Shown here: piece after piece, positions 1 to 64,000 of the stretch
Layout: the number at the start of each line of letters is the position of its first letter
Numbering within the stretch: the stretch's first letter is position 1
Assembly: GCF_000143415.4 (NCBI RefSeq)
Contig: NW_003314311.1
Span: 1,186,769 to 1,250,768, forward strand
Reading direction: 5' to 3'
From: Selaginella moellendorffii
Lineage: Eukaryota; Plantae; Lycopodiophyta
Length of the DNA stretch: 64,000 nucleotides
Made by a program: the position numbers and the translations under genes
Notes under the pieces: model-generated
Database searches by the model: none
What the model was told of the DNA's origin: nothing
Seen by the model: only the letters and a program-made list of their open reading frames with translations

Positions 1-112
1 TAATTGTTGATGAAGAACTATTAAAAAGAACGCAAGTACCACCTGAGAAGTGACATTCCAAATGTAGTAGTATCACCATCGCCGTGATAAAAGCCTTATG
101 AAATCTTCTCAT
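1..112 (-). CDS. 5' part of a small secreted-peptide precursor (paralog of 1376-1660), runs off the window
   Basis: ATG at 112 opens MRRFHKAFITAMVILLHLECHFSGGTCVLFNSSSSTI with no stop; DNA 60-200 aligns with 1608-1745. Confidence 0.5.
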   Translation of the reverse strand, partial: MRRFHKAFITAMVILLHLECHFSGGTCVLFNSSSSTI

Positions 113-1375
113 CCTTTCTGGTTTTGTGAGATCTCGGCGAGCACTATACATTTATCACAAGCTGCAATGCAACACGCGGCCACTAGGCAAATGGCTTCTT
201 CGTTAAAAGGTAAGCTCTTAAAAAGATCTAAACTCGTGGTTATCCGCATGATAACGGAGATTGAAGCTTTGTCAAGATCAAGTCGGACACGGGACTCAAG
301 TTCTTCACCCCATGCATCTGGAGCGTCTTTTTCGTCTTGGTCCACCACCCCAGGCTCGCCTTCGGAAAAGCCCCGGTTCTGACTTAATTACGTAAATTTG
401 CACCTCCACAAAAATTTACATGACTTGAATAAATATATGTACTACTCGGCAAACTAGGATTGTTCCTTGTGGCAAATTTACACAGAATCAAAAAGAGATT
501 ACCACCAATCATGTGGGATAGGAGTTCACATGTTGCCGCACAATCAGCAAGAATTGTAACACTGCTGGTGATAAACATTTGCAACTTTCTACTTGGTTTC
601 TCTTTGACTTCTTCCGCAGTCTCACAGCCACAAGATTCAAAACCAGTTCGCAAAGTTTTCTTCTAACCCAAAATATATTTCTCATTCATGTAAAGTATGC
701 TCGAAGATCAAACATGACTCGTACAAACTGAACATGGACTTTCCCCTGAGAACATGACAACTTGCACTGGACAAAGTTTGATCCTGCTGTGTTTCGTATG
801 TAGTCGTTCATATAGTTCAAGTAGTATTAGAAATAGTTTCAAAAACACAATCTCACCAACACCAGATGGTTCTCCAAGACCGAAAGAAAACGTTACAACT
901 CTGGTCAAAGATGGTTCAGGACTTCCAGTCGTAACAACAACAGGGGATGCATTCAAGCCATTCTAGTGTCCCTGTGTATTAGTTAAGCCCCAGCCATTGC
1001 ATGCGCTCAGATTTCCTGCAACGCACATTTGTGACCACGGGATGCTTGGCCACCATCTGCATGAGCAGCTCGTTCATTCTCACGATGGATAAATTGCCAC
1101 CCAATGCTTGATTATTCGAGAGAATAATCAGCTGGCCTTGTCCATTCTCTCACTGAAGTTGGCCGCGAGCTCCACCGAGTAATTCTAGAGTTCTAGAGCA
1201 TAATAGTCTTGCAGAAGTATGCTACCTTTCTATTTATTCCGGACTGTACGGAGCTGTCCATTGTTTTATACAAGAGAAAAATGTTAAGCATATCTTTGTG
1301 ATTCTTAGTTCTTTATCTTTGTGTAGCCAGCATTTCCCGTCGTGAGATATGGGATGGGGCTTTTCGAATCGCGTT

Positions 1376-1660
1376 TTATGGGTTGCAGCAGAGGGGTGGC
1401 TGACGATTCCCCGGTCGAAATTCTCCAAATTCGGCTGGAAATTTATAGCGATGGTAAAGAGAAAACTAGAGATTTTCAAACGAATACTTACTAGGACTTG
1501 GAGGAGGAGCTTCCTCCAGCAGCTTTCTCACAATCCCCTTGTTGATTGTGAATGGTGCAGTGGCCGAGGAAGAACTACCAAAGAGAGGCCATACGAAGTG
1601 AAGATGTAAATGTAGTAGTATCACCATCGCCACAATGAAAGTGATGCAAAATCTCCTCAT
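1376..1660 (-). CDS. Putative 75-aa small secreted peptide precursor (2 exons: 1660-1492, 1434-1376)
   Basis: Signal-peptide-like N-terminus and RKLL motif. A 57-nt GTAAGT...TTTCCAG intron joins in frame to TEFGEFRPGNRQPPLCCNP*. Confidence 0.55.
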
Positions 1661-2858
1661 TCTTGCTGGTTTTGTGACCCATCAATCAATTTATCACGAA
1701 TGCAACACGTGGTCAATTGACTAGCCCAGCAAATGCTTGCTTCTCTAAATTTTCACGTGCACGAATTTAGTCATACCGCCTGAAAATGAAGACTACAGAA
1801 TGTCATAATTGACATCTTCAAGCTGTTCCTGGTTGACTTTTACAATCATAGTTGGTCAAATTATTTATAGTTTAATAGTTCAGATTCCATGTCCACCTCC
1901 ACCTTTCAATGTGTTGTGACAGAACACTTGATTAGCCTGTATTTTGAGAGGAACTTACTGCTTAACACAGCTAAAAAAACGTGATCAAATTGTGTCCAGT
2001 ACTAGTCCAAGTTTATGTTGCAGCATTTTGTAGCATTAGGGAGCACAAACTAAAGAGACCTTTTTGTTATGTTTGCTCACATGCTTGAGTGTTGCTTGTC
2101 ACGTCATTATCCATCCTAGCTATGGTTTATATTTGCCTGAAGGTTGCAAGCAACTTTTTAAGCCATTAGATCCAGCTATTTTTTGGTTTGCTTAAGAAAA
2201 CCTGTAAGTGGATTCTAAATGCTTGGATATTTTAGGATATTTTACCATCTAATAGTTGTTATTAATTTAGATTAATCTTGAATTTATAATTTATAAACTT
2301 TCTTAAACCCTTTCTAGTATATTCTTTTTTATTCTATCATCTAAATGGTTGTAATGAGATTAATCTTGTGTTTATAAATTACAAACATGCTTATAATTAT
2401 AAACTTTATTTGATCAATTAGATTAATAACTATAAATAACACTACTATTAAGCAAACCAAGTGTTGCTATATGCAATGCATAGCAATTTATTTAACCATG
2501 GTTTACTGAAATATTTTGATAAGGTTTTGTCTGGATTAATAATTGTTTAGGGGTTTTGTGAGAGAAAAAGAAAATTTGACACACAACAATGATATGAGAT
2601 ATTGCATCTCCCACTTGTTATTGCATATACTTTAACTCCACTTCATGTGGGAGATTGTAGTACACCCTGATATGCACATTTGTACGAGAATCAAAATGGT
2701 GTTACTTGCTCCCTCAATTCCATTCCCACTAAGCAAAGACTATGGCAATGGGCATTATATTTACACATGTGTGGATTTATTTATTTATTTTGAGTTGCAT
2801 ACAAATATATTATATACACAATCACTTTTCAATTGTTATATAAGCAATCAAAATGTGT

Positions 2859-4371
2859 TGTGAGGAAGTGTATGGCTCCAATGCCATATACTAATATTAG
2901 TATAGTGAGATTTTAATAGCCATTAGATTGATTTTAAGCTGAACCTTTCACTTAATGTATATAAATTAGAGTTTTTGGGCAAATTAATATATACATTCAT
3001 GTATTCCATTTCTATATTCCATACACTTACATTAGTGGAGGTGGGATGTAGTTTTAATTGTCCCTAAGAAGTGCTTGGATTTAGATTTTAGTTTAGATTT
3101 AGCTTTTGCACTATCTAAATCTCACTTTTCTTATAGCTTTTTCAATTTATTTTCAATTGTTTTTTCCTTTTCATTCATCTTTATGCTATAGTAGTAGCAT
3201 CCTCCTCCTTTGACTTAGATGTTATATACTTGCAATTGAATAATTAAACTTAATTGATAGTGGTATTCATGATGGCAAAGTTCCTCCTACTTTTGTTGCC
3301 AATCCTTGTATTTAGTTAGAGTTTTTTTTTGGGAATTTTAGGGATGATATGTACCATTAGTTTGATCACTTTATAATAATTGCTACCTATCATTCTTGGG
3401 ATGATGTTTGGTGTTTACATAAGTTTCCCATGTGTTTCAAAGGGACACCATTGCAGTGGTACAAAAGTTTAAGTTTAGCCACTCATATGGATTGGAGCAT
3501 TCTTTTAGACATTTTCAAATATACATTTGGACATGCTAGCAATTGTGATAATGTTTTTTAACAATTGCATTATCTTCATTAAGGGCCATCTGAGTTAGTG
3601 ATGTAATTTGATATTCACTTTAGAGCCTTTTGCTTCATGTGAAGCTAAATATGTCAGAGTAGATCAAATCCTTCCTGGCAAGAAAAATAATCATATTTTA
3701 AGTAGACATAAGTAAAAATACACTTTACTTATGGGAATGTAATGGTTAACACTTTGTCAAGATCTTGTGGAATTTGTGAATAAATTTGCTCCAACCATCC
3801 TTGATAATGCTCTTTGACTGGCATAACGTTATGAGACATCACTTCTTCCACTTTTTATTATATATCTTTCACCCCCACTTCATGTGGGACATGGTTCTAT
3901 TCTAATAGAAGTTGATGTTATTGTTACTTGTATTCAAAGACAAGGACAAAGATATGGTTATAGCCGTGATATTTGTTATTAGGCTTGTGATGAGGTTAGC
4001 CATATATATTGGCATTATATACATTTTCTTGGATTGACATCTTCCATTTCTTAGGACTTGATACCTTTTTAATACCAAATATAAGTTTCTAACTTTGAAC
4101 TTCCCAAAAGTTCACCCAACCCAATACTATTCAAACCTAAGGATTTATCTTTAAATATTCTAAAACCTTTAACCGATTGGAAAAAAAGAGTGCATTTTTA
4201 TTTATAAATTCAAGTCGTTCCCTTCAGTTCTTTATAAAGGTGATTATGTTGTAATTACTTTGTTATTAAAGCAAAAGAACTTAGTTAGTCATATTATTTG
4301 GTGGACCTTAAAGCTTCAAGTATATAATTTCAAGGTTGTTTATCGCCCAGGGAGTTCTATAATTAATGTTA
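2859..4371 (+). mobile_element. Old, decayed Ty3/Gypsy remnant, same family as 32638-44773 (LTR 2859-3031, gag remnant, RNase H fragment)
   Basis: LTR aligns to 44599-44773 and is followed by the same TTAGTGGAGGTG PBS; 3230-3660 aligns to gag at 33050-33200/40872-41160; 4237-4370 aligns to 42927-43050. Many C>T/G>A changes. Confidence 0.8.
4070..4236 (-). mobile_element. Degenerate Cassandra TRIM LTR remnant with PBS trace
   Basis: taataccaaatataag...cttcccaaaagttcacccaacccaatactattcaaacc...ttaaccgattggaaaa...agtcgttccct aligns to 59054-59258. Confidence 0.7.
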
Positions 4372-7300
4372 TGTAGTGCACATAAAATTGGAGCCAAACT
4401 CCAAGCCCATTGCACTATGAAATGAGGGTCTGGTACAATCCCATGAGCACTAGCTCCTTGTATCCAGCACTTACACACAAAATGGTGTCAGACAGAGTCT
4501 GGCACAATTTTGGCATACCAGTGGCTTAACGCGAGGAGGAGGGTACCCCAACGACTAAAGTAGCATGGAGCTTGGACTTAGAACCAAGTCGGACGTAGAA
4601 CAAGGAGTGACACAGCCTAGCGGGAGCTAAATTAATATCTCAAATGGTTAGACATGCATCCCAACCACTATCCCTACTATACATTTGGAACCTTCCATAT
4701 CCCCCCCCCCCCCTAAGGAACACACGTTTTAGGCTTTCACCCCAAGCCTCCCTTAGTACCAAGAGTTAATCTTTGGGACAAGCTCGAAACTTACTAAATA
4801 TAGAATGTCCTTAGATTCCAAATTTGGATACGGGACGAACACCATTATGTTCAAGCCGATCTCTACATTCCGTAGATACGCTAAATGAGCGAATCTAGAC
4901 ACTTTCCATAAATAGCATTTAGGACCAAAATGAGACTAACATAAAGGGCATGATAGCGAGGGTGTTTGGCAGACACGGTAAGCTATTATCCGGTGATATT
5001 GAGGGACTAGTCTCAATATCACGGGGGTTCTTGATACTAGCAAGTGTAAGTTAATGATACGAGTTTTTCAAACCAGGCTGAGTATGCTCAGCGAGAAACA
5101 CATAGTGTTCCTACCTTATATTTGTCCAATTTAAGTGCAAGGTTATTGACCAGTTTCTCAACTAGCTCAAGTGGGAACGATAAAGGGAACCAATTGTACC
5201 GACCTCCTGCCATCATGGCAGTAAGGAAAGAGTGTCCATAAGGATTGGCTGACAAGTATCTTTCAATACCCGAAGTCATATTCGCGACACTCTCCCCCCC
5301 TTAGGGAAGATCGACGTCCTCGTCGATGCATACCTGAGTCTAGCAAACCATCAAGGAAACAACTTCGAAAGTTAATGGAAAGCACACTATGGGGGAAACA
5401 CACCGACTTAAATTAATTATAGAATGTCCAATGAAACGGAATACTACTCTTCATCAACTCAGTCAATGGAAGAGTAGTATTCCGTTGACTGAGTTGATGA
5501 AGAGTAGTATTCAACTACTCTTCATCAACTGAAGAGTAGTTGAATACTACTCTTCAGTTGATGAAGAGTAGTTGAATACTACTCTTCATCAACTGAAGAG
5601 TAGTATTCTCTTCAGTTGATGAAGAGAATACTACTTATGATAGTATCCCACTACACCGAGAAAGGAATGAATATCTAATATAGTGGTCGGGACTTCCCAG
5701 GACTTCACTGCTTCCACCTTCTTTAGATCGACCTCAATTACACCACCACCAACTATATGTCCGAGAAAGTTTACGCACAATTGTCCAAAAGCGCATTTAC
5801 TTTCCTTAGCATACAATTGGTGTTCACGCAATATCTAAAACACCAACTCCAAGTGTTTCAAATGATCCTCCAATATTTCACTAAAGACAACAAATACATC
5901 TAAATAATCTCTGAATATTCTATCCATCATAGTGCTGAATGTTGCCGGAGCATTGCATAACCCAAATGGTATGACAAAGAACTCATAAGATCCATACCGA
6001 GTCTTAAAGGGTGTCTTCTCCACATCCTAATCTGCCACCCGTATCTGATGATACCCGGACCACAAATCAAGTTGCATAAAATACTTAGCTTTTAAGAGTT
6101 GATTAAACAAGTCATCAATGTGAGGCAAAGGATAATTGTTTTTGACTTTGATCTTGTTGAGTGCCTGATAGTCGATACACATCCTCATGGTTCCATCCTT
6201 TTTCATAACAAAAAGGACTAACGCTCCATAAGGTGACTTGGTTGGTTAGATATGATCTTTGTCAAGAAGCTCCATGAGTTGCTTTTTGAGTTCAACCATC
6301 TCCTTGATGTTCAAATGATACAGAGCTTTCGTAGGTGGTTTAGAACCCGGAATAACCTCAATCCGATGATCAACCTCACAGTTAGGAGGTAGTTCTAGCA
6401 GCAAATCCTTCAGGAAGATATCCTGATTCTGCGCCAACAACTCCAATATCTTCTTTAGTACAGGATCAACCCCGTCGCCGACTCGAACTGAGTCACCAAC
6501 ACCCTTAGCTTCCATCACTTGAACCCAAAAGGTTTGACATCCCAATCCTTTGAGGAGTGCTTTTGCAATTGAAAGGATACATCAGGACATCCTTCAGACT
6601 TCAACGTGATACGACTTTATCCAACACCATAAATCCCTTTAATATATTTGTTGAAGAAGTCCATACCAAACACTATCTGAAAATCTAGTATCTCCAACAC
6701 TACCAAATCCACTCTTTCTTTCCACTTAAATATTTTTATTGAAACATCACTCACAAACTTTTTGGCTACTTGCCCACCTTCCGCAAACCAGAAGTGCATA
6801 GGTGACATTTGCTCAACATTCAATCCTAACAACTTAACTAAGTCTTTGGATATCACACTGTGCGTAGCTCCTGTGTCAATCATCACTCAGATTCGGTGTT
6901 TGTGAACAAAGCCTACTAGATACATCAACAAATCCGTATTTGCATTGATTGTGAGAAAAGCTTAAGGAAAGCAACGAAAGTAACTCACCTCCTATTCCTC
7001 ATAGTCTGCATTGACCAACTCGTGAACCCCTACCGAATGGTGCAATCCAATTAATCCTACACAAGTTTCAGATTTACTAGAAAAGTCTCTACGTATGCAA
7101 GTTGAGTCAGAAAATCCGGTAAAAGTTGGATAGGAATCGCCAAGACAATTTCCTCTGATACCAAATGTAGCACTCATGAATTTGGAGCCGAACTCTAGGC
7201 TTGTTGTGCTACAAAATGAGGGTCCGGTACAATCCCATGAGCATCAGCTCCCCGTATCCAGCACCTGCATGCAAAATGGTGTCAGATGGAGTCTGGCACA

Positions 7301-7658
7301 ATTTTGGCATATTGGTGGCCTAACGCGAGGAGGAGGGTACCCCAACAACTAGAGCAGCATGGAGCTTGGACTTAGAACCAAGTCGGACACAGAACAAGGA
7401 GTGACACAGCCCAGCAGGAGCCAAACTAATGTCTCAAGTGTCTCAGCCCCCCCTTGATACTAACAAGTGCAAGCTAATGACACGAGTTTCTCAAACCAGG
7501 CCGAGTATGCTCAGCAAGAAACACATAGGGTTCCTACCTTATGTTTATCTAATTTAAGTGCAAGGTCATTGATCAGTTTCTCAACTAACTCAAGTGGGAA
7601 TGATAAAGAGAACCAACTGTACAAGTATGTTTCAATACCCAAAGTCACATTCACGACA
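4372..7658 (-). mobile_element. Internally deleted Ty3/Gypsy LTR retrotransposon (LTRs 4372-5289 and 7166-7658; protease and RT remnants)
   Basis: TG..CA LTRs; PBS TGGTATCAGAG at 7163-7153; PPT at 5290-5305; MIDTGATHS protease and RT fragments. Most of gag and RNase H/integrase are missing. No TSD seen. Confidence 0.9.
5475..5633. repeat. Palindromic templated-insertion patchwork inside pol
   Basis: Alternating forward and reverse copies of TACTACTCTTCATCAACT, copied from 5435-5474; absent from the homologous segment at 9735-9820. Confidence 0.85.
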
Positions 7659-10600
7659 CCCAAGTACTAATGAATGCTAGAGACGAAACTTTGATTTATA
7701 GAAATATATTACTCTATTGATTTTCAAGATTTATTACAAAGTTTACCAAAGCTAGTCTTTATTATTATTCTCATACTCCGTGACAAGCTTATAAGCATGT
7801 GTAAGATTCCTAAAAGGTTCCCAAGTTGATTCACAAGTCGGGTAACCTTTCCACTTTACTAGATATTCCTTTGAATGACAACCACGAGCTTTGCAGGACA
7901 AGAGAATCACCTTGACCTTATACCCAAGGTCACCATGCACAACTTCTAGTGGGGGATGAATGTCTATAGAGCGATCTACATCAACACGATATGGTGCCAA
8001 TAAACTGATATGAAACACATCGTGTACATGGGACAACTCATCCGGAAGATCCAACTTGTAGGATACATCACTAACTCGCGCCAATACCCGATAGGGTCTA
8101 ACATATCTCGGTAACAGCTTCCGAGACAAAGATCCCTTAATGTTTAAGTTCTAGGAAAATAGCCACACCTAATCTCCCACTTGATAGAATACATCCTGAT
8201 GATGCTGATCCTTATCACGTCGATACCTATCCTGAGCTTTGCCCACACCTCAATAGCTCTAGACCAACCTTGGTGTAGTTGCTCTGCATAAGTCTCAATG
8301 GCTAGGACCAACACTTCGGACATTGGTTTCCATACAGTAATCTATTGAGGCACCCCACAAGCATTTCCTTGCAGCATCTTCCATGGAGAATAGCCAATAG
8401 TACTGTGAAATGTGTTGTTATAACAGATTTCTACTATGTTTAAATGCTCAACCCAATTGCGTTGGTCTGCCGCGACATAGTACCGCAAATAATCCTCAAC
8501 TTGAGCATTCACATGTTCTGTTTGCCCACTAGTTTGAGGATGATAAGCCGTACTAAACTTCAATTTGGTACCAAACAGCTGGAACAATATGCCCCAAAAC
8601 TTCCCTATAAACCTCGAATCTCTATCTGAGATCATCTATTCAAGAAGTCCACAAACCTGCACTACTTCATGGAAAAAGAGTTTTGCTACTTGTTTTGCAT
8701 TCATTATTCTCACCGTTGGAATGAAGTGTGCAATCTTCGACAACCAATCCACAACCACCATCAAAGTATCATAACCCTTAGACTTTAGTAAGCAAGTGAT
8801 GAAATCAAGTGTCACACTCTGAAATGGCCATGCCGGTGTTGAAATGCACTACAACTTTTCAACTTGCTTCTCAGTTCTGCTTACATTGCTGGCATATAGG
8901 GCAGGAATGGACATAGTCCGCTATATCACCTTCCATACTAGACCAGAAAAATCCCTTTTTCAATGAAGCCAGAGTCTTTCACTTTCCACCATGTCCCATT
9001 GCCAAAACATCATGATTTTCCTGCAGAAACAACTACTACAAATCCTTAGAGGGAAGATACAACCTTTTTTGTTTATAAAATATAAGCCCATCCTGAACTG
9101 AGAAGTGAAGTTTCGCATTGGTTTTATTAACAACTTTTGCCGCTTCACTACCAAAGTTCTACTTTGACAACTCCGCAAGGTGCAAGATTGTCTTCGCCAA
9201 CAAATCACTTCCATACGAAACCTAAACATCCTCCAACCAGTCCAAACTGATTGCCGATATTGCCTAGAATTGAGCTTGACGACTCAATGCATCCGGAACA
9301 ATATTGACTTTACCAGATTTATATATGATTTCAATATCATATCTAGCAAGCTTCTCTTGCCAACGAGCCTACTTTGGCATAAGCTTAGGCTATGTAATAA
9401 AGTAGCTCAGTGTGTTACTATCTGTATAAACCTTACCCAAATAGTGTCTCCAGTATTCCAAGGCTGACACTATAGCAAACATCTCTTTCTCATGCATTGG
9501 CCATCTTCATTGAGTTTCATCTAATTTCTTGGAATAGAATGCAATGGGACAACCATGTTGCCTTAGTGTAACACCAATCGCTTTGTTACAATCTTTCTAT
9601 AACACAGCACCAATAGCATAGCCAGATGCATCACAATGCACTTCAAAGTGTTTATCAAGATCTGGGATCATGAGAATAAAAACTGTAGTCAAGATCTCCT
9701 TCAATCGTACAAAAGCATGTTGACAATCTGGTGCCAATGAAATGGTATATTGCTCTTCATTAACTCAATCGATGAAAGAGGAATTTTTGCAAAATTGCGG
9801 ACAAACTTGCGATAGTATCCCGCTAAACCGAGAAAGGAACGAACATTTGATACAGTGGTTGGGACTTCCCAGGACTTCAGCGCTTCCACCTTCTTTGGAT
9901 CCACCTCAATTACGCCACTACCAACTATATGTCTAAGAAAGTTTATGCGCAACTAACATATTTACTTTTCTTAGCATATAGTTTGTGTTCACGCAATTTC
10001 TGAAACACCAACTCCAAGTGTTTCAAATGATCGTCCAATGTTTCACTAAAGACTAAAACATCGTCAATATATAGGATAATAAATGTGTCCAAATAATCTT
10101 TGAATATTCTATCCATTATAGTGCTGAATGTCATTGGAGCATTGCATAACCCAAATGGCATGACAAGGAACTCATAAAATTTGTACCGTGTCTTAAAAGT
10201 TGTTTTCTCTACATCCTGATCTACCACCCGTATCTGATGATACCCGAACCGCAAATCAAGTCGCGTAAAATACTTAACCTTTAAGAGTTGGTCAAACAAG
10301 TCATCAATGCAAGGTAAAAGATAACTGTTTTTGACCGTGATTTTGTTGAGTGCCCAATAATCAATACAAATCCTCATGGGTCCATCCTTTTTCATAACAA
10401 AAAGTACTGGCGCTCCATAAGGTGACTTGCTTAGTTAGATATGACCTTTATCAAGAAGCTCCGTAAGTTGCTTCTTGAATTCAGCCATCTCCTTGATGTT
10501 TAAACAATACGAAGCTTTTGTAGGTGGTTTAGAACCCAGAATAACCTCAATCCGATTATCAACCTCACGGCTAGAGATAGCTCTGGCAGCAAATCCTTTG

Positions 10601-12940
10601 GGAAGATATCCTGATTCTTCGCCAACAACTCCAATATCTTCTTTGGTACAGGATCAACTCCTTCATCAATTCGAACTGAGTCATCAACATCCTCAATTTC
10701 CATCACTTGAACCCAAAAGGTCTGACATCCCTTCTTAGCTAATTTTTGAGCGGCTCTTGCAATCAAGAACTTAGCATCCCAATCCTTTGAGGAGTGCTTT
10801 TGCAACTAGAAGGACACATCAAGATGGCCTTTTGAGTTCAATGTGATACGACTTTGTCCAACATTATAAATCCCTTTAATATATTTGTTGAAGAAGTCCA
10901 TACCAAACACCATCTGAAAATCTAGTATCTCCAACACTACCAAGGTCACTCTTTCTTTCCACTTAGATATTTTTATTGGAACATCACTTACAAACTTTTT
11001 GGCTACTTGCCCACCTTCCATAAACCAGAAGTGCATAGGCAACATTTGCTCAACATTTAATCCTAACAACTTAACTAAGTCTTCGGATATCACACTGTGC
11101 GTAGCTCCTATGTCAATCATCACTTGGATTCAGTGTCTATGAACAAAGCCTACCAAATACATCAACAGATCAGTGTTTGCATTGACTGCAAGAAAAACTT
11201 GAGGAAAGAAACAAAAGTAACTCACCTCCTATTCCTCATAGTTTGCATTGACCAACTCATCAACCCCTTTAGCTTCACCACCACCATCTTCCCTCATGAC
11301 ACTAACACGAGACCTTGTCTTATGCTTGTTGGGACATTCCGAGGACCTATGTCCTGACTCTCCACAATGGAAGTAATGATCCACACTACCCGTTCCATTA
11401 GGAGTAGATTTCATAGGTTGCTGCTGTTTGTACCCACCAAGAAGAGGAACAAAAAGCCTAGAACTAGAAGAAGTTGCTAGTGGTCTTCAAGCACCACCTT
11501 TGTTAACCGTTGCTTGTGAGCTTTTAGGGCGAAACCTTCCTTCCACCCTCTGTTTCCAGTCATCTTGTTTATTCCTAGAATTCTTATTCTTGTCTGAGGT
11601 ACCAGTATATAGCTGCTGATATTGTTCCATGAGCGAGTGACTGAAGGCAACTTACTGCACTACCTCCTTACATTCCATGTACGTCTTCAGCTTAAACTTC
11701 AAAATCTCATTGCGAGAAAGTAAACTTAAACCTTCCAGGAAATAACTTTGAGCATCTTCATCACTCATATTTGCAATTATAATGCGCTTCTGAGCAAACG
11801 CATTAACGTAATGCATGAGGTCCCCTTGCTACTTTAACCGCCGCAACTCCACGCGAAGTCTTAGACCAAGATCATCCGGCAAGTATTCCTTACAGATACA
11901 AGACCGCATCTTAGTTTAACTTCTAGTTTGCCCTTTTTCAGCACACACTTGGCACCACCAAGTTTTGGCATGATCGGTGAGAAATGATTGCATGCACGCA
12001 ACTTTCATATGATCGCTAATGTCTGCCGTTATGGAATAGTTTTCCATATCATAGACCCAATCTTCCAAAACCTAATAGTCCCGCATGCCTTTGAAATTGG
12101 GTAGTTTTGGAGGCTTGAACTTTGAAACTCGTGCAACCGGAGGTGGTTGCAGAATTTCATCGTCCTCAAAATTTAAAGAGGAGTCCGGTTGTTTAAGTTT
12201 AACTAGTTTAACTACCTCAGCTTCGTTCTTCTTTTTTTTGTTCTCCTTCTTCAATTTGTGAACTTTCCTTCACAAATTCTCAATCTCGATTTCCTAAGCC
12301 ATACACTATAATGCTACAGCATTTGGCTCTTCCTTTTCTGATTCGGCCTCATCCTCTTCCGCAGCATCTCTAGCAGGAGTTCACTCCTCTCGATTCACCT
12401 GTCTAAAGGTTTTAGCGTCATCAGCATGATTCCTTTTCACCATCCCACTAGTTGCATGCATGCCTCTATCAGTAACTGAACATGTATACAATGTTCTTAC
12501 CAAATGGTGCAATCTAACTAATCCTATACAAGTCGCTTTAGATCTACCAGAAAAGTCTCTGCATATGCAAATTAAGTCAGAAAATCCGACAAAAGTTGGA
12601 TGAGACAATTCCTTTGATACCAAATGTAGCGCACTTGAATTTATAGCCAAACTCCAAGCCCATTATGCTATGAAATGAGGGTCTAGTACAATCCCACGAG
12701 CACCAGCTCCCCGCATCCAACACTTGCACGCAAAATGGTGTCAGACGGAGTCTGGCATAATTTTGGCATATCGGTGGCCTAACGCGAGGAGGGTACCCCA
12801 CCAACTAGAGCAGCGTGGAATTTGGGCTTAGACCCAAGCCAAATGTAAAACAAGGAGCAATACAGCCTAATGGGAGTCAAACTTATGTTTCAAGTGGTCA
12901 AACATGCATTCCAACCACTATCCCTACTATACATTTGGAG
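7659..12940 (-). mobile_element. Degenerate chromodomain-bearing Ty3/Gypsy element (gag-PR-RT-RH-INT-CHD), truncated LTR 12625-~12940
   Basis: PBS TGGTATCAAAG at 12622-12612; gag with HCGESGHRSSEC knuckle; RT YIDD; integrase ISDRDSRF and STAYHPQT; chromodomain EYLVKWKGYPTCESTWEP (7752-8129). Stops and frameshifts throughout. Confidence 0.92.
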
Positions 12941-13590
12941 TTTACATATTTTATATGCTTCCAACTTTTTGTTACTTGCTTTTTTAATAAGTGTATTTCC
13001 CCCAAAAATTGCCATTACAAATTACTCTCCCTCAATTTTAAATGAAATATTATGTGGATAATAATTAATGAGAAATCTCTTGATCATGTATGGTTTTAAT
13101 GTTATAACTGAAACTGTGATGAGCCAAGAGATTCTTTTGCAAAGTGGTTTCCTCGTCATGCTCACTTTCATTATCATCTTCCATTACTAAAGGCTACTTC
13201 ACCTTCAGAATATGGATCTCACTATAGAGCTCCATGTTTTCTTTAGTGAGCTGGTCATTAATGCACTATATCTTTGCACATACTGTCCTTTGGAAGGATA
13301 TACCTCTAACACTCCTTTTGAGCTGTTAAATGTCACTCTGGATCTTGTTGGGTTTTGTTTATACTATTAGATAAATGAAGGAATCCACTATATTGTCAAA
13401 GTTTCTTTATGGGTACCAAGAATCTCTATTTTAATCAATTGTCTTCCCCACATTGGGTGGCCACAAATTCACAAGGCAAAAAGTGTGGCTTTTTTATGCT
13501 CTTACTCTACACACACTAGTAAAGTTATTAGATTTAGTAAAATTTATTTTTTGATAATATTTTATTTTTAACAGCTGTCTGACACTATAT

Positions 13591-13596
<6 letters not shown>

Positions 13597-13632
<36 letters not shown>
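13597..13632. repeat. (TA)18 microsatellite
   Basis: Direct reading. Confidence 0.95.
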
Positions 13633-13635
<3 letters not shown>

Positions 13636-13645
13636 CATTTTTTAG

Positions 13646-14265
13646 GGCTCTCTAAATTTGTGCGCTCAGGATCGATTACAGCAAGTGGGATCGGATCGAC
13701 GCCAGCTCCTCTGATGACGACACCAACGCTGCCGTACTCAACAACATCAGGTGAGGGTGAGATGATCCAGTGTGTGCGCGTCTTCTGCAAGCGTGATCGT
13801 AAGGGCGTGTCCAGTGAGGCGGTGGTGCTAAACACCAGCCACCCCATCTTCTCCTCCGCGCCCGTTTCGCCGGTGTCCAAGCTGATCAAGCTGCCGTTGC
13901 GAGTGTTCCAGGAGGACCCGCTGCCCAACCCGCTCGGCCACCCTCTGCGCGGACTGTACGAGAACCAGGGCATCACGTATCTCATGATTCAGCCGGACTC
14001 TGGCTTTGCACCGCTGGAGTACCAGGATGGTGTGGGAACAGCAGTGGTAGCCAGGGACGATAGGAAGCCGCTGTATGAGAAGCACCTGGAGGCCGTGTTG
14101 ATGTTTTTGTCTCACCTGCTCAACCTCTATAGTGAAGGCGACTTTATGGTTCCGCAGAGGAAGATGACTCGCTTTGGGTTTGGGGACTTCTTCCAGTCGT
14201 ACAAGCGTAGCAGGGCCTTTCTTGATCAAGCTTGGGAGCTGCTTGATTCGCCATTCGAAGACTAA
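13646..14265 (+). CDS. Uncharacterised protein resembling a fungal family (sometimes MYND-associated); terminal exon, or single exon from ATG 13714
   Basis: GC-rich, stop-free frame after acceptor TTTTAG at 13645; motifs HPIF..SPVSKL, ENQGITYLMIQPDSGFAPLEYQDGVGTAVVARDDRKPL and W..LDSPF. Confidence 0.65.
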
Positions 14266-15325
14266 AGGTATGCACAGCTAAGGAAATCAGAGCGATCTTT
14301 CTGTGGAGAGAACTTTATTAGCCTATGTGATATTGCAACACTCTGTTTTGAACAGCCTGACATACATAAGTTTCTATAAGCTTGGGAGTGTGTCTATTCG
14401 CCATTTGAAGTCTAGAGGTCAGCACTATATGTGTAGTTAGTACGTTCGGATCATGCAGCTCACAACAATTTTCTGTAATGCCATAGAAAGCATTTCTAGT
14501 AAATACAGAGTCAATGCACACTACTCACTTGTTCAGCAGACGCGCAGAGAATCTTCTTCACAATTCGTGGTACTCAAATACAGGAGCCTGAATCTCGATT
14601 ATTTGGAGATACGGCATCCACAAAGCTGTAAGTTCCGTCTGGAATCATCACTCTCCTCCCCCCGTCAGGCCAATCTGCAAATGGTGCAAAGCGCTGCTCA
14701 AAAGGTTGGGCACAAAAGGATTTAAACCATGTTGATAATACTCACATAATTATAAAAGATCTCAAACCCAAAGCTTGTGATTAAAATAAAGACGAAAAAC
14801 GCACAAAAAAGAGAGGATGAGATAAGAAAGTTCCCGACCCGTGACCACGATAAACACGCTCCAATTCTACGTTTCTCTCTGGCTCCTTATAAGCAACGTA
14901 CACCGTGCGAAAGTCTCCACTTCTCCTCCGCCAACTAAAGAAAGAACAATAACAACAACGACATCAACATCACTATCAACATTTGTAGAAAGAAGACTAT
15001 GGATCATGAAGATTCAAAGCACAAGGAGAAAAAATTCCCTTAAAAATAGTGTAGAGCTCTCTTGCATTTGTAGATCAATAAAATAAGTACATTTTCAAAA
15101 GAAATTCTTGTCTCCGGGCTAACAAGGACAAGGAGAGAACAAGCTGCCGCTTTGAAAGTCCTCCACCAGAGGGATTGGAAAAAAATCAAGCGACTGATGT
15201 TATGACGAGCTGCACGAGTAGCTTTTTTTGATCCTGTAGCTTCCTTCAGCAAAGATGACTCTTGGTGGGAGGCTTTCTTGCTCATTTGACAATACCTTGT
15301 AAAAACCGCTTGTAAATACAATATA

Positions 15326-16602
15326 TTACAGCGCTGCGAGCTCGCCAATGCTAAAGGGGTGAACGTCACTGGAAGTTCCATTCCACCACCTTGCCGCAGC
15401 GATCTTATTGAAGGCCTCGGTCTGGTGGACGCCATCCCAGAAGGCGTATTTGGATCGGTCTGGGCAGATGTTCACTCCATCGTTGCAATTCAGTACTCTA
15501 GAGCCCATCTCGCAGCAAGCCCGCGTCGATTCCTCAAAACCTTTGTGTTGATCAAGAGAGGCCATGAGGATGAGAATTATGACTCATCAATCTTCTTCTT
15601 ACCAAATTGCTGGGGATTGGTGTTGGTGTCCACCATGAGATCGTAGAAATTGGTGAGCACGATATGGATACCTTGGTGGGTGCTCGACATCTCGTCCAGG
15701 GCCGAGCGGAGCATTGTATTGTAGGATGATGCCGCGGCCTGAGCGACTGGAGCGCAGCTCCCATCCCGCTGCACATTGAGGGGAATGCATCCCACGGCGC
15801 TCAACCCAACCACGACGAACTTGCGAGCTCCCATCTCGTAGAGCCTCTGCAATAATCATGATCATCATCGCAAAGTTACCCATGAAGATCAAAACGACAC
15901 TTACATGCATTTGTTCCATGACACCGTCCAAGACGCTTTGCAGGAAATCAGTGCTGAGATTCTTACGCTGCTCAAACTCATTGTTGACGTCGTTGTTTCC
16001 AATGCATATATAGAAGATGGATTGGGAAACAAGGCTGGACGACTCGTTTGATCCAAGCTGCTGTTGGAGCTGAGAGGCCATGGATTGAAAGTCATCAACT
16101 TGTTGGGGAAGTGTCTGGGCACCTTGCTACAGCATTTAGATCAGAAGATTAATTACATCAAAGCTCGAAGATTTAGAAGATTCGAGCTCTAACCGTGTGA
16201 GTGTTGGGAAGAACTCCAGAGCTAGCTGACCCAAAGTTGGCACCTTGTTGGAAGTTCTTTGTGCCATAGTATGCAGGTGGATATGGAAGGCCAAGGTAAG
16301 ATGCTGTGCCATCAAGGAAAAGCCATTGTATATATGTAGATTAGAAAGAAATATTTTTATCTCAACTTACCAATCAAATCAACAACAAGGCAACCATTAC
16401 TAAACCTTCCAGTTGCCTGGTGATTCTCAAAATCAATGCCATAAGGAGGGTGATTCGCCCTTGCTTGAGTGTTGAGGTGTTCATTGTCGCCTGCATCCAC
16501 AAGGGAGTCCCCAAACGCAAACAAAGCTGGGACTGATGCAGTCGCAACCAAATAATCTAGCGACAATGTGGCCAAGATCAAGAAAAATGCCTGGAAATCC
16601 AT
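15326..16602 (-). CDS. GDSL esterase/lipase, 5 exons, signal peptide
   Basis: FGDSLVDAG, PPYGIDF..ATGRFSNG, GANFGSASSG, IGNND and FWDGVH blocks, joined by GT-AG introns. Confidence 0.95.
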
Positions 16603-16796
16603 TTGTATTTCTTGTATTTTATTGCTAGCTTTAATACCCAAATGAGGCGATAAGTATAGAGTCAAAGTGTTATTATTATTGTTATGTTGCCTTAATATAT
16701 CGTTTTCTTGGTTCACATAAACAAAAGTGCGTATCATTATAAAATCGTCCAATTATAGCCATATTTTCCTAAATTCCTGGATTAGGCTCTTGAAGA

Positions 16797-18209
16797 ATGA
16801 AAGCATGGAGGTCTGTAAAGCGCCAAGTCGTTCAAGAACAGATAAGTGAACAAGTTTCAGATCCGCAAGAAACCATGGTAACTGCAAGAAACTATAAATG
16901 ATTAGTTGTCTAATTTTCTTCTTCTCGCAGTGCAAAAGATATCTCTTTTGCGCGCACCACTGCAACGCTGAGGCTGAGAGCTGCGCTTTATTTAATTCAT
17001 GCCCACCTTGCTCACAGCCTTGTGAGAAGCGCTGCTTTCACAGCAGATGCCCAGACGTCTGTAGAGCTCTATGCAAGCGCTGCCTCGAGCCTTGCTCCTG
17101 GAACTGTGAGCATTTCAGCTGCAAGCTTCTCTGCTTCCAGATCTGCGAGAGGCCACGCTGTGACAGCCCGTGCACGAAGCTGCTCGGTTGTGGGCATCCC
17201 TGCATTGGCCTGTGTGGAGAGCCTTGCCCAAGTGCCTGCCGCATTTGCCATTCGGATACTTTCGATGCAATCACACGCATGACTCTGAAGGAGAGCGAGA
17301 GCTCCGACAGATTCATCGAGCTTCTCGACTGCGGCCACATCTTCGAGGTAACGGGGCTTGACCAGTGGATGGATATGGACGCTCACGGTGAGCCAGATTC
17401 TGCCAAAGCAATCGTCCCGAAATCCTGGTAACTCAAGCATCGTTCCTGATTTGACCTGTTTTTGCTTTCTTTCTTGCAGTCCCGCATGCAAGATGCCGGT
17501 CTGGAAGTCCTTTCGCTACGGAAACGTTGTGAAGGGAAAGCTGCATCAGATAGAACTCGTCAAGATGAAAGTCTATGGATACGTAAAAGCAGGGATGGAA
17601 ATGCTAGAGAGGAAACAATACGAGCAAGCACACGGACATTTCAAAGAGGTCATAAAAAACCAGCCGGGGAACTTTGAAGCACACTTCGGATTCGCTCAAG
17701 CACTGTGCGGGATGGAAGAATTCGAGCACGCCGTCCCTCATCTCCGGTTTATAGCAGAGAGTAGCAGCCTGGCCACCGAAGTTCGAAGTTTGCCAGCCAA
17801 ACACCCTGATAATCCGCTCGACTCCAGCAGCTTAAACCCCAGCTTCATCGCCGCTCCAAGCCAGTCTCTCGCGATCCAATCGCTCATCCAGTGGGGATCG
17901 GCGCTGACAAGCCTGAGCGAGTTCTCCGACGCTGCGACTCTGTGTGAGATTGTTCTCAGGCATGACAAGAACAACGCTAGCGCCGAGAGCTTGAAAGAGA
18001 TGGTGCGAAAGAGACTAACTCACCAGGTAATGGAAGCCATGCAGACGGCTGAATCCAATCTCAGAGGCAAATGGTACCAGTGCCCAGAGGGCCATGTCTA
18101 CGCTGTGGGAGATTGCGGTCGACCATATGCGGAGTCGCGGTGCCCTGACTGTGGATCGACCATAGGTGGCCTCCATGACTTAGCTGCAGGGAACAAGCAC
18201 TGGCATTAG
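16797..18209 (+). CDS. ZNFX1 C-terminal-like protein: NFX1-type Zn fingers, RING-like segment, TPRs, C-terminal RZ finger (~435 aa; exons 16797-16877, 16931-17427, 17480-18209)
   Basis: Cys-rich CTKLLGCGHPCIGLCGEPCP; CGHIFEVTGLDQWM...CPACK...RYGNVVK; RZ motif WYQCPEGHVYAVGDCG..AESRCPDCGSTIGGLH. Introns of 53 and 52 nt keep the frame. Confidence 0.85.
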
Positions 18210-18385
18210 TGGACTCATTTTATGATTGCTAGTGATAGTTTGCCTCCCCTTTCTCTCATTATCTCACTATCTCACTGTGTGTTTGGGAATACTTTTCTTT
18301 GTTAAAATATGTTGGTATTTATAGCTGGGTATATTCTTTGTTGGCTTTGCGAATTTAGGGCTTTTTGGCTAGGGTTTTAGAGAGT

Positions 18386-20705
18386 ATGCCCGCGGCAATG
18401 GAGGCGACGCAGGCGATGGACGTCGATGAGGCGCCCTTGGTGCCGCCAGAGAAGCCGCAATCGATCGAGCAGCTCACGCTTGCGTCGCTGCAGCAAGCCG
18501 CGGAGTTCTTCGGCAACGCTCCTCCAGATCCGGTAGGCGCCGAGAGGTGAGATCTCTTTAGTAGCGATGTAGCGAACCAAAGAGCTGATGGCGTCTTTCT
18601 TTGGCAGCCGGAGAATCAGGACTGCTTATAAGGTGTGTGCCCTTTTGAGAATGATTTTGTAAGGAACTTCGTACTCCTTTTGTTCTTCTCATTCTAGCGC
18701 ATGCTTACATTAATTTTTCCTCTTTTTTTTTTTTTTCCCTTGTGCCTTTCAGCAAGCGGAGTATGCTGTGGTGAAAGATCTCCCACAAATCACACAGCAG
18801 CCTCTGAAAAACGCGTACGCATTAACGAATGCTGCTGTGGATGTGAAGCCTGCGGCTTTGCCAGATGCTTCACCCGGTCAGATTGTTCGTGCGGGCCCTG
18901 TCGGTCCTCAGCCTGCTTTTACTCCTTCCGGAACACCAGAAAGGTATGTAGCGACTCACGCTCATATGTTTCCGGTTTTAACAGAGTTTTCCATTGTCTA
19001 GTGGCATAGCGAGATACCAACCGAGTGCGGCTGTAATGCGAAGGCTTCCCAGTAGGTGGCCGAAGCCGGAGTGGCATGCTCCATGGAAGAACTATAGAGT
19101 GAGACTTCACGTTTTTTCACGAGTACTGTGTATTGATCTTATTGCAACTGCACAGGTTATTAGTGCTCACTTGGGATGGGTTCGAGCGATAGCTTTCGAT
19201 CCAGGAAACGAGTGGTTCTGTACGGGATCTGCAGATCGTACAATAAAAGTAAGCTCTTTTTTTTTTTTTTCCCTTTCATTTTTATGCCGCTACTTCATTC
19301 TGACCGTTTTGTTCATTTTTAGATTTGGGATACTGCCTCAGCTACCCTGAAGTTAACGTTAACAGGTCATGTTGAGCAAGTTCGAGGTTTGCATTCTACA
19401 TTTGAAGTTTGGATTTAGTCTTAAATGTTTCTTGTATATGTTTGAAATAGGGCTGGCTGTTAGTCCACGCCATCCTTACATGTTTTCGGCTGGAGACGAC
19501 AAGCAAGTGAAATGTTGGGATCTCGAATACAACAAGGTGAGGAATGCGTCCGTTCTTAATTTAAAACTCATGCATGTCTGGGGCAGGTTATCCGATCCTA
19601 CCATGGGCACTTAAGTGGAGTTTACTGTCTTACGCTTCATCCTACTCTGGATATACTCTTAACAGGAGGAAGGGATTCCGTCTGTCGAGTAAGATTTTAA
19701 CTCATGAAGAGTGTGCCTGTTCTTATGCACACAAACTGCTTTCCAGGTCTGGGATATGCGCACAAAAGCTCAAATCTTTGCTCTATCTGGGCACGACAAC
19801 ACTGTATGCTCGGTGATAACACAAGCCACAGTAAGTTTTCAAACAGGGATTATTTTGTTTTTGTGCGTGACTCATACACTTTGGCAGGATCCACAAGTGG
19901 TGACTGGATCTCACGACTGCACGGTCAAGCTATGGAATCTAGCAGCAGGTAAGTTCTCCTAAATAGTTCAATTTGTAGTTTCACTGATAACGATTGTTCT
20001 GGTGTGCAGGAAAGACACTCTCGACTTTGACATTTCACAAAAAGTCGGTGCGCGCACTCGCCTTGCATCCGCTACAGTATGTTCGATTTTTCTTAAGTAT
20101 GTTTGTTTCACTAACTTGCCTTGCAGGCCCGCGTTTGCATCTGCCTCAGCGGACAATATTAAGAAGTTCAGCTTGCCGAGGGGCGAGTTTGTGCACAACA
20201 TGCTGTAAGTTAATTCCTTTTCTGTTTGATAGCGTCGAAACGTCAAAATTGGACATGGTTTGTGTGTTTTCTCACAGCTCACAGCAAAAGGCTATCGTTA
20301 ACTGCATGGCTTTGAACGAAGAGAACGTGCTTGTAACAGGAGGTAAAACAACGCATCGACCAGTGTAGCTTCGAATCATCTAACGTTTGCGCTGTATCAG
20401 GTGATAACGGAAGCATCTGGTTCTGGGATTGGACTAGCGGCCATAACTTCCAGCAAACTCAAACCATCGTTCAGCCAGGTACGCATTTTGGTGGGGAAGT
20501 GGTCCAGGTTGCGTAACTCTTGCTCATGGCAGGTTCGCTGGATGCCGAAGCGAGTATCTTTGCGGCTTCTTTCGACATCACCGGGACCCGACTTGTAACT
20601 TGCGAAGCTGACAAGACGATAAAAATGTGGAGGCAAGACGAGAACGCCACGCCTCAGACGCATCCGCTCAACTTCAGGCCTCCAAGGGACATTCGAAGGT
20701 TTTAG
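18386..20705 (+). CDS. PRL1: Pleiotropic regulatory locus 1 / Prp46 WD40 spliceosomal NTC protein, multi-exon
   Basis: [73 protein letters not shown]...[11 protein letters not shown]; many short introns. Confidence 0.96.
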
Positions 20706-20794
20706 TTCTCTCGGTATTGTTTGTACGCTAAAGGTATGGCTTTGGATTCCTCCAAGATGTTTGAGAAGAAAAAAAACCATTTGTAGTTGCAGGC

Positions 20795-21511
20795 TCACAT
20801 CAAACTTCCCTTGCCGTACGTAGCGCTCGCAAACTGTGACTCGAGGTGGTGGAGCTTGAGCTGCGTCCAGCACTTTTGCAACTCGTCCTCGATCTCTTTC
20901 CGGCTCTTGGCGAGCTGGATGTGGAGAGCCTCGTACTTGGCCTTTTGGCTTTCCGGATCCAGCGACTTGGTTTCGTTCTCGAGCGCTAGCAGCTCCTCCT
21001 TGATCCTCTTGAGGCCGTCGCCCATGGTCACGTACTTTTGGCGGAGGTGAGAGGGCGTGACGCTGAGAGACTTTTGCTGGAGCTCGCGGAGCTCGTCCTT
21101 GCACTTGGCAAGGCTGGCGCTGATCTCATCGTACTTGGTGTGGAGCGATGATCCGTTGGTGGCCGCCGTGTTGGTGGCCTTGGATTCGCGGCGGCGGTGG
21201 TGGTTTAAGTCCTCCAGCTGCAGTGAAGAGTTTCTTTTCAAAGCCTTGGGTCAGTGGAATTGGATTGGAATGAAAGGAAAGAAGAAGATTTGAAAGGTTT
21301 CGATGCATAGATTTGTAGAATGCAAAGGAGGAAGAAGGAATCGAGAGGATTTGGAAGAAAGAATCACACGGAAGAAGATTTGATGGGATACCTTTTGGAC
21401 GATCTGTGGATGGGTGTGGTGGATCTTCCTGCGGGACCGTATAGGCGAGCGAGTTCCCGAGAGCTCATCGACCTGATCGCTGCATCCACACACGCCCAAA
21501 AGCATTCGCAT
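20795..21511 (-). CDS. Uncharacterised coiled-coil protein (~180 aa; exons 21511-21392, 21217-20795)
   Basis: In-frame GT-AG splice; heptad-rich K/E/L sequence; GC-rich codon usage. Confidence 0.6.
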
Positions 21512-21685
21512 TCTCCTCCCTCTTCCCGCCTCTTCCAATTTAAAAGATTCTATAAGGGCGCACCCCTCTGTGGCCCTAAATATTAGGGCAAAAAAGAAGG
21601 ATATGAATGCATATTCTGTTAGGGTGTAGGGTTCTTCCCCTGTTTTAGGGCTCTTCCGAGCGCCTGGGTTTTTGCTTCTTCCGCC

Positions 21686-22622
21686 ATGGCGAGCGTGGAC
21701 GATTCTCTCGATAGTCTCCTGGACAGTGAGTGATGCGCGCGCGCACGGCGAATTCCTTGGATTCATGGGGTTTTCTTTCTTGTCTTGTGTTGCCAGGTGC
21801 GCTGGGCGATTTCAAGCCGGCGGATGCTCCATCTTCGAGGTAAGCAAGCGGCTCTCCTCCCCCGGGGTTTGATTGATCGGTCGTTAGATCGCCAGAGTCG
21901 CAGGCGCTCGGGAAGGGCTTGCCGCCGCTGCAAGTGGCGAAGAAGAGATCGTCGTCCAGCAGCAGCTCCAGCGCTAATCCAGATGTGAGCTCGAGGGACG
22001 CGACGCTGGAGAAGCTCGCGGAGAAGACCAAGGACACGGTGCACCGCATTGATCCATTGCCGCAGGCGCAAGAGCAAGAGCAAGAGCTCCTGGAGAAGAT
22101 GACCAAGGAATTTGAGTCTTACCTTGGAACAGAGGTAAAAAAGAAAGATCTCGTGTTCTTCGTTGTTCTTGCGATTCTCAAGGTTTTTATTTTTCTTTCA
22201 GGATCTACAATCCGTGATGGGGACTTTCATGCAGCAGCTCCTCTCGAAGGACGTGCTCTATCAGCCAATGCTGGAGATTGGCGAGAGATACCCGGAGTGG
22301 CTCAGCGCCAACAAGTCGAAACTCAGCCAGGAGGAGTTTGATCGATACTCGAGGCAGCACGATCTCATCAAGCAGCTCTGTCACGTCTACGAGACCACCC
22401 CGGACAACTTCAATGTCATCATGGAGCTGATGCAATCCATGCAGAGCTGCGGACAACCCCCGGCGGAGATGATCGAAGAACTCGCTCCTGGCTTGCAAAT
22501 GTAAGTCCGTGTGTGTGTTCTTCGTCCTCTCTTAACTCCTTTTTCCCAGCTTCTCACCGGATAACTTGGCCTCCTTGCCACCGGGCCTAGCAAACGAGAA
22601 CGCGAACTGCTGTATCATGTAG
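21686..22622 (+). CDS. PEX19: Peroxin 19, 5 exons
   Basis: N-terminal DDSLDSLLD; MQQLLSKDVLYQPMLEIGERYPEWL; MQSCGQPPAEM; C-terminal CaaX motif CCIM. Confidence 0.95.
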
Positions 22623-23559
22623 ACCATGGATCGATCGAGTCGAGCTCCATGTTCAAAGCTCCGACTTCCAAGCTCCAAGCTCATAGGGGGAAGGAAAAAG
22701 GTGGAGGAGACACTCCGATAAGGAATTTCATGCATTCCAGGAGCTAGCTATGCATCACAAAAGAGGCAGAAGAACGAATATCTCCTTTCAAAGTGTCTCT
22801 CTTTTATCTTCGCACTTTGATCTTAGCTTTGATCTTTGTTTCTCGCAGCTTTGATATTCTCACTATACTTTGCTGTCAAGGAGTCCCAACTTTGCAGCAC
22901 TTTGTTGCAAAACTCACAGGATTCAGGGGTCTCGTCCAATCCTCGCGGCAGTCCCGCCGTAGCTTCTCCCTGCGCTTCTCGATCCACAGCTTGAACGGTT
23001 CCATCGTGAAGAACTCCTGCGACCACTTGAGGCCGGCTTGCAGGGAACGCGTTTATAATTTCTAAACACTTCGTTCTACTATATATAATTAGATTAATTT
23101 TAAACATGTTTATAATTTATAAACTTTCTAAAACACTGTCAGGATTGATAATGTTAACAAATTTACAATAACAAAATTAACTGTTAATGCATACGGATTT
23201 TTTTAATTTCTCACCTAAAACACCTTTAGGCTATTACAAAGTTCTGAAAAACTCTTTAACCTCCTTCTCTATTCTTGCCATCTGCCACCTCAGACAAATG
23301 TCCAAGTGTTCTTGTTGATAATTCTGCACAATATATATTTTTATATGTAGATTTTAATTTTTGTGAGTTCACAATGGATTTTAATTTTTTAACTGACTGT
23401 GGGATTAATCAAAAACTATTTCGTTGGTAAATTGTATAAGAGAGTGTCAAAAATACTATTAACAATCTTGAAACTTTACTAAAATATTGTTTGAACTTCT
23501 TAAATTATTAATTTATCACAAATAATAATTTTGCGAACGTACTATGTAATGAGGAAAGG

Positions 23560-24255
23560 ACATGTTCCAGAGCTCCCAGGTCTTCGACAGTCCATTCCTG
23601 GATCTGCCAATCTACAATCCTTGCCTGGGTACATTTGCAGATGAGCAGAGCGACGGGAATGAGCCACCAGTTGTTCTCCTCCCTTCTTCATTCATAGAAA
23701 CAGCAAGTGAGCGAGAAAATCTCGAACAAAACTCCTATCGATTTTCCTTCCTTGGCGAGTGGGGTTTCTCCATCGTTTAATCCACCACCGAGTGAACTCC
23801 CCACACCCAGAGCCCCACTATCATTCTCGGATCCAGTATTTTGGAAGAGGAGCGCCACCCCGATCCATCTACCAGCATTTCGTTCTTGGCAGAAGCCCTT
23901 CCCCGATTTTAGCTCGAGTAGCGAGATGCAGGCAGATCCGCGATCTAACAGAGTGTCATGGATGCCATATGGTTCAAGTAGATGGTATGATATTTTATTA
24001 TTGGAACCCGGTTGCTGAGATGATGGCTACCAGGTAAGTGTAGAGGTAAACCGGTGTAGAAGACCCGGGTTCGATGCCGAAGGGTTCAATCAACAAGGAC
24101 TTTTATGCAAAAATCTTGCTCTTTAAGTAGCCTTTGTTCTGGTTCGCTAGCTCACTAAAACAACTTAGACCAGTCGGTTAGGGCCTCGGTTTCCCAAAGC
24201 ATACGTTTCGGGTTCGATTCTTGCCAATGCTACTTGTAAGGCAAAAAATGTTCGA
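23560..24255 (+). repeat. Local dispersed repeat, type A, ending in two tRNA-like A/B-box modules
   Basis: High similarity to 29990-30688, 32005-32600 and (reverse) 51388-52100; contains GGGTTCGATGCC and GGGTTCGATTC. Confidence 0.85.
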
Positions 24256-24825
24256 ATAAGTTCCTCTTGCCTGCTCCGATACCATGTGGTTATTATTGTT
24301 ATGACGGTTGATACATGGTTAAATGTATGAGTTTATCGTGACAATTTGTGGCAGCGTCGTGGCCCTGCGCGCTGACGTGGTCTTGTTCACTCCCACATCT
24401 ATTTGATGATCTCGCGAAATCTCTCTCCTCGTGTCCCTGCATTCGAAGTTTTCTCCCGGTCGAGAACTTTGTCTGGCCTCTCGAAAATGAGCAACGGGGT
24501 TCCACGATTCCGGAGAGTGAGGTATGCTTGTCTTTTATTGTGATGCCTTTTTTTTGTTTGTTTCTTTTTCCTCCAGAGATGAGATGGTCCAGAAGAAATG
24601 CATAGAAATATTTTCTTCTATCAGCTAGCTGGTGCTAGCTTGGAGGACCTAAGAAAACGGCTGCAATGCAGAATTCTCCAGCATGCACTAGTTCAAAATC
24701 AGCCGGCACCATGAGGGAACACAGCTCAGGTCTCTAAGCCAAGAGACCTGGGCAAATCTCTTATTATAAGACCTTGCATCATGAGATGCAATTGATTTAT
24801 AACTACTGTTCGAGGATTAGGATTA

Positions 24826-25083
24826 TTATGGAGCTGGAGAGGGGCACAACTCATCGTCGCAGGTGAGTTTGAGATTCTGGAACAGGTTGAGCTCGCAGCC
24901 GCAGGTCTCAGCGATGTCGATCAGGAGCTGGCAGCACTTGTCGCCTTGAATTGGAACACGGCAAGCTTCAGGAAGCATGACGTTGAGGCAATCGATTACT
25001 GGAGCAGCAGAAGAAGCCTGTTTGATTGAAGATGCAAGAACAATGGAAACAAGGATGAGGAGAGCGCACTTGGAATTCTTCAT
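24826..25083 (-). CDS. Small secreted 8-cysteine-motif (nsLTP/prolamin-like) protein, 85 aa
   Basis: Signal peptide; C-x8-C-x8-CC-x9-CGC-x11-C-x4-C; TATATAAA about 45 bp upstream. Confidence 0.8.
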   Translation of the reverse strand: MKNSKCALLILVSIVLASSIKQASSAAPVIDCLNVMLPEACRVPIQGDKCCQLLIDIAETCGCELNLFQNLKLTCDDELCPSPAP

Positions 25084-25494
25084 AGTGCTTGGAACAAGCG
25101 CAGAGACGATATGCACACTAGCCAGTTTATATAGTGGGAGAAGAATGGCTTCACCAGCGTGCCAACTAGGCATGCGCATTAGTCAACAGCGCTTTTAGGT
25201 GTTCCTACCGCAGAATCCCGATATAATCTATAAGGTGATTGTGATTGTTTGTTGGAGCTTCCATAGCTGCTTGCTCCATTTGCTCTAGCTAGAGTGCTGT
25301 TCTTTTCCTCTAAGAATATCCTAGCCTAACATTTTCCTGATACTCCTCTGGAGATCCTCCTTTTGCTCCTCCTGCTCGCTAGTGGCCAGAAACCAAGGAG
25401 CTAAAATCTGGTTAAAACAACTGGATAGATTGACTGAGCATCCCTAGAATATGCCTTAAGGGAATCTTTAGGGAATGTTTTAATATTTCCGCAT

Positions 25495-26045
25495 TCTCTA
25501 ATTAGCTCCATACTTAGCCAAAAAAATCTTAGACATATAAGTGCATTCAAATATAACCATAGAAGGTGTATGAAAATATAAAAACCCAATTTCAGTAATT
25601 CTTGATAGAGGATCAATATAATTGAGCTTGCAACCTGCAAAGTCTGGGGCTTGGATTAATCCATCTAGCTTGCTTTCCCTTAGGAATTGAAAAAAACATT
25701 GTGATTAATAGAGAAACCCACCAATTTAAAATCCACCTTGTGGTGCTAAAAAGAATCTTTCTATGAGTACTTCATAGCATACTATGACTAGGGATAATCA
25801 GACAATCTAACAAATTCCCAAAGCCAAAAGTTTACTGATGGTTCAAGTACATAGTATGATATGCTGAGATCATGGGTATCAAGAGGTAAACTACTTGAGT
25901 TTAATGCCAAAGAGTCCAAACTTTTATGCAAAAATTTTGCTCAATAAGTTATTATTCATCTAACTAAAATAGATTAAACCAGTTAAGTAGGACCTCAGTT
26001 TCCCAAAGCATACGTTTCGGGTTCGATTCTGGTATAGATAAAAGG
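25495..26045 (+). repeat. Local dispersed repeat, type B (diverged relative of type A)
   Basis: Aligns to 31402-31910; shares ACTTTTATGCAAAAAT...TTTCCCAAAGCATACGTTTCGGGTTCGATTC with type A. Confidence 0.8.
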
Positions 26046-26148
26046 AAAAAGAATTTACATTTGAGACCTTGATGAAAGCTTGTGGATCTTGCATTCCTGA
26101 AACAATATCGTGTATCAAGTATTCGTGCTTCTTTCCCTTTCAGGAGTC

Positions 26149-27645
26149 ATGGCGTTGCCGACGACGGTGCTCAATCCGTTACTACTCCCTTCTTTCTCAG
26201 CTGCTTTGCTAGAAGCTCTCAAGAGAACCGGCGAGGAGCGTGTCGCTGCGTTTCACTTCCCAGGCCACGGCCGCGGCTCCTCAGCGCCCTCTTCGATTTC
26301 CAAGCTTCTCGGAGCTCAACTCTTCCAGTTTGATCTCCCGGAGCTGCCAGGCCTGGATAACTTGCACTCGCCACAAGAAGCCATAGCCGAAGCGCAGCAA
26401 ATGGCCGCCGTGCTTTTCGGAGCTGCATGACATGGATCCCTGGAGTCTGATATTAGCGTCGCCTGGAGTGGAATTGAGCACTCTGATCTCTTCCTTTTCA
26501 TGCTGCCAAGGGTACTTATGGTTCTTGCTCTACGTGTGGAATTCAACCGGGGATCATGAGCTGCTGCAAGACCGAAGACGTTCTGATCCTCCCCGGGAAC
26601 GCCCACGTCTCGGCATTCTCAGCCATGGTTCTTGCTGGAGCAATGCCTCACTATGGTCTTCCTTGTTATGACGAGCTCTGGGATATTTCTCATGGTGTCT
26701 CCGCAGAGAGCATCGAGTTGGCCATTTTGGATCTGCAGAAAAGAAAAGAAGTGGGAATTGGAGCTGTTCTGATTGTCTCGCCAACTTACTATGGAGTGTG
26801 TAGCCCTGGAGGAGATCGCATAGGTGTATCACGAGCATGGTATCCCGATCATAGTTGACGAGGCTCATGGAGCGCACTTAATGTTCCACTCGAGGTTTCC
26901 TGCAACGGCACTCGAGCAGGGAGCCGACGTTGTTGTCCAATCCAAGGTACTCTCGTCTCTTATGCAGTCCGGGATGCTCCATCTTGCAAGAGGCTGCAAG
27001 ATTGTAAGGCACGAGAGAATTAGCAAGTGCCTTCAAACCTTGCAAAGCTCCAGTCCGAGTTACCTTCTCTTGGCCTCTCTCGATGCCGCAAGATGAATTG
27101 TGCAGCAAGCGACGACCATCCGTTGTTTGATACAGCTCTGGAGCTGGCTTCCACATCTCGGCGACGCCTGAAACAAATTCCACAAGTTTTAGTCCTTGAT
27201 AGAGAAAATGTGAGCTTGGCAGCCAAACCTGATACCATTTTTTATGAGCTTAGGATCACCATTGGGTTGTGGGAGCTCGGAGTCACAGGAACTCTTGCCG
27301 ATGACTTTCTGTGCGATAAATGCGAGATAGTGGCCGAGCTTCCTCTTCTGAACTCCATAACTTTTGCTATAGGAGCCAGCACTAGCAGCAGCGAGATTGA
27401 GAAACTTATCAAAGGCTTCAAGAGCTTTCGAGTTCTTCCAGATTGACAATAGGTCCTTATTCCAGACCCTGAGTGCCTGATTGTAATAAAATCAAATGGA
27501 AAGCACTAGTTAGTCCAAGAGATGCTTTGTTACAGAAACTTACTGCTGCAAAGCTGACGAAGCAGTGGGTCTAGCGAGTGCTGAGCTCGTGTGCCCGTAT
27601 CCACCTGGTATTTCTGTGCTCTTTCCTCGTGAAGTGACATCACAA
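26149..27645 (+). pseudogene. Orn/Lys/Arg decarboxylase pseudogene
   Basis: Paralog of 54491-56041 with an ~85-bp insertion, several frameshifts, a 6-bp deletion turning QSTHK into QSK, and a 3' deletion. Confidence 0.9.
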
Positions 27646-27705
27646 AGATCCAGCTGCAAAGAAAAAAACAAGAGTTTAGATAAATGCAAAGTCATAGAAA
27701 CTTCA

Positions 27706-29697
27706 TTACGTACCGATCACTTCAAGGTTTTCATTGTTTGAGCCTGAGTATATGTTTGCCATGAGAGCATAAGCTGTACCACCTTGATCGTCAACCTTTG
27801 ATAGCGCATCAAAGGCTACCTCTCCAATCACCGCATTTTTCCACTTGAAACAAGCCCCAAGCAATGCCATCCATATCCTGGAGCACACGTCTTCCACAGG
27901 CAGGTTTTGCACCATCGCAAGCGCATCCTCCAGCCGATTAGCACGTCCAAGTAGATCAACCATGGAGATTACGTGCTCCACACTCGGACTAAGTCCATAG
28001 TCCGAGCACATCGCGTGAAAGTATTCCATCCCCTTGTCGACCAAACCAGAGTGGCAGCAGACCGATAGAACTGAAGAGAATGTCACAGCGTCCGGCTTGG
28101 CAAACTCTTGCATTCTCTCGAACAGATCAAACACCGCGTCACTGTCCCCTTGACGGCTGTATCCCGCGATCAGTGCACTCCAAGACACTGCGTCCTTGTC
28201 TGGAAACCCATCAAACACTCGCCGAGATTCCACCATGTCACCACACTTGCCGTAGAAACTTACGAGCGAGTTTGCCACCGCCGGAGAGCTCTCGGCCCCA
28301 GCTTCTTCGATCAGACGATGGATTGCCTGTCCAGCCTGTAGTGCTCCAAGACCACCACAGGCCTTAAGTACCGATGCAAAAGTCTGCGAGTCCGGTTTCA
28401 GTCCTTGGAGTCCCATTTTCGAAAACTCCTGCAGGGCCAGCTCATGGTTTCCACTCTCGGTGTAGGCTTCGATCATGATGTTCCACGAAACCAAGTCTTT
28501 GATCACCATTTTGTCAAAAACTCGAGCCGCATCATCCAAACTTCCACACCAAGCGTAGAGACTCATCAAGTTGTTTGCAGCGTAAACATCTTCCAGCCCG
28601 TCGAGAAACCGGGAATGAAAAGCCAATGCCTTCTCCAGCGACGCCACTTTCAAGGGCCTTCCATCCACAAGCCGAGTCTCTTCCTTCTCGGCCATATCCA
28701 AGCATGCCTGGAGAACGGCCACCAAAGTTCTGGAGCTGACGACCACGTCTAACGCTTGCATGGCCGTGAATAACTCAAGAGCTCGCTCGGCCTCGCCACC
28801 TTTTGCATATCCCATGATCAAAACATTCCAGGAGACCGAATCCCGCTCTATCATCCCGTCGAAAACTCGCCGGCAATCCAGCAATCTCCCCCACTTTGCA
28901 TACATATCCATCAGACTGTTGGAGACGAAAACGCTGGACGAAATCCCTGTCCCTGTTCTTGCAAACTTCGAGTAAATCTCTCCGCCCCTGTCCAGCCATC
29001 CCAGATTCGTGCAAGCGTCGAGCACGGCCACCAGAGTCCGAGCATTCGCCTCCACTCCATCTTCCAAAAGCATAAGCTCAAAGAGCTCCAAGGCTAGCTC
29101 GTCTTCCCCTCCTTGCGAGCAAGCGCTGATCATGGCACTCCACAAAACCACGTCCTTTGTTCCCAACTTGGCAGCCTGGAAAATCTCTAGAGCTTCTCTC
29201 ACGGTGCCACACTTTCCATAGAAATCCACCAGGGCGCTGGCCACGAACCTGTCCACCAAGAATCCACCACTCTGGAGCTGGGAATGAAGAGCCAAGCCTC
29301 TCTTGAGGCTCCTGAGCTTGATGATCTTCCCCTGTAAATCTCTCACCCCCTTTTCTCTAGCGGCCAGCGAAGAACACGCCTGGAGAGCCGCGACGAAGCT
29401 CCGGCCGTTTGGATCCAACCCCTCGGCATGGAGCCGCCCAAAGAACTGGAGCGCGAGCTCCGGCTGGCCGCACCGCGCGTAGCCGCCGATGACGCAGTTC
29501 CACGACGCCGCGGTGCGCCGATCCATGGAATCGAAAATGCGGCGTGCCTCATCCATCCTGCCCCGTTTCGCAAATCCATCAATGATTGCGTTGATCAAGC
29601 CGATGTTCTTACCGGAGAGGAGATCGCGCTCGCGGCCGTCGCCGTCCAGCTGGATTGGAGCCATTTCTCGTAGCGCGACATTGATTTGCCCAATCAT
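27706..29697 (-). CDS. PLS-class PPR protein with E-type C-terminus, no DYW (663 aa)
   Basis: Repeating D.VSWN..I..Y and L..FYGKCG motifs; ends WMALLGAC...AYALMANIY. Confidence 0.92.
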   Translation of the reverse strand: MIGQINVALREMAPIQLDGDGRERDLLSGKNIGLINAIIDGFAKRGRMDEARRIFDSMDRRTAASWNCVIGGYARCGQPELALQFFGRLHAEGLDPNGRSFVAALQACSSLAAREKGVRDLQGKIIKLRSLKRGLALHSQLQSGGFLVDRFVASALVDFYGKCGTVREALEIFQAAKLGTKDVVLWSAMISACSQGGEDELALELFELMLLEDGVEANARTLVAVLDACTNLGWLDRGGEIYSKFARTGTGISSSVFVSNSLMDMYAKWGRLLDCRRVFDGMIERDSVSWNVLIMGYAKGGEAERALELFTAMQALDVVVSSRTLVAVLQACLDMAEKEETRLVDGRPLKVASLEKALAFHSRFLDGLEDVYAANNLMSLYAWCGSLDDAARVFDKMVIKDLVSWNIMIEAYTESGNHELALQEFSKMGLQGLKPDSQTFASVLKACGGLGALQAGQAIHRLIEEAGAESSPAVANSLVSFYGKCGDMVESRRVFDGFPDKDAVSWSALIAGYSRQGDSDAVFDLFERMQEFAKPDAVTFSSVLSVCCHSGLVDKGMEYFHAMCSDYGLSPSVEHVISMVDLLGRANRLEDALAMVQNLPVEDVCSRIWMALLGACFKWKNAVIGEVAFDALSKVDDQGGTAYALMANIYSGSNNENLEVIGT

Positions 29698-29989
29698 CTG
29701 ATTTTAGGGTTCTTGAGGTTTAGAGACGAAGAACAAATCCTGACCGTTAAAAATAATCGTAGTAAAATCTGGGCAGATGTGGTGGCGCTCTGGCGGCTAT
29801 CTGGCGGTGGAGGAGCGGCGCTGTGGAAAATTTTCATTCAGAGAACTTATATAACTCATGACCATTTTTGGGTTCGTTTTCTTTCTTTTACAGGAAAATA
29901 AAAATAGTAAGAACAATAGGAGGATAATGAAAAAAACTGTGCTTGCTCTATGCAAACTCACTGGATGCCGAGAGAGCGTTCTTGTGAGA

Positions 29990-30688
29990 TTTGATCAGGC
30001 CTCCCAAAACCTGGCCGTGTTTTCGATACGGTCCTGGATCTGCCAATCTACGATCCTTGCCTGGGTACATTTACAGACGAGCAGAGCGACGGGAATGAGC
30101 TACCAGTTGTTCTCCTCACTTCTTCATTCGCGAGAAAATCTCGAACAAAACTCTCCTGTCGATTTTCCTTCCTTGGCCGAGTGGTTTAATCCACCACCGA
30201 GCGAACTCCCCACACCCAGAGCGCCACTATCGTCCTTGGATCCCTCCACGCGGTGGTCGTCAAGTATTTTGGGAAGAGGAGCGCCGCCCCGATCCATCTA
30301 GATCCCGTCCTCTTACCTCTAAAATCGGGGAAGCGCTTCTGCCAAGGACGCGAGAATGCGGGTCGACCCGGGATTTAACAGAGTGCCATGGATGCCATAT
30401 GGTTCAAATAGATGGTATGATATATTGTTATTGGAACCCGGTTGCTGAGATAATGGCTACCAGGTAAGTGTAGAGGTAAACCGGTATAGAAGACCCGGGT
30501 TCGATGCCGAAGGGTCCAATCAACAGGGACTTTTATGCAAAAATCTTGCTCTTTAAGTAGCCCTTGTTCTGGTTCGCTAGCTCACTAAAAGAACTTAGAC
30601 CAGTCATTTAGGACATCGGTTTCCCAGAGCATGCGTTTCGGGTTCGATTCTTGCCAATGTTATCTGCAAGGCAAAGAATATTCGCATG
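29990..30688 (+). repeat. Local dispersed repeat, type A
   Basis: Matches 23560-24255. Confidence 0.85.
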
Positions 30689-30831
30689 TTAACATCAAAC
30701 CAAAAATGTTTATAATTCTTAAACTCAAATTAGGATTTAAGAAAACATCATTTAATATTATTTATTGTAAAATAATTAGAAATGAAAGTTAAAAGAGAGC
30801 TTTCACTTTATTCCCATCATTTTACCGCTCT

Positions 30832-31242
30832 CTATTCTATTTGGATTGTTCTTGGCTGTGGCTTGGGGATCTTTGGAATTGTGACAGTGAGGACACCGTG
30901 TTCTACTGTAGCTTTGATCGCCTCCACATTTGCACTCTCGGGCAGCCGGAATTTCCGCAAGAAGCTGCCGTGGCTGCGCTCCACGCGGTGCCACTTATCG
31001 CTCTTGTCAGACTCGTGCTTCTTCCTCTCGCCACTGATCTGGAGAGTGCGGCCGTCCTCCACGCTGATCTTCACTTCCTCTCTACTCACACCCGGGAGAT
31101 CGGCCTTGAAGATGTGTGCCTCGGGTGTCTCGAGCCAATCCACGCGAGTGTTGGCGACGGCGCTGCTGTTGTCACAAGAAAAGATGGACGAGATGTCCTC
31201 AAAGGGATCCAAGATGTTTGAACCGTAGAAATACAAAGCCAT
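30832..31242 (-). CDS. Cytosolic class I small heat shock protein (HSP20 family), 136 aa
   Basis: [54 protein letters not shown]. Confidence 0.95.
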
Positions 31243-31317
31243 GTGGGCAAGAGATTTGCTGGGTGAATGCTAGAAACAAATAGACTTGATCAATGCTAGA
31301 TGTGAGCGATTGCTCCT

Positions 31318-31390
31318 CTTTTATACACTGGGATGACACCTCTAGGACACTCTAGAGTGTTCCCACATATTCTAGAGGACTCTAGCATAT
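31318..31390 (-). promoter_or_regulatory. TATA box and imperfect heat-shock elements of the sHSP gene
   Basis: TATAAAA at ~31325-31319; upstream GAAcaCTCtaGAGtgTCCtaGAG and CTCtaGAA modules with 5-bp periodicity. Confidence 0.65.
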
Positions 31391-31401
31391 CTATACCCTC
31401 A

Positions 31402-31910
31402 AACTCTAGTTAGCTCCATACTTGACCAAAAAAATCTTGGACATTTAAGTGAGGTGTATAATATACTTGGGGAAAAGTCCCCATGCAAAATCCCAATTTG
31501 AAATATTCTCGATAGAGGATCAAGAGTTAATATAATTGAGTTTGCAACCTGCAAAGCCCTGGGGTTTGGACCAATCCAGCTAGCTTCTTTCAAGAATTGC
31601 TCATCCCCTAGGAATTAAAAAACATATTGTGATTAATATTGAAAACCTTGTGGTGCTAAAAATGTTAAAACAAGAATCTTCTTATGAGTCCTTCAGGGAT
31701 AATCAAACGATCTAACAAATTCCCAAAGACAAAAGTTTATTAATGGTTCAAGTACATAGTGAGATCATAACTATCAAATAAGTGTAGGTTTGATGCCAAC
31801 AAGGACTTTTATGCAAAAATTTTGCTCAATAAGTTATTATTCACATAGCTTAGAGGCGTTTCCCAAAGCACACGTTTCAGGTTCGATTCTACTATGGACA
31901 AAAGTTAAAA
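31402..31910 (+). repeat. Local dispersed repeat, type B
   Basis: Aligns to 25495-26045. Confidence 0.8.
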
Positions 31911-32004
31911 AAATTTAAAACAAACTTGACCTTGGAGCAGCAACGGTTCCAATGTTTGACATTTTTGTGTCGCTGGATGAAAGGTCTTCGGTATAGACAG
32001 TCCG

Positions 32005-32600
32005 GTCCTGGATCTGCCAATCTACGATCCTTGCCTGGGTACATTTACAGACAAGCAGAGCGACGGGAATGAGCCACCAGTTGTTCTCCTCCCTGCTTCA
32101 TTCATAGAAACAGCGAATGAGCGTGAGAAAATCTCGAACAAAACTCTCTGAGAGATCTACTCTATTAATTTTTATTAATAATCCACAGTGTTCTTCGTTC
32201 GAGTGGTTTAATCCACCACCGAGTGAACTCCACACACCCAGAGCGCCACTATCGTCCTTGGATCCCACCACGTGGTGGTCGTCAAGTATTTTGGGAAGAG
32301 GAGCACCGCCCCGATCCATCTAGATCCCGTCCTCATACCTCTAAAATCGGGGAAGCGCTTCTGCCAAGGACGAAACACTGGCCTCGAGCAGCGCGAATGC
32401 GGGTGGATCTGTGATCTAACAAACTGCCATGGATGCCATATGGTTCACGTAGATGGTATGATATTTTATTATCAAAACCCAATTGCTGAGATGATGGCTA
32501 CCAGGTAAGTGCAAAGGTAAACCGGTGTACTCGACCCAGGTTCGATGCCGAGGGGTCAAGGACTTTTATGCAAAAATCTTACTCTTTAAGCAGCCTTTGT
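32005..32600 (+). repeat. Local dispersed repeat, type A (3'-truncated)
   Basis: Matches 23590-24140. Confidence 0.82.
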
Positions 32601-33428
32601 TTTAAACAAGGTCAAACAGGGAAATTCCAATTAATTTATTTTGGTAGCCGTCGGATTGGTTTCAATCCGGACCACTCGCTCTTATATATAAACTAGGGTT
32701 TTTGAGTTAATGAATATGTATATTTCTGTATTCCTTTTCTATATTCCATGCACTCACATTAGTGGAGGTGAGGGGTGTCCCTAAGAGTGCTTGGATTTGG
32801 GATTTCGGTTTAAATCTAGCTTTTGCATCATCTAGATCTAACTTTTTCCATTTCCTTTTTCTTGTTCTTTCCTTTTAGGATTTTGGTTTAGATCTAGCTT
32901 TTTGCATTGTCTAGATCTACCACTTCCTTCCAGCTTTTTGTCATTTCTTTTGCTCTTTCTTTTTTTCGTTCATCTTCATAGCCGATCAGCAATCTCCTCC
33001 TTTGACTTTAGAGTAGCAGTTGGTTCAATTGTTTGATGCTATGCGCTTGCAATTGAACAACCAAACTCAATTGATGGCGGCATTCACAGCATGTGGTCCA
33101 ACTCCTGCTCTCGGTGCCAATCCTCGCGTTCGGCTGAAGTTCTTTCGTGGGAATCCTGGGGATGATGTGTACCATTGGTTCGATCACTTCACGGTGATTG
33201 CTGTGAGACACAAAATCCCTAGGCCCCAAAGTGGAGCCGGAAGGGCACCATATGGTAGTGGCCGAAGCGAGAGCCAAACGAGCGTAACACGTTTGGACCA
33301 AAAGCTCCGACTTGAAAAGTCAAGAGCGGGAGTGGAACTCCCAACGAAGTGCTCGAGGAACGAGCACGAAGCGAGCAAAAGGCAAGGCTCCAAAAAGGGA
33401 CCCAAAAGGACCAACACATGACACATGG

Positions 33429-33841
33429 GAGTGTCCGAGATGGACTCGAGTTGGAGTCCGAAGTGGAGTCCGAGATGGACCCGAGTTGGAGTCCGAAGTG
33501 GAGTCCGAGATGGACCCGAGTTGGAGTCCGAAGTGGAGTCTGAGATGGACCTGAGATGGAGTCCGAGATGGAGTCCGAAGTGGAGTCCGAGGTGGACCCG
33601 AGATGGACCCGAGTTGGAGTCCGAAGTGGAGTCCGAGATGGAGTCCGAGATGGAGTCCGAGGTGGACCCGAGATGGACCTGAAATGGAGTCCGAGATGGA
33701 GTCCGAGATGGACCTGAGATGGAGTCCGAGATGGAGTCCGAGATGGACCCGAGATGGAGTCCGAGATGGACCCGAGATGGACCCGAGATGGAGTCCGAGA
33801 TGGAGTCCGAGATGGAAGTCCGAAGTCGAGACCGAGACCGG

Positions 33842-33873
<32 letters not shown>

Positions 33874-33980
33874 TCGGGACCGAGACCGAGACCGAGGCCG
33901 AGGCCGAGACCGAGCCCGAGCCCGAGTCCGAGTCCGAATCCGAGTCTGAGTCCGAGTCCAAGTCCGAGTCCGAGTCCGGA
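33429..33980 (+). repeat. Tandem array in LTR (GAGATGGAGTCC/GAGATGGACCC units, then CCGAGA and CCGAGT hexamers)
   Basis: Direct reading. Confidence 0.95.
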
Positions 33981-36900
33981 GCCTGAGAGGGTGAAAGCCC
34001 AAAGCGTTCGTCTCCCAGACCCTGGGGGGTTTGGTGAGCTCCAAAAGTATAGTAAGGGGGAGGACTGCAGTGGAGCCAGTTTGGCCAGGAAAGGCCAGTT
34101 TGGCCCAGGAAGGCCGGACCCAGTGTTGGGTGATGAGCTGCCCACTGGGAAGTCCAAGACTGGAGTGAACACAGACCGACAAACGGGGTAGCTTGGTGAA
34201 GTGTTCAAGAGCTGGCTCTAGTTCCCCCGGGAGATCGACTGGCCGATGCTCCCAGTCCAAGTGTGGGTGGCACTACCTACTTGGATACCTGGTGTGGCTC
34301 AACGGAACCCGCTCTAAGCCCATGGCTAGAGCACCCAAGGGCAGAAGGCGAGGAGAGTACCCAGGTGGCTCGCGTAAGGCCACGGTGTTCCGAAATGTTG
34401 TCCCAAAGGCCCAGACTGTGGAAAGGAAGAGGAGCAGTCCTCAGGGGTAGTGACCAAGGACACAGTCGTGTGGTGAGGAAGTCCCAGAGGACCGTGGGAC
34501 TTAGTGGTCGGGCCTGTGGGTCTCGATCCAGTGGCAGTGTTGGCAAACACGGCCAGGGGCAGAAAGGGACTTAGTGGGGACTGACAGAGGGATATTGGGG
34601 AAGGCTATTCCACTTGTCAGTGGGCATCCTAAGGATGCTAAGGAGTGGATCTGAGATGACCACTCACGGATGGTTTGCCTAGTCTTGGAGAGCCAAGACT
34701 GTGATGCAAGTGGTATTGGACTACCAGTGTGGCAAAGGTGACTGGGCATGGCCTTAGCGTAACGGGCTGCTATGTCGGTGGTACCTTTGAGTGTCGGTCA
34801 TGGGATCGGACACGTGGAGCACTTGGACCAAGTGCAAATGTTGAGTGGCATGGATGCCATTCTCGGGGCTAGCAAGTCCCAAGTCCTGGATTGGACTTAT
34901 GGAGGTTGTGAATGAGACTCCTCCAAGTGGTCAGAGGTGTGGTTAAGTGACTAAAGTAGAATGGAAAATTTAGTCGCTTACAATTTGGTATCGGAGCTGT
35001 TCCTTAGTCCGACTTTTATTGGTGCTCAAGTATATCACCATTGGTGTTGGCAACGGAAGGTCCGAGAAGTGGGCCTATCCTTGAGGAGTAGCAGGTCGGG
35101 AAGATATGGCTCTCCATTACAGTTCATGTGTGAACTTGTAGACAAGGTGGTGGATAGAAAAGGGCTAATAATGGAACGACTTTGGGATCTTGGGAACAGT
35201 ATATGGTTTTCCTCAAAGAGTTGAGGATGTGATCTAGATGAGCATTTGACTTAGCAAACTGGCTAATGTAGTTGTGGTAAACAACTACAGTTGGGATCAT
35301 AGGAAAGATAAAGACTCCAAAGCAATAAAGGAGTCACAAGATTTTCCTCATAAAGTTGAGGTTGGTGCTCATGAATGTGAGACCAGAAGTAATGACCGTG
35401 GGAGGTCAAATACGGAAGAGGACTTAAGTCCTTGAAAAGGTAGCCGGGGCTACCTCTAATAAATGTTGGAACAACCCAAGGAGTTGGGGGTGTATTAAGT
35501 GGATGAGTTGGTGTTCTCATTACATGGACAAGTAGTCCTAAGGGGCAAAGGTTGCCCCCAGAGAACAAAATCAAGTGTCGGAGTAACACTTGTGAAAATA
35601 GTCCTTTTGAGTAGGACAGGAATGCAAGAAGTGTATTCCAGTGAGCTAGTGCCTCACAAGTAGGACCTTACGGGTCTGTGGATTAACTAAGTCCAAAACT
35701 GCTGGATGACTCAAGTAGAGTCAAGGGATGGTCCTAAAAGGACTGATGGAAGCATTTGGACTGAGGTGTGTTGTACCCCACAAAGGATGGGGGGGGGATC
35801 ATAGGATCCAAGGATGAGAACAGAGGGTATCTCATCGATGGCAAAATGTGCCATGCTAAAGTCGTGGGAAAGGTGTTCCCAAAAAGAAAACAACTTTGAC
35901 ACAAAGTTGTGTGTGACCTCTATGGTGTAGTGCTAACGGATGGTTGGCATGAGAAAGAGTGGCATTGGTCTTGGCAAAGACTTAGACACAAAGAAGAAGT
36001 GTCATAGAGGTAGGCTCGTGGAGTCGATGGTGTGGACACACCAAATGTGCCAAGGTGTGATACCTTAAGGCTATGTTGGTGGGTTCATGAGAACCCCTTG
36101 CCAAAGGAATCCCAATGGAAATGGGAATGGCATAGCCTAAGCTGCAGAGCATGCAGTTGGAGTGCAGTGACCCAGATAAAGATGGAAGTGTGAAAGCACC
36201 AAGCAATGAGTTGTAGGACTTGACAACTATGAGGCAACTAAGCAAGAGGTGCAAAATAACTGGTTAAACGGGTAGAAGGTAGCTACCCAAGACTTCTAGC
36301 ATAGGGAAGTCGGATATACCCTTGCGGGGGATAAGTTGCTTATGTTGCGATATAGTAAGTTAATGTCATAAAAGGAAATACTCATTGTCAAGAAAGCCAT
36401 CATTGGGACACCTAAACACTCTAGAACACCAGAAGGTGGTGTTTGATGTCGCGAGGGCAATGGATAAAGCCCAAGGGACTAAGTCCCTAGCGAATGATAG
36501 ATAGAAGGTGCTATCCAAATGTCCAAGGTTGCGGAGACAGGAGAGGACTGTCTACTCAAGTTGGACAAAGCCAAAAATGGAATTTTGGCAAGGCTAGTGA
36601 TGGGCATGTAAAGGCCTATAAGTAATGATGTAATCCCAGTGTGTGGGATTATAAGGTGAGCATACCCGGATTGAGGAACCACTCCCTGGGCTATTGGGTA
36701 GGTTCATCCCTAAGAATACTTGCTAAGGCATGATAGAAAGTGCAAAGCTATCCTCCTGATCTGGAGGAGAATGACCGTAGGAAAGGTGTGAAGCCAAAGG
36801 CAAGTAGTATTGGGATGGAACTGAACCATAGAAATCGAAGGGCATAACCAAGGTTGGTTATGCCAGTTGGGAGTGGGGAATCAAGTGGGGGCTCGAGGGT

Positions 36901-39305
36901 GTTGCCGCTAGCAACCGTGATGCCATGGAGAGTCTAAGTTATGGAATTGTCCATGTTAGACTATGTGGCATTTGGAAGGCTTGCAAAAGGGAGGCCTTAG
37001 CAAGCTGAGGGACAGAGTTCCTTCAAGGTTCCCAAAGACGATTCTAGGTAGCTTAGTACCTAGAAAGGCCAAGTGTAAATGGTTCATGGAACGCGCGAAA
37101 TCAGAGTGGCGCAGCAGAAGCGTGGTCTTGAAGCTTGCCATGAGGCAAGGCTATCAAGGTTAGGGAAGTAGTTCCCGAGTGTTCAAAGAAAGGGTTTTGA
37201 ACGAAAGTCGATGGTCAAGGACTTTCACGCTTATGCAGGAACCATGTTACAGTGGTCGGAGAACTTGCCAAGCGAGATTGGCACGTCGGGGGAACAAATA
37301 CCCTAGTTGAAGGTGATAACTTCAAAAAGGGTGGGCCATGGGGCCGAGCATGGAGGAGTCCATGCATGATCACAGACATGTCAAGTGAGAGAACTTGGCA
37401 GTGTGGAGGAACTAGGTTCCTAAGCTGTGATCTGTAGCGCGCTTTAAAAATAAGTTGGTGCACCGGCGTGGGGAGTCACGCCAGGCATCTTGTGTGATGC
37501 CGTCCGTAGATGCATATACGGAGGTTGGGTTCGAGTCCCGACCCTCTAGTGCTTGGGTTCGAGTCCCAAATCACTAGGGCGTGGTGATGGTTTGGAATAT
37601 GAGGACACTCATATTTCGGTGGTCATGGACTCTCAGTAGGGAGACTGGTTTGGGCACACCGCCAAGCGAGGGATGCCTCGGAGTCGTGATGCACGGTTAG
37701 ATTGCTTAGTGTGAAAGCTCAGCATATCTAACTTGAACGCTTTGGTGCAAGTGGCACCAAGGTCGTGGTGAGTGAGATGGGGACACCTAATCTCAGTTGC
37801 TATGAACCCTTGGCCGTAAGGGCTGGCTTGGGTGCACCGCCAAGTGTGGGGGATGCCCCCGGGGTTATAGTCAACAACTTGGAGGTCTAGAAGACCAAGT
37901 ACCTCTTGGCAACTCTGTTAAGGTGCCAAGGTGAGATCACTAGGTGATCTTATGGCCAGATAAGGACAAGGTCCTTGGTTGGCTAAGGAATGAAGTTCCT
38001 GGTTCAAAATGTTGAAATTGAACTGTTTAAGGTGGTGTGGCTTGGTCGTGATGACCAAGTGGGAAGAGCACTTAAGGGAAATAAACTATGTCCGTGCGAT
38101 GGCATAGTGAGTCCGAGGAAAGTAGTCTCTATAAAAGACCCATGGGAGGGTCACGAAGTTGGGCCGTGGATAGAGCCCATAGCAGAAGATGCTAAAGAGA
38201 CGTACTAGGGGTGAACATCCTTCGGACTTGGCAAAGAAGAGTCTTTACTATGGAACCGAAACAATACCTCAAGGAGGGAGGTAGAGATTCGATGTTGCTT
38301 GGTGCAACAATCAACGGATAGGAGCAAAAGATGAGTGGCCAAGATAGGGCCGTGGAATCCCTTGGAAGGAATCCAAGTGACAAAGTTAGGCGAGGAACAC
38401 TAATGTGTTGGACGCTAACAAGTTGCGGGAAAGGAAGTGTGTTTCCAAGGAGGGATTCCGAAATGCTCCGATTTGGCGAAAGTGGAAGCTCCAAGGGAGG
38501 GAGCGGTAAGGTAGCCAAATGATAGGGCCATAAACAGCCCTAGCACAAAGTATGATAACTGGAACTTTGGCACGAAATAGAAGAGAGGATGATAGTGCCC
38601 TCGAGTAGAGAACTTCCTAGGATGGGAAGTGGAGTTGCACAAAAGGTGCAAGGCAAGGTGTCGGAGACACCTAGGAAATTGACTCCAAGAAGTCAAAATT
38701 CAAAGTTCCAAAGTGCAAAGGTTATATCGATGGGAATTGAGACTACTCGAGAAGGAGTATTGGTATTGATTTAGAGAAGGGTCTCTAAGAGGTTTAGCGA
38801 GAACTAAACCAATAAAAGGAGAGAACCACTATATGTGGTCCAATCAGTCTCTAAGTTGGAGAGGCTACCCTCCTTAGAGGATATGCAAAAGGCATGGTGA
38901 GCCTTCAATGTCCAACCATTGACGAATATGGAGAAGGCATGGTGAGCTTTCAATGTCACACCATCGACAAATATTGGCTACGCGCCAAGGATGGAAATGG
39001 TAACACATGCGGGTGTTACTTTATAAAATGGTTCACCGTTCGATGAGGACATCGAACTTCGTCTATGGGTGGTGGAGTTGTGAGACACAAAATCCCTAGG
39101 CCCCAAAGTGGAGCCGGAAGGGCACCACATGGTAGTGGCCGAAGCGAGAGCCAAACGAGCGTAACACGTTTGGACCAAAAGCTCCGACTTGAAAAGTCAA
39201 GAGCGGGAGTGGAACTCCCAACGAAGTGCTCGAGGAACGAGCACGAAGCGAGCAAAAGGCGAGGCTCCAAAAAGGGACCCAAAAGGACCAACACATGACA
39301 CATGG

Positions 39306-39869
39306 GAGTGTCCGAGATGGACTCAAGTTGGAGTCCGAAGTGGAGTCCGAGATGGACCCGAGTTGGAGTCCGAAGTGGAGTCCGAGATGGACCCGAGTTG
39401 GAGTCCGAAGTGGAGTCCGAGATGGACCCGAGTTGGAGTCCGAAGTAGAGTCCGAGATGGACCCGAGATGGAGTCCGAGATGGAGTCCGAAGTGGAGTCC
39501 GAGGTGGACCTGAGATGGACCCGAGTTGGAGTCCGAAGTGGAGTCCGAGATGGAGTCCGAGGTGGACCCGAGATGGACCCGAAATGGAGTTCGAGATGGA
39601 GTCCGAGATGGACCCGAGATGGAGTCCGAGATGGAGTCCGAGATGGACCCGAGATGGACCCGAGATGGAGTCCGAGATGGAGTCCGAGATGGAGTCCGAG
39701 ATGGAAGTCCGAAGTCGAGACCGAGACCGGGACCGAGACCGAGACCGAGACCGAGATCGGGACCGAGACCGAGACCGAGGCCGAGGCCGAGACCGAGCCC
39801 GAGCCCGAGTCCGAGTCCGAATCCGAGTCCGAGTCCGAGTCCGAGTCCGAGTCCGAGTCCGAGTCCGGA
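39306..39869 (+). repeat. Tandem array in second LTR, different unit counts
   Basis: Direct reading. Confidence 0.95.
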
Positions 39870-42800
39870 GCCTGAGAGGGTGAAAGCCCAAAGCGTTCGT
39901 CTCCCAGACCCTGGGGGGTTTGGTGAGCTCCAAAAGTATAGTAAGGGGGAGGACTGCAGTGGAGCCAGTTTAGCCAGGAAAGGCCAGTTTGGCCCAGGAA
40001 GGCCGGACCCAGTGTTGGGTGATGAGCTGCCCACTGGGAAGTCCAAGACTGGAGTGAACATAGACCGACAAACGGGGTAGCTTGGTGAAGTGTTCAAGAG
40101 CTGGCTCTAGTTCCCCCGGGAGATCGACTGGCCGATGCTCCCAGTCCAAGTGTGGGTGGCACTACCTACTTGGATACCTAGTGTGGCTCAACGGAACCCA
40201 CTCTAAGCCCATGGCTAGAGCACCCAAGGGCAGAAGGCGAGGAGAGTACCTAGGTGGCTCGCGTAAGGCCACGGTGTTCCGAAATGTTGTCCCAAAGGCC
40301 CAGACTGTGGAAAGGAAGAGGAGCAGTCCTCAGGGGTAGTGACCAAGGACACAGTCGTGTGGTGAGGAAGTCCCAGAGGACCATGGGACTTAGTGGTCGG
40401 GCCTGTGGGTCTCGATCCAGTGGCAGTGTTGGCAAACACGGCCAGGGGTAGAAAGGGACTTAGTGGGGACTGATAGAGGGATATTGGGGAAGGCTATTCC
40501 ACTTGTCAGTGGGCATCCTAAGGATGCTAAGGAGTGGATCTGAGATGACCACTCATGGATGGTTTGCCTAGTCTTGGAGAGCCAAGACTGTGATGCAAGT
40601 GGTATTGGACTACTAGTGTGGCAAAGGTGACTGGGCATGGCCTTAGCGTAACGGGCTGCTATGTCGGTGGTACCTTTGAGTGTCAGTCATGGGATCGGAC
40701 ACGTGGAGCACTTGGACCAAGTGCAAATGTTGAGTGGCATGGATGCCATTCTCGGGGCTAGCAAGTCCCAAGTCCTGGATTGGACTTATGGAGGTTGTGA
40801 ATGAGACTCCTCCAAGTGGTCAGAGGTGTAGTTAAGTGACTAAAGTAGAATGGAAAATTTAGTCGCTTACAATTGCCACATATCATTTTTGGGATAATGC
40901 TCAACATTTGTGTGAGTTCCCCATATGTCTCCAAGGGACGATGTTACAGTGGTACAATGGATTGAGCGCAGCCACTCGTGGCGATTGGAGTGTTCTTCCG
41001 GACGTCTTCAAACGCGCCTTTGGACACGCCGACGATTGTGATGATGCCTTCCAACAATTGTATCGTCTTCGCCAAGGGCCATCTGAGTTGGTGATGCAAC
41101 TTGGTGTTCGTTTCCGAAGTCTTTTGCTTCGTGCGGAGCCCAATATGTCGGAGCAGATCAAGCTAGGAATGTTGTGGCCAGCACTTCGTTAAGATCTTGT
41201 TGGACTTGTGCATGGACTTGCTCCTGCCACTCTTGACGATGCTCTTCGTTTGGCACAACATTATGAGACGTCGCCTCTTCCACTTCTCACTACATGTCCT
41301 TCAGCTCCACTTCCTATGAGTGATGGTCCTGTTCTAATGGAGGTTGATGTTGCTGCTACTCGAGTCCAAGGACAAGGGTGAGGACGTGGTCATGGCCGTG
41401 ATGTTCGTTGCTGGGCGTGTGAGGAAGTTGGTCATACTTATCAACATTGTCAGCGCTTTCCAGATTGGCAACCTCCATTTCCTAGGTGGAGACCTTAGCG
41501 TCAGCAACGTCCCGTTGGTGCTGCTGTGACTTTGAGGCTTCTTCCCCTTGTTTTATACTTCCTTATGTTTCATCCATTCCTCTCACTTTCATGCTTCTTT
41601 GTCCCTCTACTTCTACCTCTGCTTCCATTACTTTTGTTCCCCCACTATTTCCTCTTGTGTTTCCATCTTGTTCTGCTCTTCCCTTTTCCGATCCCTCTAA
41701 TGATTGTGTTGCAGCTATTGACCAACTCATGAAGGAGTATTCTGATCTCTTTGAATTTGACCTATCGTCTGGGGCCAAGATTGCCACACGTCATCCAATT
41801 CCAACCGGGGATGCTCGTCCAATCAAGGTTCCTGTTCGTCGTCAGTCACCCAAGGAGATCAAGATTTTACGTGCCAACGTCAAAGAGATGTTGGAGAAGG
41901 GTGTTATTCGGAAGTCGCAGAGTACTTGGGCATGTGAACCTCATCTTGTGACAAAGCATGATGGGAGTATTCGTTTCTGCATTGACTATCGTCTATTAAA
42001 TGAAGTAACGATCCCGAATGTGTACCCTCTTCCTCACACTGCTGATCTCTTGGATCGTCTGGGGTGAAGTCGTTGGTTCACCAAGTTAGATCTTGCTTTT
42101 GGGTACTGGCAAGTACCAATGGCCGACGAAGATATTCCTAAGACTGCTTTTCATACACCATTTGGTTTGTACGAGTTCTTGGTGATGCTGTTTGGTTTGA
42201 ACAATGCTCCAGCAACTTTCCAGCGGATGATGGACGAGGTTCTTTGTGATATGCCAGAGGTGACTGCTGACTTCATTGATGATGTCTTGATTCACTCGGA
42301 GGGGACGTGGGCAGAGCACGTTCGTGATGTGTGTAAAGTGTTGGATCAGCTACGGGATGTTGGTTTAAAGCTGAAGTGGTCGAAGTGCGTGTTTGGGTCC
42401 AAGGACACAACTTATCTTGGGTAGCGTATTTCTCGTGAGGGTTTGCAAGTTGATCTTGACAAACTCGTAGCCGTTTTAAAGTTCCCTACTCCGAAGTGTG
42501 TGAATGATGTGCAGTGCCTCTTGGGCAAGGTGTAGTATTTTGGTCGTTTTGTGGATCATTTTTCTGATCGCACTGCACCGTTGCGAATGTTGCTGAAGTC
42601 ATTAACGTCATCTTTCATCTAGTCTTCAGATTGTGAGCGGGCGTTTGTGGATCTCAAAAAACTATTGATGACTCCTCCGGTTTTGGCATATCCTGACTAC
42701 ACTCGACCTTTTATTTTGCGTGTTGATGCTTCTGATATTGGTCTTGGAGGTGTGTTAATGCAAGAGAGCCCGAGTGTGCCTGGTCAGCGTCATCCCATTG

Positions 42801-44891
42801 CATATATAAGCCATACGTTACAACCAGCAAAGTTGAACTACTCCAAGATAGAGAATGAGTGTTTAAGGGCAGTTTGGGGTTTCGAGAAACTTTATGCATA
42901 TCTACATGGTTCTCGAATGTTACTTGAAGGTGACCATGCTGCCGTTATTTCATTATTGAAGTAGAAGAACCTAGTTGGTCGTACTACTCGGTGGGCTTCA
43001 GATATATGATTTTGATGTTGTTCATCACCCAGGGAGTTCTATAGCTGATGCTGATGCCCTTTCTCGAGCTCCTCTTCCTTCTTCACTCACTTCTCATGTT
43101 TCTGATGAGCCTGTTGTTCCAGCATCTGTGGATTTTCTAAACGAGGATTCAGTGTCGTTGGTGGTTGTTGTACTTGATGTTCAGTGTCCACAAGGCACAG
43201 AGCAAGATCTACCTTCTCTTGATGAGGTTCACGAGGCTCAAAAGATTGAGCCGTGGATTCGAAGGTTTCGAGATGCGTTTGAGGATCCTGCATCACTTGC
43301 TGATGACTTACCTTTCCGGCATTTACATTTTCAATATCGCTTTAAAGATGGCTTTCTTTATTTTGTGGGGACGGATCCTGATGATCATTTATGACTGGTA
43401 GTGCCTTCTATCTTTATTCCACGGTTTCTCCATGCCTATCATGATTCTTTTGTTCTAGGGGGTCATATAGAACATCGTCGTGTGACCGAGAAGCCGTGCA
43501 GGTCTTTCTATTGGCCAGAAATGCGACGTGATGTTATCCGGTATGTGCGTAGCTGCGTTTGGTGCCAAGCTCGTAATACTCCCTCTTGTGCTGTGGAAGG
43601 ACGGTTGGAGTCAATTACAGTTTCCCGTCCGTTTGAGTTGGTGGCATTTGATCTTATGGGACCTTTTCCACGGTCGACTGTTGGCAATAAGTATGTTATT
43701 ATTGCTTTTGACTACTTGACTCGTTGGGTGAAAGTTAGTGCTCTTGTTAGCGTCTTTGCAATTGCTATTGAATACTTTCTTCTCAATTGAGTGGTGTTCC
43801 AACATTCTTGTCCAGAGCGGATTCTTTCGGATAATGGTCTTGCATTTATGGCTGAGGTATTTCATGTTTTGACATCTCGGTTGGGGATACGCCACACTTT
43901 TACAAGTGCTTATCATCCACAATCAGACGGTCTGGTGGAATGGCTCGTTCGGACATTCAAAAGGATGATTGCAAAGTATGTGAACTTTCAGCATTCGGAT
44001 TGGGATGGTTATTTGCCGTCTCATCGGTATGCCTATGTTATAGGGGTGCAGAGTTCTGTTGATGCTTCACCATATAAACTTCGATATGGTCATGATCCAA
44101 TATTACTAATGGAGCTGGGTTTACCTTCGCGATTGCCACGAGCTCTTGATGTTAGGTCATGGGATCAATATTTGACGAGCATTCTTCCACTTGTCTGAGC
44201 AGAATCTACCAAACACTTAGGCCACGTACAAGTGGGACAACAACAGCACTACAACTCCCATCATCGTCCACCTGCAGAGTACAAAGTGGATGATTTGGTG
44301 TTAGTCTGTTTTCCCCATCTTACGGTACGTGGTTTATCTAAGGGGCTCCTTGTGCAATGGAAAGGACTATATCGAGTGTTATGGCAAGTTGGACCACAAG
44401 TTTATGAGGTTTGGCATGACATCCAGCAGGCCGATCCTCCGGAGATGTGTAGCAGTTGAAGCACTTCATACAAAGGGATCAAGAGCAGTTAATGCCATTT
44501 ACAGATCCGCCGATGCCTTCTCCTGATGTTCTTTCAGATCCCGGCCCATCTACAAGAGAACCTTGATATCTTTCCATTATTCCGAGAGGAGGGGATGATG
44601 TGAAGGCCAAGTGTACGGCTACGATGCTGTATACTAATATTAACGTAGTGGGATTTTGGTAGCCGTCGGATTGGTTTCAATCCGAACCACTCGCTCCTGT
44701 ATATAAACTAAGGTTTTTGGGCTAATGGATATACACATTTCTGTATTCCCTTTCCATATTCCATGCACTCACAGCTAAACAAAAAATGCATTAAAGTTTT
44801 ATTGGGTGTTTTTCGACTTTGGCTTTGTTTTAGTGCTAAAAACCTAATAAGGCCTAGAAAGAGACGAAAGTGAAAAGGAGAGAGCACGTAC

Positions 44892-45958
44892 CTAAATATA
44901 CAGAAAGGGATCCAAGCTTAGCTGCATGTTCTGCCGTTAAAAAGAATGCTGGCAAAACTAAGAAAACATACCGGCGGTGGTAACTCTGGAGGAGAAGTGA
45001 CACCAGCAGGCCTGTGTTGCTCCACGTACTCGCCATAGTGAAGCACAGACACTTTGCTTGTTCTCGGTAGCCTTGCCGCATGGGGGTTCTTCTCCTCGAT
45101 CAGCTTGGACAACATAGCCTGTGCATTTAGGAGGCGTGCATACTCACTTGTTGGATCATTGGTGTATGGGCTCCAAACCGCTGGATGTGGCCCAGGGGTG
45201 TCTTTGTGCCAGCCATAACCACAAACATCACAGTACGTCACCCATTCTCGTAACGCTAGCCCTAGTTCCGCCCCATTGTCTGGAGCCAACGCCTCCATGA
45301 TCACACCCCGGGCCTCCTCGCCAAACCCCTGGGCATACCTGGTGACGACTGCTCGGTGGAATGGAACCACGACGTTTGCTAGGATTTCCACTTCCGCTTC
45401 AGCCAGGCCCAAACGGTTCTCCAGCGAAAGACACAAGCATGCCGCGAACATCTGGAAGTTGGCCCAGGCAGTGGGGTCCCGGTTTTCCAACCTGACGATC
45501 CGAGGCCGACGACCCTTACGGTATTGTCGCAGGGCCTTCGCAAGCACGGATCTGGTGCGAGCATCAAGCTCGCTCTCACACGAGTCGCGGTAGATTGTGG
45601 TCAGGCTATCAGCGACCATCCTGATGCAGTCATAGGCAAGGAAGAAAAGAGGGCCCCCGGTGAAGCGGCTGTAGTTGACCTTCATCTTCAGTTCGGACTG
45701 CAGCGCCTCGCTTGCATCAGCCCAAGCACCCAGGTTGTGGATCACGTCTGCGAGATCTCCCAGAGGCCGCTCCAAACCACCCAGGTCCATAGAAGGCAGC
45801 TTCTGCCGCATGGTCTCGAAGTCTTCCTTGGTGCTGCAGCACATCACACCAGGTACCCGCTGACGAGTAAAAGGCAAAGACCCCGCAAACACCACCTTTT
45901 TCTTCGCATCCAAGAAGTGATCCTTGCCCGTGAAGAAGCTCCGCCCAACAGACAGCAT
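44892..45958 (-). CDS. Uncharacterised helical protein, possible organellar transit peptide; paralog of 47476-48666
   Basis: 346-aa ORF with a probable short 3' intron (44971-~44931); shares DC.R...D.LT.IYR..CE.EL, F.MFAA, ALAP...EL.L.L.EW, HPA and EYARL with its neighbour. Confidence 0.75.
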
Positions 45959-47475
45959 CCTTGAAACAACCCACTTGACCTAACCCAAAACTAATAATCA
46001 ACGTTTAAATATTAATAGACCCTTTTAAATTTAAATTTCAGGGAGATGGAGGGAGCCCGAAAGCTCGTCAAGGCTTCTCGTAGCTCGGCGGATTCTTTCT
46101 GGTAGGCCGATTGTTCTCCATTTTTTTCCTTTCAGAAACGCTTCGCTCCATGATTCTTCCCATAGCCCTCTCGACCTGGTTGTTCCCGCTGGTTACAACG
46201 CTGGAAAAATTTAAAGCTCGACAACGAATCGAATTCCTGGAAGGAGGAAACAAACAACCTCACAAGAACATTCACACAAACTGCTGTAAAACCTGTGAAA
46301 AGCCAGGATCTAAGTTACAGAACTTGCCTGGTCTCCAGGCAAGTGGATCGTGTGGAGGCCAGCGCCGGGTTTTGATCGTTGTCCGGAAGAAGCTGCCAGG
46401 ATTAAATGGAAACTTAGCACTCGAAAGATCACAAGAAGAAAACATACAAGTCTTCGTCCTCAAGGCATTTTGGGAATGCATTGAGAGGCTGCTTCTACGT
46501 TGTAGACTTCCCTGGAATGTTTCCCTTGGAAGCACACCAGGCCTTGGCTACCTAGGCACAAAAGCGTAAGAGAGAGAAGCGAGAGAGATTAAGCACAAGT
46601 CTACTGTTCCCTCCATCTACGTCGCCCTTGTTGCCGAGAACAATGAAAGGGAAATTCTCTGGATCGGAGGGACTTGCCTAGAGAAGTTTCTTGCTGGTTT
46701 AGAAACTGATAAAGAGCTTTCAATGGATGAGAAACTCCTCTCGCCTCTGAAAAATCCACAGGTCAGTCAAGGGAAGAAACAGGAGGGGAAAGAGAGGGAG
46801 AGAAGTTTACTCGCACGCTCCCGCGAATTTCTTGATCGCTGGTTTCTAGAGTAGCACGAGCTGACGGTGTGGCAATGAGTTGTTCGTGGTGGATGCGCAG
46901 TAGCATCGTCGCTACTCTTCCTACAGTTTCCACCTTTGAACGTAAGAAACCACTCCAATCAGTGAAAGAAAGATCCACACGAAAAGAAGAAGCCTGTACC
47001 TGGGATCCACTGCTTGACGTATTTCAGCAGCTTCAAGGCTTCAAGGATCCACTGCTTGACCGAGCACCATCACGTTGAGTTGGGACTTCGTTTATTCTCC
47101 AGCCTCCTGCAAATACATGCCTGAAATGGTGAGCTTTTTGGAGCTACAGATTATACCCAACCTTGTCCCTTCTTCCTCGGCTAAGTCCAAGGCATCGATG
47201 ATAGAAGACACGGTATCCTGCGTCTTTCGTCCGGCCAAAAGCTCCTTCTTCTTGCCTTGGAATCGTCTAGCTCGGATCATCCAGTTGTTGATCTAAAGGT
47301 AGAGCACGCGTGATTTGACCTTTTGCGAACTCTTGTTTTCTGGGGGTGTACGTTGATTGCCTGCACATTACTAAACGAGAGATTTTCTGACTCACACATT
47401 GCTTGCCGAACGAGCGTTTTATTGGAACAGAGATGAATATACAATTGGCGATTGAAAAGCCTGGAAAAAAAAATC

Positions 47476-48666
47476 TCAGTCCCGCCACCAGGACCTGCAA
47501 ACCATTAGAAAAGGGAAAAACGAAAAGCTGGCGAAAACATACCAGGCATAGCCGGCATTTACCACTCGTAGCTTTCCTTTACTCCTTCGATTCTCCAGCA
47601 CCTCCAGCACCTGCACTTCACCATTATAAAGATTTCTGGTAAGAAACCAAAACATACTCGCCGCCCCGTGATGCTCCACGTAGTTTCGATAGTGCACGAC
47701 CGCACATTTCCCCACCACGTCAAGGTTATTGCCCCTGCTCAGGATCTCCAACGCCTCCTTCATGTAGACCAGGCGTGCATACTCGGTTTGAGTATCCTCC
47801 TGAGGGCCCTCGATGAAAGTTGCGGGGTGAGCAGCTTTGTTGCGTTTGTCACGTTGACTGTAGAAGGTCGCCCACTCCTTCAGAACGAGCTCGAGTTCTG
47901 GCTTGCTTTCTGGTGCCAATGCCTTGAAGAGATCTTCAGCCTCCTCGTCAAGCTCTCCTTTGGATTCCACAACGTACCTGAAGTTTGCAAGAAGTAGAAG
48001 TTTGCAAGTTAGCAAGGCTGTCCATATCCAGTTCGCAACGTACCTTTCGATAACGCCTCGGTAGAAGTTAGCCAGACTTTTCACGGCTTCTTCAGAGAGG
48101 CCATTCTCCACGGGTTCCTGCATAGCCTCGGACAAACCAGCCGCGAACATTGTGAAAGTCGCGGAGCACGTCAAATCCGCTTTCTTCGCATGGAGAGTGC
48201 GTCCCTCGCAGGCCTTGCGGAGTGGCTTGTCGAATGAAGCTCTGATCGCAGAGCTTAGCTCCTTTTCGCAGGTCTTGCGGTAGATCCTCGTAAGCCTGTC
48301 CGAGAAGATCCGCATGCAGTCAAAGACGAGGAGCATTGGCGATGTGTCGATCAGTCCCAGTCCGATATCCAGCTGCATTGCCTTCACAGCGACCCGGGAG
48401 GCCTCGTCGGTGACTAGCCGCAGGATTTCGTCCACTTCTTTCTTGATTCTCGACAGCCTCTTCTCCATTCCTTCGAAATCCGCTGCCTTCACGAGACGGA
48501 GGAGCGTGTCCACATGCCTGTTGCTGAAGCTGATCAAGACAGGCTTGTCTCCATCCTCGAGGAGGCCCAGGAGCACCGGATTACCTTGCTTTCTCGCATC
48601 GTTGAGGAGATTTTCGTCCGGAACGCTCGCGGGAGGCGTGGGGAAACGCAAGCCAAAGCACAGCAT
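47476..48666 (-). CDS. Uncharacterised protein, paralog of 44892-45958; in-frame 66-nt intron; probably further 3' exons toward ~46100-47300
   Basis: 396-aa ORF with the shared motifs; GT-AG intron 48043-47978; further donors near 47656 and 47541. The 3' end is uncertain. Confidence 0.7.
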   Translation of the reverse strand: MLCFGLRFPTPPASVPDENLLNDARKQGNPVLLGLLEDGDKPVLISFSNRHVDTLLRLVKAADFEGMEKRLSRIKKEVDEILRLVTDEASRVAVKAMQLDIGLGLIDTSPMLLVFDCMRIFSDRLTRIYRKTCEKELSSAIRASFDKPLRKACEGRTLHAKKADLTCSATFTMFAAGLSEAMQEPVENGLSEEAVKSLANFYRGVIERYVANWIWTALLTCKLLLLANFRYVVESKGELDEEAEDLFKALAPESKPELELVLKEWATFYSQRDKRNKAAHPATFIEGPQEDTQTEYARLVYMKEALEILSRGNNLDVVGKCAVVHYRNYVEHHGAASMFWFLTRNLYNGEVQVLEVLENRRSKGKLRVVNAGYAWYVFASFSFFPFLMVCRSWWRD

Positions 48667-48829
48667 GATCGCAAGCGAGGAGAACGAGAAAGATCGAGAT
48701 CTGGCCGCGCGCGCGCGCGCTCGCGGAGAAATATCGACGATTGCCCCAAACCCTGGACTAGAACCCTAAATTGGGCATTCTAGCGGGAAATTTGAAAACG
48801 CCACATTTTTTTGCTTCATTCTCTTGGGC

Positions 48830-50918
48830 TCTCAAGAGCAAGCTGGAAAAGCTCCAAGCGAACACCGCTCTCGCAGGAATGGCAATCCTCGGAGAAAGAC
48901 AGCAGGAACAGCAGCATCAGCGATGGCCCATGACCTCCAAGTAGCGCTTGCAGTCCCCGACTGGCTGCAAGCGCTGAGAAGCCACAGGAAAGTCGTGCCA
49001 TCGGGAGCTACCGATCGATCCTTCCTCATCCTCTCGAAAGTTTCCAGCACCGACTCGGCGAGAAGTTGTTCCAGGCTTCCGGATCGATGCAAACACCGCC
49101 CATGCTTCCACACTTCGATGAGTGCGTTGGCCAGAAAGAACACAGTCGCTGAGCCCGGCCTCGCGGATGCTGGCATGAATCTTTCTCCCAACCTCGAGCA
49201 ATGCAAGCATCCCGCAGGCCTTGAGTGCTGGCACGAGAAGATGCGGCACCAAACGCTCGAACTTTCGTGCCGCATCTTCTCGCTGCTGCTGCAAACTTTG
49301 AAAGAGCTCTAAAGCCGTGTGGCGCTCCCCGGCCTCGACGTAGCCACCGATGATCGCGTTCCATGACACTATAGTTCGCTGCTGTATCCTTTTCAAGACC
49401 CGTCTCGCCATGTCCATGCGCTTGTACTTGGAGTAGCTAGCAAGGCCGGAGCACGGACTTAAAAGCCGTGATGAAAGTCCGACAGTCTGGTTCCACGCCT
49501 TCGTCTTGCATCCTCTGGAACAAATCCATAGCCTTCTCGCCTTCACCACCTTCTGCAAGCGCCATTATCATCGAACTCCACAGCACCGAGCTTTGATGCC
49601 TCGTCGCGAAAAGACTCGCTCGCATCACCAAGGTTGCCACACTTCATATACATGTCGATAAGCGACATTGCCACGAACGAGTTGGACTCGTCACCAGATC
49701 TTCGAGCTCGAGAGTGAACAACCATGCCTCTCTCCAGGCTCAAAACTTTCACCACCATTGTTCCATCGCCTGGAAAACCCGCTGCCTCCTCTTCCTTCTC
49801 CGCCAGACTTGTGCAGGCCATGAGCGCTGGAAGATAAGCCTGAGCTAGCATTGCTTCAAAGTACTTCAACGAAAGCTCGCTTTCATGCTCTCCATATATC
49901 CCGAGACCATAGCAGTCCACGAAACCACACTGTGCCTTGGCATGCTATCGAAAACCGGCCGCGCGATTCCACATTTCGTGTACATGTCCACCAGCGTGTT
50001 TGCCACAAAAATGTTTGTGCCGTGCCCGAGCTCGGCGAGCAAAGCGTGCAAAGCCATGCCTGTTTCCAGCCACCTGACTTTAAGATCTCGTCCTTGGAGT
50101 CTCTGTCTCGCTTGTACATGTCCGGGCTCACCACCTCTAGTGCGTTGGATGAGAGAAAAGAGCTCGAGAGCCACCTCGCCTTGATCGCTCACCGCATGTC
50201 CAAGGATCATAACGTTCCACAGCGACACACTGCAGTCTTGGATCCTGTCAAAAACTCGTCGAGCGTCTTCCAGAGATCCACACTTCACGTAAGAGTCGAG
50301 TAGCGAGCTTGCCTGAAACCGGTTAGACTCAAGGCCCCTCCTGAAAAGCTCTGAGTGACAAGCCATTGCTCTCTCCAGAGAGACCAGTTTCACCTTTTTT
50401 CCAGCCACCTCCCTGCCCTCCCGCTGCGAAGCTGCCGCAGGCACCAAGAACAGCCACAAAGGTTCTCCCGTCCGGTTGGAAGCCTTGATCCAGCATGGTG
50501 GAGTTCCAGGGCCAAATCCTTTTCTCCACTCGGAGCATAGGCCTTCACCACGGTTCGCTGCTTCATGCCGTCGAAAACTCACCGAGCTTCGTCCAGGTTC
50601 CCATGACGTGTTGGCCAGGAAAGCGTTATCTTGAAGAATTGGGAAGAGAGCACCTCATCCGCATTTGTTGAGCACTTGTTCAAGTTCCTCCTCACTGCCG
50701 CAAGACTTTAGTGTCGCGAGGATCGCTTGAGTGCTCGTTCGTGTCGTACTATCTTTTCTCTTCAAGTTGTTGAAGTTGTTGGAGTTGAATGCTCGTTGAT
50801 CATCGAAGCTACAAGTTTCCCTGGGTTGCGAGTTTGTATTCCTGCATCTGCGACGCTCGGAGAGAGCATTGGAATTGTTTTCTCGCAATGATACATCTAG
50901 CAAAGAACAAGGAAACAT
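48830..50918 (-). pseudogene. PLS-class PPR pseudogene
   Basis: PPR motifs (LLDSYVKCGSLEDARRVFD, ANTLVDMYTKCG, SWNAIIGGY) scattered across all three frames. Confidence 0.85.
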
Positions 50919-52431
50919 GACTTAGAGATCATTGTCGAATTTAATTGCACGTACCTCTCAAGGAAATTGCGTTGCCTGCCGCAGCTACCATGTAGTTCCT
51001 TCCATCGATCCAGAATGCTACTGCTTATACGAACATCAGGATTTTCCTTTGAATACCTCGAAGAAAAACCAGTCTAGACGAGACTACATACCATGCTGAT
51101 GGAAATCTTACTGTTCCCACTGTAGCGAGTTTTCTGGATTTTCACGGGGGAATGCATCATCTATCCATCGCCAAATCGCGAAGCTCCCCAAAAGAACCCT
51201 AGAACAATGCCTACACTTTTCAAGTCACTTGGCCAAATTCTCGCGCTTGGAGAGCTTTCTCTAAAGGTAAGCCGATCAAAACGCTCCTATCGGTTCGTTG
51301 GCTTTCTTAGAGGACGTGAGGGAAGGACACAGGCCTCAAACTGGAAGACTTGGAAGACACTAAAAGCTTTTTATCTTCGGCAGAACGACATGCGAATACT
51401 CTTTGCTTTACAAGTAACATTGGCAAGAATCGAACCCGAAGCGCATGCTCTGGGAAACCGATGTCCTAACTGCCTGGTCTAAGTTGTTTTAGTGAGCTAG
51501 CGAACCAGAACAAGGGCTACTTAAAGAGCAAGATTTTTGCATAAAAGTCCTTGTTGATTGGACTCTTCGGCATCGAACCCGGGTCTTCTACACCGGTTTA
51601 CCTCTACACTTACATGGTAGCCATCATCTCAGCAACCGGGTTCCAATAATAAAATATCATACTATCTACTTGAACCATATGGCATCCATGGCACTCTGTT
51701 AAATCCCGGATCGACCTGCATTCTCGCTGCTCGAGGCCAGCGTTTCGTCCTTGGCAGAAGCGCTTCCCCGATTTTAGAGGTAAGAGGACGGGATCTAGAT
51801 GGATCGGGGCGGCGCTCCTCTTCCCAAAATACTTGACGACCAGCGCGTGGTGGGATCCAAGGACGATAGTGGCGCTCTGGGTGTGGGGAGTTCGCTCAGT
51901 GGTGGATTAAACCACTCGGCCAAGGAAGGAAAATCGACAGGAGAGTTTTGTTCGAGATTTTCTCGCGCTGTTTCTACGAATGAAGAAGGGAGGAGAACAA
52001 CTGGTAGCTCATTCCCGTCGCTCTGCTCGTCTGTAAATGTACCCAGGCAAGGATCGTAGATTGGCAGATCCAGGATATCGAAAAGACGGCCAGGTTTTGG
52101 GAGGCCTGATCAAATCTCACAAGAACGCTCTCTCGGCATCCAGTGAGTTTGCATAGAGCAAGCACAGTTTTGCATTTTCATTATCCTCCTATTGTTCTTA
52201 CTATTTTATTTTCCTGTAAAAGAAAGAAAACGAACCCCCGCGTGACGTGTCAGCCACGTGGCTGTCCACCTGACTTGTATAAGTTCTCTGAATGAAAATT
52301 TTCCACAGCGCCGCTCCTCCACCGCCAGATAGCCGCCAGAGCGCCACCACATCTGCCCAGATTTTACTACGATTGTTTTTAACGGTCAGGATTTGTTCTT
52401 CGTCTCTAAACCTTAAGAACCCTAAAATCAG

Positions 52432-54423
52432 ATGATTGGGCAAATCAATGTTGCGTTGAGAGAAGTGGTTCCAATCCAGCTGGACGGCGACTGCCGCGAG
52501 CGCGATCTCCTCTCCGGTAAGAACATCGGCTTGATCAACGCAATCATTGATCGACTTGCGAAACGGGGCAGGATGGATGAGGCACGCCGCATTTTCGATG
52601 CCATGGATCGGCGCACCGCGGCGTCGTGGAACTGCGTCATCGGCGGCTACGCACGGTGCGGCCAGCCGGATCTCGCGCTTCTGTTCTTTGGGCGGCTGCA
52701 TGCCGAGGGGTTGGATCCAAACGGCCGGAGCTTCGTCGCGGCTCTCCACGCGTGTTCTTCGCTGGCCGCTACAGAAAAGGGGGTGAGAGATTTACAGGGG
52801 AGGATCATCAAGCTCAGGAGCCTCAAGAGAGGATTGGCTCTTCATTCCCAGCTCCAGAGTGGTGGATTCTTGGTGGACAGGTTCGTGGCCAGCGCCCTGG
52901 TGGATTTCTATGGAAAGTGTGGCAGCGTGAGAGAAGCTCTAGAGATTTTCCAGGCTGCCAAGTTGGGAACAAAGGACGTGGTTTTGTGGAGTGCCATGAT
53001 CAGCGCTTGCTCGCAAGGAGGGGAAGACGAGCTAGCCTTGGAGCTCTTTGAGCTTATGCTTTTGGAAGATGGAGTGGAGGCGAATGCTCGGACTCTGGTG
53101 GCCGTGCTCGACGCTTGCACGAATCTGGGATGGCTGGACAGGGGCGGAGAGATTTACTCGAAGTTTGCAAGAACAGGGACAGGGATTTCGTCCAGCGTTT
53201 TCGTCTCCAACAGTCTGATGGATATGTATGCGAAGTGGGGGAGATTGCTGGATTGCCAGCGAGTTTTCGATGGGATGTTAGAGCGGGATTCGGTCTCCTG
53301 GAATGTTTTGATCATGGGATATGCAAAAGGTGGCGAGGCCGAGCGAGCTCTCGAGTTATTCACGGCCATGCAAGCGTTAGACGTGGTCGTCAGCTCCAGA
53401 ACTTTGGTGGCCGTTCTCCAGGCATGCTTGGATATGGCTGAGAAGGAAGAGGCTCGGCTTGTGGATGGAAGGCCCTTGAAAGTGGCGTCGCTGGAGAAGG
53501 CATTGGCTTTTCATTCCCGGTTTCTCGACGGGCTGGAAGATGTTTACGCTGCAAACAACTTGATCAGTCTCTACGCTTGGTGTGGAAGTTTGGATGATGC
53601 GGCTCGGGTTTTTGACAAAATGGTGATCAAAGACTTGGTTTCGTGGAACATCATGATCGAAGCCTACACCGAGAGTGGAAACCATGAGCTGGCCCTGCAG
53701 GAGTTTTCGAAAATGGAACTCCAAGGACTGAAACCGGACTCGCAGACTTTTGCATCGGTACTTAAGGCCTGTGGTGGTCTTGGAGCACTACAGGCTGGAC
53801 AGGCAATCCATCGTCTGATCGAAGAAGCTGGGGCCGAGAGCTCTCCGGCGGTGGCAAACTCGCTCATAAGTTTCTACGGCAAGTGTGGTGACATGGTGGA
53901 ATCTCGGCGAGTGTTTGATGGGTTTCCAGACAAGGACGCAGTGTCTTGGAGTGCACTGATCGCGGGATACAGCCGTCAAGGGGACAGTGACGCGGTGTTT
54001 GATCTGTTCGAGAGAATGCAAGAGTTCGCCAAGCCCGACGCTGTGACATTCTCTTCAGTTCTATCGGTCTGCTGCCACGCTGGTTTGGTCGACAAGGGGA
54101 TGGAATACTTTCACGCGATGTGCTCGGACTATGGACTTAGTCCGAGTGTGGAGCACGTAATCTCCATGGTTGATCTACTTGGACGTGCTAATCGGCTGGA
54201 GGATGCGCTTGCGATGGTGCAAAGCCTGCCCGTGGAAGAGGTGTGCTCCAGGATATGGATGGCTTTGCTTGGGGCTTGTTTCAAGTGGAAAAATGGGGTG
54301 ATTGGAGAGGTAGCCTTTGATGCTCTATCAAAGGTTGACGATCAAGCTGGTACAGCTTATGCTCTCATGGCAAACATATACTCATGCTCAAACAATGAAA
54401 ACCTTGAAGTGATCGGTACGTAA
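52432..54423 (+). CDS. PLS-class PPR protein with E-type C-terminus (663 aa), duplicate of 27706-29697
   Basis: Same length; about 24 aa differences by manual count. Confidence 0.92.
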   Translation: MIGQINVALREVVPIQLDGDCRERDLLSGKNIGLINAIIDRLAKRGRMDEARRIFDAMDRRTAASWNCVIGGYARCGQPDLALLFFGRLHAEGLDPNGRSFVAALHACSSLAATEKGVRDLQGRIIKLRSLKRGLALHSQLQSGGFLVDRFVASALVDFYGKCGSVREALEIFQAAKLGTKDVVLWSAMISACSQGGEDELALELFELMLLEDGVEANARTLVAVLDACTNLGWLDRGGEIYSKFARTGTGISSSVFVSNSLMDMYAKWGRLLDCQRVFDGMLERDSVSWNVLIMGYAKGGEAERALELFTAMQALDVVVSSRTLVAVLQACLDMAEKEEARLVDGRPLKVASLEKALAFHSRFLDGLEDVYAANNLISLYAWCGSLDDAARVFDKMVIKDLVSWNIMIEAYTESGNHELALQEFSKMELQGLKPDSQTFASVLKACGGLGALQAGQAIHRLIEEAGAESSPAVANSLISFYGKCGDMVESRRVFDGFPDKDAVSWSALIAGYSRQGDSDAVFDLFERMQEFAKPDAVTFSSVLSVCCHAGLVDKGMEYFHAMCSDYGLSPSVEHVISMVDLLGRANRLEDALAMVQSLPVEEVCSRIWMALLGACFKWKNGVIGEVAFDALSKVDDQAGTAYALMANIYSCSNNENLEVIGT

Positions 54424-54490
54424 TGAAGTTTCTATGACTTTGCATTTATCTAACTCTTGTTTTTTTCTTTGCAGCTGGATCTTTCTGATG

Positions 54491-56041
54491 TCACTTCAAG
54501 ACATGAAGTGTGGAAAGAGTTGGATCTGATGCTCCACTGATGCTAATTCCCGAAGCATGGGCTTGCTTCAAATAGGCAAGAGCCTCCTGCGAGACGAGCT
54601 CTCCAGGAAAGAGCACAGAAATACCAGGTGGATACGGGCACACGAGCTCAGCACTCGCTAGACCCACTGCTTCTTCAGCTTTGCAGCAGTAAGTTTCTGC
54701 AAAGAATGCCTCTCTTGGACTAACTAGTGCTTTCCATCCGATTTTGTAACAATCAGGCACTCGGGGTCTGGAATAAGAATCTATCGTCAATCTGGAAGAA
54801 CTCAAAAGCTCTTGAAAGCCTTTGATAAGTTTCTCAATGTCGCTGCTGCTAGTGCCGGTTCCCATAGCAAAAGTTATGGAGTTCAGAAGAGGAAGCTCGG
54901 CCACCACCTTGCATTTATCGCACAGAAAGTCATCGGCAAAAGTTCCTGTGACTCCGAGCTCCCACAAACCAATGGTGATCCTAAGCTCATCAAAAATGGT
55001 ATCAGCTTTGGCTGCCAAGCTCACATTTTCTCTATCAAGGACTAAAACTTGTGGGATTTGTTTCAGGCGTCGTCGAGCTGTGGAAGCCAGCTCCAGAGCT
55101 GTATCAAACAATGGATGGTCATCGCTTGCTGCACAACTCATCTGGTCCCTTGCGGCATCGAGAGAGGCCAAGAGAAGGTAACTCGGACTGGAGCTTTGCA
55201 AGGTTCGAAGGCACTTGCTAATTCTCTCGTGCTTTACAATCTCGCAGCCTCTCGCAAGATGGAGCATCCCGGACTGCGTAAGAGACGAGAGTACCTTATG
55301 CGTGGATTGGACAACAACGTCGGCTCCCTGCTCGAGTGCCGTTGCAGGAAACCTCGAGTGGAACTTGAAGTGCGCTCCATGAGCCTCGTCAACTATGATC
55401 GGGATACCATGCTCGTGACACACCTTTGCGATCTCCTCCACTGGGCTACACACTCCGATGTAAGTTGGCGAGACAATCAGAACAGCTCCAATTCTCACGT
55501 CTTTTCTTTTCTGCAGATCCAAGATGGCCAACTCGATGCTCTCGGCGGAGACGCCGTGAGAAATCTCCCAGAGCTCGTCATAACAAGGAAGAACATAGTG
55601 AGGCATTGCTCCAGCAAGAACCATGGCTGAGAATGCCGAGACATGGGCGTTCCTGGGAAGGATCAAAACGTCTCCGGGCTTGCAGCAGCTCATCACCGCC
55701 GCTTGAATTCCACACGTAGAGCCGTTCACCAAGAACCACGAGTACCCTGCTCCGAAAAGCTCGGCGGCCATTTGCTGCGCTTCCGCTATAGCTTCTTGTG
55801 GCGAGTGCAAGTTATCCAGGCCTGGCAGCTCCGGGAGATCAAACTGGAAGGGTTGAGCTCCGAGAAGCTTGGAAATCGAAGAGGGCGCTGAGGAGCCGCG
55901 GCCGTGGCCTGGGAAGTGAAACGCAGCGACACGCTCCTCGCCGGTTCTCTTGAGAGCTTCTAGCAAAGGAGCTGAGGAAGAAGGGAGCAGTGACGGAGGA
56001 TGATTGTTGAGCACCGTCGTCGGCATAGCCATCCACGCCAT
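54491..56041 (-). CDS. PLP-dependent Orn/Lys/Arg decarboxylase family (AAT-fold, wing-less type), intronless, ~516 aa
   Basis: FHFPGH, DLPELPGLDNLH, LVNGSTCG, PRNAH.S, IVDEAHGAH, QSTHK (PLP lysine), SSSPSYLLLASLD, PYPPGI. Confidence 0.93.
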   Translation of the reverse strand: MAWMAMPTTVLNNHPPSLLPSSSAPLLEALKRTGEERVAAFHFPGHGRGSSAPSSISKLLGAQPFQFDLPELPGLDNLHSPQEAIAEAQQMAAELFGAGYSWFLVNGSTCGIQAAVMSCCKPGDVLILPRNAHVSAFSAMVLAGAMPHYVLPCYDELWEISHGVSAESIELAILDLQKRKDVRIGAVLIVSPTYIGVCSPVEEIAKVCHEHGIPIIVDEAHGAHFKFHSRFPATALEQGADVVVQSTHKVLSSLTQSGMLHLARGCEIVKHERISKCLRTLQSSSPSYLLLASLDAARDQMSCAASDDHPLFDTALELASTARRRLKQIPQVLVLDRENVSLAAKADTIFDELRITIGLWELGVTGTFADDFLCDKCKVVAELPLLNSITFAMGTGTSSSDIEKLIKGFQELLSSSRLTIDSYSRPRVPDCYKIGWKALVSPREAFFAETYCCKAEEAVGLASAELVCPYPPGISVLFPGELVSQEALAYLKQAHASGISISGASDPTLSTLHVLK

Positions 56042-56229
56042 GAATCGCTCAAGCACGAATACTCGATAAACGGTACTGTTTCAGGAATGTGAGATCCACA
56101 AACTTTTATCCAGCGACACAAAAGCCTCCAACCAATTCTTCTCTTCCACAAAAATGTGGAGCAAACGGAGGTGCGGTCATTCCTCCAGCAAAGGAGATAT
56201 AACTCAAGAATATCTTAGCTTTTGTAATA

Positions 56230-56330
56230 TGGACCAGAATCGAACCTGAAACGGATGCTTTGAGAAACGGAAGTCCTAACTGACTGATCTTTAAATAGCC
56301 CTTGCTTAAAGATAAAAGTCCTTGCTGATT
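56230..56330 (-). repeat. Decayed fragment of the tRNA-like repeat
   Basis: Reverse strand reads aggactttt...gttaggacttccgtttctcaaagcatccgtttcaggttcgattctgg. Confidence 0.7.
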
Positions 56331-56529
56331 ACACTTACCTAATAACCAATTCCTCATATAAACAAGTAAATTTTTGGCTTTTCTCACTGCTCGACCTTCC
56401 CAGATTCTGGTGGAATATTATCTATGGGTGGAATGTTCTAGAGAGTTGACTCTGGTGGTTGATGAAAATAGACTTCCATTGCGACTCAGCCAAAGATCCA
56501 CAAATTTTCACAACCTAGTGAGAGGTAAA

Positions 56530-57148
56530 TTAATGTCTTAGGTGGTCGGACATGCATTCCAACCACTATCCCTACACATGCTTTGGGCTTTCACCCCAAG
56601 CCTTTTTTAGTATCAGGAGTTAAGTCTCTGGGATAAGCTTAAAACTTACTAAATATGGAATGTCCTTAGATTGTGAATTTGGGCATAAGACAAACACCAT
56701 TGTGTTCAAGACAAACTTAACATTCTATAAATATGACAAATGAGCAAATCTAAACACTTTCCATAAATAGCATTTGGGACCGAAATGAGACTAACATAAA
56801 GGGCATGATAGCGAAGGTGTTTGGTAGACACGGTAAACTATCATCCAACGATATTGAAAAACTAGTCTTAATACGCGAGGGTTTTTGTCACTAGCTAGTG
56901 CAAAACATAATAAAGACAGGAACTCCTTATTAGGTTAAGTATGTTTAGCTAATAGCACGTAGGAATTCCGTTCTTATGCTCATTCAGTCTAAATACACTC
57001 GAAATGCCCAATTAACTCCACTAGCATAAGAGGGGCTACCAAAGGGATTCAACTGTACCAACCTCTTGCCGTCATGGTAATAAGGAAAGAGTGTCTGTAA
57101 TGACTGGCCGACAAGTATCTTTCGATACACGAAGTCATATTTGCAACA
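56530..57148 (-). mobile_element. Partial LTR of the 4372-12940 family
   Basis: Aligns to 4630-5289, ending GTCATATTTGCAACA. Confidence 0.85.
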
Positions 57149-60100
57149 GTGACGAAATTAGACCATGGAGCAATTCCCAAGCATACAGCCCAAGGAGCGA
57201 AGGGACAAGAGCACGGAGCAACTTGTAATAGTCCTAGAGTATCCAACATTCCAATGCCAAGACTAACATACAAAACAGAGCCAAATGGAATTTAGTGCTA
57301 TTTCAGCATACTGGTGGCCTAATGCGAGGATATAGGTACTCCATCAGCTAGCATGGTGTGGAACTCGGGTTTAGACCCAAGCCAGACGTAGAAAAAGGAC
57401 ATATATACAAGTGGGAGCTAAATTATGCTTTAGGTTAGTCGGCCATGCCCAACCTACCCACTATCCCTACTATACATTTGGAGCCCCCCACAGCAGACAC
57501 GATATGCTATCATCTAGCGATATTGAGAGACTAATATTAATATGCGAGGGTTCTCGCTAAGCTAGTGCAAGACAAAGCAAAAAAGAACTAACAAATTGGG
57601 CCAAGTATGCTCAATTAAATAGACACCTAGGAATTCCTTCTTTATGCTCATCTAGCTAAGTACAAATGCTAAATCTAGTTTACTAACACTTGGACAAGTG
57701 TTAGTAGTGTTGGTGATGTGACCAGTCGACAGTAACTACCCCATGACTAAAGATTTCACTATGCACACAAAGTGCTGAAGTCAGTCTGCTTATATTGGCC
57801 CAAACTCAAAGATCAATAGATGGACAATATCAAAGTCAGAAACAATGATATCTTAGAGACTTAATTATCAATGAATAAATTTTAGATTAGAATACAAAAG
57901 TATTCTAAGGAAGTTATTATCCGATAAACCAGTAAACAACTTATAAAAGACAACTAGAAAAACACAAAGTATTATTGACTAACAAGCAAAATGCTTGTGA
58001 ATGTATCACCCAAAGGAAATAATATTTAGTCTATTAGAACTAACTGGAGCAACAATCAATAAAACAGAATGAATATGGCAAGACTAACAAATACTTATTC
58101 ATGCCAACTATTGCACTAACTAATTTAAATAGATCCTAGCTAATAATACTAAAGAACTCAAGTTGCTTAAATAAACATTAGCAACATCCTATCAATGTCT
58201 TAAACCCAAGAGACCAATCTAAAGCAAACCACAAAGGACATGTGGTAATGCGAAAAGCCAAAACCTATTAAAGAGAACAATTAACTATCATGAAAGATCA
58301 TTAATTATCCCATCAATAGAGAGATGCACTTGTTGAAAAAAAAATCCACCATCCGAAGAATGGCAAATCATTCTATATTAACAATAATGTAGCAAAACCT
58401 TTAACAAAGATAATCAATTATCCTAAATAATAGTCAATCATCACGAATGATTGCCAAATGCTACCACTAACTTCAATATCAAAATTAATGAGCCAAAATG
58501 CCTTCCTTAATAAATCCTAACAAATGGAACAATAAATATGAAAACTCAAAAAACTAAAAGTTCAAAGAAGTCTATAGCCAAGTCTTGCCTAACAATGATC
58601 ATAAATCTCGTATGAACTAACTTTAATGCTAATGAAGAAATTATGGTACAACCCATAACATTTGTAAGCTCCTGAATTTGGACTTCCCGAGAGGTCACCC
58701 AGCCCAGTACTATTCAAACCCAAGGACGCTTAACTCCAACTATCCCAAGACCCTTAACCGATTGGAAAAGGGGGTGCACTCTTATTCATGGGCCCTTTCC
58801 CTCTATATTTGAACCCCTATGGATCGTCTCTCGAGTCGTTCCCTTTGGTTGCTTACAATCCACCACGCTTCCCTGCAAGTTCACGCCCTCGTGAACGGAA
58901 GCTGAGAACCGCAGCTCTCCCGAGAGCCCCGCTCTCTTGACACCCTACCCCTCGGGTCGAGCCCAGCGGGAGCAAACTGGACCAGCCAGATGTCAATCAA
59001 CATGTGGTATGATTCCCCTAAGCCAACCAACAGAGTCGGACCCAAGATCCCTCTGATACCAAATGTAAGCTCCTGAATTTGGACTTCCCGAGAGGTCACC
59101 CAGCCCAGTACTATTCAAACCCAAGGACGCTTAACTCCAACTATCCCAAGACCCTTAACCGATTGGAAAAGGGGGTGCACTCTTATTCATGGGCCCTTTC
59201 CCTCTATATTTGAACCCCTATGGATCGTCTCTCGAGTCGTTCCCTTTGGTTGCTTATAACATCCTTTTCAACACATTCATAAACTAAACTTCATAATGCA
59301 AAATTAATGAAGAGCATATTTGCTTCAATCCAAAAGCCAAACACAATGAAGTTATGCTCAACAAGTGATCACTAAATGATCCTATATAAATCCATCTATA
59401 GCAAAACATAATTCACTTCACAACAAGCATAAGAAGAATCATCAATGATTGATATATCCCAACTCAAATCCAATAAGAAATCAACATCTTTAATATTGAT
59501 CACTAACTTTTCCTCTCATAAAGCTAGCATAGTCCACAACTAAATCACTTTTCAATGAAAAGCTAAAGCTCAACCTTTACTAAACAATCTCATCTAAAAC
59601 ACAATTAACTCAACTTGCCACTTAGTTCATTTAAACGTCAATACATTTGCTATTTAGCAAATGCACGGATGTCAATAACACAAAGTTACAACCAAATCAT
59701 TAACACTATCTTTATCAAGACTAATGAAACTCAATATCAATCCTAAGGAAAGACATCTCATTTCACTCGAATCTCAATATCAATAATATCAATGACAAGG
59801 CATTACTTAAATGCCATCAAAACTATAACAAAGCTAATAGAAAATAGGAGTGAATCACCACTTAAAGCTCTTTAGCAACTAAGCTAGCCAAAATTGAAAA
59901 TACCTTAGTCAGTATTTAAAACCAAACCTTCAACAAACTCAATTATAGATAACACATCATCAAAGAGTGATTCATCACGTCCAAAACTCAATAACATTTA
60001 ACACCACGGACTAAACATAACTAAATAACATCATTAAAGGTAGAATCGATATTCTAATATGGCAAAACCATGTAAGTTTAACAACACGATTTTCCACAAC

Positions 60101-63100
60101 ATCATCTAGTAAAGCAAGCCTATCATTGCTAAATCATCATCAAGCAAAGCAAGTGTCAAATAGTCCTCAATGAAGTCTATGAGTAATCACTAGTTGTAAA
60201 GCAACTAACAATCACTCTTTAATTTGCCTTCACAAGACCCAAACACTAAACTTATGTTATCGAGTCATATACTTGTCCAACATGAACATGATACCCCAAG
60301 TACAAGATAAAGGTTCATAGGCAAACACAAACTAAATGACCACTCAAATTTAGCTCAACCGCAATAAGTTCATTAATGCATTTAACCAACAACTCTGAGC
60401 ATGTTTTGAAAAGGCTAATTATGCATGATCAACACTTAGTCGAAACTAAAGTGAAGACCATGAGATGGACTCATATCAATACATAACCTCCTTATAAACA
60501 AAGCTATAGTACAGATACTAACATCTCAATCGCAAACAACTAAGTTAGATATCACTATCCTCAGCTAAGGCGCAAAGTTACCAAGTCCAAGTCAAGATCA
60601 GTGAGAGCTCACTACTCTCATAAAGTCTAACAAAATACAAAGTGCAACCTGCCACCAAGCACAATGTTACATAAAAAAAACACAAAGGTCACCTTTTTAG
60701 AAAAGTGCAATAGCCATTTTTTTACACAAATTCCAGACTCTATCCAACTCAATTGTCTTAGCCCAAAAAATTAACATCCTTTTTGAGTCGTATCATACAA
60801 ATTACTTACTGAGGTTTAAGCTGACTGAAGTCAACTCAAACCCCTTCACTTATTTTTATTGGCTTACAAAAACGGAATGGTTTTCAAGCAAAGTGATTAA
60901 TAAATCAATCATTAGAAAAATCTAAAAAATTTGTGGAAAGTTTTCAATCTTAGAGAAAGAATAACTATCAGTCTAGAAATGCAAACTTTCAAGACTCAAC
61001 CAACTTCCTCTTACCAACAACTTCACATAGATTTACTTCAACACAAAATCTCATGACCTATAGTATGCTTAATCCTCTTATATTTTCAATATCCAACACT
61101 GACATTTGCAATATACAAAATGAACATCCAAGGCTTGATCACGAAGACCATATCTTTGGATATCCAAATTGCACTAACACTCTTTTTCAACCACCTTCAA
61201 GATCCAATGTAAAGCCAAAATACTAATAAAAAAAATGACATGGAAAATCAAATTTTAAGGGAAATTCTTCATCACTCAAAATAATAATGTCAACACAAGT
61301 GCTAGCGATGTCAATGTCTCAACTACACATTTTCTCCATCGAACAATCTACTCTAAGTGTTAACAGATCATTTGACAAGCTATAGCAAATAAATGCTATA
61401 ATTGTTTCCAACACTTTATGGGCAAATCCTCAAGGAAACAATGTACCAACTCAAGCTTAGCATAATGAACCACCATTGAGAATCCAATCAAAGTTACTAC
61501 AATGTTACTACATATAAGTATACTAGCTTCTCCATCAACCACTTTGGGGTCGATCATTGTCTAACTAAGTAGCTTCATAAACACATTGCTCATTATCATA
61601 TGGATGTGATATAAGTATCATAATAACTTTATCATCAATTGAGCAACACCACGAGCAACACCCATGTTATTACTTCAAAAATTTATGTGAATATTAAATG
61701 CCAACTCTATTCAACAAAATACAATATAAATGCCACACCCCATCAATAGAGATTTACAACATCGAACATCACCAACTTTGTTTATAACATAGATAAGCTC
61801 ATAGCACTCTCTTTTTGACTAAAACTCAAAACTAATCCAACACCAAACTATTCAAGAAGCAATAGCAAGGTTCCCCAAAAAAGAATTGAGCATTGTAACC
61901 CAAGTCTTCAATAGTAAGCCTAAACAAAATGGTTTAGCATTTCACTGCTATCCATCCCATAACTCACTATTATCATACCCAATATGCATCAAAATAAGGA
62001 CTCTTAATTGTATGATGTGATGAGTTATGGGTAATTGCACGAGTAATGAGTTAACACCTTATTGCAAATCATTTCTCTAAGAAGAGAAAATGATTTACGT
62101 GTTTAATTCTTCGTCCCTGACAACTCTCTTTTCGGTCTCATCTTTGACTAAACCTCAAGCTTGCATTCGCACTGCTTTCAATCCAATCCAAGAAAAGTTT
62201 ATGAAAAAGCTTAGCAATGACTACTTGAACCAACAGACTAATCCCTACAGTCTTAATTGATCCACTTATAATCATGCCTAAAAAGGATCTACTAGTGTTG
62301 TGCTAAATAGCTACAGACCAGCTTATTTGCCACTCATAGCAAACCTAAGGGAGGTTTACTTTTATCCATGCTATAAAAAACAACTCATAGAACCACCGAT
62401 AAGCTAATATTAATCCTGCCAATGCAAAGTGTAACCTTGAGTTGCTAATATGCTTTACTTATAAGCCTAAGCATAAACTTGTGCTAATGTGCCTCACTCA
62501 CAAGCCCAAGCACAAACTTATGCAAACAGAACATCTCACATCCATTTTATGAACCCTAAAACAAACTCACATAATATAGTATAAAAAGGTAACCAAATCT
62601 ATACCCAAGGAATGAATGCAAAGCCTTTACACCCAAACATATATCCACTTGGATCATCATTTTCACTTTTGCATATGAAATGAAACTAATTGCCTAATCT
62701 CATTGGATAATACTTACTGAGACTTATCCTCTGATACCAAATGTAGCACATGTGGTTTTTACCCTTTATCCTATGGTGATTTACTATAGAATAACCACGA
62801 AGCAGAACCTAAACCCTTTATGTACCACGTATCCAAAGGATAGTGGTGTGGAACCCGAGTTTCAGGGCCTTGGCCATTGAATGAAAGAACAGTGCTGAAC
62901 TCCTAAGCATGGAGCTAAGGAGTGGTGGAACCAAACCACGAATCAACTCCCGAGCATACAGCCCCAAGAGTGAAGGGACAGGAGCATGGAGCAACTTGGA
63001 ACAGTCTTAGAGTATCCAGGATTCCAATGTTAAGATCAACATGCAAAACAAAACTTAGCATTATTTCAACATACCAATGGCTTAATGCGAAAATATAGGT

Positions 63101-63830
63101 ATTAGCATGGTGTGGAACTCAACCTCAGACCCAAGCCCCAAGCCAAATGCAGAACAAAGACATGCACATAAGCAGGAGCTAAACTATACCTCAGGTTGGT
63201 CAGCCATGCCCAACTTACCCATTACCCCTACTATACATTTAAACCCCCCCCCTCCCCAATGAGGAACACATACTTTACGCTTTCACCCCAAACCTCCTTT
63301 AGTGCCAAAAGTTAGAACCAACTTGAAACTTGCTAAATATGGAATATCTCTAGATTGCGAATTTGGCCACAGGACAAACACCATTGTGTTTAGAATAATC
63401 TCTACATTTTATAGATATGCTAAATGAATAAATCTAGACAATTTCCATAAATAGCATTTAAGGCCAAAATAAGACTAACACAAAAGGCATGATAGCGAGG
63501 GTGTTTGGCAAACACGGCAAGCTATCATTCAACGATATTGAGGGACTAATCTTAATACGCAAGGGTTTTTGCTAGGTTAGTGCAAGACAGAGCAAAAGAG
63601 AACTAACAAGCCAGGCTAAGTATGCTCAGCTAGATAGACATTTAGGAATTCCTTCCTTATGCTCATTTGGCCAAGTACAGATGCTAAGTCTAATTTACTA
63701 ACACTTAGATAAAAGGGGCTGATAAAGGGTCTAGCAATATTGACCTCTTACCGTTGTGGTAGTAAAGAAAGAATATCTGAAAGGATTAGCTAACAAGTAA
63801 CTTTTAATACCCACAATCACATTTGCAATA
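57149..63830 (-). mobile_element. Decayed LTR element: LTR 62742-63830 with Met PBS, Copia-type internal remnants, partial LTR 57149-57696
   Basis: PBS TGGTATCAGAG at 62739-62729; DWILNGGS (~61470, protease-like), F*MRLFSKG (~59585) and AFGLKQ (~59325, Copia RT-like). Confidence 0.65.
58663..59258 (-). mobile_element. Complete Cassandra TRIM (195-bp LTRs carrying a 5S rRNA internal promoter region)
   Basis: LTRs 58663-58857 and 59064-59258; PBS TGGTATCAGAG; non-coding 206-bp internal region; TSD ACATT/ACATC; AGTTAAGCGTCCTTGGG...AGTACTGGGCTGGGTGACCTCTCGGGAAGTCC matches 5S rRNA. Confidence 0.93.
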
Positions 63831-64000
63831 TTTGCCTCAACTGGTTGTAATGTATGGCTTATATATGCAATGGGATGGCACTAACTAGGCATACTCAAAC
63901 TCTCTTACATCAACACACCTCCAATACCAATATCAAAAGGATCCACACGCAAAATAAAAGGTCGAATGTAGTTAGGACATGCCAAAACCAAAGGAGTCGT

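What the first reader, a model, noticed from the sequence alone, without database searches (positions are those of the whole stretch)
16797..18209. Stand-alone, helicase-less ZNFX1-type NFX1/RING-like/TPR/RZ-finger protein in a plant
Seen: an intact 3-exon frame with NFX1-type fingers, a CGH...CPAC RING-like segment, about three TPRs and a complete RZ finger (C-x3-H, GDC, C-x2-C, IGG.H). Only ~195 bp separates it from the divergent GDSL start, leaving no room for a helicase. Established: RZ fingers characterise the immune E3 ligases RNF213 and ZNFX1, and in RNF213 drive non-canonical (LPS) ubiquitylation; I do not know them from angiosperms. Inference: a compact ligase in which TPRs supply substrate recognition in place of the RNA helicase. 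This is the best candidate here for an undescribed immune or ubiquitin system.
Basis: partly seen in the sequence, partly recalled or inferred. Interest (0 to 1): 0.8.

Follow-up and report, generated by a model that had tools for sequence, protein, structure and literature searches.

The report
Helicase-less copy of plant ZNFX1 ligase module
This spikemoss gene is an old, cut-down copy of the ubiquitin-ligase end of a full-length ZNFX1-like RNA helicase gene lying 129 kb away; selection has kept it readable, but it is almost silent in the RNA data, so it is a truncated family member rather than a new immune system.

Summary
Window 16797-18209 (+) carries an open three-exon frame of 435 aa with a Cys-rich NFX1-like region, a single-zinc RING-like (Miz-like) domain, a three-repeat TPR domain and a full RZ finger (Pfam PF20173, E 2e-21). 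A divergent GDSL lipase gene starts 194 bp upstream.

The gene is Selaginella moellendorffii SELMODRAFT_421229 (UniProt D8SEE9), already auto-annotated as an RZ-type domain protein.

It is an inverted 1.3-kb partial duplicate, intron included. Its source is the last ~405 codons of a full-length PB1-CCCH-helicase-NFX1-Miz-TPR-RZ gene (XP_024542551.1), ~129 kb away on the same scaffold. The two share 78% nucleotide and 70% amino-acid identity.

The TPRs do not replace the helicase. Full-length streptophyte ZNFX1 homologues have them too.

The copy is cut at both ends. It has lost part of the zinc-finger stalk and a C-terminal tail conserved from plants to humans.

Evolution is not neutral: omega is about 0.4 overall and 0.1 in the Miz-like domain, and the frame has no stops. 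The RZ finger itself looks unconstrained (omega about 1).

Three RNA-seq runs gave almost no reads.

Most likely it is a weakly expressed, helicase-less E3 module. A decaying relic is not excluded. The scan had already noted the parent gene (s1-410727), not this copy.

The parts
16797..16877 (+). Putative exon 1 (27 aa leader, new start codon)
   Evidence: It splices in frame with a GT donor and has the same start as model EFJ17195.1. It has no homology to the parent beyond a weak collinear 16-nt patch at 16876-16891 (7 of 300 shuffles reach its score). No RNA reads support it.
16878..16930 (+). Putative intron 1 (53 nt), absent from the parent gene; contains an alternative in-frame ATG at 16898
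   Evidence: It has GT..AG ends. The parent reads through this position as coding sequence. ORF 16898-17431 appears.
16927..18201 (+). Duplicated block: homologous to L001 13339-14607, the 3' part of parent gene XP_024542551.1
   Evidence: blastn gives 77.6% identity over 1297 columns, running through the intron. Homology stops at both ends inside the parent's coding sequence.
16931..17269 (+). Cys-rich NFX1-like zinc-finger region (residues 28-140), the distal part of the ZNFX1 stalk
   Evidence: It aligns to parent residues 1115 onward and to axolotl ZNFX1-like 1528 onward at E 1e-57. The first finger carries a 5-aa insertion and a Cys-to-Ala change at residue 42. Pfam zf-NF-X1 does not match.
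17270..17546 (+). Miz-like single-zinc RING/U-box-type domain (residues 141-215, split by intron 2); zinc ligands C161, H163, C193, C196
   Evidence: The ligands are invariant or nearly so in 62 homologues. Pfam gives sub-threshold Rtf2 RING-finger hits in 22 of 62 members and zf-RING_2 hits in 18 of 62. The region maps onto the human ZNFX1 Miz domain 1566-1632. Omega is 0.10.
17428..17479 (+). Intron 2 (52 nt, phase 2), conserved with the parent's only annotated intron
   Evidence: The parent intron at L001 13822-13873 has the same phase and position. The DNA alignment runs across it.
17559..18002 (+). Three-repeat TPR domain with capping helix (residues 220-367)
   Evidence: Pfam TPR_19 scores 27.3 bits. 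The AlphaFold model has pLDDT 90.2. It matches OM64, Sti1 TPR2B and HOP TPR1 at Z 14-15, rmsd 1.6-1.8 A. Omega is 0.26.
18045..18197 (+). RZ finger (residues 382-432): zinc ligands C394, H398, C414, C417; catalytic pair C405 and H425
   Evidence: Pfam PF20173 scores 75.6 bits and the finger aligns to RNF213. Residues were mapped through orangutan ZNFX1, which carries the human numbering. Omega is 1.10, not different from neutral.
18207..18209 (+). Stop codon two codons past the 3' breakpoint; the conserved post-RZ tail is missing
   Evidence: The parent continues with IDGSDHALY and human-numbered ZNFX1 with MDGAQHAAW. The copy ends at GNKHWH.

Best explanation
The gene is an old, inverted, DNA-level partial duplicate of the last ~405 codons of the full-length Selaginella ZNFX1-like gene. 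That parent has the architecture PB1-CCCH-SF1 helicase-NFX1 fingers-Miz-TPR-RZ and lies about 129 kb away on the same scaffold.

The fragment landed between a GDSL lipase gene and a PRL1-like WD40 gene. It acquired a new start (exon 1, or the ATG at 16898) and a new stop.

It encodes only the counterpart of the human ZNFX1 'bi-catalytic E3' C-terminal fragment: distal zinc fingers, a Miz-like E2-binding domain, a helical linker (a TPR domain in plants) and an RZ finger.

Shown: the origin, the architecture, conservation of every zinc and catalytic residue, purifying selection on the Miz-like and TPR parts, loss of constraint on the RZ part, and near-silence in three RNA-seq runs.

Inferred: the product works as a helicase-independent ubiquitin ligase or E2-recruiting adaptor, mainly through the Miz-like domain. 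The TPR would be its protein-binding surface, and expression would be low or confined to particular conditions.
For: Origin:
- Residues 28-433 match parent residues 1115-1518 at 69.7% identity.
- The DNA is 77.6% identical, including the intron.
- Intron position and phase are shared with the parent.
- The copy and the parent form a clade with 100/99 support.
- Record coordinates place the two ~129 kb apart on opposite strands.

ZNFX1 kinship:
- Residues 27-277 align to axolotl ZNFX1-like at E 1e-57.

Selection:
- Pairwise dN/dS is 0.30, with dS 0.60.
- With equal neutral branch lengths for the two paralogues, omega of the copy is 0.39, LRT against 1 = 27.2, p 2e-7.
- By region under the same model: Miz-like 0.10 (p 4e-7) and TPR 0.26 (p 2e-4).
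- All indels in the protein alignment to the parent are whole codons and no stop interrupts the frame.
- In a neutral simulation, none of 5000 runs stayed stop-free at K = 0.3, and 1.4% did at K = 0.1.

Catalytic equipment:
- C394/H398/C414/C417, C405/H425, linchpin position K197, L146 at the F1575 position and V376 at the I1835 position are all present.

Precedent:
- Human ZNFX1 C-terminal fragments without the armadillo and helicase domains are active ligases.
- C. elegans ZNFX-1 lacks the RZ finger but keeps the Miz domain (preprint 10.1101/2025.10.14.682297).

Transcription:
- Three exon-internal contig pieces occur in run X1, which is only guessed to be RNA, and three reads occur in X9.
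Against: - Three deep RNA-seq runs gave zero reads in two and three oddly joined reads in one. The gene 180 bp downstream had depth 20-40.
- The RZ region evolves at omega 1.10, significantly above the parent's 0.09.
- Five RZ substitutions derived in the copy fall at positions that 10-12 of 12 other streptophyte homologues keep.
- The copy lacks a tail conserved from plants to humans.
- Its first finger is damaged.
- It evolves 1.5 to 5.6 times faster than the parent.
- Without the equal-branch assumption, the codon test cannot reject omega = 1.
- No orthologue of the short form was found in another species.
- Exon 1 has no support.
Confidence: 0.6

Rival explanations
1. It is a non-functional relic: a truncated gene fragment that is no longer used and is slowly decaying. 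The open frame would be left over from an earlier selected phase.
For: - It is nearly silent in three RNA-seq runs.
- It is truncated at both ends inside coding sequence, with loss of the conserved tail.
- Omega in the RZ region is about 1.
- Its branch is longer than the parent's.
- Similar short copies next to full-length genes in Riccia sorocarpa and Calypogeia fissa are young (90-95% identity), which fits birth-and-death turnover.
Against: - There are no stops or frameshifts in 400 codons at dS 0.6, and the neutral simulation gives P below 1/5000 at K = 0.3.
- Omega is 0.10 in the Miz-like domain and 0.26 in the TPR domain.
- All zinc and catalytic residues are kept.
- The GDSL gene sharing the 194-bp upstream region is also silent in those runs, so the libraries may simply miss the expressing tissue.
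Confidence: 0.3
2. The fragment was captured and moved by a transposon (Pack-MULE or Helitron type), so it is transposon cargo rather than a host gene.
For: A 1.3-kb intron-containing gene fragment, cut at both ends within coding sequence, was inserted in inverted orientation into a 1.8-kb intergenic gap. A weak 21-nt inverted repeat (76% complementary) flanks it at 16756-16776 and 18351-18371.
Against: - That inverted repeat is at chance level for a 1.9-kb region searched with an 8-nt seed.
- No target-site duplication, terminal repeat family or transposase was seen next to it.
- The nearest transposon ORFs are gypsy-type, about 6 kb away.
- Only one copy of the fragment is in the window.
Confidence: 0.07
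3. The short gene is a mis-annotation: its exons belong to a longer helicase-bearing transcript with upstream exons.
For: Database models disagree on its structure, at 387 aa and 238 aa.
Against: - A divergent GDSL gene starts 194 bp upstream.
- tblastn finds no other ZNFX1-like piece in 64 kb.
- DNA homology to the parent ends at 16927.
Confidence: 0.02

Closest known systems
Selaginella moellendorffii full-length ZNFX1-like gene (XP_024542551.1 / XP_024528675.1; older model SELMODRAFT_408664)
   Same: The two share 70% aa and 78% nt identity over the last ~405 codons. They have the same intron and the same order of fingers, Miz-like, TPR and RZ domains.
   Different: The parent has PB1, CCCH, the ZNFX1/armadillo domain, the SF1 helicase, the proximal zinc fingers and the conserved post-RZ tail. 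The copy has none of these.
Human ZNFX1 C-terminal 'bi-catalytic E3' fragment (Miz-like domain 1566-1632 plus RZ finger, catalytic C1860/H1881)
   Same: It is homologous across the fingers, Miz and RZ regions. Every zinc ligand and the Cys/His pair are conserved, and the linchpin position carries a basic residue. The human fragment is active without the helicase.
   Different: The human linker is described as a helical bundle, not a TPR domain. In humans the module is never a separate gene. The copy has Leu at the F1575 position and lacks the tail.
RNF213 RZ finger
   Same: They share the RZ motif and align at E 4e-8.
   Different: RNF213 is a giant dynein-like AAA protein. Nothing outside the ~40-residue finger is shared.
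CHIP/STUB1 (TPR plus U-box E3)
   Same: Both combine a three-repeat TPR domain with a RING/U-box-type E2-binding domain in a small protein. The TPR fold resembles chaperone-binding TPRs.
   Different: Domain order is reversed. On inspection of the alignment, the Asn/Lys carboxylate-clamp positions are not kept in the plant ZNFX1 TPRs (by eye). There is no sequence kinship beyond the TPR fold.
C. elegans ZNFX-1
   Same: It shows that a ZNFX1 family member can do without a working RZ finger while keeping the Miz domain.
   Different: It keeps the helicase and lacks the RZ finger, which is the opposite truncation.

Membership tests
[quoted passage not shown] | SF1 RNA helicase core (Pfam AAA_11 / AAA_12) | tested here: not met
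   The gene has no such Pfam hit and the 64-kb window holds no other ZNFX1-like piece. A GDSL gene starts 194 bp upstream. The parent and other full-length homologues have the helicase.
[quoted passage not shown] | N-terminal ZNFX1/armadillo domain (PF25396) | tested here: not met
   It is absent from the copy and present in the parent.
[quoted passage not shown] | Cys-rich NFX1-type finger stalk homologous to that of ZNFX1 | tested here: met
   The region aligns at E 1e-57 to axolotl ZNFX1-like and similarly to lamprey, mollusc and amphioxus proteins. Only the distal part is present, and the first finger is damaged. Pfam zf-NF-X1 gives no hit.
[quoted passage not shown] | Miz-like single-zinc RING/U-box hybrid (C-x-H ... 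C-x2-C) with a linchpin position after the last Cys | tested here: met
   C161, H163, C193 and C196 are conserved. K197 sits at the Q1623 position. Pfam gives sub-threshold Rtf2-RING and zf-RING_2 hits. The fold of this part was modelled at high confidence but not searched on its own.
RZ finger (Pfam PF20173; RNF213/ZNFX1) | Profile match above the curated cut-off | tested here: met
   It scores 75.6 bits against a cut-off of 27.
RZ finger (Pfam PF20173; RNF213/ZNFX1) | Zinc ligands (human C1849, H1853, C1869, C1872) and the catalytic Cys/His pair (C1860, H1881) | tested here: met
   These map to C394, H398, C414, C417, C405 and H425. The loop before the His is one residue shorter.
RZ finger (Pfam PF20173; RNF213/ZNFX1) | Ubiquitin-binding helix before the finger (human I1835) | tested here: inconclusive
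   V376 aligns with I1835, as it does in the parent. Binding itself was not tested.
RZ finger (Pfam PF20173; RNF213/ZNFX1) | E3 activity, i.e. ubiquitin transfer through the RZ cysteine | not testable with these tools
   This needs in vitro ubiquitylation. Omega of about 1 in this region and the missing conserved tail raise doubt.
TPR domain | Three or more helix-turn-helix repeats with the TPR fold | tested here: met
   TPR_19 scores 27.3 bits against a cut-off of 25. The model matches OM64, Sti1 and HOP TPR domains at Z 14-15, rmsd 1.6-1.8 A over 112-116 residues.
CHIP-like chaperone-dependent E3 (considered, not adopted) | EEVD-binding carboxylate clamp in the TPR | tested here: inconclusive
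   The clamp Asn/Lys positions are not conserved among plant ZNFX1 TPRs on inspection of the alignment. No formal test was run.

The most novel reading that the evidence does not exclude
The short gene is a selected, free-standing ZNFX1 E3 module. It would work either as an independent Miz-type ligase or as a trans-acting partner, regulator or decoy of the full-length RNA-sensing ZNFX1-like protein.

Human ZNFX1 ubiquitylates in trans between protomers. Such helicase-less modules arise repeatedly in non-seed plants (Selaginella, Riccia, Calypogeia).

Together this would make a two-component version of an RNA helicase-E3 defence protein in a plant lineage where ZNFX1 has never been studied.
Probability: 0.2. 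Interest if true: 0.6.

Novelty: new variant of a known kind. Interest (0 to 1): 0.38.

Why it matters
ZNFX1 is an RNA-sensing helicase and ubiquitin ligase needed for human antiviral and antibacterial immunity. Its ligase end was dissected only recently.

This locus leads to two points.

First, streptophytes other than flowering plants keep full-length ZNFX1 homologues. Those examined or listed with Pfam domains, from liverworts to gymnosperms, carry a TPR domain between the Miz-like and RZ ligase domains. My three full-text searches found no paper on plant ZNFX1.

Second, the ligase end has been copied away from the helicase more than once. In Selaginella, one such copy has stayed open under selection for a long time.

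If the copy is active, it is a natural 'C-terminal fragment' experiment. It would show what the Miz-TPR-RZ module does without RNA sensing.

If it is inert, it is an ordinary truncated paralogue.

Either way, the more interesting object for plant immunity research is the full-length parent gene, not this copy.

Tried and rejected
- Word-index search with exon 3 (156-495 aa window) found only the window's own protein. No short orthologue turned up, but this says little.
- Single-sequence AlphaFold of exon 3 gave a useless model, pLDDT 41. The alignment-based model replaced it.
- Short 'proteins' of 300-430 aa among the hits looked like stand-alone homologues. They are prokaryote-style ORF calls on last exons in metagenome contigs, or a frameshifted transcript fragment (P0164), so they are not evidence.
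- P0199 (1778 aa, C-terminus 69% identical to the parent) was suspected to be a full-length relative closer to the copy. It is an older model of the parent's allele, only 51% identical to the copy.
- The three-taxon codon model with free branch lengths is not identifiable because the outgroup is saturated. It was refitted with equal neutral lengths for the two paralogues.
- Fold searches returned only TPR matches, so the Miz-like fold was not independently matched to U-box or SP-RING structures.
- PDB sequence search with exon 2 returned nothing, and NCBIfam added nothing.
- Literature searches found no paper on plant ZNFX1 or plant RZ fingers and none naming run SRR9647849.

Full report
**What is there.**
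Splicing 16797-16877, 16931-17427 and 17480-18209 with GT..AG introns gives a 1308-nt open frame of 435 aa.

Pfam places a full RZ-type zinc finger at the C-terminus (75.6 bits against a cut-off of 27, E 2.3e-21). TPR_19 is just above its cut-off in the middle. Nothing matches the Cys-rich exon 2.

The RZ finger aligns to the RNF213 RZ finger in the PDB at E 4e-8. Exon 2 finds nothing there.

A GDSL lipase gene on the minus strand starts at 16602, 194 bp from the ATG. A PRL1-like WD40 gene starts 177 bp after the stop.

**Identity of the locus.**
The genome is Selaginella moellendorffii (earlier scan note).

The gene is already in the databases as EFJ17195.1, SELMODRAFT_421229, UniProt D8SEE9, 'RZ-type domain-containing protein'. 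That model is 387 aa, and a second entry has 238 aa.

It uses a wrong frame over the first fingers and skips 14 residues before the RZ finger. The 435-aa model used here is collinear with homologues throughout.

**Where it came from.**
An exhaustive profile search gave a 1343-aa Selaginella protein as the best non-self hit, 70% identical over exon 3. Below it came 1700-1990-aa proteins of liverworts and other plants. These carry the SF1 helicase domains plus TPR and RZ, and some also PB1 and CCCH.

The closest relative is XP_024542551.1 (1540 aa) on the same scaffold, GL377615.1. XP_024528675.1 is its allele on another scaffold.

- Residues 28-433 of the window protein align to residues 1115-1518 of the parent at 69.7% identity.
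- At the DNA level, window 16927-18201 aligns to the parent at 77.6%, straight through intron 2.
- The parent's only annotated intron has the same position and phase.
- Homology stops at both ends inside the parent's coding sequence.
  - At the 5' end it stops within the zinc-finger stalk. Only a weak collinear 16-nt patch lies further upstream.
  - At the 3' end it stops about 66 nt before the parent's stop.
- Record coordinates put the parent at 1,069,884-1,074,558 (minus) and the copy at 1,203,565-1,204,977 (plus). They are about 129 kb apart and inverted.
- A maximum-likelihood tree joins the copy with the parent and its allele at 100/99 support.

The gene is therefore a DNA-level, doubly truncated partial duplicate and not a retrocopy. 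That lead was checked here.

**Relation to animal ZNFX1.**
Residues 27-277 align to axolotl ZNFX1-like 1528-1766 at E 1e-57, and similarly to lamprey, mollusc and amphioxus proteins.

[quoted passage not shown] The RZ zinc ligands are C1849/H1853/C1869/C1872 and the catalytic pair is C1860/H1881.

Orangutan ZNFX1 (1918 aa) carries all of these residues at the human numbers, so it served as a ruler.

| Human ZNFX1 | Role | Window protein |
|---|---|---|
| C1849, H1853, C1869, C1872 | RZ zinc ligands | C394, H398, C414, C417 |
| C1860, H1881 | catalytic pair | C405, H425 |
| Q1623 | linchpin position | K197 |
| F1575 | E2 contact | L146 |
| I1835 | ubiquitin-helix residue | V376 |

The CGH...CPAC segment is the single-zinc site (C161, H163, C193, C196). 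It is invariant or nearly so in 62 homologues. Pfam gives sub-threshold Rtf2-RING and zf-RING_2 hits across the family.

**The TPR domain.**
An AlphaFold model of residues 98-367, built with 61 homologues, has pLDDT 90.2 and pTM 0.77.

Residues 220-367 match three-repeat TPR domains (OM64, Sti1 TPR2B, HOP TPR1) at Z 14-15 and rmsd 1.6-1.8 A.

The same TPR is detected in full-length helicase-bearing homologues of Selaginella, Riccia, Calypogeia, Adiantum, Ceratopteris and Cryptomeria. It belongs to the plant ZNFX1 module and is not a replacement for the helicase.

The Miz-like part was not searched separately, because the TPR matches filled both result lists.

**Distribution.**
Among the best 120 of 435 hits to the parent's C-terminus, the plant entries were Selaginella (three loci), Ginkgo, Cryptomeria, Adiantum, Ceratopteris, Riccia and the charophyte Mesotaenium. 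The rest were animals. No angiosperm was listed, though weaker angiosperm hits are not excluded.

Three literature searches found no paper on plant ZNFX1.

**Selection.**
- Pairwise dN/dS against the parent is 0.30, with dS 0.60 and dN 0.18.
- All indels in the protein alignment to the parent are whole codons and no stop interrupts the frame.
- Neutral simulation of 400 codons gave 0 of 5000 stop-free runs at K = 0.3 and 1.4% at K = 0.1.
- A three-taxon codon likelihood model with free branch lengths is not identifiable, because the outgroup is saturated.
- I then set the two paralogues to equal neutral branch lengths, an assumption that two copies in one genome since the duplication mutate at the same rate. 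The results are below.

| Region | Omega of the copy | Test against omega = 1 |
|---|---|---|
| Whole alignment | 0.39 | LRT 27.2, p 2e-7 |
| Miz-like | 0.10 | p 4e-7 |
| TPR | 0.26 | p 2e-4 |
| Cys-rich | 0.46 | p 0.04 |
| RZ | 1.10 | not significant |

The RZ value is significantly above the parent's 0.09 (p 3e-4).

The copy evolves faster than the parent. Parsimony polarisation gives 57:39 changes, and 14:6 in the RZ region. The tree gives branch lengths of 0.42 against 0.075.

Five RZ substitutions derived in the copy hit positions that 10-12 of 12 other streptophyte homologues keep. Two of these residues (GDCG, CGR) also occur in animal ZNFX1 or RNF213.

The copy also lacks the post-RZ tail, which reads IDGSDHALY in the parent and MDGAQHAAW at the human numbering. 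Its first finger has an insertion and a lost Cys.

**Expression.**
Three raw RNA-seq runs were laid on the stretch, with about 9.2 million records read from each. They gave no reads on the gene in two runs. In the third there were three reads, with an A>G difference and an odd AT..AG joint from 18038 to 18135.

The PRL1-like neighbour had depth 20-40 with clean GT..AG joints. The divergent GDSL gene was also silent.

Contigs of another run, guessed to be RNA, hold three pieces that all lie inside exons 2 and 3.

Transcription is therefore very low or restricted, and the 5' end is unverified.

**How it most likely works.**
By homology, the Miz-like domain should bind a charged E2. It could transfer ubiquitin directly or pass it to C405 of the RZ finger. 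The TPR would be a protein-binding surface.

Human C-terminal fragments without the helicase are active and are stimulated by ubiquitin chains. C. elegans ZNFX-1 works without an RZ finger.

The selection pattern points to the Miz-like and TPR parts as what is being kept. I give about 0.6 to a live, weakly expressed helicase-less module and about 0.3 to a decaying relic.

I found no sign of transposon capture beyond a chance-level inverted repeat.

**Recurrence.**
- Riccia sorocarpa has a 356-aa copy, 90% identical to the end of a 1768-aa gene about 3 kb away and convergent with it.
- Calypogeia fissa has 95%-identical fragments.
- Riccia fluitans has an 820-aa protein in which the Miz-TPR part is followed by more TPRs and a J domain instead of the RZ finger.

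The family thus undergoes frequent partial duplication and domain shuffling.

**Verdict.**
This is a truncated paralogue of a known family with an unusual helicase-less architecture, not a new system. Its interest is moderate. The parent gene and the plant ZNFX1 family as a whole are the better target.

Noticed in passing
L001:10001-14675 (GL377615.1 1,069,884-1,074,558, about 129 kb from the finding): This is the full-length Selaginella ZNFX1-like gene. The older model of its allele (SELMODRAFT_408664, 1778 aa) adds PB1 and CCCH domains ahead of the helicase. Two further full-length paralogues exist (SELMODRAFT_438270, 1912 aa; SELMODRAFT_315, partial). No paper on plant ZNFX1 was found.
   Followed up: partly
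L005:10001-11300 and L005:14418-20936 (Riccia sorocarpa CM100796.1): A 356-aa Miz-TPR-RZ gene lies about 3 kb from a 1768-aa full-length ZNFX1-like gene, convergent with it and 90% identical to its end. This is an independent, younger helicase-less partial duplicate.
   Followed up: partly
P0016 (Riccia fluitans KAL2628683.1, 820 aa): This protein joins the helicase end, NFX1 fingers, Miz-like domain and TPR to extra TPRs and a C-terminal J domain, in place of the RZ finger. It is 64% identical to the full-length Riccia fluitans ZNFX1-like gene, so it is a domain-swapped derivative.
   Followed up: no
window 18322-19500: The PRL1-like WD40 gene is well expressed, with five confirmed short introns (57-74 nt). 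It shows six sites where about a quarter to 60% of reads differ from the assembly (18446, 18482, 18917, 19194, 19355, 19367). These are most simply allelic differences between haplotypes or strains.
   Followed up: no
window 18013-18170: Three reads of one RNA run join 18038 to 18135 (AT..AG, 96 nt skipped, in frame) and carry A>G at 18030. There is another loose end at 18013. They may come from the other allele, a paralogue or aberrant splicing, and the skip would delete most of the RZ finger.
   Followed up: no
window 9943-11123 (minus strand): ORFs here have reverse-transcriptase and aspartic-protease-like sequence of an LTR retrotransposon. They lie about 6 kb upstream of the finding.
   Followed up: no
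window 15326-16602 (minus strand): The GDSL lipase gene is divergent from the finding across a 194-bp gap. It had no reads in the three RNA-seq runs, so the shared upstream region may be inactive in those samples.
   Followed up: no
L002:1-1420 (Logan contig of SRR9647849): This transcript fragment of a ZNFX1-like gene has a frameshift in the finger region and a degenerate RZ finger (IGG motif lost). The ORF caller reports it as a 433-aa 'protein', which mimics a stand-alone homologue.
   Followed up: partly
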